Below, in pieces: positions 1 to 64,000 of a stretch of 64,000 bases of DNA. The notes under the pieces were generated by a model. That model did not search any database. It saw only the letters and a program-made list of their open reading frames with translations, and was not told the origin of the DNA. Where the stretch lies: the NCBI GenBank assembly GCA_020051955.1, contig JAGVQB010000045.1:1356-65355 (forward strand), written 5' to 3'. Source of the DNA: a bacterium (GTDB lineage: Bacteria > Patescibacteriota > Patescibacteriia > UBA9934 > GWF2-40-263). A program made the translations under genes and the position numbers. The stretch's first letter is position 1; the number at the start of each line of letters is the position of its first letter.

Positions 1-2474
1 TGTTCTTTAATTTTGATCGTTACGATTTGGGCAAAGTTGGTCGCTACAAGTTTAATCTGCGTTTCAATTTGGACTTCAACGATGATTTGGTTGAAAAGGA
101 AGAGAATCGCATCATCGGCGCGGAGGATTTGATTCTGATTATTCGTGAGATCATCCGTTTGAATATCAATCAAGAGGAACCAGATGACGTTGATCACCTT
201 GGCAATCGACGTGTTCGCGCGGTGGGGGAGCTCATCCAGGGGCGATTCCGTGTCGGGCTAGCGCGCATGGAGCGCATTGTGCGCGACCGCATGAGCACAA
301 AAGATATTGAGTCGCTCACGCCAGGCCGTCTTATCAATGCAAGACCAGTGATCGGCGCGGTGCGGGAGTTCTTTATGTCTTCCCAGCTTTCGCAGTTTAT
401 GGATCAGACAAATCCTTTGGCCGAGCTTGAACACAAGCGTCGTCTTTCGGCAATGGGTCCTGGCGGTCTTTCGCGCGAGCGCGCTGGGTTTGAAGTGCGC
501 GACGTGCACCCAACTCACTACGGCCGCATTTGTCCTATCGCCACTCCTGAAGGACCAAACATCGGTCTCATTGGTCACTTGTCCAGCTACGCGGTCATTA
601 ATGATTATGGGTTTATTGAGGCGCCGTATCGAAAAGTCATTAAGGAAGAAAAAGACGGCAAAGTCACTTCGCGCGTAACGGGCGAGATCGAATATATCAA
701 CGCGTTTAAGGAAGAGCGTTCAGTAACAGTGCCAGCGACAACGCCAATCAATGAGGATGGAACATTTAAGGATGAGTTCGTTGGAGCGCGACGATTTGGA
801 GAGCCAAAAATTGTTCCGCAGTCCGAGGTGGATTACATGGACGTGTCTTCAAAACAGATTGTTTCCATTGGCACGGCGCTTATCCCGTTTTTGGAACACG
901 ATGACGCGACTCGCGCGCTCATGGGAACAAACATGCAACGTCAGGCAGTGCCGACAATCAAACCAGACGCGCCGATAATTGGGACTGGTGTTGAGAAGCG
1001 TTCGGCACGTGATTCAGGTCACGTTGTTTTGGCAGATCAGTCAGGCGAGATAACTCGCGTGGAAGGTGATCGCATTCAAATTACAGACAAAGACAAAAAT
1101 CGATTCGATTACGAGCTAAAGAAATTTTTGCGCTCCAACAACTCGACCTCCATTAACCAGCGACCTGTTGTCGCTCGTGGGCAAAAGGTAAAAGTGGGAG
1201 ACGTCATCGCGGACTCATCCGCGGTTGATCAAGGCGAGCTCGCGCTTGGGCAAAATTGTTTGGTCGCTTTCATGGCTTGGGATGGATACAACTTTGATGA
1301 CGCGGTCATTTTGTCTGAACGACTTGTTCATGATGATCGGTTCACTTCCGTCCACATCGAGCATTACACAATTGACGTGCGTGACACAAAACTTGGTCCA
1401 GAGGTAATGACAAGCGATATCCCAAACGTGTCGGAAGAGAAGCTAATGAATCTGGACATGGAAGGGATTATTCGCGTGGGAGCCGAAGTAAAGAGCGGGG
1501 ACATTTTGGTCGGAAAGATTACGCCAAAGGGCGAGACTGAACTTTCAGCTGAAGAAAAATTGTTGCGCGCGATATTCGGCGAGAAGGCGCGCGATGTGCG
1601 CGACTCTTCCTTGTATTTGGAACACGGAGAGCACGGCAAGGTGGTGGCAGTTACGATTTTTTCGCGCGAGGAAGGCGATAAACTTTCACCTGGCGTTATT
1701 AAGTCCATACAGGTGACCATCGCGGATCTGCGAAAGATTCAGGTTGGTGATAAGGTCGCGGGTCGCCACGGAAACAAGGGAGTTATTTCGAAGGTGGTTC
1801 CACTCGCGGACATGCCGTTCTTGGAAGACGGAACGCCTGTTGACATCATTCTCACACCGCTTGGTATTGTTTCGCGCATGAACCTCGGACAGATTCTTGA
1901 GGTGCACATGGGGTTGGCGGCCAACGCGTTGGGATACAACGTCACAACGCCTGTGTTGAACGGTGTTTCAGAAGCAACAATTCACTCTGAACTTGAGCGC
2001 GCGGGGTTCCCAGCGTCTGGTCAGCTTACTCTTTTCGACGGACGTTCTGGCGACGCGTTTGAGAATAAGATCACAGTAGGATACATGTACATGCTGAAAC
2101 TTTCACACATGGTGGAAGACAAGATGCACCAACGATCCATTGGTCCTTACTCCCTTATCACACAGCAACCTCTGGGCGGCAAGGCACAGTTCGGGGGACA
2201 GCGTTTTGGAGAAATGGAAGTCTGGGCGCTGGAAGCATACGGCGCTTCACACACGCTTCAAGAAATCCTTACGATCAAATCAGATGACATCACCGGGCGC
2301 TCGAAGGCGTACGAGTCAATTATAAAAGGAGAGCGCATAAGAAAAGTAAACATTCCAGAATCATTCAATGTGCTTGTGCGCGAATTGAAAGGTTTGTGTA
2401 TGGACGTGGAACTTCTCAAGGACGGAGCAAAGGTCGAGCTCCCGGGTGAAAAGAAGACGAAGGTTGGGAAATAA
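1..2474 (+). CDS. rpoB: DNA-directed RNA polymerase subunit beta, C-terminal ~815 aa (5' end lies upstream of the window)
   Basis: The ORF is open from the window edge. It carries conserved beta-subunit motifs ([42 protein letters not shown]) and is followed 25 nt later by rpoC. Confidence 0.95.
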
Positions 2475-2498
2475 TTTGAGAGGTCTCAAAACACATAT

Positions 2499-5400
2499 AT
2501 GTTTAAACGCCAAGATTCACTTAAATCGACTGACTTTGACTCCATTCGCCTGCGCCTTGCCTCTCCAGAGGCGATGCGTTCATGGTCTTTTGGTGAGGTG
2601 AGCAAGCCCGAGACGATAAACTATCGTACGCAGAAGCCTGAAAAGCAGGGCTTGTTTGCCGAGGAAATTTTTGGACCATCCAAAGATTGGGAATGTTACT
2701 GCGGAAAATATAAGAAGATACGTTACAAAGGAATCATCTGTGATAAGTGTGGCGTGGAAGTAACCCAGGCGGTTGTGCGACGCGAACGCATGGGGCACAT
2801 CGAACTCGCGGCTCCGATTACGCACATTTGGTTTTTGCGCGGAGTGCCATCCAAGATTGGAACTATCCTCGACCTCTCAATTCAAAACTTGGAGAAGATT
2901 ATTTATTTCGCGAGCTTCCTCGTAACCGACGTTAACGAAGTCGCGAAGGAACAGACCGTGGAGCAGGTGAATGCCGAACGCAAGAGCAAAGAGAAAATGA
3001 TCGAAGGTGAGTTCAAGCGCGACACTGGGCGTCTGGAACAAAAGTTTGGTGAAGATAAGAAAGCGATTGAGAAAGAAACAAAACGTCTTGTGGAGATTCG
3101 CGACACTAAACTCGCGGAGCTTGAGGAAGATTTTGACTCGGTCATTGAAGATCTCAAAAGCATGAAGGTAATGTCAATCATTTCCGAGCAGACGTATCAC
3201 GAGTGGTCGCTCAAGTACGGTCATGTGTTTGAGGCGAATATTGGGGCAGAGGCGGTTAAGGAGATGCTTTTGCGTATCAATGTGGATGAGACCATGAAAG
3301 TTTTGGGAGAAGAATTAAAGGGCGCGACCAAGACAAAGCATAATCGAATCTTGCGCCGTCTAAAATTGTTGAAGTCTTTTTCAATCAACCAGATCAAACC
3401 GTCATGGATGGTATTGGACGTGTTGCCAGTGATACCTCCAGACCTGCGTCCAATGGTGCCGCTTGATGGTGGGCGATTTGCAACATCCGATCTTAACGAT
3501 TTGTATCGTCGTGTCATCAACCGCAATAACCGACTGAAGCGGTTGTTCGAGCTTAGCGCTCCTGAAGTAATTTCTCGCAACGAGAAGCGTATGTTGCAAG
3601 AAGCCGTTGACTCGCTCATTGATAACAGCGCGCGTCACAGCAAGACCGTTATCGCGGCAACTGGAAAGAAGCGCCAGTTGAAGAGTTTGGCCGACCAGCT
3701 CAAAGGAAAGCAGGGACGTTTCCGACAGAACTTGTTGGGTAAGCGCATTGACTACTCTGGTCGCTCCGTGATTGTTGTGGGTCCGCACCTTCATTTGGAT
3801 CAGTGCGGTATTCCAAAAAAGATGGCGTTGGAACTTTTCAAGCCGTTTGTTATTTCAAAATTGATCGCGCGCGAATATGTTCACAACATACGCAGCGCTA
3901 ATCGGTTCATCGAAAGCGATCGTCCAGAGACGTGGGATATTTTGGAAGAGGTTACAAGCGACGCGTTTGTCCTTCTCAACCGCGCTCCAACTCTGCACCG
4001 TCTGGGTATCCAGGCGTTCCGTCCTCTCCTTATCGAGGGCAAGGCCATTCAAGTTCACCCACTTGTGTGTGATGCTTACAACGCGGACTTTGATGGCGAC
4101 CAGATGGCAGTACACGTTCCACTAACAGAAGAAGCTCGCGCAGAGGCGCGCGAATTGATGCTCGCGACCAAGAACTTGCTCAAGCCTTCCTTTGGAGGGC
4201 CTGTCGCGACGCCTGGAAAAGATATTGCCTGGGGTATCTTCTATCTGACAATGGAACCAACACCTCAACCAGAAAAACGCGAGGAGCTTCCAATTTTTGC
4301 TTCAGAGACTGACGCGCTCTACGCGGTTCAAAATGAGCGACTCTTACTGCGCGATTGGATTTTGGTGCGGCTGAAGAACGGCGACATAATCGTGACAACT
4401 CCTGGCCGCGTTCTTGTCAACCAACAGTTCCCAAAGGAGGTTCCATTCATGAACCAGACAATGGGCAAGAAGGAGCTGTCGGCGATCGTGAAATATTATT
4501 TGGAGTTACACGGATCTGAAAAGACCGCGGAGTTTCTCGATCGTTTGAAAGAGATTGGGTTCAAATATTCCACTCGCGCGGGGTACTCTTGGGGGATGGC
4601 GAACCTGCCAGATATTCCAGCCAAGAAAGCGTTGATCGAAGAAGGCGACACGCGCGTACGCGAGGTTGAAGATTATTTTGCCCAAGGGCTTCTCACTGGT
4701 TCCGAGCGTCACTCGTCAATCATCAAAGTCTGGAACGAGATTAAGGATCGTATCGCGGCCGAAGCGAAGAAAGTGCTTCCAAAAGATAACCCCGCCTATA
4801 CAATGATTGAATCAGGCGCACGTGGTTCATGGGGTCAGATGACGCAGATGGTTGGTATGAAGGGGCTTGTGGCAAACCCATCAGGAGACATTATCGAACT
4901 ACCAGTCAAATCATCTTTCAAAGAGGGCTATGACGTGTTGGAGTTTTTTATCTCAAGCCATGGAGTGCGCAAAGGTTTGACTGACACTGCTCTGCGTACC
5001 GCGAACGCTGGTTACCTCACGCGCCGTTTGGTTGATGTTGCGCAGGACGTGATTGTACGTGAGGATGATTGCGGGGATGACAAGGGTGTGGTGCTGACGC
5101 GCAAGGAATCTGAGGAGATTGGCGAGCCGCTGAACATTCGTATCCTTGGTCGCTACACACTCTCTGACATAAAAAAGCCAGGCGGTCGCAAAGTTATCGT
5201 TAAGGCAGGCGAGATGATTACAGAGGAACACATTCGTGATATTGAAGCGGCTGGTGTTCCGCTTGAAGAGGTCCACGTGCGATCTGTTATGACCTGTCAC
5301 TTGCGTCGCGGAGTGTGTCAGAAATGTTACGGTTATGATCTCGCGTACAACAAGCTGGTGAAACTTGGAACCTCGGTGGGAATTATGGCGGCTCAATCAA

Positions 5401-6518
5401 TTGGAGAGCCTGGAACACAGCTCACGATGCGCACATTCCACACGGGAGGTGTCGCTGGAAAAGATATCACACAAGGTCTGCCACGCGTTGAAGAATTGTT
5501 TGAGGCGCGCAATCCAAAACAGAAAGCGATAATGTCAGAGGTGTCTGGAAAGGCGAAAGTTGAAACAGCGTCTCGCGAGATCGTTCAGGCTGGAACTGGC
5601 AAGCAGATTTTTGACTCGCGCCCTGGGCAGAAAACCGTCGCGATTACATACGAAGGCGTTGAGGAAGAATTGTTCTCGTATGGAAAGGGTGGGGAAGCGG
5701 TAGTGAAAGATGGCGATAAAGTTAAGCTGGGCGCTGTACTGGCGCGCAAGAGCAACGGCAAGGAGGTGCTTGCTCCAGGCCCTGGAGTTGTCGCGCTCAA
5801 CAAGCCAGGATCCGTGACGCTCATCCGCGAGCAAACAAAAGTGCGTGAGTATATCATCCCGCCAGGGGTTACTCTTTACGTGAAGGATGGCGATGAAGTG
5901 GTTGCTGGTGACGCGCTGACAGACGGCAACCTCGATCTGCAAGTCCTGTTCAAGTTTAAGGGGCAGGACGCGGTGCAGAAATATCTTTCAAAGGAAATTC
6001 AGTTTATCTATTCAAGCCAAGGACAGAAACTTAACAACAAGCACATCGAGATAATCATTCGTCAGATGTTCTCGCGCGTGCGCGTGCTCGACCCTGGAGA
6101 CACTGATTTGTTGCCAGGCGAGATTATTGAGAAGGCGTCGTTTGAGGACGCCAATGATGCACTTGCGAAGGGAAGAAAGGCGGACGCGAAACAATTGTTC
6201 CTGGGTATCACGAAGATTTCGCTCTCAACCGATTCGTGGCTTTCAAGCGCGTCCTTCCAAGAGACGGCGCGCGTGCTCATTAACGCGGCTGTTACAGGAA
6301 AGATAGACAAGTTGGAAGGTTTGAAGGAAAACGTGATCATCGGTCGTTTGATCCCAGCGGGAACTGGTTTCCGCGGTATGGCAAAGGAACTCATAGGTGA
6401 CATGGAAGCAGTGCACGCGGCTCGTGAAACCAGTCGTGAACTGGCTGGCGAGGTCGATCAGGCGTTCGCGGAGAATCGCGTTGTGACAGCGGAGGCAAAA
6501 GAGAAGATAGAGGAATAA
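2499..6518 (+). CDS. rpoC: DNA-directed RNA polymerase subunit beta' (1339 aa)
   Basis: ATG at 2499 with GAGAGG upstream. Contains the zinc finger CYCGKYKKIRYKGIICDKCGVEV, NADFDGDQMAVHVP and the C-terminal clamp motifs. This is the classic rpoB-rpoC tandem. Confidence 0.97.
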   Translation: MFKRQDSLKSTDFDSIRLRLASPEAMRSWSFGEVSKPETINYRTQKPEKQGLFAEEIFGPSKDWECYCGKYKKIRYKGIICDKCGVEVTQAVVRRERMGHIELAAPITHIWFLRGVPSKIGTILDLSIQNLEKIIYFASFLVTDVNEVAKEQTVEQVNAERKSKEKMIEGEFKRDTGRLEQKFGEDKKAIEKETKRLVEIRDTKLAELEEDFDSVIEDLKSMKVMSIISEQTYHEWSLKYGHVFEANIGAEAVKEMLLRINVDETMKVLGEELKGATKTKHNRILRRLKLLKSFSINQIKPSWMVLDVLPVIPPDLRPMVPLDGGRFATSDLNDLYRRVINRNNRLKRLFELSAPEVISRNEKRMLQEAVDSLIDNSARHSKTVIAATGKKRQLKSLADQLKGKQGRFRQNLLGKRIDYSGRSVIVVGPHLHLDQCGIPKKMALELFKPFVISKLIAREYVHNIRSANRFIESDRPETWDILEEVTSDAFVLLNRAPTLHRLGIQAFRPLLIEGKAIQVHPLVCDAYNADFDGDQMAVHVPLTEEARAEARELMLATKNLLKPSFGGPVATPGKDIAWGIFYLTMEPTPQPEKREELPIFASETDALYAVQNERLLLRDWILVRLKNGDIIVTTPGRVLVNQQFPKEVPFMNQTMGKKELSAIVKYYLELHGSEKTAEFLDRLKEIGFKYSTRAGYSWGMANLPDIPAKKALIEEGDTRVREVEDYFAQGLLTGSERHSSIIKVWNEIKDRIAAEAKKVLPKDNPAYTMIESGARGSWGQMTQMVGMKGLVANPSGDIIELPVKSSFKEGYDVLEFFISSHGVRKGLTDTALRTANAGYLTRRLVDVAQDVIVREDDCGDDKGVVLTRKESEEIGEPLNIRILGRYTLSDIKKPGGRKVIVKAGEMITEEHIRDIEAAGVPLEEVHVRSVMTCHLRRGVCQKCYGYDLAYNKLVKLGTSVGIMAAQSIGEPGTQLTMRTFHTGGVAGKDITQGLPRVEELFEARNPKQKAIMSEVSGKAKVETASREIVQAGTGKQIFDSRPGQKTVAITYEGVEEELFSYGKGGEAVVKDGDKVKLGAVLARKSNGKEVLAPGPGVVALNKPGSVTLIREQTKVREYIIPPGVTLYVKDGDEVVAGDALTDGNLDLQVLFKFKGQDAVQKYLSKEIQFIYSSQGQKLNNKHIEIIIRQMFSRVRVLDPGDTDLLPGEIIEKASFEDANDALAKGRKADAKQLFLGITKISLSTDSWLSSASFQETARVLINAAVTGKIDKLEGLKENVIIGRLIPAGTGFRGMAKELIGDMEAVHAARETSRELAGEVDQAFAENRVVTAEAKEKIEE

Positions 6519-6525
6519 GGAATAA

Positions 6526-6557
6526 GAAAAACCGTCGGGGTTACCTCGGCGGTTTTT
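6526..6557 (+). terminator. rho-independent terminator of rpoC
   Basis: Sequence AAAAACCGTCGGGGTTACCTCGGCGGTTTTT: an 8 bp stem with G-U wobbles, then a T-run, 8 nt after the rpoC stop. Confidence 0.6.
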
Positions 6558-6653
6558 GGTATCGCCGGTTGACTTTTGGCCTGGAATATAATAAATTTGC
6601 GCACTTCGTATGTGTTGTGGTCGAATTGCCGCCATTCGTTCCACCAAAAAAAC

Positions 6654-6727
6654 ACACGACAATTATTCTCACGATCGACGAAATAATTGTCAGGGAGATT
6701 TTTGCGCGTATAAGTGACGATCGGGTT
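6654..6727. repeat. left copy of a ~73 bp direct repeat flanking the AbiE cassette; contains 10 bp inverted repeat GACAATTATT/AATAATTGTC
   Basis: ACACGACAATTATTCTCACGATCGACGAAATAATTGTCAGGGAGATTT... recurs at 8115-8188 with about 85 % identity. The ORF track shows the same peptide, IFLTIDEIIVREI, at both sites. Confidence 0.7.
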
Positions 6728-6733
6728 TTGTAT

Positions 6734-7429
6734 TTATTTTTCGCTTTCTAACCAAGCTTTTAATAAAAAGATTGTCTCCGTTCGAAGCTTTGCTCGCGCC
6801 CAGTCTTTCCGCGGTTCGTTCAGCATCTCTCCGAGACCATCGAGGATGTGACGATTATCCATTTTTTCCAAAAGCTCTGTGCACTTAGCTAAAACTTCTT
6901 TAAACGGCATCTTTGCACGGCTCTCAACTAATTTTCTATTTATTGGCCAATTATTCTTCGCGAAAAAATACACATCGTAAACATCACGGCTCGTTTTTCC
7001 GATCCGCTCATACATCGCCATTAGTTTGTTGGCGAACATGTCCTCCTTGACCATTACTTGCATTGAGATACCAAGCAAAGTTTTTAATTCATACTTAGAA
7101 CCAAAATCCCTGCGGTTAACCTCAATCTTGATATTTTGAGATTTCAAATCGTATGAGATAACCGTGACGAGGTTGAATCGTTTGATTCTTGAATCAACAA
7201 CCTTGCCATAACTCATAGCTATTTTTTGTATTTTCTCAAATACTTCCTGCTTTTTATTTTCGTTTAAAAGGTCAAGATCGATACCAACTGAATTACGGGT
7301 CAAGTCATAAAACATTAAGGCGGCTGTGCCACCCTTAAACCCCAAATAGGGAGACAGCGAGGTATCAGAAAAAATATCTTTCAAGATTTGTAATAAGATA
7401 TTTTTGTGTTTCGGATAGTCTAATGTCAT
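6734..7429 (-). CDS. abiEii: nucleotidyltransferase AbiEii/AbiGii-family toxin (type IV TA system), 231 aa
   Basis: LGFKGGTAALMFYDLTRNSVGIDLDL matches the GGTAL...DLD nucleotidyltransferase signature of DUF1814/AbiEii. Size fits, and it sits directly downstream of an AbiEi-like gene. Local GC is about 32 %. Confidence 0.8.
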   Translation of the reverse strand: MTLDYPKHKNILLQILKDIFSDTSLSPYLGFKGGTAALMFYDLTRNSVGIDLDLLNENKKQEVFEKIQKIAMSYGKVVDSRIKRFNLVTVISYDLKSQNIKIEVNRRDFGSKYELKTLLGISMQVMVKEDMFANKLMAMYERIGKTSRDVYDVYFFAKNNWPINRKLVESRAKMPFKEVLAKCTELLEKMDNRHILDGLGEMLNEPRKDWARAKLRTETIFLLKAWLESEK

Positions 7430-7434
7430 ATGGT

Positions 7435-8031
7435 TTAATTATTGTCTTTGTAGTGTTTAAAATATTCTGCAACTTTTTTCCCCATCCTCTTATTGCGATA
7501 TATCGGCAAAATTTCAAAAACCTTGTCCCAATCCAAAACGTCCAAGTGATCGAAGTGATAATCCTTGCTGATATATATCCGATCCAAAAACGCTCGCTCT
7601 TTTGTCGCAGTAGAAATATCGTTTGTATGTTCAATCCCGATTGTATTGCTCAAAACATAATCTTTCATTCTTATAAAAGATATTTTTTGTCCGTCTGCTT
7701 CAATTTCCCTGGTAACATAAGAAGCAACAAAAATATTTTCATAGTACTGGAAGTTTATTCCTGTCCGAGTTAATACCGTTTCAAAACTGATGTATGAAGG
7801 CGTGTAGATTCGAGTAGCTAACTCAAAACGATCGTAGTTATTATCTTTGGCATAAATGCCACGATGGACTCTGATCAATTTTCCTCTTTTTACGTAATTG
7901 CTCAATCTCACCCGGACCTTTGCTTCTCCTTGTTCGCCCCACAACAAAGCAATGTCTTTGGTAGAAAAGACAGTTTTGGGAGATCTTAACAAGGATTCGA
8001 TGTATTGACCTTTTGTGGGTTTATTATCCAT
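7435..8031 (-). CDS. abiEi: AbiEi-family antitoxin / transcriptional regulator (198 aa)
   Basis: The C-terminal half (RVHRGIYAKDN...YTPSYISFETVLTRTGI) resembles the AbiEi antitoxin domain. There is a 5 nt gap to abiEii on the same strand, the canonical AbiEi-AbiEii operon order. Confidence 0.72.
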   Translation of the reverse strand: MDNKPTKGQYIESLLRSPKTVFSTKDIALLWGEQGEAKVRVRLSNYVKRGKLIRVHRGIYAKDNNYDRFELATRIYTPSYISFETVLTRTGINFQYYENIFVASYVTREIEADGQKISFIRMKDYVLSNTIGIEHTNDISTATKERAFLDRIYISKDYHFDHLDVLDWDKVFEILPIYRNKRMGKKVAEYFKHYKDNN

Positions 8032-8114
8032 ATGTTTACTGTTAGTAACCTTAAAGCTTACTTGCAGTGCAATTATATGCGACTATTGGAAAATAACAAG
8101 GTGGTGGAGCATAT

Positions 8115-8188
8115 ACACGACAATTTTTCTCACGATCGACGAAATTATTGTCAGGGAGATTTCCGTGACACATAAGGGACGATCGGAC
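8115..8188. repeat. right copy of the ~73 bp direct repeat flanking the AbiE cassette
   Basis: ACACGACAATTTTTCTCACGATCGACGAAATTATTGTCAGGGAGATTTCC...GACGATCGG; see the left copy at 6654-6727. Confidence 0.7.
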
Positions 8189-8385
8189 CTTGTGTGTCCA
8201 GGACAGTAGAACATACTCAACGATTGAAATATCAGGAAGCCCTGGAGAGGTTGGGTTCTTTTTGTTATGATCTTGAGGCTATGGCACGTCATTCTCACTA
8301 TTAAATCTGGCACGCAGGATATCCAACAAACCGATGACGCGATTGAGGCATAGGATGACGTGGGCACGGTTTATATAAACGAACT

Positions 8386-8865
8386 ATGGAAGGACGAATA
8401 ATCATGGGACTGGATCCAGGGTATGGTCGAATGGGCTTTGGCGTGATTTTTGTTGAGGGAACGAAACTCGAGCTGGTTGACTATGGTGTGTCCACGACGC
8501 TTTCTGGGGACACGATTGAGAATCGGCTTCTAAGTATCGCCAACGATTTGCATGATTTGTTCGCGCATCATCAGCCAGACGTTGTCGCGATTGAAAAGTT
8601 TTTTTTCGGCAAGAGCGCTTCAACCGCGATGAACGTCGCGCAAGCTCGAGGTGTCGCGTTGCTCATGGCAGCGCAATCAGGCACGCCTGTTTTTGAGTTT
8701 ACCCCAGCGCAGGTCAAGAAGGCATTGACAGGGGATGGCACTGCTGGCAAGGCCGCGATGCAGAGGATGGTAAAGGAATTACTTCATCTTCCTCATGTTC
8801 CAAAACCAGATGACGCCTCTGATGCTATCGCTGTTGCTATAACGGCGAGTACTAAGAGGTGGTAA
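8386..8865 (+). CDS. ruvC: crossover junction endodeoxyribonuclease RuvC (Holliday junction resolvase)
   Basis: RIIMGLDPGYGRMGFGVI (N-terminal catalytic Asp), VAIEKFFFGKSASTAMNVAQARGV and DASDAIAVAI. The start may instead be the ATG at 8401. Confidence 0.9.
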   Translation: MEGRIIMGLDPGYGRMGFGVIFVEGTKLELVDYGVSTTLSGDTIENRLLSIANDLHDLFAHHQPDVVAIEKFFFGKSASTAMNVAQARGVALLMAAQSGTPVFEFTPAQVKKALTGDGTAGKAAMQRMVKELLHLPHVPKPDDASDAIAVAITASTKRW

Positions 8866-8902
8866 AATGGTAACAAACTAAATATTGCTTGATTTAAAAA
8901 AT

Positions 8903-9202
8903 ATGATTGCTCCACTTAAGATATTTATTGACCGTTTAATTGAGGAAAAAGATCTTTTAGCTCTTGAACCAGAAGTGCTAAAACAGGTAAAAGCTGATCT
9001 TTCAGAACGTCTTGAGGATCGTATTAATGCGGCTGTTCTTAAGCATCTTCCACCCGACAAGCTTTCCGCGTTTGAAAAATTGCTTGATACTAAAGCGTCA
9101 GATGAGGAGATACAGAGGTTTTGTCGTGAGCAGATTCCGAATCTCGACGAAGTGATCGCGTCAACGCTCGTGGAGTTTCAGCTGACATACCTTCAAGTTT
9201 AA
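8903..9202 (+). CDS. small helical hypothetical protein (~99 aa), immediately upstream of the giant ORF
   Basis: ORF of about 105 aa with a coherent helical, charged composition. Start chosen at the ATG at 8903 (track starts at TTG 8885). No Shine-Dalgarno sequence and no recognisable family. Confidence 0.4.
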   Translation: MIAPLKIFIDRLIEEKDLLALEPEVLKQVKADLSERLEDRINAAVLKHLPPDKLSAFEKLLDTKASDEEIQRFCREQIPNLDEVIASTLVEFQLTYLQV

Positions 9203-9211
9203 TTATTCTGT

Positions 9212-12200
9212 ATGCATACGAACGAAGGCGCTCCTTCTGTTGTGGAAGGATCAGAAAGTACAAAAGCGAAGAAGAAGATTGTTATTGTTGAACACGCGGG
9301 AGCTATTGAAACTGAATCTCGTGATGCAGCCGAAGCTCACATGTCTGCTTCTAAAAAAGAGTTGAAAGGCGTGCGTGGAGTTTTTAAAAAAATTTGGAAG
9401 CATAATTTATTTCACGAGTATTATCGTCAAAAAGAAATTGCATTAGTGCGCGAGAAAATACTTAATACCAAAAGTCTTTTTGCAGGTGAGAAAGAAGCTC
9501 GTGTAGCGCATAAGGCGGCGATGGGCGCGCTAACTGATCGTTTTTTGCAGGAGTATGAAGAGGCGGTACACAAGGAAGCCGGGGAGTCGCGAGAAGTACT
9601 TGGGAACGAGGAGACCGATGTTGATACTCGGGAAGAGATACACAAAGTATTGAGAGATTACGCGGCTGGAAATTTGACGGAGGAAACATTTGAGGAAGAA
9701 CGTAACAGGATACTGTCAAAGCTTACTGGCTTGTCGCGCGAGGCAATTCAAAGCGAGGTACGACATACGGACAGCTTGCGTGAGGTCGCGCACGGACTGC
9801 GACAGTCGGTTGAGCATGGATCGTGTCTTGAAGACCTCGATATTGATTTTGATATCGTGATTGGGCGCGCTAAGTGTGGAGTCCGCACAGAAGCACAGTT
9901 TAATACGGTGGATCGTATTGTGGAGAAAATCCAATCAAGTCGCGTTGGAAAGTTTTTGAATGAGACAACTGTCGCGTCGGCAGTCGCGATTGCGTATTCT
10001 CTGACAGCTGGGCTGTCCCAACGCTTGGCGCGAAGTAAGGCGCTCGCTTGGGGGAGTTTCGGACTTACTGCCGCGATCAGCGGCGGTGTTGCCGCGGCAA
10101 GGGAGAGCAAACGAATTGAAGAAGAACGTCGGCAACACGGAAGGGAAATGGCAAAGGGGCAAACTTTTGAGGAAACTCAAACGCCACGTCGCAAAGAAAT
10201 GGAAAACTATCGGTATGAAACAAAAGACGCGTATGTGATCACACGCGAACTTTCAGACACCCTCGAATATGATTTGAAAGAGGCCGAAGCATTTTCTCGC
10301 GTTGTTGAAAAGTTGTCTGATATTGAAGCACGCGTTCGGCTTTCTGATCGCCACAGCATTGATCTTATTTCGTATTCCAGCGGAGATTTGGTTGAGAATG
10401 AACGTTTGAATCTGGATATTGCTCGCGCTAAGGCAAAGGTAAAGTTGCGTCAGATGTACGCGTCCGGGCAGATCAACCTTACAGAGGGAGAAACAATGGA
10501 TGGATTTTTGGCAAAGTCCGCTGATCTGCAGATGGAAATATTGACTAAGGGTGATGCGGGTATTGAGGAAAAGAATCGAATTTTTAGAAAGATGAAAACA
10601 AAGCGAGTTGTGGGAGCCGCGCTCAAGGGGCTGGGGACAGGTCTCGTGATTGGTGGTGTATTTCAGGAGGCGGTAGCGTTTTTTAGCGATGCGCAGAGCG
10701 GTGTGGTTGAAGGAATGGTCGGCATACCACATGAGGCAGGGGAGAGGATAACAGCGCTTGAGCGCTTGCGAATGTTTTTGAAAGGGGAGACGTTTGATAC
10801 TCCTTTGGTTAACAGTATCGAAACGCACGCACCAGACGGAAGTCTTTTGAAACTTCCAGAGGATATAGAGATAGTGCCTAATGCTGGAAACGCGAATGTG
10901 TTTGACTTAGTTCGTGACGGGGAAACGATCGCGTCTGGGCTTGAATGCAAAGACGGGGTACTCACCGCGGCTTCGGCAAATGTGGTTGAAGATGCTGGTG
11001 GTTTTGTCGCGGTTGATAGTCATCAAGAGATGGTATTAGTACCAGGCGAACGCACCGCCGTTGATGTGGCAGGGAGTCGCACGGATCTTTTTCATCGAAT
11101 TCATCGAACCCTTTGGTATGGCAATGACACGCCCAAACCCATTTTTGATAAAAACGAATTAAAATTGGATTGGGGAGGTGGGGGTGATGGGTTTGATGAC
11201 AATGGTAATTTTACATTCAACATTGCTCGAATGAGGGCAGACGGTTCTTTTCAGGATGGTTTTTCAGTTGACGCGCAAAAGGCGATGAAAGAAGGCAAGC
11301 TGAAAATGATTCTTTCTTTGACGCGAGATACGCAAAGAGAGGTGGTGGAGATTCCGATTGATGCTCATGGAAACGCGGCTGTTGATCCAAACAGTGAAAT
11401 TGGAAAAATGTTTTTTAGTCAGAAAGATGGCAAGGCAGTATTCCACGGCGCGTTCGCTGAGGTCGTGCAGTCAACAGGCGTGGGAGAAGACGGTGGGGAG
11501 AACGTGCGAATATTGGCAACCCACATCGGAGACGAATCCGCTGTGCGAGAAGTGATACCAGAGCCAGTATTGGTTCCAGAATCGAAAGTCGTCTCAATTA
11601 CCAATATCACCTTGCCGCCAGGCGATGATCTTTTTGTCGTTCCTCCGATGGTGATTCCTGTGTTCGGAAGAAAGCCACTTGAATCCACAAAACAGCCAAC
11701 AGTTCCCCCACTACGTTATACTAAGCCACCAGAAATTGGGATCGGGTATTATTACAATTCGTTTCCGGAACAATCTGAACAGCAATGTAAAGCACGCATG
11801 TCTGAATCCTTGCGTAATAATCCTGATGCGCAGCTTGATACTGTTAAGGAGGTTCGACAATATATCGAAAAACAGGATGAAAAATATCGCGAACAGATTA
11901 AATTGTTAGCCGGGCAAGCAGACCCAATGGAGAATGGCTGTAAAGTTGCGGTATGTATTCCAGCCGCAGGTCATCAAGAGGGAGGAAATATCTATCGCAC
12001 GCTTGAAAATTATACTCATCAGATAGCTTCTCGAGATTCGTTCGAGATTTTGATTTTAGTTAATCGCCCTGATGTTGATGAGGAGGGGAAGCGTGTTGAG
12101 CCAGATCAGACAATAAATGAGATTCAACGTTTCAAAAAAGCGTATCCCGATATGCCAGTGCGAGTTATGGAAGTAATCCTTCCAAAAGGACAAGCAAAAA

Positions 12201-13093
12201 TCGGCACTATTCGGAAACTTCTGACTGACTCGGCTTTGGTACGGTATCTCGCGCGGGGTTCAGCGGTGTCTTCTGATTTAATCCTTCTTAGTAACGATGC
12301 GGATAATAAAGGAATGGCTCCAGAGTACGTTGATAATTTTATTAAAAAGTTTGACAGCAATACGGATACTGATGCGTTTTTAGGTCAATTGGATTGGGAT
12401 CCAGAATCTTATATTCGAAACCCGCTTGTGCATGTTGGAACACGTTTTTTCCAGTACGTGCACGCCGTACTCCAACGGCGTTGGAAATCCGTTTTTGGTT
12501 CTTCTGGCGCTAGCTTTGCTTATCGCGCGAGTGTGTATGCGGCCGTTGACGGGTATACTGATGGCATGACAGGTGGAGAAGATTGTGACGTGGGTGGACG
12601 TATTAGGTTAGCACGTCGAGGGGCTAAGACTCACGTCGCAGTGAGGTACGCGGGGAATCGTGTTTCTCGCCTATACACATCCTCTAGACGCGCGGAGCGT
12701 GCTATTAAGGATGGGCTTTCGCCTTCTGAACAATGGACGCGAAAGTTCAGCGCGTTTGATGATGATGTACGCAAAGTGAAATGGGAACTCACTGGTGGAA
12801 TGGATTGGGATGATATTAGTAAGGTCGAAACTTTTGTTAATCAACTAGAGACGGTGTTGAATCGAACGATTACTCAAACGATGAATGATTCCATTGATCG
12901 TGTGGCTGTTACAAAAGCGCTTGGTTGGCTTGGGATTAGTTTTGAATTCAATAAGGACCGCGGTATTCGTATTGTAAATGCCGATAAGCTTATCAATGGG
13001 CTAAAGAAATATCAGGTCGAAGGATTAGATATGATGAAACGGAAAACTGGGGAGCTTTCTAAGAAAAGAAAGCGCGCTAAAACCGAGAGGTAA
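9212..13093 (+). CDS. giant 1293-aa protein: charged coiled-coil N-terminus, predicted TM segments, C-terminal GT-A-like glycosyltransferase domain
   Basis: Uninterrupted 3.9 kb ORF. Hydrophobic stretches include VASAVAIAYSLTAGL and VVGAALKGLGTGLVIGGVF. The C-terminal region (ILILVNRPD, SNDADN as a DxD motif, GGEDCDVG) resembles GT2 catalytic domains. Confidence 0.75.
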   Translation: MHTNEGAPSVVEGSESTKAKKKIVIVEHAGAIETESRDAAEAHMSASKKELKGVRGVFKKIWKHNLFHEYYRQKEIALVREKILNTKSLFAGEKEARVAHKAAMGALTDRFLQEYEEAVHKEAGESREVLGNEETDVDTREEIHKVLRDYAAGNLTEETFEEERNRILSKLTGLSREAIQSEVRHTDSLREVAHGLRQSVEHGSCLEDLDIDFDIVIGRAKCGVRTEAQFNTVDRIVEKIQSSRVGKFLNETTVASAVAIAYSLTAGLSQRLARSKALAWGSFGLTAAISGGVAAARESKRIEEERRQHGREMAKGQTFEETQTPRRKEMENYRYETKDAYVITRELSDTLEYDLKEAEAFSRVVEKLSDIEARVRLSDRHSIDLISYSSGDLVENERLNLDIARAKAKVKLRQMYASGQINLTEGETMDGFLAKSADLQMEILTKGDAGIEEKNRIFRKMKTKRVVGAALKGLGTGLVIGGVFQEAVAFFSDAQSGVVEGMVGIPHEAGERITALERLRMFLKGETFDTPLVNSIETHAPDGSLLKLPEDIEIVPNAGNANVFDLVRDGETIASGLECKDGVLTAASANVVEDAGGFVAVDSHQEMVLVPGERTAVDVAGSRTDLFHRIHRTLWYGNDTPKPIFDKNELKLDWGGGGDGFDDNGNFTFNIARMRADGSFQDGFSVDAQKAMKEGKLKMILSLTRDTQREVVEIPIDAHGNAAVDPNSEIGKMFFSQKDGKAVFHGAFAEVVQSTGVGEDGGENVRILATHIGDESAVREVIPEPVLVPESKVVSITNITLPPGDDLFVVPPMVIPVFGRKPLESTKQPTVPPLRYTKPPEIGIGYYYNSFPEQSEQQCKARMSESLRNNPDAQLDTVKEVRQYIEKQDEKYREQIKLLAGQADPMENGCKVAVCIPAAGHQEGGNIYRTLENYTHQIASRDSFEILILVNRPDVDEEGKRVEPDQTINEIQRFKKAYPDMPVRVMEVILPKGQAKIGTIRKLLTDSALVRYLARGSAVSSDLILLSNDADNKGMAPEYVDNFIKKFDSNTDTDAFLGQLDWDPESYIRNPLVHVGTRFFQYVHAVLQRRWKSVFGSSGASFAYRASVYAAVDGYTDGMTGGEDCDVGGRIRLARRGAKTHVAVRYAGNRVSRLYTSSRRAERAIKDGLSPSEQWTRKFSAFDDDVRKVKWELTGGMDWDDISKVETFVNQLETVLNRTITQTMNDSIDRVAVTKALGWLGISFEFNKDRGIRIVNADKLINGLKKYQVEGLDMMKRKTGELSKKRKRAKTER

Positions 13094-13105
13094 AGTTGAT
13101 TGAGT

Positions 13106-13828
13106 ATGAGCGGTGAATGCAGATTCAGTGTCGTCATTCCTTTTAAGGATGAAGAGGACCGTCTTCCAAATACCGTCAAACAGGTTTTGGAATATTTTTT
13201 TTTGAAGGGTGTGACGTTTGAAATTATTTTGGTTGATGATGGGAGCGTTGATCAAACGGTTGCGCGAGTGAGCGAGTTTTTGAAAGATACGCGCGTGAGG
13301 CTGTTGAGGCACGAGGTAAATAAGGGGAAGGGCGCGGCGATACGGACTGGAGTCTTGGATAGTCGGGGAGAAATGGTTTTGTTTATGGACGCGGATATGG
13401 CAACGCCCATTGAGGAGTTTGGGAAGTTGCTTGTGGCAATTCGTGGCGGAGCTGATATCGCGATTGGATCGCGTGCGCACAAGCAATCGCAAGTTACTAA
13501 ACGACAGCCAGCGCACCGCGTCGTGATCGGCAAGATTGGAAACGCGCTTATTCGCTTGGTGCTTGGCCTTCCTTTTTCCGATACTCAATGCGGGTTCAAA
13601 ATGTTTATGCGCGCGACCGCGGTTGATCTATTTTCTGATTTAAAATTTCTACGTTGGAGTTTTGATTACGAAGTATTGTATCTTGCGCGACGGCACGGGT
13701 ACAAAATCGTGGAGGTGCCAATCGTCTGGCACAATATGCCAGGGTCGAAGTTTCATCCTGTCAAAGACGCGGTTCGTTGCTTTTGTGATTTGTTGAGTAT
13801 TAAGTGGAGGTACATTTTCAAAAAATGA
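13106..13828 (+). CDS. GT2-family glycosyltransferase, polyprenyl/dolichyl-phosphate hexose synthase-like (DPM1/ArnC-like)
   Basis: FSVVIPFKDEE...IILVDDGSVDQT...NKGKGAAIRTG...LFMDADMATP...QCGFK are typical GT2 DPM1-like motifs. Start set at the ATG at 13106; the track starts at TTG 13100. Confidence 0.88.
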   Translation: MSGECRFSVVIPFKDEEDRLPNTVKQVLEYFFLKGVTFEIILVDDGSVDQTVARVSEFLKDTRVRLLRHEVNKGKGAAIRTGVLDSRGEMVLFMDADMATPIEEFGKLLVAIRGGADIAIGSRAHKQSQVTKRQPAHRVVIGKIGNALIRLVLGLPFSDTQCGFKMFMRATAVDLFSDLKFLRWSFDYEVLYLARRHGYKIVEVPIVWHNMPGSKFHPVKDAVRCFCDLLSIKWRYIFKK

Positions 13829-13829
13829 T

Positions 13830-15545
13830 ATGGATTTTATTTTGAGCATTGCGACGTTGCAGATTCTTGCGGCATCGAAATTGATTCTGTTCGCGTCGTT
13901 TGTCGTGTTTCTGTTTTTGTTAGCTCGTTATAACCGACCATGGGCGTACGTGGTTTTGATTACAATCTCGGTCTCTGCCACGTATTACGTTTTGAGTGCG
14001 CCATTGCAGACTTTTTTTTGGGGTGGGCGGGGAGATGAAACTTTTGTTGCCGCGTATTTATCTCGCGTCTTGAATGGCGAGTTCCTGTCTGATTTCTATT
14101 ACTTCGGACTGCCACCATTTTACCCGCCATTGTATTTTTGGATCACGGGTTTTGTCAGCAAGCCGTTCGTTGCCTCCGCCATTGGCGCGGGAAAAATCGG
14201 CGTGCTAATCACACTGCTTGCATGGTGGGTGGTTCCATATTTTTTACAGAGACTGTTTTACTGCAAGTGGTTCCTTCGACAGGAAACGGAAAAGACAGTC
14301 ATCTCATCGCAGTGGTTTTGGTTCCTGGTCCCGACCTTCTTATTTGTCCTTCTGGATTTCGATAGCATTATTTTGAAACCTTACGAAACACTCCCAGCCC
14401 TGCTGTGTGTTTTGTTCATCGGCGTGTTCGCGTCAATGCTTGGATGGAGCAAGTGGGAGGCGAGACATTATTTGACGATCGGGTTTTTCGGTGGCGCGCT
14501 TTTCCTATCATATTATTTTTGGTGGTTCATTCTGATCCCAGTCATGTTTGCACTCGCGGTTTTGTCGAAAGATAAGTGGACGAATATCTTGCGCGTGGTC
14601 GGGGTTGGAGCAGTGATGTTTGTCGTGGCATCTCCCTATCTTATTCCGTTGTTGGGATCATTCGCGGGAGGAATCGAGAATTGGCAAGCGATCTTTTTCA
14701 TTCCATCAGACTTTTGGTCTTTTGCCCCATGGGGTGTGTCTTCCCTTCGCGGATTGGTTTGCTTGCTTGGGTTGTTTGGTCTGATTCGTTACAGAAAGAA
14801 TCCGTTTATCAGAGCCAACTTGCTTGTGTTGGGGATGGCGTACGCGTATCAAGGTGTTAGCATGATTTTGTTTCTCTTGGGTGGAAAACCAATCCAAGCC
14901 GCAAAACCATTCTTGTTTCTTGGCACTGCCACGTTGTGCGTTGGCGCGGCCGCGGCAATAATTTCGATTTTCAAATTTCTGTCGAGACGCCTTGACACAC
15001 AATCCGTTAAATCCGTCGCACTGGTGATGGTGATAGTCTTTGTGTCTCTTATGCCGCAAATTCGGTTTCTTGATGACCCAAAAGTTTTGCAACAGATAGA
15101 GTCTGATTTGCTAGAAACAGGGGACGTGTATCTGGCGGAGAATATTCAAAACACCGTTCCAGATTGGAATGAGCGCGCGTGGTTATCAAGTGGTACGGCT
15201 GGGTTGAACGCTTATTTGCCAATTCATTATTTTCTCGCGCACAACCCGCACTTTAGCCATCAGGCCGCGAAGTTTTCAGAGCGTTTTGATCGAGTCGTGA
15301 AACTCGCGAACGCTGGTTCCTCGGAGCGCTTTGTCGCGATAGCGGACGAGCAACCACGGATTGACGCGCTACTTTTTTTCAAAGACCCAGGCGCGCAAAC
15401 GTACCCGCTTTTTTTCTGGGAGGACAATTACCCAAACGGTGGAAAAGAAATCAGGATCGAGATTGACCCTGATTGGGTGTCAGAAAAGTTTTGGGATATG
15501 AGGCACGAGGATGATGATTGGGTGGTATATACGAGGAAGGAGTAA
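13830..15545 (+). CDS. polytopic membrane protein, probable GT-C glycosyltransferase partner of the GT2 (ArnT/PMT-like; inference)
   Basis: 571 aa with at least 10 predicted TM helices and a soluble C-terminal domain. Its start comes 2 nt after the stop of the upstream GT2 gene. The GT2 plus GT-C pairing is a classic polyprenyl-P-sugar synthase/transferase couple. Confidence 0.6.
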   Translation: MDFILSIATLQILAASKLILFASFVVFLFLLARYNRPWAYVVLITISVSATYYVLSAPLQTFFWGGRGDETFVAAYLSRVLNGEFLSDFYYFGLPPFYPPLYFWITGFVSKPFVASAIGAGKIGVLITLLAWWVVPYFLQRLFYCKWFLRQETEKTVISSQWFWFLVPTFLFVLLDFDSIILKPYETLPALLCVLFIGVFASMLGWSKWEARHYLTIGFFGGALFLSYYFWWFILIPVMFALAVLSKDKWTNILRVVGVGAVMFVVASPYLIPLLGSFAGGIENWQAIFFIPSDFWSFAPWGVSSLRGLVCLLGLFGLIRYRKNPFIRANLLVLGMAYAYQGVSMILFLLGGKPIQAAKPFLFLGTATLCVGAAAAIISIFKFLSRRLDTQSVKSVALVMVIVFVSLMPQIRFLDDPKVLQQIESDLLETGDVYLAENIQNTVPDWNERAWLSSGTAGLNAYLPIHYFLAHNPHFSHQAAKFSERFDRVVKLANAGSSERFVAIADEQPRIDALLFFKDPGAQTYPLFFWEDNYPNGGKEIRIEIDPDWVSEKFWDMRHEDDDWVVYTRKE

Positions 15546-15554
15546 TTTCCAGTT

Positions 15555-15653
15555 ACCGTTATCTACAGATTACAGCATGGCGAATACGAATGTCGTGCGA
15601 ATATGCGAATAGGATCGTCCCATTAGCATATTCGCACGAGATTCGCATTAGTT
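15555..15653 (-). repeat. copy 1 of a ~100 bp palindromic interspersed repeat (IR-element) with CTGTAATCTGTAGAT box
   Basis: Near-perfect reverse complement of 48331-48430. It contains the internal palindrome TCGTGCGAATATGC...GCATATTCGCACGA and lies between convergent genes. Confidence 0.75.
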
Positions 15654-15664
15654 AAATTTCAGAT

Positions 15665-16066
15665 TCATACGTTATCCGTTTTCCTGAACGTCCACAGCGT
15701 GTTCATTATAAAGTTCCATATCAATACAATCGCCACGATGAAAACCTTCGCGGCAACATACCAGATTCCAACTTTTAGGAAGATGAGCATCAGCAGGCTG
15801 TTGATCGCGAAGCCCACGACAGAAACGCACAAAAATTTTGTGAATTGATGAACGACGCGTTTATTTTTGTCTTTATAAGTCCAGAGCTTATTCCACGAGT
15901 AATTATTGATGACCGCCAGCAAAAAGGAAATTGTGTTGGCGATAAGCACTGGCCAAGCGAAAACTTCCACGAGAAATATTAGCACGACAAAGTCAATTAG
16001 CGTGCCGCTAAATCCAACGGCTGAATATTTTAGAAATCGTCGTGTGTATATTTTTTTTGCCAGCAT
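15665..16066 (-). CDS. GtrA-family membrane protein (polysaccharide/glycolipid translocation)
   Basis: FLKYSAVGFSGTLIDFVVLIFLVEVF...NNYSWNKLWTYKD has the typical GtrA (PF04138) layout with 4 TM helices. Start set at the ATG at 16066. Confidence 0.8.
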   Translation of the reverse strand: MLAKKIYTRRFLKYSAVGFSGTLIDFVVLIFLVEVFAWPVLIANTISFLLAVINNYSWNKLWTYKDKNKRVVHQFTKFLCVSVVGFAINSLLMLIFLKVGIWYVAAKVFIVAIVLIWNFIMNTLWTFRKTDNV

Positions 16067-16152
16067 ATTAGAAGTTTGACAGCATGTGGTATAGACCACG
16101 CTTCTTTATTGAAGCTTTAAACTCACTTTAAACTCACTTTAAAGTGAGTTAT

Positions 16153-17661
16153 TCACAGGAGTTTTCCTTGCAATAGTCCGGATTTTTTGGCTTCTTCACT
16201 TAAAAACCTTGGGTGTAATTTGAATGCCACATTGGGGTCTTGTTTTTTTTCGGTAGTTCGTACTAACACTTCTTTTCCAATCAATTCTTCGAGCCTTGCG
16301 TTAGTAAAAGGTCTTGACCTACCAAGAAGTTTTTCGACCTCGCTTGGGCGCACCTCCCCCTTCTCTTCAATGAGCTCAAGAATATTGTAGTGGGCTTCTT
16401 CCAAGCCGAGTTTTGTCAACTCGTTTTCATTGATGAAAGGCTTCGGTTCGGTCTTAATTTTTTCAGGGACAAGGGTTGCACGAAATAACACGCGGAACGC
16501 ACCAGCTTCTTCAAGAAATTCCGGTTCAGGCAGCCGAACGTCCCGCATCACTCTACGCATTCTTTCGATACCTGAGCCGCGTTTTTCCATGAATCCTCCC
16601 ATGCGGACAAGTGCTTCCGCGATCGTTGCGTTTCGTGAGCGGGGAGCGAAGTCGCCCCGTATAACAATTTCAATTGTTAATGGTGGTATGAATCCGCCTG
16701 GATTGAGTATAGACACCGACGTGCCCCTGACTCGAAGATGAGTCTCAGCTAATGAGTCGCGATAGTCCCGGTGTACAACCGCATTGACCACGGCCTCTCT
16801 AAGAGCCTCAAGAGGGATGACAGGAGTGTTAATTCGTCGGAAGCCGGCAATACGCGCGGCGACCGGAATATGACGCCGGATGAAAGCTTCAACGGCCCGA
16901 AGTTGATCGAAGAGCGTTCCACCGAATGTCTGGAGGTCATCCCAATCGTTTTGTTCCTCGTTCATTTTCACATCGGCCTTTATAACGGCATGAGGCAGAA
17001 AGTTTTGCGGATTTTTACCAAACAATAAGATTCCAGCGATGGTTGGCACAAAATTTCCATCCGTTCTTTTACTGACGAATCCTTCCCTCGAAAGAAGAGT
17101 CATTAAATCTTTCGTAGAAAATTCGTTAAAGCTCGTCTTTTTTAGATAACCTTCCGCGGCGTTCAAATCAAGGTCTTCGACACTGGCCGCTTCGAGTAGC
17201 ATACGATCTTGCGGATCAGGGCTTCGATCACGACACATCTGGGCGATCTGGTCATCAGAGGCCTCGATATTGGAACTGCCAATGCGAACAAAAGGTCTTT
17301 CGTAGCCGCGGATTTTATATGGTGGGCGGGGACCCTTTGGACAACGAACGATTACGATTTTCTGGCCTTTGAATTCCGTTATCTCTACGCTAGGTGAAAC
17401 ATCCAAATCAGGAACGTTGCCCCTCAATTGTTGGAAAAAACTATGCTCCAATTGTTGCGGGTTTGGCACTCCAACAACCTCGCCTGTCTTATCACGAATG
17501 CCAAAAAGAATTGTTCCGCCCTTGGTATTGTAAAAAGCAGTCAACGATCGCATGACGTGCAATTTATGTTCTTGCGCTTCGGTAGCCGAGAGATCAGCCT
17601 TGAGTTCGATGTGGTCATTCTCAAGCCCAGCTATTGCTTCTTGGATTTCAATTTCTGTCAT
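16153..17661 (-). CDS. Schlafen/AlbA_2 (divergent AAA) domain protein with C-terminal HATPase_c_4-like domain; putative regulator
   Basis: 502 aa. The N-terminal IELKADL...GGTILFGIRDKTGEVVG pattern is typical of AlbA_2/divergent-AAA domains. The C-terminal half resembles the RecG-C-terminal-like ATPase domain fused to a wHTH. Confidence 0.7.
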   Translation of the reverse strand: MTEIEIQEAIAGLENDHIELKADLSATEAQEHKLHVMRSLTAFYNTKGGTILFGIRDKTGEVVGVPNPQQLEHSFFQQLRGNVPDLDVSPSVEITEFKGQKIVIVRCPKGPRPPYKIRGYERPFVRIGSSNIEASDDQIAQMCRDRSPDPQDRMLLEAASVEDLDLNAAEGYLKKTSFNEFSTKDLMTLLSREGFVSKRTDGNFVPTIAGILLFGKNPQNFLPHAVIKADVKMNEEQNDWDDLQTFGGTLFDQLRAVEAFIRRHIPVAARIAGFRRINTPVIPLEALREAVVNAVVHRDYRDSLAETHLRVRGTSVSILNPGGFIPPLTIEIVIRGDFAPRSRNATIAEALVRMGGFMEKRGSGIERMRRVMRDVRLPEPEFLEEAGAFRVLFRATLVPEKIKTEPKPFINENELTKLGLEEAHYNILELIEEKGEVRPSEVEKLLGRSRPFTNARLEELIGKEVLVRTTEKKQDPNVAFKLHPRFLSEEAKKSGLLQGKLL

Positions 17662-17737
17662 AGTTTTGTGTCATAGGTTCCCAAAAGGGGCTTCCAGTTA
17701 TTCATATACTCCGGAGATATTTTTCGTCCGCTCGGTT

Positions 17738-19066
17738 TTAGTAATTGAATCCTTGAACCCAAAATGCTTGTACTAGGAAAAAGAGATAGGGGGCTACGAG
17801 CAATCCTAGAATCGGCAACGCGACTCGGTTTTTTTGCGCGCTCGCGAATCCGTAGATAATTGGGAATAAGTAAACAGGATAAATGAAAATTGATTTTACG
17901 ATCCCCATATCAAAATAATGGTATCGATAACTGAAGTAGATCAACGCTGAAAAGAAAGACGCTGTGATGCCAATGCCAAGCAGGGGGAGAACGTGCTGTT
18001 TTTTCTTGAGTGCGAGCGCGATCATTACGACCATACCCCACAACATAATCACAGCGGGCACAATCGCGAGCCAAACGAGTTTCGATGTGAGAGAAAAGTT
18101 TTGTTTTGTTACGTACGTGTTGCTCACGGTTGTGCGCACGAGATCCTCCGCGGGCGCTTGTGCGATCAGGTCATCATTTTCCATCATTCCATAGTAGTCA
18201 TAAAACGAATCCGCGTAGAACATACTCGAGAACGCGCGCCCACCAGAGTACCAGTATGGAAATTTGAAAATGTCAGCGTCAAACCATGTGTAGTCTTTTA
18301 CTCTCTCGTCGAGCTTGAGTGGCATCGGTTCCAAAAAGTTCTGATTGTTTATCGATGGAGCCGCAAGGACATTTTGCGCGCGATAGATTTGCCAGGGCAG
18401 AACAAGAATCACAACAGGCACGATGAAAAGGGCGAGTTTGATCCACGCGGATTTTTTGTGGCGCCTAAGCAGATCAATCATTAGTGTGAGACCAACGAAC
18501 GCGATCGGGATGACGGCGGTAACTTTTGTCAAAAGTGCCAGTCCGCAGACAATGCCAAGGGCGAGTGTATTTTTCCGAGTTGTTTTTTCTTTCCGTTGAT
18601 AATCAATCAACAGGGTGATAATCAGAAAGATGAAGAAGTAATTCAACAGTTCGTTTGTCAAAAAGGTTGACGCCTCGGTCATTGCTGGCAACAGACTCAA
18701 CATGATAAACGAGGATAGGATCGCGAGCTTGTTCTTTGTTGCTTGTTTGATGATTCTGTAAACAAGAAAACTCACGCCCAAGCTCAAGACCACTTGCGCC
18801 AGACTCAACGTCTTCAAAATTGGTTTGATGTCTTCTGTAAACAACAAAACGATTTTCGCCACGCCCGCGTAGATCAAATAATACAAAGGTTCATGCCATG
18901 CCACATAGTTATCCTCAATTGATGGGAAACGGTTTTCTTGGGCGAGCGATAGAATATAATCAATGTGCCCACCGCCGTCGTAACCCCAAAACGGGTTGAA
19001 GTGCCAAGCGTTGTGGATGCGAAATATGATGAGAAAGATTGTAAAAAAAATTAAACATATTTTCAT
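17738..19066 (-). CDS. GT-C family membrane glycosyltransferase (ArnT/PMT, GT39/83-like)
   Basis: 442 aa polytopic membrane protein. The first periplasmic loop carries WHEPLYYLIYAGV, reminiscent of the E-x-PPL-YW motif of ArnT/PMT enzymes. Confidence 0.65.
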   Translation of the reverse strand: MKICLIFFTIFLIIFRIHNAWHFNPFWGYDGGGHIDYILSLAQENRFPSIEDNYVAWHEPLYYLIYAGVAKIVLLFTEDIKPILKTLSLAQVVLSLGVSFLVYRIIKQATKNKLAILSSFIMLSLLPAMTEASTFLTNELLNYFFIFLIITLLIDYQRKEKTTRKNTLALGIVCGLALLTKVTAVIPIAFVGLTLMIDLLRRHKKSAWIKLALFIVPVVILVLPWQIYRAQNVLAAPSINNQNFLEPMPLKLDERVKDYTWFDADIFKFPYWYSGGRAFSSMFYADSFYDYYGMMENDDLIAQAPAEDLVRTTVSNTYVTKQNFSLTSKLVWLAIVPAVIMLWGMVVMIALALKKKQHVLPLLGIGITASFFSALIYFSYRYHYFDMGIVKSIFIYPVYLFPIIYGFASAQKNRVALPILGLLVAPYLFFLVQAFWVQGFNY

Positions 19067-19114
19067 AAAGGCAACATAAGAATAATTGTAAAAGGTGAAT
19101 AATACAAACTGAAA

Positions 19115-19150
19115 TATTAAAAGCCCACCAGAGAATGGTGGGTTTGCGTT
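19115..19150 (-). terminator. rho-independent terminator downstream of pyrB
   Basis: CCCACCAGAGAATGGTGGG hairpin (19124-19142), followed on the minus strand by TTTTAATATTT. Confidence 0.6.
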
Positions 19151-19156
19151 TATGTC

Positions 19157-20119
19157 TCAGGTTGCGTGTCGCGCGTGCTTCCCGCGGTTGCGCGGCGGGA
19201 GGATCATTGAGAGAAGCGCCATGCGGACATAGAGACCGTTCTTTGCCTGAAGGAAGTACGCCGCGCGTGGATCACCATCGATCTCCACGGGGATCTCGTT
19301 GTTGCGTGGAAGTGGGTGCAAGATGATTGAGCCTGGCTTCATCCGTGCGACCAATTCTGGCGTGAGGCAGTAGTCACTACCGTCTGACGAGACACCCTCG
19401 ACCCCTTGATGTCGTTCCTTCTGCACGCGGGTCATGTACACCACGTCCGCGTCGTCGATTACGTCTTGGAGATGCTCGCTTTCGAATATACCCAGCCTCC
19501 TCATCGCGAGTTGAGTTCGAAGATTCTGTGGCAGTCGCAGCGCTCGCGGTGAGATGAAGCTCATTCGCGTTTGCGCGAGGTCCAGTAGGTGCGCGAGCGA
19601 GTGGACGGTTCTGCCGTACAGATGATCGCCAACGAATGCCACGTGTAGGTTTTTTGGATCTCCGATTTTTTCCACGATCGTGAAGAGATCCAGGAGCGCC
19701 TGCGTGGGATGCTCGCCGTTTCCATCACCAGCGTTGATGATTGGTACAGGACTCACGGCGGCGGCGCGCGCGGCGGCTCCGAGTTCTGGGTGGCGCAAGA
19801 TGATTGCGTCCGCATATCCACCGATCACGCGTATCGAATCTTCCAGTGTCTCTCCCTTGGTAGCGGAGGAGAAATGCCCCGCGCTCTCGGTTCCGATGAC
19901 CCTGGCGCCTTGAAGTTGCGCGGCAGTGTCAAACGATAGACGTGTGCGCGTTGATGGTTCGTAGAAGATCATCGCCACCACGCGACCCACGAGCACTGGT
20001 TCGCACAGTCCGTGATCCACTCCGAAGCGCATTTGGCGCGCTCGGGTGAAGATCTCCTCGATCAGCCTGGGGTCTTGGAATTGGTCCGCACTTAGGACAT
20101 GCTGAAGTTCTGTTCCCAT
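19157..20119 (-). CDS. pyrB: aspartate carbamoyltransferase catalytic subunit
   Basis: Contains the STRTR and HPTQ carbamoyltransferase motifs. ATG at 20119 is preceded by AGGAGG (20123-20128). The track's upstream extension across the tRNA region was rejected. GC is about 59 %, above the local background. Confidence 0.9.
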   Translation of the reverse strand: MGTELQHVLSADQFQDPRLIEEIFTRARQMRFGVDHGLCEPVLVGRVVAMIFYEPSTRTRLSFDTAAQLQGARVIGTESAGHFSSATKGETLEDSIRVIGGYADAIILRHPELGAAARAAAVSPVPIINAGDGNGEHPTQALLDLFTIVEKIGDPKNLHVAFVGDHLYGRTVHSLAHLLDLAQTRMSFISPRALRLPQNLRTQLAMRRLGIFESEHLQDVIDDADVVYMTRVQKERHQGVEGVSSDGSDYCLTPELVARMKPGSIILHPLPRNNEIPVEIDGDPRAAYFLQAKNGLYVRMALLSMILPPRNRGKHARHAT

Positions 20120-20228
20120 TCTTACCTCCTTGAAACCAGGGAGAGTATATCGGGGATAAAAAGTTTGGGCAACAGAGGTTTCTCTCTTGCCAGGGCATAA
20201 AAGATAAGTTAGTATTTTGGGGAAATAG

Positions 20229-20303
20229 GCGGGTATCGTATAGCGGTTATTATTCCAGTTTTCCAAACTGGTGATGCGGGTTCGACTCCCGCTACCCGCT
20301 CCA
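20229..20303 (+). tRNA. tRNA-Gly (anticodon TCC), 75 nt
   Basis: Hand-folded cloverleaf: acceptor GCGGGTA/TACCCGC, anticodon stem CCAGT/ACTGG, loop TTTCCAA, T-arm GCGGGTTCGACTCCCGC, and an encoded CCA. Confidence 0.85.
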
Positions 20304-20402
20304 TCCCGTTCAAACATTGCGCCATCACCGTTAAACCGTTTGGAAGTGACAATGTCACTTCCTGTGGGGTTTACCGATTATGTCGCGGAGTTTGAACGGG
20401 AT
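20303..20402 (+). repeat. MITE-like ~100 bp element, copy A (13 bp terminal inverted repeats ATCCCGTTCAAAC / GTTTGAACGGGAT)
   Basis: Abuts the 3' end of tRNA-Gly. It is about 80 % identical to 46304-46403, with shared termini and a shared core CATCACCGTTAAACCG...GGTTTACCGATT. Confidence 0.7.
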
Positions 20403-20416
20403 CCATTTATCAACAC

Positions 20417-20470
20417 GGGACGTAGCTCAGCCCGCTTGTGCTCCCGCCATTAATGGATGCGCGGCTGGGA
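20417..20470 (+). pseudogene. tRNA-Pro 5' fragment (pseudo-tRNA)
   Basis: GGGACGTAGCTCAG matches the first 14 nt of the downstream tRNA-Pro, and GAGCGCCTG matches its D-stem/anticodon-stem junction. Foreign sequence lies in between, and there is no T-arm or acceptor 3' half. Confidence 0.45.
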
Positions 20471-20512
20471 GCGCCTGATCCACGGGTTTGGTCTGAAATA
20501 AAAACTTAATAT

Positions 20513-20588
20513 CGGGACGTAGCTCAGTAGGTAGAGCGCCTGGTTTGGGACCAGGAGGTCGCAGGTTCGAGCCCTGTCGTCCCGACCA
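20513..20588 (+). tRNA. tRNA-Pro (anticodon TGG), 76 nt
   Basis: Acceptor CGGGACG/CGTCCCG, anticodon stem CCTGG/CCAGG with loop TTTGGGA, T-loop TTCGAGC, discriminator A and encoded CCA. Confidence 0.85.
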
Positions 20589-20740
20589 TTCGACTACCGT
20601 TGTTTTTTACAACGGCAGTCGAATGTCCCGAGCGAGCGCTAGCGAGCCGAGGGGCTGGTGGGTAACAACCGCTCATGGTCTGCGACCGTGTTGTGAAAAG
20701 AAGAGACTGAGGGTTCAAGACTCACTGGCTTGACCAGACA

Positions 20741-20768
20741 AAAAAATCGACGATCGTCGATTTTTTTG
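20741..20768. terminator. bidirectional rho-independent terminator
   Basis: AAAAAAATCGACGATCGTCGATTTTTTT: a perfect palindrome flanked by an A-run and a T-run. Confidence 0.65.
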
Positions 20769-20812
20769 TCATCAATAACGTTTGGCAGAAGGCAGGTTAA
20801 ACATTCAATTTT

Positions 20813-20840
20813 AAAAACGGATCTATTCGATCCGTTTTTA
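20813..20840. terminator. bidirectional terminator at the 3' end of tRNA-Phe
   Basis: AAAAACGGATCTATTCGATCCGTTTTTAAA. Confidence 0.6.
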
Positions 20841-20842
20841 AA

Positions 20843-20917
<75 letters not shown>

Positions 20918-20983
20918 AAACAACTTTCAGAATTGGCAATCTGCCTAAACAAATGTGGCCCACCACGTCGCTCGCGAGCGACG

Positions 20984-21060
20984 TGGTGGGCGTGGATGGA
21001 CTCGAACCATCGACCTCAACATTATCAGTGTTGCGCTCTAACCACCTGAGCTACACGCCC
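20984..21060 (-). tRNA. tRNA-Ile (anticodon GAT), 77 nt
   Basis: The reverse complement reads GGGCGTGTAGCTCAGGTGGTTAGAGCGCAACACTGATAATGTTGAGGTCGATGGTTCGAGTCCATCCACGCCCACCA. The 32 bp hairpin at 20959-20990 overlaps the CCA end and acts as a terminator. Confidence 0.85.
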
Positions 21061-21356
21061 TTATTTTTTTGGCGTGTAGCGAAGGTGGTTGACCACCTGC
21101 CCGCCCACCATAGCCCGAAGGGCGACGGCGGGAGCTACACGCCCGTATGAATAACGTTCAGAATTGGCGATCTGCTCGCTCTTCGGTCGGAAACTCGCTC
21201 GCTGTAGGATTCACCTACACCTCGCGAGCTTTCCTTCCTGCAGAGCGTCGCATCTCATTTAATTCTGAACGTTATTCGTTTGAATGATTTGAAAGAACGG
21301 CGATACTATATCAAGGCATAAAAGTGTTGGCAAGGCTATTTTATACGTAAGGAAAT

Positions 21357-21390
21357 ATAAAAAGCGACACGCGTATCGTGTCGCTTTGCG
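21357..21390 (-). terminator. rho-independent terminator of the secreted-protein gene
   Basis: AAAGCGACACGCGTATCGTGTCGCTTT hairpin followed by a T-run on the minus strand, about 20 nt after the stop at 21412. Confidence 0.6.
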
Positions 21391-21411
21391 TTTAGAGGAG
21401 GACTCGCTTCA

Positions 21412-22317
21412 CTAGTCTTCGCGCGGCAGGCTTGCGAGCCACTCTCTTCTACCATTGAGTTTCGGGACGACCTCGACCTCGTATTCCCAGCCGTAATGCG
21501 CCGGGATCTCAAGAATCGATTCAGGATACGATGGCGATGTGAGTTGATGGCGTCCTCCATGATTGTCAGTGGCTATCACGGAGAACTTGTGACCTTTTTG
21601 CGCGCGAAGCATTCTTGTCCCTGGGAGAAGAATGACGCGGGCAGGTGAGGTCTGAATGGAGTACTTGTCGAAGCGCAAGAACTGGTCGCAGGCTTCGCTC
21701 AAGTTGATGACCGCGAGGCGCCGGAGCGTTACGCGAGTGACAACCAGACGTTCGCTTCCGCCCGTTCTCACAACCACCGGGTCTGGCGCGTCGTAGAGGC
21801 GATCATCGATCAGGAGCGTTCTTGGGAACTTGATTCTGACGCTGGTTGTCCCATCGTGCGGGATTCCCAGCCATCTCTCGCCGTTATTCCCCGGTTGCCA
21901 TGGCACGGCCTTGTCGATGACTAGTTCGCCACCGACCAGCCCGGATAGCTTGAGCGCGACAACGCGTTCGCACATTCCATCTGGAAGCGAACGTTGCTGG
22001 CGCACGTAGTCCTGTCGCATACCAAGCGGCATCCAGTCTCGAAGGGACACAGGGCTCTCCACGGAGCACTTCTCGGTCCACGAGTCGTGCAACGTGTTAT
22101 CTTCCGTCAGCGCATCGCCGTCGATCAGCTCGAAGGCAATCCAAAGCAAGCCGTCTTCTTTGCGCGATCGTGGGGCATCGTCGTTTGTTGTTGTGAACGA
22201 CGTCCAGATTGTGCCATCGTCCTCGAACGTTGATTGTGCCCCGGCAATCTCTGGGAAAAACCAGGCGATTGGGATGATGAGAATGAGGGCGAAGAGGTTC
22301 AAGCGGTTTCGTTCCAT
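21412..22317 (-). CDS. secreted hypothetical protein (301 aa) with N-terminal signal peptide
   Basis: ATG at 22317 with AAGGAGA 8 nt upstream. MERNRLNLFALILIIPIAWFFPEIAGAQS is a signal peptide. GC is about 58 %. No confident family; the ATDNHGG stretch is not diagnostic. Confidence 0.7.
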   Translation of the reverse strand: MERNRLNLFALILIIPIAWFFPEIAGAQSTFEDDGTIWTSFTTTNDDAPRSRKEDGLLWIAFELIDGDALTEDNTLHDSWTEKCSVESPVSLRDWMPLGMRQDYVRQQRSLPDGMCERVVALKLSGLVGGELVIDKAVPWQPGNNGERWLGIPHDGTTSVRIKFPRTLLIDDRLYDAPDPVVVRTGGSERLVVTRVTLRRLAVINLSEACDQFLRFDKYSIQTSPARVILLPGTRMLRAQKGHKFSVIATDNHGGRHQLTSPSYPESILEIPAHYGWEYEVEVVPKLNGRREWLASLPRED

Positions 22318-22441
22318 TTTCTTTTTCTCCTTGAGGCGGGAACGAAAAACCCATCTGCACACAATTGTGCGGATGGGGGGTTGGGTACTTATATTCCAGC
22401 ATGATTTTTTGATCCCGTCAACGGGGCTTCTGTGGAAAACT

Positions 22442-22470
22442 AAAAACATTCGGCAGTGCCGAATGTTTTG
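22442..22470. terminator. bidirectional terminator ~135 nt downstream of the 16S 3' end
   Basis: AAAAACATTCGGCAGTGCCGAATGTTTT: an 11 bp perfect stem flanked by A and T runs. Confidence 0.7.
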
Positions 22471-22601
22471 AAACCAATTCTCTACTTTGTGATTGCAACG
22501 TGTATTCCCTTGCTCGGTCTTTAAACCGAACTGTTCTGATCAATCTGATTGATCTCGACCTAGGAACATGTCCCGACCCTTAGGTCAGGAAAAATCCCTA
22601 A

Positions 22602-24505
<1,904 letters not shown>

Positions 24506-24781
24506 TGCTTTGGGTCTTACGACCTCAAAGCTCTGTTGTTTTGTGACTTTTGTCACTACTAGGAATAACGTTGCAATCACACAGTAGATAATTGTGTGAT
24601 TTGGTAGATTGGTTTGTTTAGTTGTAAAGATCCAGCAAGAGACATTTTTAAAACCCTCGCAGGGCCTCCCCCGGGAGAGCTTCTTTTGGAACGTATATTT
24701 GTAACTTGCGGGCGCATTTTAGAAAAAGCACGTAATACTGTCAAGGACACATTGGGGAAAGGGTGGAGAAAGGTGTTTTCT

Positions 24782-24810
24782 TTGACAAAACAAGATGTTT
24801 TTGTTATCTT
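24782..24810 (+). promoter_or_regulatory. sigma70-like promoter for khpA-trmD (TTGACA-17-TATCTT)
   Basis: TTGACAaaacaagatgtttttgtTATCTT lies about 105 nt upstream of the khpA-like start. Confidence 0.5.
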
Positions 24811-24916
24811 ATTGTTGTTCATTACCTTTGTCTCTGGCGTGCATCCATGCTCGCGGGTCGACAGAAAAAGATAAGGTTAATGATTACTTGATTCGATAAT
24901 AGTCGATGCAACAGCT

Positions 24917-25294
24917 ATGGCTGACAAGCTTTTCGACCAGGAGTTCGTCGAATACATCGTGCGCGCGATCGTCAATCATCCAGAGGACGTCCGCACCGAG
25001 CGTATTGTTGACGAACGTGGCGTGCTCATCACCCTCTTCATAAACCAAGAGGACATGGGTTACGTAATTGGTCGCCAGGGTCAGACTGCTCGTTCTGTGC
25101 GGACTCTGCTCAAGATCGTTGGCGCAAAGGAGAATGCCCGCGTCAACCTCAAGATCTATGAGCCAGAAGGCGCACGCCGCCCACCACGTCGTGAAGATCG
25201 TCCAGGCGATGATCGCACTCCTCGCGACGATCGTGGACCACGCGATGACTTCCGTCGTAGTGACGACACGTCTGTAGATGATCTGGGTATCTAG
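24917..25294 (+). CDS. khpA: KH-domain RNA-binding protein (KhpA/UPF0109-like) with R/D-rich low-complexity C-terminal tail
   Basis: VIGRQGQTARSVRTLL carries the GXXG loop of a type II KH fold. The N-terminal roughly 80 aa is KhpA-sized. It sits upstream of trmD, as in the canonical rpsP-khpA-rimM-trmD neighbourhood. Confidence 0.75.
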   Translation: MADKLFDQEFVEYIVRAIVNHPEDVRTERIVDERGVLITLFINQEDMGYVIGRQGQTARSVRTLLKIVGAKENARVNLKIYEPEGARRPPRREDRPGDDRTPRDDRGPRDDFRRSDDTSVDDLGI

Positions 25295-25304
25295 ATCAAA
25301 AACC

Positions 25305-25345
25305 AAAAACCAGCTACTCTAATCGGTAGCTGGTTTTGATTTTAT
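25305..25345 (+). terminator. hairpin plus T-run between khpA and trmD (terminator/attenuator)
   Basis: CCAGCTACTCTAATCGGTAGCTGG stem-loop followed by TTTTGATTTTATTTTT, ending 5 nt before the trmD ATG. Confidence 0.5.
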
Positions 25346-25349
25346 TTTT

Positions 25350-26084
25350 ATGGCAAAGAAAAAGATTCGACGTTTCGACATTCTGACAATTTTTCCAGAA
25401 ACAGTGACGCCCTATGTTCAGGCGTCGATTTTGGGTCGCGCGCAGGAGGCTGGGTTGATTGAGGTTAAGACGCATGACCTTCGCGTGTGGTCGACTGATA
25501 AGCATCATAAAGTTGATGACACGCCATATGGCGGGGGCCCTGGGATGGTGATGAAGGTTGAACCGTTTGAGAGGGCGGTGAGGGAACTCAAGGGAGGAGG
25601 GGTGAGGGGTGAGGGGAGAGGGAGGAGGGAGGAGGTGAGAGGGAAGACGCGGGTGATTCTTACGTCGGCTTCTGGTGAGACGTTCACTCAGAAAGACGCG
25701 AAGAGGTTGGAAAAGTACGATCACCTTATCTTTTTGTGCGGTCGTTATGAGGGAGTTGATCATCGCGTAGAAGAGTATGTCGCGGATGAAGCGTTTTCGA
25801 TCGGGGAGTATGTTTTAACTGGCGGTGAGTTACCTGCAATGGTGATGATAGACGCGATCGCGCGTCTGGTGCCTGGTGTGATTGAAAAAGATTCGCTCGC
25901 GCGCGAGTCGCATAGCAAGAAAGGTTACCGCGAGCATCCACAATATACGAAGCCCGCGGTTTACAGTCCCGGGGCTAGTGGGAGGGGTAAGACGATTGCA
26001 CAGTGGGAGATTCCCGACGTCCTTCTCTCCGGCGATCACAAAAAAATCGAGGAGTGGCGCAACAAACATTCAGTTACAAAATAA
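25350..26084 (+). CDS. trmD: tRNA (guanine37-N1)-methyltransferase
   Basis: FDILTIFPE, TPYGGGPGMVMKVEP and YEGVDHRV...VLTGGELPAMVMIDAIARLVPGV are TrmD SPOUT motifs. It also contains a G-rich low-complexity insert, KGGGVRGEGRGRREEVRGKT. Confidence 0.92.
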   Translation: MAKKKIRRFDILTIFPETVTPYVQASILGRAQEAGLIEVKTHDLRVWSTDKHHKVDDTPYGGGPGMVMKVEPFERAVRELKGGGVRGEGRGRREEVRGKTRVILTSASGETFTQKDAKRLEKYDHLIFLCGRYEGVDHRVEEYVADEAFSIGEYVLTGGELPAMVMIDAIARLVPGVIEKDSLARESHSKKGYREHPQYTKPAVYSPGASGRGKTIAQWEIPDVLLSGDHKKIEEWRNKHSVTK

Positions 26085-26108
26085 CGACCCAGTGTGGGTC
26101 GTTTGTGT
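26085..26108. terminator. bidirectional terminator between trmD and the convergent hypothetical gene
   Basis: CGACCCAGTGTGGGTCG hairpin followed by TTTGTGT. Confidence 0.55.
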
Positions 26109-26122
26109 CTAGAACGCTGTCT

Positions 26123-26551
26123 CTAGCAGTGGTCGATGTCGCAGATGTCCACCAGAACGCCGCCCAGGCTGATCGCCGATCTTGTGGCAGTCTCGAATCG
26201 ACTCGAGCTTGCCGGCGTGCTACCCAGCATGGCGTGATGGCGCGCCAGACCGTTGGCGATGTAGAGGAAGAAATTGTTCGATGCCACACTGTCCTCGGGC
26301 GACAGTCGCAGGAACGGAGCGAAATGCAAACGTGTGAAGATCGGAACCCTGCGGTACTCTTCCGCATTCCTGAGGAACGTCGAGAGGGCACGTTCTATCT
26401 CAGTCGGTGCCATACTTGCGTCGTGGAGGCCGCGTTGCATCTTCTCGTCGCACATCTCTTCATGCATGATCTCGACACCTTCGCGCCAGATCACACACGC
26501 CCACCTGCCGTTCTTGCAAAGAACGAGGTTGAATACGTCCCCTGCCTTCAT
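26123..26551 (-). CDS. hypothetical protein (142 aa), GC-rich
   Basis: ATG at 26551 preceded by AGGAGG. There is no family-level similarity I can recognise. It lies downstream of rlmN on the same strand. Confidence 0.5.
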   Translation of the reverse strand: MKAGDVFNLVLCKNGRWACVIWREGVEIMHEEMCDEKMQRGLHDASMAPTEIERALSTFLRNAEEYRRVPIFTRLHFAPFLRLSPEDSVASNNFFLYIANGLARHHAMLGSTPASSSRFETATRSAISLGGVLVDICDIDHC

Positions 26552-26611
26552 CACATCCTCCTGCGGACTTAGACAGACACCGCGCCGCGCGGTGTGTCTC
26601 TGTGTACGAGG

Positions 26612-27667
26612 CTAGTCGAAATTGGCGGGATTGTCAATGGATAGTTGCCCGCAGGCGGCCGTTATATCAGCACCCATCGCGCGGCGCACAGTGGCAGTGA
26701 CGTTATTTTTTTGTAGGGAGTCGTGGAAGGCGGTGATCGTTGTGTCATCAGAGCGTTCAAAATCAACACCTGTCAGGTTGTAGGGGATGAGGTTTACTTT
26801 TATGCGGCCGATTCGGTTTACAAAAGTTGAAAGCGCCTTGGCGTGAGTGGGGGAATCGTTTACTCCCTTGAGCATAACGTATTCGAAAGTGAGGTGATGG
26901 CGTCTGTTGCCGTGGAGCTTGAGATAATTCTTTGCCCAGCGTTCAAGTCCAGGCAGAAATTCATCGTAAGAAGTTGGTACGATTTGTTTGCGCGTTGATT
27001 CGATCGCGGAGTGGAGAGAAACAGCCAGGCGCACAGGCGGCCATTGTTTGTCAGTGAGGATTTGTTCCAGGCGCGGGAGTATGCCAACAGTTGAAACGGT
27101 AATGTGCGTGGGACCAATGTCGGTTTTTGCAAGCAATGTGTTGAGCGCGCCGCGGACTTCTTCGTAGTTCGCAAGTGGTTCTCCCATGCCCATTATTACG
27201 ATATTGGAAATGCGAGGCGAGGTGGTGAGGTGGTCAGGTGGTAAGGTGTTTTCGGAATACATTTTCCAAAAACGATATTGATCAACAATTTCATCACTTG
27301 AGAGGTTGCGCGTGAGTCCCATCTTTCCAGTCGCGCAAAAACTGCATCGCATCGCGCAACCAACCTGCGAGGACACGCAGATCGTCCATGCCCCACGCCG
27401 GTTGGCCATAAGCACACTCTCGATTTGTTTGCCACCCTCCACGTTGAGCAGAGCTTTGTGCGTTTCGCCATTCGCGCTGACTTGAATGTTGGCAAGCCCA
27501 ACCGACAGCCATGGGATTTCCTTGAGGCTCTCGCGCATGGATTTGGGAATTGTCGTTGCTTCATCCCAACCATTGGCAGACGAAAAAAGCGCGTCCTCGA
27601 TTTGCTTCCAGCGAAAAGCCGGTTCGTTTGGGAAAAGTTTTTCGAATTGAGTTTTGCGTGTCTCCAT
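26612..27667 (-). CDS. rlmN: 23S rRNA/tRNA (adenine-C2)-methyltransferase, radical SAM (RlmN/Cfr family)
   Basis: Radical-SAM cluster CAMRCSFCATG, plus GMGEPLANY and the C-terminal Cys region. 351 aa, the size of RlmN. Confidence 0.88.
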   Translation of the reverse strand: METRKTQFEKLFPNEPAFRWKQIEDALFSSANGWDEATTIPKSMRESLKEIPWLSVGLANIQVSANGETHKALLNVEGGKQIESVLMANRRGAWTICVSSQVGCAMRCSFCATGKMGLTRNLSSDEIVDQYRFWKMYSENTLPPDHLTTSPRISNIVIMGMGEPLANYEEVRGALNTLLAKTDIGPTHITVSTVGILPRLEQILTDKQWPPVRLAVSLHSAIESTRKQIVPTSYDEFLPGLERWAKNYLKLHGNRRHHLTFEYVMLKGVNDSPTHAKALSTFVNRIGRIKVNLIPYNLTGVDFERSDDTTITAFHDSLQKNNVTATVRRAMGADITAACGQLSIDNPANFD

Positions 27668-27712
27668 AAAATAATAGGCGAGAGCTTCTGCTCCCGCCTA
27701 TATTATATCTGA

Positions 27713-28060
27713 TTATTGCGCTGGTGTTTCAGCTGGTTTTTCTTTTGCGGCTTCCGCGGCTTTTGCGTCGAGTTTGGTTTTGCGCGTTTTTGAGATGTGG
27801 CTTACGCCGCGCTTCTCGCCTTCCACGATTTTTTCATCAACGAGCAGGTTCCACAGTGTGCTAGACACTTCAGCTCCTTGCGCGATCCAGTATTTAACGC
27901 GGTCAGCGTTGATTACCAATTCGCGTGGGTTTTTGCGTGGATCAAAGTGGCCGAGGATTTCTGTGTACTTAGCCCACGGGTCGCGGTGTTTTGGGATTAC
28001 GATGACTCGGTAGATTGGCGCGCCAGTTTTCCCAACGCGAGAGAGACGGATAGAAAGCAT
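27713..28060 (-). CDS. rpsP: 30S ribosomal protein S16 with short K/A/E-rich C-terminal extension
   Basis: MLSIRLSRVGKTGAPIYRVIV...YTEILGHFDP is the canonical bS16 N-terminus. Confidence 0.93.
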   Translation of the reverse strand: MLSIRLSRVGKTGAPIYRVIVIPKHRDPWAKYTEILGHFDPRKNPRELVINADRVKYWIAQGAEVSSTLWNLLVDEKIVEGEKRGVSHISKTRKTKLDAKAAEAAKEKPAETPAQ

Positions 28061-28146
28061 AATTTTGGTCGTTGTGTTTGATTACGTAAACCGTGCCGCA
28101 AGGATAAGGAATCTGACTGGGAATGTCAACAAATAAGCCAAATACC

Positions 28147-28175
28147 TTGACAAAACGGTCAAAATATGATATTCT
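28147..28175 (+). promoter_or_regulatory. sigma70-like promoter (TTGACA-17-TATTCT) feeding a ~200 nt structured leader
   Basis: TTGACAaaacggtcaaaatatgaTATTCT. The downstream leader carries two tandem CAGGCTnnAGCCTG hairpins before the ATG at 28382. Confidence 0.5.
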
Positions 28176-28381
28176 TGTCTCTTCTGTTTATTGTGAGAAG
28201 GGAGGAATTCCTCAATTGAGTGACTTATTTCCTGGTAGCCGCAGGCTTTAGCCTGTGTGCGATTCACGCGGCGCAGGCTGTAGCCTGCGGCCGCCACGGA
28301 AAGAATCGGCCGTTCAGTTGAGGGATTCATCCCCTGCCGTTGCTCATCCCGAGCGCGGTGCAAGTAAAGAGGTACGAGAAG

Positions 28382-28849
28382 ATGTCCAAGAACGTTGCCA
28401 TGCTCGTCTGCGCGGTTCTGTTCTTCCTCGCGGCCGTCGCCCAGGTGGCGCACGCCGACGAGACTTCGGTCGCGCCCGCGACCGTCTCGGTCACCTACGC
28501 CGGCGAGGAGTGGAAGCCCGGCAAGGCACTGGGCATCTGCGTCCAGACGGGTCTGCGGTCGAAGGGTCTACTCGGCGACTACTCCGTGGTCTTCAGCTTC
28601 ACCACGGAGAGCGTCATGACGTCGAGAGAGAGGTTCTGGGGTGCTCTTAGCTTCCTCCTCATCGACAGCGACGAGAACCTGATCTCCATGGCCTTCGGGC
28701 AGGAGGTCGGGGAGACGGCTGAGGAGTTGAAGCAGAGAGCGATCGGAGGAGACAAGCTGTCTCCAGGCGGTCGCTACTTCCTCTCGACCTGCGAGACACT
28801 CACGAATACCGTCGTGAGCTTCGTCCCGCGGGCGGAGGTGAAGGAGTAG
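28382..28849 (+). CDS. small secreted hypothetical protein (155 aa), very GC-rich
   Basis: ATG at 28382 with AAGAGG upstream. Signal peptide MSKNVAMLVCAVLFFLAAVAQVAHA. Sample lines give 65-73 % GC. Confidence 0.6.
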   Translation: MSKNVAMLVCAVLFFLAAVAQVAHADETSVAPATVSVTYAGEEWKPGKALGICVQTGLRSKGLLGDYSVVFSFTTESVMTSRERFWGALSFLLIDSDENLISMAFGQEVGETAEELKQRAIGGDKLSPGGRYFLSTCETLTNTVVSFVPRAEVKE

Positions 28850-29921
28850 GACGGAACCGGAACTAAGACAAGAAACGGGGGGTGCGGAGGAACGTCGATG
28901 GACGACGACAGGGAGCTCATGAGGGATCTGGTGGAGATCTGGGTGGTAACCACCCTGTTTCAACTCCTCCTTTTCTGTGGGGCGTACCTGATAGGGTACT
29001 TCTTCACCGGGTTCTCGAGTTGAGTCCACGGAACCTGGAATGCGTCCGCGTGGCGCCAGGTTTCAAATCAACGCGGCGGATCGCAGTTCACCAGATCCGA
29101 GTATTCGCAACCGAGCTCGTAGGTGGAACGGGCTCAAATGGAGTAGACATGGGCTACAGCTAGAAGGAAGCGTCTGGAGGTCGTAAGACCAAGTCACGGC
29201 CAGGCGTGGATACATAAGTGACCCGGCGTACTATGCGAGGTTGCCAGACGTGAGAGTTAGGAACGGAAAGGGACAGAAAGCCCGAGTACAAGTACGAAGC
29301 GATACCGTCTGAAGCAATCACTCGAGAGCAATCTCGGGACGTCGGGGAGTGGTAACACTCCGAAGGGTCGCGCCAAAGCATGGGAGCCGTTGACAGTGAA
29401 GGCTCAAAGGGCTGGCAACCCAATCTGTCAAAAAGGCCTTGTGAGTTTGGCCTCCTGTCTACGGACGGGTCAAATGAACTCTCCTTGGTTGTGGCGGTCA
29501 ACAACCCGTTTTCAATCCGCGTTTTAAGAAAAACGAGGACTTTGGTCGGCAGAGTTCGACACGGCGCGCGAGACGTTCTTGCGCCACTTGCCAGCGGTGT
29601 ATCACTGGCAGACTCGCATTTCGCGAGCGGGGAATTGTGTGGCGCCCTTAAAGGCCACTTTGCAGAAGGAGGTCAGAAATGACTTACCCGTTGCTGTTCT
29701 ACGATGTTACAAACGCGCTTTCCCCTGAGCGCGCCAAAAAACCAAAGGTAAGGGGGTAAGGATCTCGGCCGTCAACGTGACAAAACGGCCGGGGATCCTA
29801 ACGATACTTTCCCCGGTCGCTTGGGCGCCTCCCGCGTCCATCACGTTGCGTTCCGGGGTCCTCTACCGAAATGCTGATTGTTACATCGCGTACCAATCGG
29901 CAGGTCAGTTGAGAGAAACAT
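28850..29921 (+). other. ~1.07 kb GC-rich segment without credible ORFs (candidate structured RNA or foreign remnant)
   Basis: All six frames are broken into ORFs shorter than 115 codons with implausible composition. There are many local hairpins. A 26-codon sORF with a perfect AAGGAGG Shine-Dalgarno sequence sits at 29679-29759. The segment ends at a strong terminator at 29922-29948. Confidence 0.4.
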
Positions 29922-29948
29922 AAAACACGTCTTTATGAGACGTGTTTT
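29922..29948. terminator. bidirectional rho-independent terminator
   Basis: AAAACACGTCTTTATGAGACGTGTTTT: an 11 bp perfect stem with A and T runs. It abuts the relE stop. Confidence 0.75.
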
Positions 29949-29949
29949 G

Positions 29950-30216
29950 TTATAGATGGTGATAGATATCTTTGCGATGGCAGATTCTGTGTAGAATAAT
30001 TTTTGATCGATCGAATGTATAAATTAAACGGTAGTCACCCACACGTAAGCGCCAAAGTGGCGGACGTGTGAACCCAGAAAGTTTTTTAATGTCGAGCGTC
30101 GCATTGATTGGGTTTAGTTGAAGTAGCTTTGCGATCACGTCTGCCTTAATTTGTATTTGGATCGGAAGACTACGAAAATCCTTCGTGAATTGCCGAGTCA
30201 CGACGATCTCTCGCAT
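29950..30216 (-). CDS. relE: RelE/ParE-family type II toxin (88 aa)
   Basis: RLRVGDYRLIYTFDRSKIILHRICHRKDIY matches the conserved RelE/ParE C-terminal core. Confidence 0.8.
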   Translation of the reverse strand: MREIVVTRQFTKDFRSLPIQIQIKADVIAKLLQLNPINATLDIKKLSGFTRPPLWRLRVGDYRLIYTFDRSKIILHRICHRKDIYHHL

Positions 30217-30219
30217 ACT

Positions 30220-30414
30220 TTAAACGAGCTCGCGAAGGGAACGCACTGTTCGCGTCTTTCCTTGCGTGGCTTCTTTAATAGAACGTCGCAACCCCTTTTG
30301 AAACACTGGGTCAAAATCGCCAGACCTCTCAAGGATATCTTCCACTAGATTTGCAAGATTCAAACTTGCACGAAAGATGCGGCGTAATTTTAGTTGAGTT
30401 ACAGTTTGGTTCAT
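30220..30414 (-). CDS. putative cognate antitoxin (RHH/ParD-RelB-like, ~64 aa)
   Basis: Small ORF ending 3 nt before relE, at ATG 30414. MNQTVTQLKLRR... has antitoxin-like size and position. The family assignment is tentative. Confidence 0.5.
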   Translation of the reverse strand: MNQTVTQLKLRRIFRASLNLANLVEDILERSGDFDPVFQKGLRRSIKEATQGKTRTVRSLRELV

Positions 30415-30517
30415 ACATACGCAAGTTAACACGGAGTAAAGCTAGGAGTCCAGTTTTTTGTTGATTCCTTTCTCCGTTTGGGTTTTGGATTTTGGTTTTT
30501 TGGATTTTTCGGTTTCA

Positions 30518-32788
30518 TTACCTCCTCGCAACCCCATTCTGCGTGATTTCCTCCAGGTGGACTGACAACAAGCTCGAAATGCCGTCAGTGCCCATTGTTA
30601 CGCCATAGAGAATATCTGCTTTTTCCATTGTCGCGCGGTTGTGGGTGATGACGATGAATTGGCTAGTGCGCGCGAGGTCCTCCAGGATCGCGGCGAAGCG
30701 GATTGTGTTGGCTTCATCAAGCGCGGCATCAACCTCGTCGAGCACAACAAACGGCGCTGGGTTTACTGCCATGATTGCGGAGACAAGAGCGATTGATGTA
30801 AGCGCGCGCTCACCACCGGAAAGCAGGTTTAACGCCTTGAGCCTTTTCCCAGGCGGGGTTGCTTGGATGTCGATGCCGACAATTTTTTCCTCCGCGTTTA
30901 CCCGTTCCCTGTTCACCGTTCCCTGTTCACTGTTCCCTCCCTCTACCGTTTCCTCCACCTCTTCCCTCGTCAACTTCACCAACGCGCACGATCCTCCACC
31001 GAAAAGCATTTTGAAATATCGCTCAAACTCTTTATTGATTTTGGAGAACGTTGCCTTTGACTGTTTTTCAATTTGTTCGTCGAGTTCCTTGATTATTTTT
31101 TCTGTTGACGCGAGAGCGGCGTTGAGGTCTTTGACCTGCTCATCAAGAAATTCGAAACGATCTTTTGTCTCGCCGTATTCTTTTACTATTTCCGGATCAA
31201 TTCCACCTATGAGTTCGAGCTTGTATCGAAGGCGCTGGATTTCGGGATAGGCTTCATCGGTTTGGATTTTGGATTTTGGATTTTGGATTTTTTCCTGCCT
31301 CACCCCCACCGCCCTCTCCTTCATAAACTCATCCATCTCCCGCGTGAGGGCTTTTTGGCGTTCCTCAAAACGCACTAAAGCGATTTGGAGAGTGTTGCGC
31401 TCGTTTTCTAGCAAGTGGGTTTGATTTTGTTTTTCGCGCAGGGAATGTTGCAAGCCGATAAGTTCACTTCGGGCAGTGCGTTCCTTACTTGTGTAGTTGT
31501 CGATTGTTTTTTCAAGCTCGTCAATTTCTTTTACTAGATTTTGTTCTTGCGTTCGCTTGGTTTTCAGTTCCTCAACCATTTTTGGATCAGGCTTGATGTC
31601 TTCTGGGTTTGGGCGCTGAAGACTTTTGGAAAGTTTTTGTGACCGCGTAAGAAGTGACTCGATTCCATCCAAAATTGCCTCCAGCCCTTTCAGCCCTCGC
31701 AGTCCTTTTAGTCCTTCCACCATTCCCTCAACCTCCTCAACGATTTTCAACAAAGGAAGCGGCGCCCAATTTGATTGCGCGCGCGCTCGCGCGAGTTCGA
31801 TTTCTTTTTCGAGCGAGAATTGCTCGCTCCGCAAAGCCTCACGTTTTTTTCCAAGCGCTTTGTATTGATTCTTCAAACCTACCAGTTGTGTGTCCTCATC
31901 GGTCCCAAAGTTTTCAGCGCGCTCTGATTCTTTTTCAAGCGTGTGAAGTTCTGCCCTCTCGGTTTTAATTTTTTTCTCAATCTCATCAAACCCCTGTCTT
32001 GCTGTTTCCAATTCGTCCATCAGGTTCCACCATTGAGAACCGTAATAACACGACTCAAGCTCGTGGAGGGCTTTTTCAATCTCACCGCGTTGTTCAAGAC
32101 GTACTGCTTGGCGCTTAAGAGAACGAAGCCGCGGTTCGATTTCCCGCAACAGCATTTCAACCTCTGTCAGATTTTCGTGTGTGCGCGTGAGTTTTAACAA
32201 TGCCTCGTGTCGTTTGATTTGGAATGGTTTTACTCCGGTGGCATCGTCAAAAAAATCTTTGCGCTCCTCTGGAGATGAAACAAGAATGTGGTCAATCATG
32301 CCTTGTCCGATAACGCAGTACGAACGCTGTCCAACGTTTGCTTCTGCCAGAAGTAGTTGGATATCAGCAAGGCGAACAGAGCCCTCGTTGAGGAGATAAT
32401 CGGAAGTTCCATCTCGAAACAGCCTCCGCGTGATTACTACCTCTGGGTATTCAAGTGGCATTGTTTTGTCTTGGTTGTTGAAGGTCAAAGATACTTGCGC
32501 AAAGCCAGATCGTCCTTTGCCATCAGAGCCAGAAAAAATTACATCCTCTGATTTTTTTCCACGCAAAAGTTTAAGACTTTGTTCACCCAGCACCCATCTG
32601 ATCGCGTCAGCAAGGTTTGATTTACCGCTACCATTTGGACCAACGATGGAGGTGATGGGGAATCGTAATTCCCCCCCTGCCCGAGGGGGGGTCAGGGGGG
32701 GTGGGAGTGCGGCCGGTGGGAGAAAAGAAAGCGTTGTTTTTTTTGCAAACGTTTTGAACCCCTGCAGTTCCAGTTTAGTAAGAAACAT
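30518..32788 (-). CDS. SMC/RecF-superfamily ATPase with long coiled coils (SMC-like, 756 aa, no obvious hinge) carrying several low-complexity inserts
   Basis: N-terminal Walker A (GPNGSGKSNLADAIRWVLGEQS), a long heptad-rich middle, and C-terminal signature plus Walker B (LSGGERALTSIALVSAIMAVNPAPFVVLDEVDAALD). The inserts LPPAALPPPLTPPRAGGELR, KIQNPKSKIQ and VEETVEGGNSEQGTVNRERVNAE are encoded by simple repeats. Confidence 0.8.
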   Translation of the reverse strand: MFLTKLELQGFKTFAKKTTLSFLPPAALPPPLTPPRAGGELRFPITSIVGPNGSGKSNLADAIRWVLGEQSLKLLRGKKSEDVIFSGSDGKGRSGFAQVSLTFNNQDKTMPLEYPEVVITRRLFRDGTSDYLLNEGSVRLADIQLLLAEANVGQRSYCVIGQGMIDHILVSSPEERKDFFDDATGVKPFQIKRHEALLKLTRTHENLTEVEMLLREIEPRLRSLKRQAVRLEQRGEIEKALHELESCYYGSQWWNLMDELETARQGFDEIEKKIKTERAELHTLEKESERAENFGTDEDTQLVGLKNQYKALGKKREALRSEQFSLEKEIELARARAQSNWAPLPLLKIVEEVEGMVEGLKGLRGLKGLEAILDGIESLLTRSQKLSKSLQRPNPEDIKPDPKMVEELKTKRTQEQNLVKEIDELEKTIDNYTSKERTARSELIGLQHSLREKQNQTHLLENERNTLQIALVRFEERQKALTREMDEFMKERAVGVRQEKIQNPKSKIQTDEAYPEIQRLRYKLELIGGIDPEIVKEYGETKDRFEFLDEQVKDLNAALASTEKIIKELDEQIEKQSKATFSKINKEFERYFKMLFGGGSCALVKLTREEVEETVEGGNSEQGTVNRERVNAEEKIVGIDIQATPPGKRLKALNLLSGGERALTSIALVSAIMAVNPAPFVVLDEVDAALDEANTIRFAAILEDLARTSQFIVITHNRATMEKADILYGVTMGTDGISSLLSVHLEEITQNGVARR

Positions 32789-32865
32789 ACTGGGAAATTA
32801 TAACATGGAACGCACGATTATTGACCCAAAATAGCCAAGAGGTTATGCTATTCGGCTACTTGAAT

Positions 32866-33840
32866 ATGGAGACTTATTTGCACAGACATATTCACGACTT
32901 GTTACTCAAGGCTGATCACCCTGTATTTATTGCTGACGAACGCATTGATGGTGATACGCTTGGATCAGCTTTGGCTGTCGCGGATTATCTTGCGTCGCTT
33001 GGCAAGAAAGTACCCGTGTTTGTTTCCGCGCCAGTGCCCGTGCAGTATCAGCGTCTACCTCGAGTGTCCCAGTGTACGACTGACATCCAGGTGTTTGCTG
33101 ATCCTTCTATTGATCTAGTTGTGAGTTTTGATTGTTCTGATGGAAAGTTTATCCATTCATTTGTTGAACAGATTCCAGCTCGTCCAACCCTAGTGAACAT
33201 TGATCACCACACGACAAATGATCGTTATGGGGACGTGAACCAGGTCATTGATGGTGCTCCTGCGACAGCTTACGTTATTTATCGGTTTTTTGAGGTGAAC
33301 CGAATTCTCCCTTCAAAGGATGCGGCAACATGCCTTCTTGTCGGATTGTGTTTTGACACAATGGCGTTTACCAATTCAGCGACCAACGATGGTGTACTTG
33401 AGGCCGCGTCCCAGTTAGTCCTGTTGGGCGCGCGTGTTCAAGACGTGATCCGCTCACTTTATCAGAATCGTTCAATAGCCGCGTTGCGCGTGTGGGGGCT
33501 TGCACTTGAGCGTTTGCAAGAGGATTCTGTTCAAGGAACACTTTCCACGTTTTTGACACGCAATGACTTGGATGGAAACCAAGTAACAGATGACGAGATA
33601 GATGGCATCTCGAATTTTTTAAACATCGTCATCGAGTCAAAGATACTTTTGGTTTTAAGAGAAACTCCATTGGGGGACGTGAAGGTGTCCATGCGTTCAC
33701 TTACGCAGGACGTAAGCGTTATAGCGAAAGCGAACGGTGGGGGGGGGCACGTACGTGCCGCTGGGTATACAATTCCACGAGCGGTTCTTGTTTGTGGGGA
33801 TAATGGCTGTTGGAGAGTGGAAAAAAAGCAGATAAATTGA
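32866..33840 (+). CDS. nrnA: DHH-family phosphoesterase NrnA (bifunctional oligoribonuclease / pAp phosphatase)
   Basis: DHH motif VNIDHHTTN, the DHHA1 GGGH motif (NGGGGHVRAAG), and the N-terminal DGDTLGSALAVADYL. Start set at the ATG at 32866. Confidence 0.85.
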   Translation: METYLHRHIHDLLLKADHPVFIADERIDGDTLGSALAVADYLASLGKKVPVFVSAPVPVQYQRLPRVSQCTTDIQVFADPSIDLVVSFDCSDGKFIHSFVEQIPARPTLVNIDHHTTNDRYGDVNQVIDGAPATAYVIYRFFEVNRILPSKDAATCLLVGLCFDTMAFTNSATNDGVLEAASQLVLLGARVQDVIRSLYQNRSIAALRVWGLALERLQEDSVQGTLSTFLTRNDLDGNQVTDDEIDGISNFLNIVIESKILLVLRETPLGDVKVSMRSLTQDVSVIAKANGGGGHVRAAGYTIPRAVLVCGDNGCWRVEKKQIN

Positions 33841-33864
33841 TAAACTGATGCCATCGAAATAATC

Positions 33865-34485
33865 ATGCAAAATATGTCGACAATTCGTTCAGAGTTTCCT
33901 CCAACAGATCAAGTGCTTGTCCCAATGGTTGTTGAAAAGACTCACATGGGCGAGCGCGCGTACGATATTTATTCACGACTGTTGAAAGATCGAATTATTT
34001 TTTTGGGAACAGCGATTGATGATAATGTCGCGAATCTTATCATCGCGCAGATGTTGTTTTTGGAGAGTCAGGACAAGACAAAAGAAATTAAACTCTACAT
34101 CAACTCACCAGGCGGAAGCGTGACAGCTGGGCTCGCGATTTACGACGCGATGCAATATGTGAAGCCAGACGTGTCAACGATTTGTGTTGGACTTGCCGCG
34201 TCAATGGGCGCGGTTCTACTTGCCGCTGGCGCAAAGGGAAAGAGATTCGTGCTTCCAAACTCCGAGATTATGATTCATCAAGTGCTTGGTGGCGTGCAGG
34301 GGCAGGCGACTGACATCAAGATTCACGCGGAGCGTATTCTCAAAATTAAAGACAGGCTGAACGACATTCTTTCAAAGCACACAGGCAGAAAAAAGTCGCT
34401 TGTGGAGGAGGATACCGAGCGCGATTACTTCCTTGATCCAGATGAAGCAGTGAAATATGGGCTGGTTGATAAGGTTATCTCATAG
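33865..34485 (+). CDS. clpP: ATP-dependent Clp protease proteolytic subunit
   Basis: [28 protein letters not shown], the [15 protein letters not shown] segment with the catalytic Ser, and MIHQVLGG. Confidence 0.95.
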
Positions 34486-34786
34486 GGACAATACGTGGAC
34501 AAACCGGGGATGGTTTACAAGAAATCCTCGGTTTTTCAAACAAAAAACAGCGCTCTTGCAAAGGCTGTCATCGTCAGGTAAACTTTCGATGTAAACAAGC
34601 TTGACAACTTTCGATTTCCGGGCTAGACTTGAGCGTTAAAACTCAAGCCTCTTTCTTTCATTCTATTTAGTGATCTGCAGGCACGACAAGCATGGGATTT
34701 CAATGTATGGATACATCAGGTTTTCGGACTCGATCTATCCTTACGTGAAATTTCTTGCCTGCAGGTTACTGAATGGAATAATCATC

Positions 34787-34809
34787 AAACGTCGCGAGAC
34801 GTTTTTTTG
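34787..34809 (+). terminator. rho-independent terminator ~320 nt downstream of clpP (possible sRNA end)
   Basis: AAACGTCGCGAGACGTTTTTTT. It is preceded at 34602-34636 by TTGACA-17-TAGACT. Confidence 0.55.
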
Positions 34810-35017
34810 ATTTCGTAACCTCTTGTCGGATAGTACGTCGATTGCGAGTGAGCATGCAAGGAAAACTGTGGATAAAAATAGTCGGGCGGTGGCATATTGT
34901 TATATTGATAAATTGTTAAATGGTTAAATTGTTGTGGAGCAAGACGATGGGCGGCAGACAAAACGTCTATCTAGACAACCATTTAACAATATAACCATTT
35001 AACAATTTAACCCTCTG

Positions 35018-36898
35018 TCAACCACCCAACGATTCTTCTCCCTTCTCACTTTCAGTTTCATTCTCTTCCACTTTTTCTTCCTCAACTTTTTCTACTCCGA
35101 TAAGACACGTTTTAGGTAATGGGCGGTAATGAGATGGAAACTCCGTTTGCTCAACAGACCCATCTGGTTTCACAATTGTGTATTTGAAAGTTGTGTCAGC
35201 TCCAATGTGAGAGGCCTGGCATGTTTCTTCTCCAGGTTCGAGACCAGTGGTTTCAACTTTAACGTCTTCGCCAACAGGAATCCATCTCAATACTTCTGGC
35301 GCGCTGTACGTGCCTGTTCTGCCGTCTGAAGTTCCCCAGAACGTGAACCGCAATTCTTGCGAATCAGTTTGGTTTTCAGCTTGAAAAAGTATGTGGTGTT
35401 GCGTGTCGTTGGTGAACTTAAAATCAGGGGCAGGTTCGTAAATTGTCGCGTCCGTGCCAGGGTTTCCATTGGCAGGGTCGTTGTAATAGGAAACGACAAT
35501 TGAATGGTTTCTGCGCTCAACAATTGGCAAACCGGAATTCATTGTCGCGCGAAATGTTGTTGTTCCGATTTGGCACAGGCCGCCTCCTATTTCTGGCGTT
35601 ATCTTGGCACCCTTTATCACGAGTTCTGGGAGGTAGCCGTTTTCTGATGTAAAAGGCGCGAGCGCGGATAGTAATGAAAAAGTGTCGCCGGGCGCGATGA
35701 GAATACCATTGAGAAGGTTAACTCCATTTTGAATGTTGGCGCGCCGATTCATTGGACTGCCACGATAGTTTGATGTGCCGACTCCAAGGACTTGAGTGAT
35801 ACCTAGACCGTTTACTTCCCCCGTCTTGATACGTGGCTCGATAGTGTCGATCGTGACTTCAATCGTTCCTTCACTTTGTCCTCTTACGCGCGAAAGTAGT
35901 TCGTCTTTTAATAATTTTACATCGACCTCTCGTCCGTTAGTGCTTCCCGCAAAATCAATTACTCGATCGTTTAACATTTCAAGTCGCGCGTCTTGTGCTT
36001 GTCGGTCAATGACGTTGGTGATTTGTATTACCCAGGTTTGAAATGCTTCTTCTTGAAAAACAAGCGCGTCATTTTTACCTGGAGTAAGAATCTTCGAAAG
36101 ATTTTGGTCTGTCATTTCCCATATCTGATTTTCTTTTGCGAATGTGACTACAAACGGTGCGTGAGCTAAAGCATCCATCGCGCGCGCGACTTGCCTGATT
36201 GCACTTTGTTCATCGATAGCTGGTTCGACGTATTTAAGATGCAATGGTATTTCGCCAGGGGTAAGGGTTGAAAGCTGTGATTCGAGGATTCCAAAAAACT
36301 GATCCCATTGAAGCTCTCTTCCGTTTTGCGCTGAGATTACCGCTATCGTCCACCCTTCAGGCGTGTTCGTAAATTCGAAACTCGCGTCGCGTGACAGTGT
36401 TTCTTTCCCCTGGAAGAGGTCGATCACTTGTTCCCTTATTTTTTCTCTGTTTATTTTGATAGAGATTTTTGTCTGTTCACCAAGCACTATATTTTTAAAC
36501 ATTGCCCAGGAGTCAAAGAATTCGTTGTGGCTGTGAAGTGTCATGAGTTCCGTGAGCGCACCATCAAGATCGAAACCAACGTCTTCGACAAGATCGGCTG
36601 AAATGACCGTAGCAAGAGTAAGAACCTTTTTATCGTTGTCGAGAGTTACCTCAACGCCAGCAGTTAAGATGTCATCGATTTTTTTTTGAAGGGTTTGTCG
36701 TGCCGCTTCAGGCTTCATTCCACCAATGGACAAAGCCCCGATGGAAACATTTGGTGGAAGGCGTCCATCAAAACTTTTTGCCCACAGAAAACTTATCAAA
36801 CAAAAAATAAATAGCACGACGAGCAGGCTCGCCGCGCCTATTACAATGTATTTTATTTTCGAGCGGCGTTCTGGATTAGGTTCCGTATCAGGCACCAT
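35018..36898 (-). CDS. VanW-family protein with N-terminal membrane anchor
   Basis: GGGLCQIGTTTFRATMNSGLPIVERRNHS is the VanW-domain signature. There is an N-terminal TM helix and an acidic C-terminal tail. Start set at the ATG at 36898, 1 nt after the hsp20 stop. Confidence 0.8.
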   Translation of the reverse strand: MVPDTEPNPERRSKIKYIVIGAASLLVVLFIFCLISFLWAKSFDGRLPPNVSIGALSIGGMKPEAARQTLQKKIDDILTAGVEVTLDNDKKVLTLATVISADLVEDVGFDLDGALTELMTLHSHNEFFDSWAMFKNIVLGEQTKISIKINREKIREQVIDLFQGKETLSRDASFEFTNTPEGWTIAVISAQNGRELQWDQFFGILESQLSTLTPGEIPLHLKYVEPAIDEQSAIRQVARAMDALAHAPFVVTFAKENQIWEMTDQNLSKILTPGKNDALVFQEEAFQTWVIQITNVIDRQAQDARLEMLNDRVIDFAGSTNGREVDVKLLKDELLSRVRGQSEGTIEVTIDTIEPRIKTGEVNGLGITQVLGVGTSNYRGSPMNRRANIQNGVNLLNGILIAPGDTFSLLSALAPFTSENGYLPELVIKGAKITPEIGGGLCQIGTTTFRATMNSGLPIVERRNHSIVVSYYNDPANGNPGTDATIYEPAPDFKFTNDTQHHILFQAENQTDSQELRFTFWGTSDGRTGTYSAPEVLRWIPVGEDVKVETTGLEPGEETCQASHIGADTTFKYTIVKPDGSVEQTEFPSHYRPLPKTCLIGVEKVEEEKVEENETESEKGEESLGG

Positions 36899-36899
36899 A

Positions 36900-37277
36900 C
36901 TAGTCGAGTTCAGTGATTGGAACAGATTTTTCATTTTCGATTTTTTTCATCCGAATGGTGAGGATGCCGCGTCTCAGAAGCGCGTCAACAGAATCTGGAT
37001 CCACCCGCGACGGCAATATGATTGTGCGCGAGAAAGCGCCCCAGTGACATTCTTGCACGTGTGTTTCTCCACCAAACTCCTCGCATCCATGCGCGCGTTC
37101 GCCGCGGATTGTAAGAGTGTCTTCTGTTAAGCTGATTTCTAAATCTTGCGCTGTTACCCCAGCGATCGCGGAGCGCACAACTATTTCGTGTTCGCTCTCA
37201 ATAACATCGACAGAAAGTTTGCCCTCTTGAATAGAGAGCCAGTCCGAGCTTTCAAGTTTGTTTGTGGTGTGTTGCAT
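36900..37277 (-). CDS. Hsp20/alpha-crystallin family small heat-shock protein
   Basis: The alpha-crystallin domain pattern (SVDVIESEHEIVVRSAIAGV...GAFSRTIILPSRVD...GILTIRM) is characteristic of the Hsp20 family. Confidence 0.85.
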   Translation of the reverse strand: MQHTTNKLESSDWLSIQEGKLSVDVIESEHEIVVRSAIAGVTAQDLEISLTEDTLTIRGERAHGCEEFGGETHVQECHWGAFSRTIILPSRVDPDSVDALLRRGILTIRMKKIENEKSVPITELD

Positions 37278-37289
37278 AACGCGGCTATT

Positions 37290-37979
37290 TTACCTCAATT
37301 CGTATCTCCTAAGCCACTCATACAGCGGACCGATTGTGAAACCCACAACGGCAGCCCACATTATTTCTTCAATGGGCACGCCGCCGATGATAAAAGTTGA
37401 GAGAGTGTCGAAACGCCAGAAAGACGCGGCATCAAGCGGGAACAGGCGGATAAAAAAAAGTTGTTCGGTTATGAAGACAAGCGCCGCGGTGAATATCCCA
37501 GACAGGAGCGCGTTCATGAGCAGGTCGTGCCGGTCAGCAATGATGTACATTCCAACGAGCAAGCCACCTACGATAAGCGAAAGGATTGATGACAAAGAAA
37601 AAACGCAGAGGAGCAAGAGGGAAGCAAATGCCCACAGCCCCAGCACAAGCACGAGGTGAGCGATCCAATGGCCCACGTGGTGAATTTTGTAGTGGCTACC
37701 ACGAAGTTTGTGTGCGTGGCGTCCGATCAACACTTGGTAAATCACAGCGGCGATTCCAAACAGAGAGAACGCGAATATCAAATCCTCGATGCCAATAACA
37801 GATTGCTTTTCCAAAATAGCGCCTCGATAATCCATTGACGCGATAAGCAGAACACCAGGCGAAATCACAAGTCCCACCACGCTCATCATAACTTGTTCGC
37901 GCCGCGTTTCGTTCGCGAAAAGCAAAATCGCGAGCCACACAACAAACAGTACGATCGACACAAGAAGAAATGTTGTCAT
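37290..37979 (-). CDS. polytopic membrane protein, function unknown
   Basis: 229 aa with about 7 predicted TM helices. No confident family. Confidence 0.55.
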   Translation of the reverse strand: MTTFLLVSIVLFVVWLAILLFANETRREQVMMSVVGLVISPGVLLIASMDYRGAILEKQSVIGIEDLIFAFSLFGIAAVIYQVLIGRHAHKLRGSHYKIHHVGHWIAHLVLVLGLWAFASLLLLCVFSLSSILSLIVGGLLVGMYIIADRHDLLMNALLSGIFTAALVFITEQLFFIRLFPLDAASFWRFDTLSTFIIGGVPIEEIMWAAVVGFTIGPLYEWLRRYELR

Positions 37980-37980
37980 A

Positions 37981-38463
37981 TTACCAATCGGTTATTTTTC
38001 CGCGTCCGGCTTTTCGGCGCCTGTCAGCTTCCTGTGTCCTTCGCTCTTTTGCTTTTACACCTTTTGGTTTGCGCGTTGGTATGCGTTCTTCCTCTGGCGT
38101 GAGCGCATCGCGCACAAGAGCCGTGAGTTTGGCGAGGGCTTCTTCTTTGTTTTGTTTTTGTGAGCGTTCGGTTTCAGACTTGATGACCAGCTCGTCAGCG
38201 CGGTTGATTCGATTGCGCGCGAAGACGCGGACCGTGACTTTTTGTTCATCAGATAGAACAAGAGAATCGCCAACTTTCCATCTCACCTCAACCTTACTGT
38301 TGGTTGTGTTAACACTTTGTCCTCCAGGACCCCCGCTTCGCGTCGCACTTATTTGAACTTCGCATTCTGGGATGAGGCCAGTTTGCCAATCAAACGCAGG
38401 TCGTGAATCTCTTGTTTCTTTCATAGCGTCTGGTGGCATTCCACCAGGTATCTCACGAGGCAT
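37981..38463 (-). CDS. arfB: peptidyl-tRNA hydrolase ArfB (alternative ribosome-rescue factor, GGQ domain) with basic C-terminal tail
   Basis: SGGPGGQSVNTTNSKVEVR GGQ motif; a short RF-1-domain protein of 160 aa. Confidence 0.85.
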   Translation of the reverse strand: MPREIPGGMPPDAMKETRDSRPAFDWQTGLIPECEVQISATRSGGPGGQSVNTTNSKVEVRWKVGDSLVLSDEQKVTVRVFARNRINRADELVIKSETERSQKQNKEEALAKLTALVRDALTPEEERIPTRKPKGVKAKERRTQEADRRRKAGRGKITDW

Positions 38464-38466
38464 ATT

Positions 38467-39495
38467 TTATATTTTCCCTTTCGTTAACACCCCCGACTTG
38501 TACAGTTCGATTAGAGCCAGCAACGCCGCAAGGATCGTCGGGCCAGCGATCGCGCCAATAGCTCCAAACGCACTCAAACCTCCAAGCACGCTGATGAGTA
38601 CGAGGAACGCGTGCATGTGAGTACTGCCGCTGATGAGGTATGGACCAATGAAATTATCAGCCATTGAAACAAGCACAACAGACCAGATGAGAAGCCCGAT
38701 GGCCGCTCCAGTGGAACCAGTGAAAAAGAGAAAGAGAATCGCGGGGATGAGCACGAGGCCAGTGCCGACAAGCGGAATGAGAGCCGCGAGGATGGTTAAC
38801 ATTCCCCAGATGAGAGCGCCGGGCACGCCAAAGATTGTCATTCCAATTCCCGCGAAGACGCCTTGGATGATCGCCACCAAGAGTACGCCAAAGACGACTG
38901 ATCGAACTGTGCAGACGATACGCTTAAAGATCTTGCTATCCATTGAGTCGCGCAGAGGGGAGAGTTCCATGAGTTCTTTCGCAAGACGGTCGCGGTCAAC
39001 TAAGAGATAGTAAAGGCACATGAAGAACAGAAACGCGTTCAAGACAAATTTTGTTGTGCTGGAAAAAAGGTTGCCGATATTTTGGAATGCCCAAGACGCG
39101 ACAGTGCTACCAAGCTCTGAAAGATCAATGGAGAAGATTTGAGCTTGTACTGATTCTGGCAGTAGCGCGACGATAGGGGAAGTCGTTGGGTTGATTTGTT
39201 CAATCCAGCTTTTGTCTTGGAGGGACGCGTGGATAAGATCAGACGCCTGGCGCGCCATGAGGAGCAGGATAAGAAGCAGAGGGATAAAGATGAGGAGTAG
39301 GACAGCGAACGTCATCGCGCCAGCGGATAGTTTACCGTGTTTGAGTATCGCGCGAAGTCTGCGTTCAAGTGGCGAGAGAATGATCGCCACAACACACGAC
39401 AAAAGAAGCACGAGCGCGAAGGGCTGAATGACTTGCCAGAAGAGATAGATGATCACGCAAGCGACAAAAAGGAAAAACCATTTTTCAATGGTCAT
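38467..39495 (-). CDS. AI-2E family transporter (UPF0118/PerM-like)
   Basis: The topology matches AI-2E (TqsA/YdiK) proteins: 8 TM helices, a long first loop, and a C-terminal GxxGxxxG-rich helix. The start is uncertain (ATG 39495 or 39516). Confidence 0.7.
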   Translation of the reverse strand: MTIEKWFFLFVACVIIYLFWQVIQPFALVLLLSCVVAIILSPLERRLRAILKHGKLSAGAMTFAVLLLIFIPLLLILLLMARQASDLIHASLQDKSWIEQINPTTSPIVALLPESVQAQIFSIDLSELGSTVASWAFQNIGNLFSSTTKFVLNAFLFFMCLYYLLVDRDRLAKELMELSPLRDSMDSKIFKRIVCTVRSVVFGVLLVAIIQGVFAGIGMTIFGVPGALIWGMLTILAALIPLVGTGLVLIPAILFLFFTGSTGAAIGLLIWSVVLVSMADNFIGPYLISGSTHMHAFLVLISVLGGLSAFGAIGAIAGPTILAALLALIELYKSGVLTKGKI

Positions 39496-39648
39496 GTGAG
39501 AAGATTGGAGGTGCATAGTGTCTTTAGTATAGCAGGAACGCGTAGAGTTTGGGTACTTAATGGCTCGTGTTTTGTGGTGGTACACGCGAAAGACGGTGTG
39601 ACACGAATGGATCAAATAAAAACACCCAGCTGTCGCTGAGTTTTTTAT

Positions 39649-39723
39649 TGGTGACCCCACCGGGAGTCGAACCCGGCTTTACAGGATGAAAACCTGTCGT
39701 CCTAACCGATAGACGATGGGGCC
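39649..39723 (-). tRNA. tRNA-Glu (anticodon TTC), 75 nt
   Basis: The reverse complement reads GGCCCCATCGTCTATCGGTTAGGACGACAGGTTTTCATCCTGTAAAGCCGGGTTCGACTCCCGGTGGGGTCACCA. Confidence 0.85.
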
Positions 39724-39950
39724 ATAAGTTGAGAAACGTAACGGCGATATGATAACAAAAATCCTGTGACGGTCAACTCTGTGTTGGAGTTTTTCAACGG
39801 TCTCGCCTGTGCGCCACTCTCAAGCCGTTAAAGGTTGGGTGGGTTAAGTGGAGGTGGCTCGATCGTGAGTCGTCGCCAGAGGAGACCAACGACATCCTTA
39901 GTCGCACTAGCACGCAGTGGTGCATCCGTCTCATCCTCATCGGTGGATAC

Positions 39951-40616
39951 GTGCAGTTCTATGGATCCAGGAAGGACGAAGGACATCTGTTGGGTGCCTA
40001 CTTCAGCAAGTCCATTTGGCAACGCCTGTGGGTCTCGGTCGCGGGTCCTATCGCAAACATCCTCACCGCCTTTTTGTTCATCTGGGTGGCTTTCTTCATT
40101 GGCTGGCAATACCAAACGGATTGCAAACTGGACGCGTACGGCGTGGTTGATCCCAGCTCGTGTCAGACCGTGAAGGAGGTGGGTGGTCAGTCGGTGTGGA
40201 TGTCCTTCACGCTGGCGGCGAAGGCCAGTGCCAGGGTGCCAGTATTGATTGGGGAGCATGTCGAAGAGATCGTCGACGGGACAATCAAGGACATCAAAGC
40301 CAGATGGGGGAATGAGCCAGTGGGGATCGTGGGGGCGGCAGATGTCATTTGGGAAGGGGCACAAGAAGGAGCGGGGAAGTTGCTGATAATCATGTGGGCG
40401 TTCTCCTTGATCATCGGCTTTGGCAACCTCCTGCCATTCCCCCCGCTTGACGGTTCGCACATCTGGCTCGACCTTGTCTCGCTGTTGCGAGATGGGTGGT
40501 TGCGCACGAGCCTTAGGTACGTCTGGATAGCATTCGGCGCGTCCCTTCTTCTGTCGGAGTTCGTCTTGTTCATCATCACAAGCACCCACGACCTGTGGTT
40601 GTTGCTTGCGCGCTGA
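39951..40616 (+). pseudogene. C-terminal fragment of an RseP/site-2 protease (M50) gene; lacks the HExxH domain
   Basis: VAGPIANILTAFLF and NLLPFPPLDGSHI are the two conserved C-terminal RseP motifs. The in-frame upstream region (open from 39756) has no start codon and no HExxH. GC is about 58 %. It has its own terminator at 40614-40640. Confidence 0.55.
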
Positions 40617-40648
40617 CCTCGACTTGGGGTCAGTTTTTTTAAAGTTTG

Positions 40649-40675
40649 AAAAACCCGCGAAGAGTCGCGGGTAGG
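40649..40675 (-). terminator. rho-independent terminator of the Gmad2-domain protein gene
   Basis: CCCGCGAAGAGTCGCGGG hairpin followed by a T-run on the minus strand. Confidence 0.55.
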
Positions 40676-40778
40676 TGCTGAATGGAGTCGGTTCTGACCC
40701 CAGGTGATTCTCGCTCATGCCCGTTCATCAAGGCCGTTCCTTTTATGTTGAGAGCGTATTGAATTTTTTGGGAAAAAA

Positions 40779-41981
40779 CTATTTGCCGATAATGACAGGA
40801 ACACTGAGTTCGTCATCATTTTCAGGAAGTCCGGAAGGGTCATCTTTTTGCAAAACGAGAGTCCCCGCTTTGCCAATGTTTTGCAGATTCGTCGCAAAGG
40901 TGATCGTGGCTTTAAAGGGGACGAAATCGCTCGTCATCCAATCATCTTGCGCTTGTGCAACGCACCACCCGAGTGTATTTCCTTTGTAGTCAAGGAGGAG
41001 TATTGGGAAACTTGCCTCAAAAAACCAGTAACCGCGCGCTTGCCCGGTGATGAGAAGTGGACTGCTGACAACGGTGTTGGGCAAGGGAGAATCGAGGATT
41101 ATGCTACTTGTATGTTTTTCCGTTTCCTCTGACCAGACAATCATTTTCATGCCGGGGATTTGGAGGATATTTACCTCAACTTGTGGCTTGCAACTGCACA
41201 TACTAATAGAGATGCCGGTCCATGCGTCTATGGGAGAGATGGTGACGACGCCGTCCTTTTCCGTAAACATTGTTTGACCGATAATTGTGTTGCACATGCC
41301 CGTCGTTCCCGCATCAATAGTTGCGCGTATGACTTCCTCGGTAGTCGGATTTGGTTTGGAAATGGTGCCCATATGGGCAATAGTGAGCGATGAACGATAT
41401 CCCGCACTATCCATTTTTTCTCCGTCACAATAGGCGGTTGTCTCAGCCTGCGATGTTAGATAGGTGAACGTGTAATCAGAAAGAGTCGTTGTTTGAAGAA
41501 TATTATCTCGCACCGCAAGTGCTATACTTTTGCCTATGGAAGGAGTCATGGCCATGGGTTCGTCCTCAGCCACCACGGCATATGTGGCAATGATTGTTCC
41601 CGCATCAATCGTGATGTTTTGTGGGGTAACGCGATCGCCAAGAAAAACGGCGTTTGTACCAAGTGCGCCGTCTGAAGTGTTCAGTGCTGTTACGATATAA
41701 TAAAAAGCTCCGGTTCCCTCGCTTGTTTGTTTAAGAAAAAAAATTGCGTCTTCAACTCCATCATCATTTATGTCTCCATTCGTTACCTCCCCAAATATTT
41801 CCGTAGTATCTGTTTTTCCATCGACAAGATTTACTTGATCATTTGAGACTGTGTAAGTTGCGTTACGAGGATCAAACTGTGCGGAAGTAGTGGGTTTATG
41901 TGAGTACGATAGGAAAGCTCCATAGAGACAACCTCCAAGAATAACCGGAATCGCGACTGCGATAAGAATTTCTTTTTTCAT
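40779..41981 (-). CDS. secreted or lipid-anchored protein with C-terminal Gmad2 immunoglobulin-like domain
   Basis: Signal/anchor MKKEILIAVAIPVILGGC. The C-terminal ITGQARGYWFFEASFPILLLDYKGNTLG matches the Gmad2 motif (GxARG.WFFEA...L.D). Confidence 0.7.
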   Translation of the reverse strand: MKKEILIAVAIPVILGGCLYGAFLSYSHKPTTSAQFDPRNATYTVSNDQVNLVDGKTDTTEIFGEVTNGDINDDGVEDAIFFLKQTSEGTGAFYYIVTALNTSDGALGTNAVFLGDRVTPQNITIDAGTIIATYAVVAEDEPMAMTPSIGKSIALAVRDNILQTTTLSDYTFTYLTSQAETTAYCDGEKMDSAGYRSSLTIAHMGTISKPNPTTEEVIRATIDAGTTGMCNTIIGQTMFTEKDGVVTISPIDAWTGISISMCSCKPQVEVNILQIPGMKMIVWSEETEKHTSSIILDSPLPNTVVSSPLLITGQARGYWFFEASFPILLLDYKGNTLGWCVAQAQDDWMTSDFVPFKATITFATNLQNIGKAGTLVLQKDDPSGLPENDDELSVPVIIGK

Positions 41982-42010
41982 AATTTTTCGTTACCGGATG
42001 ATTATCAAAA

Positions 42011-42355
42011 TTACTTAACTTTTTTATCTTTTGGTTTTACCACCCTCCGAATCGTTTTAACAATATCTTTGACAAAGGGATTAGTTTGTTCAATTCTAGG
42101 AAAAACCTTTTTTCCTTCGCGTTCTTTTTGAAGAAGACCGGCCTGTTCTAAAACTTTGATATGTTGAGAAATCAGAGGCAAAGAAAGGCCTAAAATCTCG
42201 GCAAGATCACTGACGGACACTTTTGGTTGTTCGGCTAAAATACAAAAAATTCTATATCGGCTGACCTCACTAAGCGCTTTAAAAGCTACGACCATATTTT
42301 TGTCGTTTTGAATAGAAAGGGCATCTATTATCCGGGTTTCTTTTTTCCGCAACAT
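42011..42355 (-). CDS. ArsR/SmtB-family transcriptional regulator
   Basis: FKALSEVSRYRIFCILAE...VSDLAEILGLSLPLISQHIKVLEQAGLL is a winged-HTH of the ArsR type. Confidence 0.85.
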   Translation of the reverse strand: MLRKKETRIIDALSIQNDKNMVVAFKALSEVSRYRIFCILAEQPKVSVSDLAEILGLSLPLISQHIKVLEQAGLLQKEREGKKVFPRIEQTNPFVKDIVKTIRRVVKPKDKKVK

Positions 42356-42436
42356 AAGTTAAATATTTAAGCAACTGTTTAATAGCTGAAAGGTACACCA
42401 TAAGGAATCATCTGTCTATGAAGGTAAAAAAATGGG

Positions 42437-42494
42437 TCAGATTCGACTTCCGACTTTTTTTGAACAATGTAAAAAGTTGGAAGTCGGATCTGAC
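42437..42494. promoter_or_regulatory. 16 bp inverted repeat (GTCAGATTCGACTTCC / GGAAGTCGGATCTGAC) with 26 bp spacer in the arsR divergent promoter region; candidate operator
   Basis: Near-perfect dyad located between arsR (minus strand) and the paralogous small genes (plus strand). Confidence 0.45.
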
Positions 42495-42576
42495 CTCAGG
42501 AGATCCCTGCATTGACCGATATAAGACAGGCTGATAAATTATTCGTGGCAAGGAAACAACGAAACGGAGAGAGAAC

Positions 42577-42954
42577 ATGATTCGCATGAAGTACCATTTG
42601 CTGATTACGCGAAAGGGTCAAGCTGAAGGCGCGACCGTCGAAGTCGAGGCTGAGTACACCAACGTGGAGGATGTGGTCACGGACATCCTGTCAGTGGTGA
42701 ATGTGTTCGGAAATGGAAGCCGCGCGAGCACCGCTCAACGACTTGCGACAGTGAGCTCTTCGAAAATCCTCTCGCAGATCAAGGATCTCGATCCCTCTTC
42801 GAAGATCATCATCCATGGTGGAAGGGAAGTTGAGGAGGGAATCCCCGAGGGGCTGGTGAGAGACCCCGGAGCACTCTTCTCTGTTGCCTGTTGCCGGGCG
42901 TGGGGGGACCGACGCGAGGACGCGGCGAGGGAAGCGCGTCGCAACCGCGAGTAA
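42577..42954 (+). CDS. small hypothetical protein, paralog 1 (GC-rich)
   Basis: GGAGAG lies upstream. The N-terminus MKYHLLITRKGQAEGATVEVEAEYTNVEDVVTDILSVV parallels paralog 2. Confidence 0.55.
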   Translation: MIRMKYHLLITRKGQAEGATVEVEAEYTNVEDVVTDILSVVNVFGNGSRASTAQRLATVSSSKILSQIKDLDPSSKIIIHGGREVEEGIPEGLVRDPGALFSVACCRAWGDRREDAAREARRNRE

Positions 42955-43088
42955 CTGGGTAACGGTATTGTGGCTTGCATCAGCGAAAATATCGTAACCG
43001 AGTAATGGCGAAGGTAGGTCGTTGGCTCTTGACCGATCGTCAAAAAGCTGGTAGGTTTTTGTGGCTAGGAACCTGCAAAAAGAGAGGA

Positions 43089-43382
43089 ATGAAAATGCCG
43101 ACGATGAAGTACAACGTCCTGATCGGTGACGACGGCGAACGGCGCGAGGTGGTGGTCGAGTACTCCGACATCACCGCGCTGGTGAGGGACATTCTCGACG
43201 TAGGGAGGATCCATTCGCCGACAGCGCGCACCAGTGAAAGGGATCGTGTGGAGAGTGCGTCGGGTTTGCCGCTTCTCAAGGCGCTCACGGACTGGCGACC
43301 CGGGGATTCGGTCACGATCCTCAATGCGGAGGAAGCACCACTCCGAAGTCGAGAATTCTTCGACGTGGCCTTCACTGGTTAG
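43089..43382 (+). CDS. small hypothetical protein, paralog 2 (GC-rich)
   Basis: GAGAGG then ATG at 43089. The N-terminus MKYNVLIGDDGERREVVVEYSDITALVRDILDVG is alignable with paralog 1. Confidence 0.55.
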   Translation: MKMPTMKYNVLIGDDGERREVVVEYSDITALVRDILDVGRIHSPTARTSERDRVESASGLPLLKALTDWRPGDSVTILNAEEAPLRSREFFDVAFTG

Positions 43383-43506
43383 TTGCCCCGTACACGATTC
43401 GTGCGCCTGTGAAATACCAGGCGTTTTATTTTTGGAAAAATAAAACCGCCCGTTTATCTTCCGCACGTGGGTGCGGCCGATTTTGGGCGGAGAGAGAACG
43501 TCTGAC

Positions 43507-45138
43507 CTAGTGTGCCGCCTTGCCCTTGGGGATCGCCTTGCGGATGAGCACGCACAGCACGAACCCTATCACTGCTGGCGGGATCATCCACAGCGGCCAA
43601 TCTGACCAGTTGTGCCAGTCAGCGGCCGCCGCCTCCCTGGGAAGCCTGGCACCGTACCAGAATGCCATGAGTGAACTTCCCAGGTACACGCATCCGTCGA
43701 TGATGCCCACTGCGATGCCCGCGTTCTTGGATCCGCCGAAGTCCTGCGTCGCTGTCCCAGAGAGCATTCCGTGCACGCCGATGACGCACAGGGACGCGAT
43801 CAGGCACAGCCACATCACAGCGGCGTTCCCAAGCACGAAGTACATCACGCACGCGCACGCGATCATGCCGCCGTAGAGTATGGCCGCGACCGGTCCGCGT
43901 CTTGATTCAAAGAACCTGTCACTGATGATGCCTGCGAACATGCCACCGAGGATTCCCGCCAGGCAAAGGAGCATACCCCAGTGAGGCTCGAGGTATGAGC
44001 CAACGTGGGTTGCCTTCATGAAGCTTGGTCCCCACTGCATGATCGCCTGCCTGACGAAGCCAGTGCAGAACTCGATCGCGGCTACCGCGACGATGATCGG
44101 GTTGCGCGCCATCATCAGGAAGACCTTGTGAGGCGGGTTTGTTGGTCCCTTCTCGCCAGATGTCGCATCTCCTGTGTCGAAGTCCTCGAGCCCAGCATCC
44201 TTGGGTGAGTTGCGGATGAGCTTGTGGCCAACCACGAAGCTCACGCACAGGATGGCTGCTGGGACAAAGAACACGAGGTGGACCTGGTGCTCCCAGATCT
44301 TGAGGAGTAGACCGTTCCAGTCATAGGCAAAGTAGAGTCCAAGCGAGATCAGGATCCCGAAGATGGCACCAAAGACTCCACGTTCCTTCACGTGGAACCA
44401 CGGCGAGTTCACCTTGACGATGGCGACAGCGCCGAAGCTCTGGAAGTACATATTGATCGCGTAAAGAACACAGAGGGCAGGCATGAGCTTGGAGGTGGCA
44501 CTCACATTGTGCTCGATACCGAAGAGCCCACGGAACCAGACGAAGCCGCTGAAGATCGGCTTGGCGAATTCATTCACCACGTTACCAAGCGCGCCGATTT
44601 CTCCGTTGCTTCTCACGACTTCCCACGCCACGACGCCCATCAGGACATTGGCGATGATGACCCCAGCGGCCGAGATCAGGATCGTCAGCCTTCCGCCGTA
44701 TCGGTCAGTGAGCGGACCATTGAGCAAGAACGACAGTCCATACACCAACGTGCCGATCCCGAAGATGATCCCGAAGTCAGCGTTGTCCATGAGACCGAAC
44801 TGGCTGAACTCCTTCTTGCTCACTGTCAGGTTGTAGCGCGCCATGTAGAGGAACGCGTAGATCGCTCCTAGTGGAACCCAGTTCATCACCCGTCTCTTGA
44901 TGAGGTCGGGCTTGAGATGGTCCATCGCGAGCTTGGGTTGACGCGCGAACACGAACACGATGACAACGAGCAGAAGCAGGATTGGGAGGAACTCCTTCAG
45001 GGAGATCAGGAACACGCTTTCCTTGCTTGTACCTGCCTCTTGCGCGGCAAGTGCGAGCGTTGGGAAGAGACTCATTGCCAGGGCAGAAAGAGCTACGAGA
45101 ATTTTGGACACCGGCGCCTCCTTGTGGGTTTTGCCCAC
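43507..45138 (-). CDS. MFS transporter, organophosphate:Pi antiporter (GlpT/UhpC)-like
   Basis: 543 aa with 12 TM helices. YMARYNLT...YGLSFLLNGPLTDRYGGR resembles the OPA-family N-terminal signature. GC is about 56 %. Confidence 0.7.
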   Translation of the reverse strand: MGKTHKEAPVSKILVALSALAMSLFPTLALAAQEAGTSKESVFLISLKEFLPILLLLVVIVFVFARQPKLAMDHLKPDLIKRRVMNWVPLGAIYAFLYMARYNLTVSKKEFSQFGLMDNADFGIIFGIGTLVYGLSFLLNGPLTDRYGGRLTILISAAGVIIANVLMGVVAWEVVRSNGEIGALGNVVNEFAKPIFSGFVWFRGLFGIEHNVSATSKLMPALCVLYAINMYFQSFGAVAIVKVNSPWFHVKERGVFGAIFGILISLGLYFAYDWNGLLLKIWEHQVHLVFFVPAAILCVSFVVGHKLIRNSPKDAGLEDFDTGDATSGEKGPTNPPHKVFLMMARNPIIVAVAAIEFCTGFVRQAIMQWGPSFMKATHVGSYLEPHWGMLLCLAGILGGMFAGIISDRFFESRRGPVAAILYGGMIACACVMYFVLGNAAVMWLCLIASLCVIGVHGMLSGTATQDFGGSKNAGIAVGIIDGCVYLGSSLMAFWYGARLPREAAAADWHNWSDWPLWMIPPAVIGFVLCVLIRKAIPKGKAAH

Positions 45139-45237
45139 GTTTTTGAGTGTCTGTTTGCCGTGAGCGAACGGCAGTATTGACCCTAATACGACAGAGGGAA
45201 ATGTGCAAACAAAAAACCGAGGAGGTACCTCGATTAT

Positions 45238-45708
45238 TTATTGGAGTGGATGACGGCGAAGTTGAGCGGCTGTTTCAGCGTCAATTGATGTCGAGGAGCT
45301 GTAAAAACTTAGAGCCTTGTCGCGAGATCCTCGTATCTCTTCATCGCGCACGTTATCGAGAGCGTCTTGTGACTTTTGCCATTCTTGCAATAGCCGGTCA
45401 GCCTCACCATTTTTTGATCGCCCAAGACGTTCATTAAGAGAGGCTTGTTTGTATTTTGCTTCTGCAAGAAGGACCTTTGCTATCTCGACACTTCCACGCC
45501 CACCTTTACCACGAGATGCTTCTTGCTGTGCTTGCGCGACTTTTTGTTCGAGACCCAATATCTTGCGCACGCCTGTTTCGACTGGGTCTTCGCGATATGT
45601 AAAATCAGCTACCCGTTCTTTTCCGCCAGTCGCCTTAATATCCGGCACCTCCTCAAATACAATTCCTTCATCTGGCGCGGATTCCCTGCGTGGTCTGCCG
45701 AACGCCAT
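45238..45708 (-). CDS. hypothetical charged protein (156 aa)
   Basis: ORF following the lipoprotein gene on the same strand, with a terminator at 45206-45232. No family. Confidence 0.45.
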   Translation of the reverse strand: MAFGRPRRESAPDEGIVFEEVPDIKATGGKERVADFTYREDPVETGVRKILGLEQKVAQAQQEASRGKGGRGSVEIAKVLLAEAKYKQASLNERLGRSKNGEADRLLQEWQKSQDALDNVRDEEIRGSRDKALSFYSSSTSIDAETAAQLRRHPLQ

Positions 45709-45713
45709 AGAAA

Positions 45714-46184
45714 TTATTTTATCGCTCTTATTACTGTGATCGAAGTCTGCCCATCCATTTCACTTACAGCCACCGAAATTATAACATCGCCTTTTTGAAA
45801 CACCTTCATAAGTCTTCCGTTGTAATTGGAATCAGTTTCCATCTCCCACCCATCGCCCAAGAGTTCGTCTTCATACCACTGCGCGACAGAAGCTAGACTA
45901 GCGGTCGTCGTCGAGAGAAGCGTCGCGCCTTGGTTTGGGATAACTGATGCGGCGAGGATTTGCGCGCCTTCATACACAGGCACGTCAGATGGAAAGTCGT
46001 TTGGGATTTGCGCGTTTTCGCCAATGCTCGCGTACGCGCCAGTCTCTTTGTCTTCGTAGGTATAAGTGTCGTCCGCGATGTTGATTTCACCAGAGTCGCT
46101 TGGTTGCGCGGTTTGTTGAGTACGGTTAAAACATCCGCCACCAATGAGCACAAGGGTAAAGAGTGGGAACAGGAGAAATTTCAT
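45714..46184 (-). CDS. putative lipoprotein (signal peptide plus LIGGGC lipobox-like)
   Basis: MKFLLFPLFTLVLIGGGCF followed by a Thr/Ser/Asp-rich mature domain. Confidence 0.55.
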   Translation of the reverse strand: MKFLLFPLFTLVLIGGGCFNRTQQTAQPSDSGEINIADDTYTYEDKETGAYASIGENAQIPNDFPSDVPVYEGAQILAASVIPNQGATLLSTTTASLASVAQWYEDELLGDGWEMETDSNYNGRLMKVFQKGDVIISVAVSEMDGQTSITVIRAIK

Positions 46185-46303
46185 AAGATGGTCGAACATA
46201 CCACTTAAGGACCGATCGGACCTTAAATGGTATGAGTTATTGTTAAAAGTTTTGAAATAAGTGATGATTGTTACTACTTTACCATTATTTTAAGCTCAAT
46301 TCC

Positions 46304-46403
46304 ATCCCGTTCAAACACCGCGTCATCACCGTTAAACCGCTGACAAGTGACGTCGTCTCTTCCTGCGCGGTTTACCGATTTTGGCGCAGCGTTTGAACGG
46401 GAT
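46304..46403 (+). repeat. MITE-like ~100 bp element, copy B, in the typA leader
   Basis: ATCCCGTTCAAACACCGCGTCATCACCGTTAAACCG...GGTTTACCGATT...GCGTTTGAACGGGAT. It is about 80 % identical to 20303-20402 and shares the same 13 bp termini. Confidence 0.7.
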
Positions 46404-46446
46404 CTATCTTGACCGATCGGGTTCCTTCGTATACTCTTCTCGCGTT

Positions 46447-48270
46447 ATGACACGCGACGACATAAGAAACATCGCAATCATCGCTCACGTTGACCATGGT
46501 AAGACGACCTTGGTGGACGCGCTTTTGAAACAGAGCAACACTTTTCGCGACGCGCAGGCAATGGGTACGACTATCATGGACAGCAACGAGATCGAGCGCG
46601 AGCGAGGCATTACGATTTTTGCCAAGAACGCCGCGATCGAGTGGAAGGGGATAAAGATCAACATCGTTGATACGCCAGGGCACGCTGACTTTGGCGGCGA
46701 GGTTGAGCGAGTGATGAATCTTGTTGACGGCTGTCTCCTGCTTGTTGATGCCAAAGAGGGGCCAATGCCGCAGACAAAATTTGTGCTCAAGAAGGCGCTT
46801 GAGGCTGGGCACAAGATCATCGTTGTTATCAATAAGATTGATAAGAAAGACGCGCGCCCAAGCTGGGTCGTTGATAAAACCTTTGATTTGTTTATTGATT
46901 TAGGTGCAACCGACGAGCAGGCGCGCTTTCCTGTTTTGTATGCTTCCGCTATCAATGGCGTGGCAGGAACTTCGCAAGAGATGGCTTCAATGAAAGGTAT
47001 CGAGCCCATTCTTGATTCAGTTGTCGAGTACATCAGCGGACCTTCGGGCGATCCTGCCGATCCTTTGCAGATTTCCGTTGTGAACATCTTTTACGATAAC
47101 TACAAAGGTCGTGTCGCGATTGGGCGCGTCGTGAACGGAGTCGCAAAAAACGGAATGCAGGTGAAGCATGTGAAGCGTGATGGAAGCGAGAAGCTCGGAA
47201 AAATTACCGCACTGCAGATATTCAAAGGGTTGGGTCGTGTTGACGCGCAAGAGGTCAACGCAGGAGAAATAGTCGCGGTCGCGGGAATCGAGGACGCGCA
47301 CATTGGCGAGTCGTTTGTTGATCCACTTGAAGGGAAGGCTCTACCGGTGATGTCTATCGAGGATCCAACAGTCAAAATGACGTTTGGCGCAAACACGTCA
47401 CCTTTTGCCGGGAAAGAAGGTGAGTATTCAACAGCAAGACATTTGAAGGAACGTCTTGAGCGCGAACTGTTGAACGACGTTGCGCTAAGGATGGAAAAGG
47501 GGGAAGGGGACTCTCAATTTATTATTTCTGGGCGCGGCGAGTTGCACTTGGCAATTTTGATCGAGAAGATGCGCAGGGAAGGATACGAACTTCAGGCCTC
47601 GAGGCCGCAGGTTATTTTCAAAGAAAAGGAAGGTGTGGTGATGGAGCCTTTTGAGGCGGTGTCCACTGAATGTCCGGATACATTTTCTGGAATCGTTATC
47701 GAAAAGATGGGTAAGCGGCGAGGAGAGATGAAGGATATGAAGGTTGAGAATGGTACTTCGTTTATGGAGTTTGAGATTCCTACGCGCGGGCTTATCGGTT
47801 ATCGAAGTGAGTTTTTGACTGATACAAAAGGACAGGGAGTGTTGAATACTCTACTGCTTGGGTACCGCGAGAAAGTTGGGGACGTTACAGCAGGCGGTCA
47901 CGGTGCCATGATCTCGATGGAACAAGGTGAGACAATGGGTTACGCGCTCACCAACTTGCAGGATCGTGGTGGTATGTTCGTTGGCCCCGGCGTGCAAGTG
48001 TATGTGGGAATGGTGATTGGGGAGAACTCGCGCAACGAGGATATGGATGTGAATCCGTGTAAAGAAAAGAGACTGTCGAATATGCGTTCAAAGGGTGATG
48101 GCGCGTCAGTCGCGCTGGAACCACCTCGACATATGACTCTTGAAATGTGCTTGGAGTTTTTGGCAGACGACGAACTTCTGGAAGTCACACCAAAGTCGCT
48201 ACGCATCCGCAAAACGATTCTTGATCCAGTGCGCCGCAAGCGTGCTGGGATGCAAACCGAGACCTCGTGA
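46447..48270 (+). CDS. typA: translational GTPase TypA/BipA
   Basis: IRNIAIIAHVDHGKTTLVD, DTPGHADFGGEVER and NKIDK G-motifs, with BipA-type domains downstream. ATG at 46447. Confidence 0.93.
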   Translation: MTRDDIRNIAIIAHVDHGKTTLVDALLKQSNTFRDAQAMGTTIMDSNEIERERGITIFAKNAAIEWKGIKINIVDTPGHADFGGEVERVMNLVDGCLLLVDAKEGPMPQTKFVLKKALEAGHKIIVVINKIDKKDARPSWVVDKTFDLFIDLGATDEQARFPVLYASAINGVAGTSQEMASMKGIEPILDSVVEYISGPSGDPADPLQISVVNIFYDNYKGRVAIGRVVNGVAKNGMQVKHVKRDGSEKLGKITALQIFKGLGRVDAQEVNAGEIVAVAGIEDAHIGESFVDPLEGKALPVMSIEDPTVKMTFGANTSPFAGKEGEYSTARHLKERLERELLNDVALRMEKGEGDSQFIISGRGELHLAILIEKMRREGYELQASRPQVIFKEKEGVVMEPFEAVSTECPDTFSGIVIEKMGKRRGEMKDMKVENGTSFMEFEIPTRGLIGYRSEFLTDTKGQGVLNTLLLGYREKVGDVTAGGHGAMISMEQGETMGYALTNLQDRGGMFVGPGVQVYVGMVIGENSRNEDMDVNPCKEKRLSNMRSKGDGASVALEPPRHMTLEMCLEFLADDELLEVTPKSLRIRKTILDPVRRKRAGMQTETS

Positions 48271-48330
48271 TTTAAAAGGCGGGAGCAAAGGCTCCTGTCT
48301 TTTTTGTAGGTAGCCTGCGCCTATTTTGGG

Positions 48331-48430
48331 TAACGAATGCGAATCTCGTGCGAATATACTAATAGGACGATGCTATTCGCATATTCGCACGACATTCGTA
48401 TTCGCTCTACTGTAATCTGTAGATCGGTAG
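48331..48430 (+). repeat. copy 2 of the ~100 bp palindromic interspersed repeat (IR-element) with CTGTAATCTGTAGAT box
   Basis: Reverse complement of 15555-15653 with about 95 % core identity. It lies between the typA terminator and the 3' end of the minus-strand MFS gene. Confidence 0.75.
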
Positions 48431-48433
48431 CTT

Positions 48434-49669
48434 TTATGTCCCTACCTCTTGAACCGCAACAGGCTCATCGCTATGAGCCAACGTTCGCATCAACCGTTTG
48501 AGTAACCACAGAACTGGCAACTGAACGACAAACATCATCACAAGTCCATAACGAATCGTTGCGTCTGGGGCGAGGTGGTAAGCGAGGATAAATAAGAGAA
48601 GCCCGACCACGCGGCCAAAGTTGAGACAGTACTCGCGGTCGAGGATGTAAAGAAAACGGTGCTCGCTATCACGTTTCACTTCTCGATCCACCACCTCATA
48701 CAGGACCGTGACAAACGATGACCAGCGTAATGATCCAGTAATGCCCGCGATAATAAAGTACGCGATCGCGGAAGCGGCCGTGAACACGCTTGCGAAAAGC
48801 GCGCCAGCAAGGAGGTTCACAGCGACCCAGATTCCGACCAGCATTAGGTGATGTTTGTGACGCACGCGCTTGCCGATCGCGTAGATCATGATGGCGGAGA
48901 GCACGCCAGTGAGAGCCTTCACGCTACCAACGGCTTCCTCCTGACCAAGAAAAAGGAGTACGACCAAAAGTGGAATCACGACTTCCAGGCCACTGGTTAT
49001 GCTATTGAGCATTTCGATTGCTCGTTGCTGGTTCCACCTAGCGGTCGCGTGTCGAACAAACGGCGTGTTCACGACAAACGGTTCGATTACAAATTTGTGT
49101 GCGAGCACGCCGGTCGCGATGAGGAGGACGAGCCCGATCCCAGCGCAAAGTTGATACGCTTGTGCGACAGAGTAGGAAGGAATCGTGCCACCAAGCGCGA
49201 TGAACCAACCAATAACCAACGGCGAGACGATCCCTGCCACGATTCCAAGCATTGTCTCCACGCTGATAAATCTAAATCGTCGCGCGTCCTGCGTAAACTT
49301 TGATGTGATGCTATTGCGGTTAGCCCAGTAGAAACCTTGTGCGAGTCCAAGAGCGAGTCCAAGTGGGAGAGTGTAATCAGCCGCGGAAGCGCCCATTGAT
49401 ACTAAGAGCACTGGGATGAGTCCTTGCGCAAGACAACCAAAGGCATAGAGCTTGCCACTTTGCCACACTCGTAGCGCGTAGGCATTAACGAGAAATCCAA
49501 GCGAGATCCCCGCGTACATTCCAATGTTGAAAATCCCAAGCGTGATTGGGTCATGGTCCAGTCGCCACAAGAAAGTATTTGTGTAAACAGACACCATTGG
49601 CGAGGCAAGCGCGAAGAGGAAAAAAGATAGGAGTAGGCGACGTTGATTTTGGGAGAGGTCGTTGAGCAT
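48434..49669 (-). CDS. MFS-type membrane transporter (411 aa)
   Basis: 12 predicted TM helices with an MFS-like repeat structure. ATG at 49669. Confidence 0.65.
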   Translation of the reverse strand: MLNDLSQNQRRLLLSFFLFALASPMVSVYTNTFLWRLDHDPITLGIFNIGMYAGISLGFLVNAYALRVWQSGKLYAFGCLAQGLIPVLLVSMGASAADYTLPLGLALGLAQGFYWANRNSITSKFTQDARRFRFISVETMLGIVAGIVSPLVIGWFIALGGTIPSYSVAQAYQLCAGIGLVLLIATGVLAHKFVIEPFVVNTPFVRHATARWNQQRAIEMLNSITSGLEVVIPLLVVLLFLGQEEAVGSVKALTGVLSAIMIYAIGKRVRHKHHLMLVGIWVAVNLLAGALFASVFTAASAIAYFIIAGITGSLRWSSFVTVLYEVVDREVKRDSEHRFLYILDREYCLNFGRVVGLLLFILAYHLAPDATIRYGLVMMFVVQLPVLWLLKRLMRTLAHSDEPVAVQEVGT

Positions 49670-49689
49670 ATTGATGGAAAGTATACTGC

Positions 49690-49880
49690 CGACAAAGTTC
49701 AAAAAACAAATTACAACTGACAAATTACAAGCAATTTACAATGAACAAATTACAAACAAATTACAATTAACAATTTACAATAGGCGGTGCAAACAATTTC
49801 AGTGCCCCCGTTTGTAATTTGTCCAATTGTGATTTGTTAATTTGTTTCTTGCCCATTTGTCATTTGCGTTTTTGTGTGGC
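49690..49880. repeat. iteron-like array: ~8 direct copies of ACAAATTACA followed by ~6 inverted copies (TTGTAATTTG), forming a ~170 bp imperfect palindrome
   Basis: The left arm is ACAAATTACAACTGACAAATTACAAGCAATTTACAATGAACAAATTACAAACAAATTACAATTAACAATTTACAA. The right arm reads GTTTGTAATTTGTCCAATTGTGATTTGTTAATTTGTTTCTTGCCCATTTGTCATTTG. Confidence 0.7.
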
Positions 49881-49904
49881 CACTGTAGGCTTTAGGTAAG
49901 AAAT

Positions 49905-50978
49905 ATGCAGACACACGATCAGCTTCCAACAAAAGAAGACCTCTTCCCATTATTAGAAAAACTGTTTGGTTTTTCATCGATTCAGGATTTGGTTCTAATC
50001 GTCGGTGGGCATTTGAGTAAGAATTTTTTGCTTTTGGTTGGCGGAGAAAAATATTTTCTTAAACAATACCGCTACAAGCTCAACCCCGTTATACATCAGA
50101 TTAAATTCGCGGAGACTTTTTATTCGTCAAAGGGGGTAAGGGTGATAATGCCATTGCGTGATAGGTTTGATCGCCCAGCTTTTTTCTTTAATGGAAATTG
50201 GTTTAGTCTGTTTCCTTTTATTGATAAAAAGGCAATTGAAATTTCACAGCTTACTGACGACGGGCTGATGACGCTTGCGAACCAATTAGGCGTCATGCAC
50301 ACGGCCGGGAAAGATGCTGGAAAGACGACGCAGTCTCTTTTGATGTGGGATAAAAATCGTTTTAACCTCGATGTATGTGAGCTTGAAATGAAACTTGAGA
50401 GTACGGACGTGCAAGAAACAACGAACATGTTGATAGCCAGCGTCCTAGAGCAAAAAAAGAAATTCGTTGAGAAAAATATTTTTGCCCTAGAGGATATCTC
50501 TCTTCCTTTTGACACATTGCTCCACGGAGATCTTAGTTACCAGAACGTATTTTTTTCACCTGATCAGAAACAGATCGATTATGTTTTTGATTTTGAAAAA
50601 ACCGCGCGCGGGCCTCGCGCGTTCGAACTCGCTCGCTCGATATGTATAAATGTATTTGATGATGGGTGGGATGATAAACGACTTGAAAAGGCCACCTTAT
50701 TTTTGCGAGCGTATCAAGAGGTGGCCCCGATTACCTACGAGGAATTTTTAATCGGGCTTCGGGCGTATCTGGTTCTTACTGCTCACCAGCTGTGGATTGA
50801 ATGGAAGATACTTTTTTGTGGTGAAACAAAATATATTCCTCTGTTACGTTCACATAGCATTAGGATCAACCATTTGGGGGATGGCATTGATACACTGGCG
50901 ACATCAATTTATGGGAGGCAAATAGGATCACATGAATTTCCACCCCCGTCACCCCTGCCACCTGTGTCACCCTTGTAA
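49905..50978 (+). CDS. aminoglycoside/choline-kinase-type phosphotransferase family protein (APH-like) with Pro-rich C-terminal repeat
   Basis: The Brenner motif LLHGDLSYQNVFF and a downstream DFE are typical of PF01636. The C-terminus PPPSPLPPVSPL is encoded by CACCC repeats. Confidence 0.75.
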   Translation: MQTHDQLPTKEDLFPLLEKLFGFSSIQDLVLIVGGHLSKNFLLLVGGEKYFLKQYRYKLNPVIHQIKFAETFYSSKGVRVIMPLRDRFDRPAFFFNGNWFSLFPFIDKKAIEISQLTDDGLMTLANQLGVMHTAGKDAGKTTQSLLMWDKNRFNLDVCELEMKLESTDVQETTNMLIASVLEQKKKFVEKNIFALEDISLPFDTLLHGDLSYQNVFFSPDQKQIDYVFDFEKTARGPRAFELARSICINVFDDGWDDKRLEKATLFLRAYQEVAPITYEEFLIGLRAYLVLTAHQLWIEWKILFCGETKYIPLLRSHSIRINHLGDGIDTLATSIYGRQIGSHEFPPPSPLPPVSPL

Positions 50979-51043
50979 CCCTTGTAGCTCTTGTCACCTT
51001 TGTTTTTCCCTCCCTCCTCACCACACACCATTGCCACATACCA

Positions 51044-51072
51044 CCAACGGTTGACAGGCCGTTGGTTTTTTT
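51044..51072 (+). terminator. rho-independent terminator of the APH-like gene
   Basis: CCAACGGTTGACAGGCCGTTGGTTTTTTT. Confidence 0.65.
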
Positions 51073-51142
51073 GTAGGGTTCGCGTGCGAAAGGCAAAACC
51101 ATTGCCAATCATTTGGAGGGGCATACAACCCAGGAGGAAGTC

Positions 51143-51862
51143 ATGGCAACCCCAGCCCGGTTCTACCGAACGCCACACGAGTTCACAATGGCGTTCATGG
51201 CCAATGTCGCAAAGACGTCGGCCACGGCAGTGACAGGGCAACAGAAGGGGCGCCATCGGCACCGTCCTGGGAAGCCCTACGCAGGAGTATCTGGTGATGA
51301 GCTCGCAGGGAAGGTGTTCGCGAACATGCGTTCTGTCGCACGCATGATTGCGACGGTTTCAGACCCAAACCGCCCACACACGGACTGGACAGTTCGGCAG
51401 TTCGTGGCACAGACAGTGCATCTCATACACAGGGGGATCAAGAACGCCAAGCGGATGAAGGCGCTGAGGACTCACCAAACAGCTCGTGGGTACGGTTGCT
51501 CTGCGGAGCGCGTACCAGAGTTGTGGGAGGAGTTCATTCGGGATCTGCAGATGAAGATGAAGCTGGACGAAGATGATCCGCAAGAGCTGTGCGCTTGGGT
51601 CGAATACCAAGTGCGCTTCAAGATCCATCCGTTGGCGGATGGGAGCGGAAGGTTGGCCACGGCGCTCGCGGCTTGGATCATGTTCCGGGCAGGGCGTGCG
51701 ATTCCCAACTACAGCTTCCTGCAGAGAAGCGAAATGCATGCCAAGCTCCGCGAGGGCGAAGTTGCGTTTCGTGAGTACTATCTGCGGGTGTGCTTTAGTG
51801 AGGGGGGTCCAAAGGAGCTGACCCCAACGGGAACAAACCCTCCTGACGAAGCAGCCGCCTGA
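51143..51862 (+). CDS. Fic/Doc-family protein (239 aa), GC-rich, stand-alone
   Basis: AGGAGG then ATG at 51143. IHPLADGSGRLATALAAWIM fits the Fic active-site motif HPFx(D/E)GNGR. GC is about 62 %. It has its own terminator at 51886-51930. Confidence 0.7.
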   Translation: MATPARFYRTPHEFTMAFMANVAKTSATAVTGQQKGRHRHRPGKPYAGVSGDELAGKVFANMRSVARMIATVSDPNRPHTDWTVRQFVAQTVHLIHRGIKNAKRMKALRTHQTARGYGCSAERVPELWEEFIRDLQMKMKLDEDDPQELCAWVEYQVRFKIHPLADGSGRLATALAAWIMFRAGRAIPNYSFLQRSEMHAKLREGEVAFREYYLRVCFSEGGPKELTPTGTNPPDEAAA

Positions 51863-51948
51863 GGGCGAGCTGCTGGTACGACGCCGGACTGACTTACGAG
51901 CCAGTCCGTTTTCTTTTTCCGATTTTTTTTGTAGGATGTCTGTCACAT

Positions 51949-53019
51949 ATGCGTGTCCTTGGAATCGAAACAAGTTGTGATGAAACAGCGGCGGCGATTG
52001 TGTCTGAGTATGACGGTAGTTTTGTGATTGAAAAAAGCGTGCTGGCATCGCAGGCGAAGATTCACGCGCAATACGGCGGAGTAGTGCCAGAGGTTGCCGC
52101 GCGTGAGCATGCCGCGTTTTTGTTTCCGCTGTTGGAAGAGCTTGGTGTGCCGCGAGACGGCGCGGGGATTGACGCGCTCGCCGTGACTTATGGTCCTGGG
52201 CTTGTGCCTGCGTTGCGGGTGGGGGTGGAGGCGGCCAAGGCACTCGCGTGGTGCTGGGGCAAACCGTTGGTGGCAGTGAATCATTTGGAGGGGCACATAT
52301 ATAGCGTGTGGTTGGATGGGGAAGGAAAGATCCAAAATCCAGGAACCAAAATCCAAACAACGCAAAGTAACTCAGTTGAGTTTCCAGCAGTATGCCTGCT
52401 TGTGTCAGGTGGGCATACCGAGCTTGTTCTCATGCGAGATCATGGTGAGTACGAGTTGCTGGGAATGACGCGAGATGACGCGGCTGGGGAGGCGTTTGAT
52501 AAAGTCGCAAAGTTGTTGGGACTGCCGTACCCAGGTGGTCCAGAGATTTCGAAAGTGGCGCTTAATGGGAACCCACGCGCGGTTAATTTTCCAAGGCCGA
52601 TGATTGAGTCCGGGGATTTGGATTTTAGTTTTGCTGGATTGAAGACGGCGGTGAGGGTTTTTGTCGAAGGTGGGGAGGTGGGGAGGTGGGGAGGTGATTT
52701 AGATATTGCGGATATTGCCGCGAGTTTTCAGCAGGCTGTGGTTGACGTGCTTGTCTCAAAGACCTTACAGGCGGTCAAGAAAGTCGTGCCGCGCAGTGTG
52801 ATTTTGTCGGGCGGTGTGTCTGCGAACAAGTTACTTAAAGAAATACTTGAGAGCGAATTGCGTCGCGTTGCCCCAGAGATTCCATTTTATGTCCCAGAGC
52901 TTTCTCTTACTGGCGACAACGCCGCTATGATCGCGGCCGCGGGTATCATGCGCGCCAAGCGCGGGGCGTTTGCTGACCCTCTCACACTGGTCGCGGATCC
53001 GAACGCGAAATTAAACTAG
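51949..53019 (+). CDS. tsaD: tRNA N6-adenosine threonylcarbamoyltransferase (Kae1/TsaD), with two low-complexity inserts
   Basis: MRVLGIETSCDETAAAIV and the HLEGH metal-binding site. Inserts KIQNPGTKIQTTQS and EGGEVGRWGGDLDI are present. Confidence 0.92.
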   Translation: MRVLGIETSCDETAAAIVSEYDGSFVIEKSVLASQAKIHAQYGGVVPEVAAREHAAFLFPLLEELGVPRDGAGIDALAVTYGPGLVPALRVGVEAAKALAWCWGKPLVAVNHLEGHIYSVWLDGEGKIQNPGTKIQTTQSNSVEFPAVCLLVSGGHTELVLMRDHGEYELLGMTRDDAAGEAFDKVAKLLGLPYPGGPEISKVALNGNPRAVNFPRPMIESGDLDFSFAGLKTAVRVFVEGGEVGRWGGDLDIADIAASFQQAVVDVLVSKTLQAVKKVVPRSVILSGGVSANKLLKEILESELRRVAPEIPFYVPELSLTGDNAAMIAAAGIMRAKRGAFADPLTLVADPNAKLN

Positions 53020-53043
53020 ATCCATAGGACCTATTCGACCTAT

Positions 53044-53493
53044 ATGACCCATGTAATCCGCACTGAACAAGAAACTAAAAAACTCGCCGGAGAGTTTGCG
53101 CAAAAGTTGCGCGGCGGCGAAGTTGTTTTTTTGAATGGAGATTTGGGGAGTGGAAAGACGACGTTTGTGCGTGGCGTCGCGCAGTCGCTGGGTTTCCACG
53201 AGCCTGTTCGTAGCCCGTCTTTCACGCTTGTTAACCGTTACAAGGTTTCAAGTGGGGGAATCAACGAGATTGTTCACGTTGATCTTTACCGTTTGAAGAC
53301 ACCGGATGAACTTCGCGCGCTTGCGCTTGATGAAGAGATTGGAAGAAATGATGCCATTGTTTTTGTTGAGTGGCCACAAAACGCTCAAGGGCTTTTGGGT
53401 GAGTCAACTTATTCAATCGACTTTGTTATCAATGGGGATTCACGGGCGATCACTATTCGCCAACAGTCCTTAACACCTCATCAACCGATGTAA
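53044..53493 (+). CDS. tsaE: tRNA threonylcarbamoyladenosine biosynthesis ATPase TsaE (YjeE)
   Basis: P-loop GDLGSGKTTFVRG with the TsaE-typical length and order after tsaD. Its 3' end overlaps the convergent pilB-like gene by 41 nt. Confidence 0.85.
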   Translation: MTHVIRTEQETKKLAGEFAQKLRGGEVVFLNGDLGSGKTTFVRGVAQSLGFHEPVRSPSFTLVNRYKVSSGGINEIVHVDLYRLKTPDELRALALDEEIGRNDAIVFVEWPQNAQGLLGESTYSIDFVINGDSRAITIRQQSLTPHQPM

Positions 53494-55189
53494 GCCCGTC
53501 GAGAACTTTTAACACGCCGTCTTGTTGGATTGTAACCATACCTTGCTGTTTTGCGAGATCACGAACTTGATACTCTGACAGCGATTCAGAAAGCGCGGCC
53601 TTGATCTCTTCGCTCATAATTAAGATCTCGTACATTCCAAGTCGCCCTTTGTATCCAGTGCCATTGCAAGCTCCACATCCTTTTCCTTTGTAAAATTTCC
53701 ATTCTGATTCTGGCGCTACCGTTTCTCCTGAAGCAGGGGAGAGATCAGATATTGATTTTTTGACGAATGCCATTTCATCATCGTTCAGTTGGACTTCTGC
53801 TTTGCATTTTTGGCACACTCGTCGCGCGAGGCGCTGTCCGATGATCGCGTTTAACGATGGCGCTAGCAAGAACGGCTTGACTCCCATTGAAATAAAACGT
53901 GGAAGCGCGCCTGCCGCGTCGTTTGTGTGAAGCGTTGAAAGCATTAGGTGACCAGTGAGCGCGGCGTTGATAGATACGTCTGCTGTTTCAAGGTCGCGGA
54001 TTTCTCCCACCATCACGATGTCAGGATCTTGGCGCAAAATCGAGCGTAAACCGCTCGCGAAAGTGTAATCGCGAGAGTGATCAATTTGTGACTGGTTGAT
54101 TCCCTCGAGCTTGTATTCGATCGGGTCTTCAAGCGTGATGATTTTTACATCTGACGTGTTGAGCTTGCGCAATATCGCGTAGAGCGTGGTAGTTTTTCCT
54201 GAACCGGTAGGACCAGTGGTGACGATCATTCCGTGCGGCTTTTGAATTTCTTTGAGAAGCTTTTTCTCCGCGAGTGGTCGGCATCCAAGCTGCCCAAACT
54301 CAACATTGATGGAGCCCGGTTTCAATACACGCATCACGACTGACTCGCCCCATGTTGTGGGGATCGCGGAAACACGCACATCCGTATCGCCAGATTTGAG
54401 GAATATTGTGAAGCGACCGTCCTGTGGCTTATTTATGACATTGATTTTGAGCCCGCTGATAAGCTTGATGCGCGCCACGATTTTTTTCCAGAAGTCGTGT
54501 GGGAGCGTGGCAACGTCTTGTAGGACACCGTCGATTCGGAAGCGCAACGCGATCTTCTTCTCCTCTGCTTCAACGTGTACGTCGCTTGTGTCAAACTGGA
54601 GCGCCGCCGCCATGACGATTGTGATGATGTCAGTGACCGAAGCGTTGTCAACAACTTTTTGAATGTCCGTAAACGTCTTTAATTTGCTCTGAAATTTTTC
54701 GAGCTCTGCGTCCGTGACCTGTACTCCTTTTACGATCTCCTTGATTTGCGGCAGAGTATCGTAGGCTTTAATGGCGACACGTAAACTTTCTTCCGATATT
54801 TTGTAGACACCTCCATTAGCTTTGTAACGTTCTTGTAATTCAAACAAAAGATTCTTCACGCCCTCCTGGTCAGGATCGATGGAAGCGAGGCGGATCTCTT
54901 GACCGGAATAAAGAAAGCAAACGGTTTTGAGAGCCTGCGCGCGCGCAAGCGGCACAGTGCGTAAAGCCTCTGGCGAGATTGGGAACCCTTTGAGATTTAC
55001 GTAGGGGACACCCAATTGTGCTGCTTCCGATTGCGCTTCCTGTTCCTTTTCTTTCAAACGCACATCCGCCATTTTTTCCTCAAACTTTTCCACGGTGGTG
55101 CGCTCGCCGCCGTCTGACGTCGCGGTTGCTGTCGCGCCAGCGCCAGTGTACTTGAGAAGGTCTTCGATGCTTTGGATATCGTTGGACAT
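53453..55189 (-). CDS. GspE/PilB-family secretion or type IV pilus assembly ATPase
   Basis: Walker A GPTGSGKTTTLYA, Asp box, Walker B VGEIRD, the tetracysteine CQKC...CGAC and an N-terminal GSPII-like domain. No pilC, pilM or pilin genes are in the window. Confidence 0.85.
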   Translation of the reverse strand: MSNDIQSIEDLLKYTGAGATATATSDGGERTTVEKFEEKMADVRLKEKEQEAQSEAAQLGVPYVNLKGFPISPEALRTVPLARAQALKTVCFLYSGQEIRLASIDPDQEGVKNLLFELQERYKANGGVYKISEESLRVAIKAYDTLPQIKEIVKGVQVTDAELEKFQSKLKTFTDIQKVVDNASVTDIITIVMAAALQFDTSDVHVEAEEKKIALRFRIDGVLQDVATLPHDFWKKIVARIKLISGLKINVINKPQDGRFTIFLKSGDTDVRVSAIPTTWGESVVMRVLKPGSINVEFGQLGCRPLAEKKLLKEIQKPHGMIVTTGPTGSGKTTTLYAILRKLNTSDVKIITLEDPIEYKLEGINQSQIDHSRDYTFASGLRSILRQDPDIVMVGEIRDLETADVSINAALTGHLMLSTLHTNDAAGALPRFISMGVKPFLLAPSLNAIIGQRLARRVCQKCKAEVQLNDDEMAFVKKSISDLSPASGETVAPESEWKFYKGKGCGACNGTGYKGRLGMYEILIMSEEIKAALSESLSEYQVRDLAKQQGMVTIQQDGVLKVLDGLTSVDEVLRTVGE

Positions 55190-55242
55190 AAAAACTAGGA
55201 GTTCAGCCCCTAGTTTACCGCGACGACGATTCTTTCGCCAGT

Positions 55243-56226
55243 TTATTTATGCACGAGTCGAAACAATTTTGAGAAAACCTTTTTTCCATGGATCCGATGC
55301 GTACCATGTTTGTAAAATTCGTACCAAGCGCTGTATTGAAAAGTGGTGGTTGCGCCAATGAACGCGAGCATGAGGGCAATAAGGAACAAGCCGAAGAGCA
55401 GATTGGCCGCAAAGAAGAGGGAAGGTATCCCAGTGAGCAAGGTTGTAGTGAAAATGATCGCGTATGGGACAGACATCAAAGTGAGAATCAACAAGCACGC
55501 GAAGAGAGCACAGATGACAAGAGCAAAAAGAATTAATCCATATTCGAGCGTGGCGATCCAGTGTCGCGCGAATAGTCGCGTGCCCCGAGTGAACGCGTCG
55601 TGAACGCACAACCCGCGGTCAACGATTCCAAGAAGTGTGAACTGATAGACGATTTGGATCACGACTAGTGTTGGGATGAGCACTAACGCGAGCAGAAAAA
55701 ATAAGAGTGCGCTGTTGGAAGAAGTGACGACGTAGAAAGAGAATAGTGGAAGCGCCAGGAGGAACACTACTAGCGCGCTGGTGAGTTTGTTGAGGGTTGC
55801 GATTAGGAGAAGCTGAAAGAAATGTTTAGCCGCTTCTAGTTTGAGCGAGTAAAGTTTTTGCGGTTTGCTCGATTTAAGTCCCAAGATAAGTCCGCCCTGC
55901 GCGATGGTGGCGGCAACTACCAACAGCACGCAAACGAGAGTCGCGACAGTTACTGAAAGCGTGACGCGACCAGATCCAAGAATCGCCATTTTGTGGATAT
56001 AGGTGCCAACAAGCTCGTACCAGATGAACGAACTGTGCGTGAGCCCTTCGAGGAACGAGCCAGTGGTTTCGATTTTTTTCAGTGACGCGGCAACAATGTC
56101 CGCCACTCCGCCTGTTGATATGAGTGCGGCGAAGATACCAAAAACCCACAGGTTCTTTCGTTGCCACGTGAGAGCAAATGCCTCACGCAAAAACACACGA
56201 TATAGAGCTGTGGGTTTTGTAAACAT
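55243..56226 (-). CDS. polytopic membrane protein, function unknown
   Basis: 327 aa with about 8 TM helices. No confident family. Confidence 0.5.
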   Translation of the reverse strand: MFTKPTALYRVFLREAFALTWQRKNLWVFGIFAALISTGGVADIVAASLKKIETTGSFLEGLTHSSFIWYELVGTYIHKMAILGSGRVTLSVTVATLVCVLLVVAATIAQGGLILGLKSSKPQKLYSLKLEAAKHFFQLLLIATLNKLTSALVVFLLALPLFSFYVVTSSNSALLFFLLALVLIPTLVVIQIVYQFTLLGIVDRGLCVHDAFTRGTRLFARHWIATLEYGLILFALVICALFACLLILTLMSVPYAIIFTTTLLTGIPSLFFAANLLFGLFLIALMLAFIGATTTFQYSAWYEFYKHGTHRIHGKKVFSKLFRLVHK

Positions 56227-56244
56227 ATCCTCCTAATGTTTTTT

Positions 56245-58053
56245 TCAGACGAACAGTGCTTCGAACGCTTCCTTCTCCAGCGTTTCTTTTTCCAGAAGCG
56301 CGTTCGCGATTTTATCGAGCTGTGCTTTTTCTTTTTTCAGTATAGCACGCGCGGTTTCAATGGCGCCATCCACGAGCAGTTTCACTTCTTGATCTATCGC
56401 CTCCGCGGTTTTCTCCGAGTAGTTGCGTTGGTCGTGAATTTCTTTTCCCAAGAATACCAGTTCCTGCGACTCTCCGAACACTCGCGGTCCCAGCCCTTCG
56501 CTCATCCCATAGCGTGTGACGAGTTCACGAGCAAGGCGCGTGCACTTGCGCAGATCATCGGAAGCCCCAGTTGTCACATCGCCGAAAGTTTCTTTCTCGC
56601 AAATGAACCCACCAAGCAGAACCGCCATGTCGTCCAAAAATTCCGCGCGTCTGTGCAATCGGCGATCTTCCATTGGCAACTTGAGCGTGTAGCCAGCGGC
56701 TGAGCCGCGCGAAATGATCGAAACTTTATGGACAGGATCTGCGTTTGGGAGACTGTGCGCGACAAGCGCGTGGCCAGCTTCGTGATAGGCAGTGATTTTT
56801 TTCTCCTCTTTGTTCATTAGGAAACTTTTTCGCTCTGGTCCCAACAAAACTTTCTCGATCGAATCAAGCGTGTCTTCCTGGCTGACGGTCGTATCGTTGC
56901 GCCTGGCCGCGCGGATCGCCGCTTCATTCAACAGGTTCATAAGATCAGCGCCAGAAAATCCAGGGGTGCGCTCCGCGACTCGACGCAAGTTTACGTCAGG
57001 CGCGAGTGGTTTATTTTTGGCATGGATTTGGAGGATGGCTTCGCGGTCATTGATGTCTGGTAGATCCAAAATAACACGTCTGTCAAAACGTCCTGGGCGC
57101 AACAGCGCTGGGTCCAACACGTCTGGTCGGTTTGTCGCCGCCATCACGATCACTCCAATGTTTGGATCAAACCCATCCATCTCCACGAGGATTTGGTTTA
57201 GGGTCTGCTCGCGCTCGTCGTGGCTTCCTCCAAGTCCCGCGCCACGATGACGTCCCACTGCGTCAATCTCATCGATGAAGACAATGCACGGCGCGGCTTT
57301 CTTCGCGCGTCCAAACAAGTCGCGCACGCGCGAGGCGCCAACGCCCACGAACATTTCTACAAACTCCGAGCCGCTCAAATGAAAGAATGGAACGCCAGCC
57401 TCTCCAGCGACAGCTCGCGCAAGCAACGTCTTACCAGTTCCAGGGGCACCCATGAGTAGCACGCCCTTTGGAAGTTTCGCGCCGAGGTCAGCGAATTTTT
57501 TTGGGCTCTTCAAAAATTCTACGACCTCTTGCAGTTCATCCTTTGCTTCCTTCGCGCCTGCCACATCCAGGAATGTAACTTTTTGTTTGATGTCTTTCAT
57601 CTCGCGCGCGCCTGACATTCCAAACGATAACGCTCGATTGTTAGCGCCCTGCATTTGTCGGATCATGAACCAAAAAACAATGATGAGCAGAATGAGCGGA
57701 AGCAACGAGGGTAGTATGACACCCATGATGTATGAACGCGTTGTGCGATCGCTAACAGAGATGTTGGCGGTTTTCAATTGCTCGGGAGTCACGCCGTAGT
57801 CGACAAGCACCTCGGAAAGAGAGTTTGAAGATTCCTTGCGGGTCACTTGTTGCGCCCCGTCCTTCAGGGTGACTTTTACGTCAGTTCCTTCAATGGTCAA
57901 ACTCTCCACGACGCCGTTTTGTATCTCTTCCACAACTGTTGCCATGCTGACATCCACGGGCTTATCACCACTCAATGAGTAGCTTGAAAAAATGGCAGAG
58001 AGAATTACGAGCGTGACGAGCGCTATGATAATGTTTTTTGAGAGAGGCTTCAT
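56245..58053 (-). CDS. ftsH: ATP-dependent zinc metalloprotease FtsH
   Basis: AAA Walker [24 protein letters not shown], the SRF region, and the zinc site HEAGHALV. Confidence 0.95.
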
Positions 58054-58055
58054 AG

Positions 58056-59195
58056 TTACTCGATTATAGGAGCGTCAGGCGCGTCTTGTGTTGGCACCTC
58101 GAGAGGTTGATTGATAGCTTTTATGGAGAGACCAAGACGGTGTTCGTTTGGTTCGATTGAAACGATTCTAAAATCGAGTGTTTCGCCTTCTTTACCAATC
58201 TGCTCCACGTCGGTTACGGGCTTGTCAGAGAGTTCCGACACGTGAGCCAGACCGTGGATTTCAGGATCAAGCTCCACGAAGAATCCAAACGGGTTCACTT
58301 TGAGAACCTTTCCCTTCACAATATCTCCGACCTTGTAGCGTTCGCTAACCGATTCCCACGGGTCGTGTACAAGTTTTTTCATTGAGAGAAAAATTTTACT
58401 TCCTTCCAGACCGATGATTTGTGCCTGTACTGTTTGTCCTATCTTGAGGATGTCGCGTGGGTGGTCGATTCTTTGCCAGGCGATTTCGGAGATGTGCACT
58501 AACCCTTCAAGCGCGTCGAACTTTACAAAAGCTCCGAAGTCAGCAAGCGCGGTGATTTCTCCCTCAATCTTGTCGCCAACTTTATATTGCGAGATGACAT
58601 TTTTTTGCGTGTCTTCCCACACGGCCTTTTCTGAAACGATCAGCTTTTCGTCAGCCTCGTTAACATCAATCACGCGCACGCTCATTTTCATGTCCACGTA
58701 GCTTTTGAGTTTTTCGAAAATCTTATTTTTATCGCCACCACTTACGCGTGGGTAGTGATCGGGCGAGAGCTGGGAGACTGGAATGAATCCAGTGATGTTG
58801 TTGAGGCGCACGATAAGACCGCCCTTGTTGGCCTCTACGATTTTGGTTTCAACTGTTTCTCCAGTTGTAAAAAGACGACGGACGTCATCCCACGCTTTTT
58901 GCTGGCCCGCGAAACGGAACGAGAGCTCAATCTCACCATTTTCGTTTTCTAATCCAATAACCGTTGCTTCCACCTGCTCGCCTTCTTTGATGCCGGTGTA
59001 CTGTGAGGATTCAGCAAAGAGTTCCTTGCCGCGCACTACACCTGTGGCGATGCCGCTTAGGTCCAAACGGATCTCGCGACGCCCGGTGTTGATGACAGTG
59101 CCGGTGACAACGTCACCGACGGCTGGGAATTTAAGATAGAGACCGTCTGTAAGGAGCGTTTCAAGCTGGGAGCTTGAGACAGGCTGTTGAGCCAT
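58056..59195 (-). CDS. rpsA: 30S ribosomal protein S1 (four S1 domains)
   Basis: Repeated S1 OB-fold units (VGDVVTGTV..., VGDKIEGEI..., VGDIVKGKV...). Confidence 0.85.
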
Positions 59196-59544
59196 AAGTG
59201 TTTTCCGTTAGGCATGTCCCCCAAAGCCTTTGCTAAGGAGGAGGGCCCAAACGGTGCTAAGAATAAGATAATGGTGGGAGTGTAGTAGAATCGGCTGGTT
59301 GCGTCAATAAATAGGGGGAGGGAATCAAGGTGGTCAAGGCTGTCGAGGTTATCAAGGTTGGGAGGGTGTTAATAGTATTCCCCCTCCTTTTCAAGGAGGG
59401 GTCAGGGGTGGTTATCCCGCACTATCTGTAAAATCTGTAAATCTGTAAGAATCTGTAATCTGTAGATAGGTAGTCTCTATGTTCAACGCGCCTCGGCTAG
59501 TCTAAAATAGACGCATAAGAATTATCTCCAGGATCCCTACTAAT

Positions 59545-60225
59545 ATGTCTCACCCACACAAATCAATGCTGGACGAGTTTCAGTACGCGATAAATCATTT
59601 TGCCCCCACGCTCCCGCCGGAGGTAAAGACCGAGGCGCAGGTTATCCACGATAAGCTTGAAGCCGATGAAACCGTTGATGAGGGCGCGCTCAAGAAGGCG
59701 TTTTATTCGATTGGTCGCAAGGAGTATCCACACAGGCACGCCTATGAAGAACTTACTCACACCGGTGCCGAGGCACTAATGAAACAGATGGTGATTGATC
59801 ACGTTGATGAGACAGTGCGCGGGTTTATCAAACCTCTTTTGAATGAGGGCGTGTCACTTGAAGAGCTTGTTGCGAGCGAAATTTTTGAGTCTAAGCTCGA
59901 TGCCAAACAACGCTATCAAGTTGAGGACGGAATTATGGTTGCCAAGAGCAAGCTCGCGGATAAATTAAAGGCTCACGTTGGCGCGCAGGCAACACAGTAT
60001 GAAGAGTTGGTTGGAAAGTGGACAGCGCAAGCGAATGAAATTGAAAAAGCAATAAACGATCTTGAAGTTTTCTCACAGGGCGGTGAAGAAAATCAACAGG
60101 CAGAAATTAAAAGCAAGGTCGCGCGTTTCCGCGAAGGGTTTTTGGTGACCGAGCCAGATCCAAGCCTTGAGGAGGTGAAGAAAGAGATCGAGTATTGGAG
60201 AGAAACGTTTGCGCAAGAGGAGTAG
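59545..60225 (+). CDS. hypothetical cytoplasmic protein (226 aa)
   Basis: Clean ORF with a helical, acidic composition. No family recognised. Confidence 0.5.
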   Translation: MSHPHKSMLDEFQYAINHFAPTLPPEVKTEAQVIHDKLEADETVDEGALKKAFYSIGRKEYPHRHAYEELTHTGAEALMKQMVIDHVDETVRGFIKPLLNEGVSLEELVASEIFESKLDAKQRYQVEDGIMVAKSKLADKLKAHVGAQATQYEELVGKWTAQANEIEKAINDLEVFSQGGEENQQAEIKSKVARFREGFLVTEPDPSLEEVKKEIEYWRETFAQEE

Positions 60226-60246
60226 CGATGGTACAATTTCGCCCGT

Positions 60247-60870
60247 ATGAATATCACTTGGCACGGGTTTTCTTGCTTTGAAATCGGGATAAAAACAGCG
60301 CAGGGCGACGTCAGAATCGTGACTGATCCCTATGACAACGCGACTGGTTTGCGCTTCCCTCGCACACTGGAGGCAGAAATTCTTTTGGTTAGCCATAACG
60401 AAGAAGACGCGAACAACACTTCAGCGGTTTTGGGACATCCTTATTTGATCAACCTCCCCGGCGAGTTTGAGGTGAAGGATGTTTTTGTTTTTGGAATCCC
60501 ACTCAACAAAGGTAACCTCGCGTTTTGTATTGAGGCAGAGGGGATGCGGCTCGCGCATCTTGGGGCGTTAGATCGTGCGCTCACTGACGAGGAGTTGCAG
60601 GCGCTGGAAAACATCGACGTGTTGATGTTGCCTGTGGGCGGTGGCCGTGTGCTTAGCGCGTCTACTGCCTCGGAAGTGATCGCGCAGGTGGAGCCCAGAA
60701 TCGTGATCCCAATGACACACGGTGTCGAAGGAGTAAAAGAGAAGTTGACCGGCGTGGATGATTTTTGCAAGGAGCTTGGTGCGTGCAAGCGGGAGGAGAT
60801 GAACAAGTTTAAGTTTACGAGCAAGGATCTGCCAGAGGAAGATATGAAGATCGTGAGTCTGACGCGATAA
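60247..60870 (+). CDS. MBL-fold metallo-hydrolase (UPF0173-like)
   Basis: MNITWHGFSCFEI...LVSHNEEDANN...LAHLGAL...PMTHG follows the beta-lactamase-fold histidine pattern of the YtkL/UlaG-like group. Confidence 0.75.
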   Translation: MNITWHGFSCFEIGIKTAQGDVRIVTDPYDNATGLRFPRTLEAEILLVSHNEEDANNTSAVLGHPYLINLPGEFEVKDVFVFGIPLNKGNLAFCIEAEGMRLAHLGALDRALTDEELQALENIDVLMLPVGGGRVLSASTASEVIAQVEPRIVIPMTHGVEGVKEKLTGVDDFCKELGACKREEMNKFKFTSKDLPEEDMKIVSLTR

Positions 60871-60871
60871 T

Positions 60872-61084
60872 ATGAAGCGTCCAGTGAATCTGCGACCAAT
60901 GGATCCAGCGCGACATCGTTGGTATTTAGTAGGAGTGACTTTAACGGTCGCGGTTGTGGCGGTCGCGTGGGTGTTCACGCTTTCGCAAACAATCTCGCCA
61001 GAGCTCGTTCGAATCCGTGATGGGTTCGTTTCCGTGATTGGAAAAGCGGCGGATGGTATAAAGCAAATAGAAGTTGATAAATAA
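60872..61084 (+). CDS. small single-TM protein (70 aa)
   Basis: A short ORF with one hydrophobic helix (WYLVGVTLTVAVVAVAWVFTL). It is tightly packed between two genes. Confidence 0.35.
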   Translation: MKRPVNLRPMDPARHRWYLVGVTLTVAVVAVAWVFTLSQTISPELVRIRDGFVSVIGKAADGIKQIEVDK

Positions 61085-61087
61085 GTT

Positions 61088-63571
61088 ATGGCAAAGAAAA
61101 AACAATTTGTACCCCAGGATCCAAATGAAGAACGCGTTCTTGATCGCGGGATGATCTCTCAGAGTCTCGTGGAAGAGATGCAATCTTCGTATTTGGACTA
61201 CGCGATGTCAGTTATCGTCGGGCGCGCGCTTCCGGATGTGCGCGACGGTTTGAAGCCTGTGCATCGGCGTATTTTGTTTTCAATGTGGCAGACTGGTTTG
61301 CGCGCGAACGCGAAGTTCAAAAAGTGCGCGTCAGTTGTTGGAGACGTGCTTGGTAAATATCACCCTCACGGCGACTCCGCTGTGTATGAATCTCTCGTTC
61401 GCATGGCACAGGATTTTTCAATGCGCTATCCGCTTGTGCGCGGGCAGGGGAACTTCGGGTCATTGGATGGGGATGCCGCGGCCGCGTATCGTTACACAGA
61501 GGCAAAGCTCGAACAGATTTCAGAGGAGTTACTTGTTGATCTTGAAAAAGACACGGTGAACTTCATGCCAAACTTTGATGGGACGCACAAGGAGCCAAAG
61601 GTGCTTCCTGCTAAACTTCCAAACTTATTGATAAATGGCACCGTTGGTATCGCGGTGGGAATGGCGTCCAACATCCCTCCGCACAATTTGAATGAGGTGT
61701 GTCAGGCAATCCTGGCGCTCATTCGCGATCGCGACATCAGTGTTGAGGCGCTTTCAGACATTGTTCAGGGTCCTGATTTTCCAACAGGAGGCATTGTCTA
61801 CAACACGCACGATATAAAAACCGCGTTCGCAACTGGTAAGGGCGGAGTCGTAGTGCGAGCGAAGACAGAAATTGTTGAAGATAAAAACGGGAACTACGTA
61901 ATCATCGTGAACGAAATCCCTTATCAGGTGAACAAGGCAAGTTTACTTATGAAGATCGCGGAAAACGTTCGCGACAAAAAGATCGAAGGGATCAGGGATT
62001 TGCGCGACGAGTCAACGCAGGAGGGCGTGCGTATCGTCATCGAACTCAAGAAGGACGCGTTTGCCAAGAAGGTTTTGAATCGTTTGTATCAGACCACTCA
62101 GTTGCAGGAAACGATTCATTACAACATGTTGGCGCTTGTGGACGGGATCCAGCCGCGCGTTTTGAATCTTAAGAACATTTTGGAGGAGTACATCAAACAT
62201 CGTCGCGAGGTCGTGCGTCGCCGCACACAATTTGATCTTGATCGCGCGAAAGAGCGCGCGCATATTTTGGAAGGGTTGCGCATTGCCATTTTGAAGATCG
62301 ACGAGGTGATCAAGACGATTAAAAAATCTAAAGACAAGGACGAGGCGCGAGGAAATCTCATGGGCAAGTTTAAACTTTCTGAACGCCAAGCGCTCGCTAT
62401 TTTGGACATGCGTCTGCAACAACTGGCTAATCTTGAGACGTTGAGAGTGGAGACAGAGTACAAAGAAAAACTCGCTATCATTCAAGAGTTAGAAGCGATT
62501 TTGGGATCAGAAAAAAAGATGCTCGCGGTTATCGCGAATGAAGTGGAGGAGCTGGGCAGGAAGTATGGTGAAGGTCGTCGCACGCAGATTGTGAAGCATG
62601 GCGTGAAGGAGTTTTCCATTGAAGACGTAGTGCCAGACACATCAACCGTTGTTATGATTACCAAGGCTGGGTACATCAAACGTCTTCCTCCCGACACATT
62701 CAAGATACAAAAGCGCGGCGGAAAAGGTGTGGCTGGGCTTACGACAAAAGAAGAGGATGTGGTGGAGCAGGTGTTTACAACTACCACGCACAAAGATCTT
62801 ATGTTCTTCACGACGCGCGGGCGTGTGTTTAAGCTGAAGGCATATGACGTCCCAGAGGCATCGCGCACTGCCAAGGGTCAGGCCATCGTGAACTTCCTAC
62901 AGCTCGCGCCGGGCGAGACAGTGTCCTCATCTTTTTCAATGGAGGATATGGAAGGGAAGAAATATTTGCTGATGGTCACAGAGCGCGGGACAATGAAGAA
63001 GGTTGAGTTAGATCAGTTTGAGACTGTGCGTCGGTCAGGGCTCATCGCGATCAAGTTGAACGATAATGACAGCTTGCAATGGGTCTGGCCAACTGGTGGA
63101 AAGGACGATGTAATGCTTGTGAGCGCGGCTGGTCAGGCAATAAGATTTGGTGAAAAAGATATTCGTTCAATGGGGCGCACCGCGGCAGGCGTGCGCGGAA
63201 TGCGTCTCAAGGGCAATGATCGTATTGTTGGAATGGGTGTGGTTGGCGCGGGACAAGCAAAAGAGAAACAGTTATTGGTAGTGATGAAGAATGGTTATGG
63301 AAAGCGAAGCGAAGTCGCGGAGTATAAAGTCCAACACCGCGGAGGTTCAGGAGTGAAGACCGCGAACATCACAAAGAAGACAGGGGAGATAATTAGCGCG
63401 TACATTGTAAGTGAAAAGGACGAGCTCGACTTATTTGTGATGACAGCGGCTGGGCAGGCTCTGCGCGCGACTCTCACTTCTGTTTCAGTGCTTGGTCGCG
63501 CGACACAGGGTGTGCGCGTAATGCGCTTCAAAAAGGAGGATGACACAGTCGCCAGCATCGCCCTCATCTAG
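61088..63571 (+). CDS. gyrA: DNA gyrase subunit A
   Basis: Active-site region [23 protein letters not shown], the QRDR-like [20 protein letters not shown], and C-terminal beta-pinwheel repeats. Confidence 0.95.
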
Positions 63572-63680
63572 CGTTGACAGTGCCAATTGTCCCTGCTAAC
63601 CTTCCGTCGTTCACCTCCCCACCTTCCCACCTCCCACACCTAATCACCTCCCCACCTAACCACCTCACCACCTAACCACT

Positions 63681-63950
63681 ATGCCAGTCCCAGCACATCG
63701 ACGTTCACGTTCTCGCGTTCGCAGTCGTCGCTCTCACGACGCGATGAAGCCAGTGAACCCAAGCGTCTGTTCTTCTTGTCATTCGCCAATAATGCCTCAC
63801 CGCGCTTGTTCTGATTGTGGCCTCTACAATGGCCGTAAGGTTTTGGATAATTCACGCAAAGCCGCGCGCCTTTTGCGCAAAGGATCCGCTGTCGCGCCAA
63901 AACACGATCACAAGGCAGAGTCTTCGGACAGTTCCGTTACTGCTCACTAA
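63681..63950 (+). CDS. rpmF: 50S ribosomal protein L32 with C-terminal extension
   Basis: MPVPAHRRSRSRVRSRRSH...CSSCHSPIMPHRACSDCGLYNGRKV matches the bL32 Cys4 zinc ribbon. Confidence 0.8.
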   Translation: MPVPAHRRSRSRVRSRRSHDAMKPVNPSVCSSCHSPIMPHRACSDCGLYNGRKVLDNSRKAARLLRKGSAVAPKHDHKAESSDSSVTAH

Positions 63951-64000
63951 TCCCTGTTCACTGCTCCCTGTCGCCTGCCCCTCGTTCGTTCTTTTATGCC

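Follow-up and report, generated by a model that had tools for sequence, protein, structure and literature searches.

Fic enzymes are usually sorted by an inhibitory glutamate, which gates the binding of ATP through the second arginine of the signature motif. In FICD, this arginine (R374) binds the γ-phosphate and the ribose of ATP and forms a salt bridge with the inhibitory Glu (PMC8097203, PMC8401265). The motif residues H, G2, R1, and R2 identify bona fide AMP transferases, for which G2, R1, and R2 are required (PMC8401265). The FICD flap corresponds to residues 311-324 (PMC8097203). Moreover, Tox-Doc has been described as a class of toxins (PMC3482391).

Here, we discuss a Fic gene in a 64,000-nucleotide stretch of bacterial DNA, the whole of which is referred to as the window. 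Its product, the window protein, is probably a lineage-restricted, vertically inherited, and likely active, non-canonical Fic phosphotransferase of Candidatus Uhrbacteria (Patescibacteria) that lacks the Glu/Arg2 gate.

The gene and the predicted fold of its product

The coding sequence is a single ORF on the forward strand (51143-51862, with the ATG start codon at 51143 and the stop codon at 51860-51862) that specifies a divergent Fic-fold protein of 239 amino acids. Further upstream, the ORF finder proposes a second in-frame start codon, TTG at 51113. According to the alignment, this codon is not used by the orthologues, the N-termini of which (MA/MS...) match the ATG at 51143. Direct reading of the same strand places the Shine-Dalgarno sequence AGGAGG at 51132-51137, 5 nt before this ATG; hence, the gene does have a strong ribosome-binding sequence of its own, as had been noted earlier.

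A match to the Pfam Fic model, the check proposed in an earlier sequence-only reading of this DNA, was obtained, and it is marginal (PF02661, 24.8 bits relative to a gathering score of 24.0, E 3.9e-5). Only one of the 26 close homologues has a precomputed PF02661 match, the search of NCBIfam with the Fic protein gave no match, and PHROGs and PADLOC returned weak, generic Fic similarity only (SoFic and PDC-S04). Pfam matches to Ku_PK_bind and Lsm_C were under their cut-offs and were disregarded. Searches of the PDB recover FICD homologues with phmmer at E 0.007, and FICD at E 2e-5 when the profile of the 27-sequence family is used. Alignment to FICD with hhalign (using a FICD sequence that is 100 % identical to 6i7g_A) has a probability of 94.7 %, for a local alignment that covers residues 107-203 only.

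The AlphaFold2 model, built on the family alignment, has a pLDDT of 86.8 and a pTM of 0.86. The best 25 Foldseek matches are all FICD or BT_2513, with a TM of about 0.6, and the structural alignments extend over 190-200 residues for class II Fic proteins vs 139-164 for classes I and III. The hallmarks of the Fic/Fido superfamily, that is a helical core, a catalytic loop preceding helix α5, and a flap, are present. From the model and its structural matches, the architecture is predicted to be class II-like: a Fic fold with a helical N-terminal extension that packs on the core. Neither a signal peptide nor a delivery domain was found in the protein. Collectively, Pfam, the PDB profile search, hhalign, the AlphaFold2 model, and Foldseek bear out the earlier assignment of this gene product as a stand-alone Fic-domain protein.

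Active-site loop, flap, and inhibitory gate

The active-site loop, HPLADGSGRLAT (residues 162-173; 51626-51661, forward strand), was located by alignment A1 (27 sequences: the window protein plus 26 homologues), by the FICD alignments, and by a motif census; it opens the segment HPLADGSGRLATALAAW (residues 162-178; nt 51626-51676). The loop reads H162-P-L-A-D166-G-S168-G-R170-L-A-T173 and departs from HPFx(D/E)GNGRxxR, the motif that it was earlier said to fit, at three of the nine residues that the motif specifies: L stands for F, S for N, and T for the second R. The fit is thus partial: the His, the Asp, both Gly, and Arg1 are kept, whereas the F, the Asn (now Ser168), and Arg2 (now Thr173) are replaced. 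No member of the 27-sequence alignment deviates at D166, G167, G169, or R170, and the only exception at H162 and P163 is P0026, a 194-residue protein with an alignment gap at this place. Most sequences replace the Asn by Ser, Cys, or Thr, and only three rows (P0013, P0026, and P0033) keep it; the second Arg position is Thr in nearly all members of the family. H162, G169, and R170 remain invariant in a wider set of 21 sequences; in stand-alone relatives with 24-30 % identity these three residues are likewise invariant, and Asp166 and Gly167 are conserved in at least 90 %.

The canonical motif of AMP-transferring Fic enzymes, complete with the Asn and the second Arg, is consequently not found in the window protein. 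Because the Asn and the γ-phosphate-binding Arg2 are replaced family-wide, AMPylation by the window protein is not secured and appears doubtful on the grounds of its motif. The Gly167-x-Gly169 anion nest is kept. Asp166 and Arg170 are also retained, and we take these two residues to handle the α and β phosphates, with Asp166 binding metal. The flap, a predicted target-docking hairpin, comprises residues 107-120 (ALRTHQTARGYGCS; 51461-51502, forward strand), which hhalign places on the FICD segment RFRTTQVLVGHH, presumably the flap of FICD. Here, R109 and H111 are invariant and T113, Y117, G118, and C119 near-invariant in the 27-sequence alignment.

The inhibitory motif (S/T)xxxE(G/N) occurs neither in the Fic protein nor in any of the six frames of 50500-52400. 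Across all family members it is absent from every conserved position, the two chance matches being at non-conserved positions. No small ORF was seen flanking the Fic gene. The two absences noted earlier, of an inhibitory motif and of an adjacent antitoxin-like ORF, therefore hold both for the protein and for its flanks, and the arrangement of class I FicTA modules, with an adjacent small antitoxin gene that carries the inhibitory motif, is not seen. Nor does the protein resemble class III Fic, with its C-terminal inhibitory helix, as the C-terminus is a Pro/Ala-rich tail modeled with low confidence. The sequence AKLREG (residues 200-205) was considered as an inhibitory helix and rejected: it lacks the S/T, and up to Arg203 it aligns to a core helix of FICD. 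By extension, REG would be opposite the NEG of FICD, in a low-confidence global alignment only.

With respect to class II, the conserved N-terminal segment (residues 14-45, FTMAFMANVAKTSATAVTGQQ...RPGKP; 51182-51277, forward strand) is of particular relevance. In the alignment, S26, T28, G32, R41, G43, and K44 are invariant, and the model has helices at residues 11-25 and 27-31. The segment appears to sit at the place of the class II inhibitory helix and the "PGK" loop, without the Glu and in an ambiguous register: depending on the register, the Glu-equivalent position is Met19 or Gly32, and it is acidic in neither. Forced and global alignments place TMAFMAN opposite TVAIEGN and RPGK opposite VPGK, with near-zero confidence; a spacing argument favors the T28xxxG32 register instead. 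Hence, although N-terminal helices are present, the (S/T)xxxE(G/N) helix that marks class II Fic proteins in the same chain is not. Judged from the alignments, both halves of the Glu-Arg2 gate are missing, and the catalytic core and the flap are strongly constrained.

With Arg2 and Asn lost, the protein could bind without catalysing, which has been reported for BepC, and would then be an inert Fic-fold scaffold or pseudoenzyme in the manner of BepC or AvrB. We consider this unlikely given that the close family shows no variation at Asp166, Gly167, Gly169, and Arg170, nor at His162 save in the gapped P0026, and that the His, Gly169, and Arg170 are still invariant in the stand-alone relatives at 24-30 % identity. 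Moreover, the remote relatives that are parts of fusion proteins (see below) have a basic residue, R or K, at the position of Arg170, and the flap is conserved. This pattern of catalytic-residue and flap conservation is typical of an active site under selection. Since the catalytic residues and the flap are kept across a family that diverges to about 31 % identity, the window protein is most likely catalytically active.

We therefore favor a non-canonical Fic phosphotransferase, which would draw on a nucleotide-type donor and attach a phosphoryl-linked group to a hydroxyl side chain on a target protein that the flap presents. In this scenario, the canonical Glu/Arg2 gate would be dispensed with and the distal-phosphate site remodeled, being either altered, such that the donor is other than ATP in its standard pose, or supplied in trans. 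With the Glu/Arg2 gate missing, activity would have to be limited otherwise, and restraint might come from a monocistronic unit placed between terminators and from GC3-rich codons that are atypical of the genome. An additional restraint would possibly be turnover via the conserved Ala-rich C-terminal tail. This tail (51797-51859, forward strand; delineated from the AlphaFold2 model and the alignment) is of low confidence, with a mean pLDDT of 50 for residues 221-230 and values below 50 for residues 229-239, and ends in Ala-Ala-Ala. The terminal tripeptide is conserved family-wide as [AV]-[AV]-[AS]; in alignment A1, the last residue is A or S in 22 of the 27 sequences, and the one before it is A or V in 25. 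To our eye, the Ala-rich tail resembles an ssrA-type degron; no tmRNA gene, the tag of which could be compared with the tail, was found in the window or the loci. By analogy, and with the conserved terminal tripeptide as its sole basis, the tail may act as a degron.

The family thus drops both partners of the gate yet keeps the catalytic core, which would make it a natural Fic without the canonical gate. Such an enzyme would need another mode of control and probably also another supply of substrate.

Transcription unit, neighborhood, and history of the locus

Upstream of the Fic gene is an APH-like kinase gene (49905-50978, forward strand; Pfam APH, E 1.9e-10), which has this position in most carriers and is absent there in L007, L010, and L019. 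The intergenic gaps around the Fic gene are 164 nt upstream and 86 nt downstream, and both hold terminators. The upstream one, the intrinsic terminator of the APH-like gene (51043-51073, forward strand; terminator scan and RNA fold), is strong and consists of a 10-bp stem (hairpin 51043-51066) followed by T7; it sets the Fic gene apart from the upstream transcript. Because this terminator intervenes, and because APH is missing in L007, L010, and L019, a two-gene APH-Fic module was rejected. Sequence matches identify an ectopic tsaD-derived fragment in the Fic leader (51081-51123, forward strand), the core of which (51107-51123) is a perfect 17-nt copy of tsaD 52279-52295 (0.02 matches expected). 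No such fragment was found in 99 loci or in the leaders of other carriers, and the copy is specific to the window.

After the Fic stop codon, RNA folding reveals a terminator-like element (51885-51930, forward strand), that is, a hairpin at 51885-51908 and then a U-rich run to 51930. The simple terminator scan overlooked this hairpin on account of its overlong loop, and shuffled sequences fold at energies that are no worse. Five of the six orthologous loci that were folded (L001, L005, L006, L008, and L010) have a hairpin and U-tract in the same position, with unrelated stems; in the sixth, L007, no hairpin follows the Fic gene. The element is weak alone, but this conservation of position makes the "private terminator" proposed from the sequence credible. 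Taken together, the Fic gene appears to be its own monocistronic unit bracketed by predicted terminators.

Downstream, tsaD (51949-53019, forward strand; Pfam TsaD, E 1e-82, and synteny) and tsaE (53044-53493, forward strand; tblastn to orthologues, 43-62 % identity) are invariant neighbors, and the tsaE orthologues of every carrier locus have a precomputed Pfam TsaE match (PF02367). In every recovered carrier locus, down to 38 % identity, the Fic gene is directly upstream of tsaD-tsaE. The longer loci of the crown clade share the syntenic block BipA ... APH - Fic - TsaD - TsaE ... PilB-like ATPase - orf327 - FtsH. Three loci, namely L010, L007, and L019 (the last two at 38-39 % identity), have another gene upstream yet keep tsaD-tsaE; the Fic-tsaD gap is 37 nt in L007 and L019. 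No second TsaD/TsaB-like ORF, as a candidate tsaB, was found within the 64-kb window or the carrier loci, which are short loci and not whole genomes. No relevant publication on TsaB in Patescibacteria, on Fic proteins of Candidate Phyla Radiation (CPR) bacteria, or on Fic together with TsaD came up in our literature search.

This arrangement raises the possibility that Fic is coupled to the t6A machinery, either by modifying TsaD or TsaE or by using or sensing threonylcarbamoyl-AMP. The Fic-tsaD-tsaE adjacency is the sole invariant feature of the neighborhood, even where the upstream gene is another (L007, L010, and L019). The 37-nt gap in L007 and L019, and the lack of a hairpin in L007 when folded, would permit co-transcription, loss of the γ-phosphate Arg would suit a donor with fewer phosphates, and no tsaB was found in the 64-kb window or any carrier locus. 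However, a terminator-like hairpin separates Fic from tsaD in most carriers, and the entire BipA...FtsH block is syntenic, so that common descent within a narrow clade may be enough to account for the adjacency. Furthermore, nested relatives retain tsaD-tsaE without Fic, relatives outside the clade do not adjoin tsaD, Asp166 and Arg170, which presumably serve the α and β phosphates, are retained, and the absence of tsaB from short loci is silent on the rest of the genome. Coupling to t6A synthesis is, in our judgment, improbable. In a stronger form, the Fic-like enzyme would be an accessory dedicated to bacterial t6A synthesis in this subclade of Uhrbacteria, where it might use or police threonylcarbamoyl-AMP or regulate TsaD or TsaE covalently and, in the extreme case, compensate for a missing TsaB. 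This form is more improbable still; if true, an accessory role would explain both the invariant tsaD-tsaE downstream and the loss of the γ-phosphate Arg and the gating Glu.

The family is small. About 30 homologues are known, all in Uhrbacteria-like genomes. A word-indexed search gave 26 homologues with 38-70 % identity, and all those with a named taxon are Candidatus Uhrbacteria or Patescibacteria. In an exhaustive search of 1.84 billion representatives, the number of clusters was only 8 at E<1e-30 and rose to 27 at E<1e-10 and to 219 at E<1e-3. Among GTDB species representatives, only five carry the Fic gene. With TsaD as the query, a scan of metagenomes identified two close relatives without Fic, L020 and L047, with TsaD 64-65 % identical and the same downstream synteny; in place of Fic, the slot holds a glycerol-3-phosphate dehydrogenase and a Pol-beta-type nucleotidyltransferase. 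The family HMM detected no hidden Fic homologue in any of 80 loci. In a neighbor-joining TsaD tree, constructed without bootstrap support, the carriers form one clade with L007 and L019 basal and the Fic-less L020 and L047 nested inside, which argues for one gain with later loss or replacement. The check on presence in relatives that had been proposed earlier thus gave a divided answer: the gene is syntenic in every carrier, but two nested relatives do not have it. Since L020 and L047 lack the gene, it is accessory and not housekeeping.

The sequence-only reading regarded the gene as a likely horizontally acquired one, a view that in its full form implies a recently acquired, toxin- or effector-like AMPylating Fic that is constitutively active for want of an inhibitor. 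Its composition was part of the argument. The Fic gene has a GC content of 58.9 % (58.2 % across 51143-51930; GC1 61, GC2 48, and GC3 67), the highest among the window genes measured and above their mean (49.2 %, sd 4.6; whole window, 49.2 %), with a small margin over the similarly GC-rich ORF 43507-45138 (58.3 %). The earlier estimate, about 62 % relative to about 45 % for the neighbors, was overstated, as APH has 42.1 % and tsaD 54.3 %. Besides its GC content, the absence of an inhibitory motif and antitoxin, the absence of Fic from two close relatives, and the occurrence of remote relatives as domains of zeta-toxin, WXG100, and Mu-portal fusions are in keeping with such an origin.

Several observations are at variance with it. 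The position is fixed and the neighborhood syntenic in all carriers, and Fic co-diverges with TsaD: their pairwise identities co-vary (Spearman 0.90; Mantel r 0.90, p 2e-4), with Fic evolving faster (mean identity 46 % vs 67 %). Orthologues in L001, L005, L006, L008, and L010 are also GC/GC3-rich relative to their own neighbors, in contrast to the basal L007 and L019. Given that the crown-clade orthologues examined share it, the gene has maintained this composition, which is no scar of import. No relatives were found in the IMG/VR, GenBank phage, or PLSDB plasmid collections, and no mobile-element repeats or mobility genes flank the Fic gene. In addition, a signal peptide and a delivery domain are absent from the protein, as are the Arg2 and Asn that bona fide AMP transferases require. 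With a fixed location, congruent divergence, an anomaly common to the orthologues, and no mobile-element matches, the gene does not have the marks of a recently acquired genomic island. Recent transfer is thus largely refuted, and a freshly imported AMPylating toxin is quite unlikely. The synteny of the orthologues, an outcome that the sequence-only reading had itself named as speaking for a vertical gene, argues for vertical inheritance. In other words, a single small group of Uhrbacteria from groundwater has passed on the Fic gene vertically, at its site just before tsaD. It follows more generally that a Fic gene that is GC-rich and antitoxin-less is not, by those traits alone, evidence of horizontal transfer. 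For CPR biology, this gene is among the few enzyme-like, lineage-specific genes that are position-conserved beside an essential tRNA-modification operon.

Remote relatives and known Fic systems

At E-values of 1e-15 to 1e-6, relatives with a distinctive loop, H[PF]FxDG[CV]G[KR]xxK, appear. Many of these remote relatives are domains within proteins of 400-4,600 residues. Nine were scanned with Pfam: five have Zeta_toxin/AAA_33 kinase-like matches, two RelA/SpoT-type HD_4, one Mu-portal, and one a WXG100-like N-terminus. The Pfam Fic model detects one of these nine fusion proteins. Stand-alone relatives in Bdellovibrionota and on an unannotated contig do not adjoin tsaD. In the Uhrbacteria clade, the Lys/Arg at the R2 position is swapped for Thr, and the chromosomal site is fixed. 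The Uhrbacteria family is thus part of a larger, largely unannotated Fic clade (DG[CV]G[KR]xxK) that Pfam mostly misses and that serves as cargo in toxin and phage-portal fusion proteins.

At this depth, a toxin-like ancestry is plausible. The earlier description of the protein as toxin- or effector-like stands to the extent that its remote relatives reside in toxin-type fusions; the window protein, however, is a single domain of 239 residues without a delivery domain, and its capacity for AMPylation is doubtful. On the reading that we prefer, a vertically inherited Fic phosphotransferase, a single gain just upstream of tsaD-tsaE would have occurred in the ancestor of the Uhrbacteria subclade. 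The source would be the Fic clade in which other members are cargo of toxin-type and phage-portal fusions, and vertical inheritance with occasional loss would have followed.

How does the window protein compare with the Fic systems that are known? It is a variant within a well-known superfamily and an entry point to an under-annotated Fic clade. FICD/HYPE and the class II Fic proteins (BT_2513, 3cuc; SoFic; CdFic) are only 16-19 % identical to it. Relative to these, the window protein is without (S/T)xxxE(G/N), has Thr for the second Arg (R374 in FICD) and Ser for the Asn, and carries no TPR, wHTH, or other accessory domain. With the Glu motif and Arg2 missing, auto-inhibition and deAMPylation of the Glu-dependent FICD type would be impossible. 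The class I FicTA modules (VbhT/VbhA and EcFicT/FicA) share with the window protein that a small bacterial Fic is in need of restraint.

Tox-Doc domains of polymorphic toxins and the phage MuF/portal fusions are the cargo that the remote homologues of the window protein resemble. In contrast to Tox-Doc cargo, the window protein is a 239-residue, single-domain protein of cytoplasmic type, with no trafficking domain, repeats, or adjacent immunity gene; its neighbors are the APH-like kinase gene and tsaD. It also differs from the remote fusion relatives in having Thr where those keep Lys and in its conserved chromosomal position. Finally, Doc, a kinase, and AnkX, a phosphocholine transferase, are like the window protein in that a Fic fold is combined with a deviant signature motif. 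The Doc motif itself, HxFx(D/N)(A/G)NKR with Lys at the position of the second Gly, is not that of the window protein. Nevertheless, Doc and AnkX show that a changed motif goes along with a change in the pose of the donor or in the group that is transferred.

Composition and genomic setting of the Fic gene

In five of the relatives that carry a Fic orthologue upstream of tsaD (L001, L005, L006, L008, and L010), the GC3 of the orthologue lies 13 to 27 points above that of the adjacent tsaD. This high GC3 has been kept among the orthologues although their mean amino-acid identity is only ~46%. On this comparative sequence basis, the compositional anomaly of the Fic gene is an actively maintained feature and not a relic, and its upkeep is due to selection on codons or mRNA, or to a biased process.

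The slot immediately before tsaD seems to be a site where the accessory gene varies. In two close relatives without Fic, this slot is filled by a glycerol-3-phosphate dehydrogenase (L020) or by a Pol-beta/NTP_transf_2 nucleotidyltransferase (L047, 3913-4944, + strand), the latter adjoined by a tRNA-Glu gene (3655-3729, − strand).

Within the window, the Fic leader and tsaD share a perfect 17-nt direct repeat, AATCATTTGGAGGGGCA (51107-51123 and 52279-52295), for which the chance expectation is 0.02 matches. The leader copy is located 20 nt upstream of the Fic ATG, and the other copy is found where tsaD encodes its NHLEGH metal-binding motif. Since imperfect homology around the repeat reaches ~50 nt (51081-51123 versus 52245-52295), the Fic leader of the window holds an ectopic tsaD fragment. 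The leader copy of this fragment was not found in any of the related loci searched.

Other features of the window

The sequence-only reading had considered the Fic gene likely to be horizontally acquired. If an island gained by horizontal transfer is sought, a better candidate than Fic is the pair formed by the toxin AbiEii and the antitoxin AbiEi (type IV toxin-antitoxin/abortive infection; 6734-7429 and 7435-8031, − strand), with a GC content of 38% and 36%, respectively, versus 49% for the window. The most extreme GC3 outlier within the window is a 543-aa ORF on the − strand (43507-45138; 58.3% GC and 77% GC3). The 16S rRNA gene (22602-24505, − strand) spans 1,904 nt compared with the 1,533 positions of the Rfam model, a difference that implies ~370 nt of insertions; 16S rRNA insertions are common in CPR bacteria. 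It is followed on the same strand by tRNA-Ile and tRNA-Phe (20843-21060), and no 23S rRNA gene was detected within the 64-kb window.

Database relatives and the remote Fic-like clade

The sole database entry that is 100% identical to the window Fic protein, P0027 (113 aa), spans only residues 127-239. It is a truncated call on a 71-kb JGI contig, named "fido (protein-threonine AMPylation protein)"; the annotation of this contig apparently mis-called the full-length gene. Two GTDB representative MAGs with the Uhrbacteria-type syntenic block (L014 and L016) have ENA TPA titles reading "uncultured Gammaproteobacteria", which is probably a mislabel.

Among the remote relatives (P0035-P0172), a large Fic-like clade is marked by the loop H[PF]FxDG[CV]G[KR]xxK, and Pfam PF02661 misses most of this clade in the remote relatives scanned. 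Members of the clade occur as fusions with Zeta_toxin/AAA_33, HD_4, Mu-portal, and WXG100-like domains, the largest fusion proteins reaching 4,677 aa.

The carboxy-terminal tail

The predicted model and the alignment of the window protein with 26 homologues delineate a low-confidence Pro/Ala-rich C-terminal tail (51797-51859). Depending on the position, 20 to 25 of the 27 aligned sequences share a conserved [AV]-[AV]-[AS] carboxy-terminus, an ending also present in several more remote stand-alone relatives. The window also encodes ClpP (33865-34485) and FtsH (56245-58053). The tail with its [AV]-[AV]-[AS] end is reminiscent of ssrA-like degrons.
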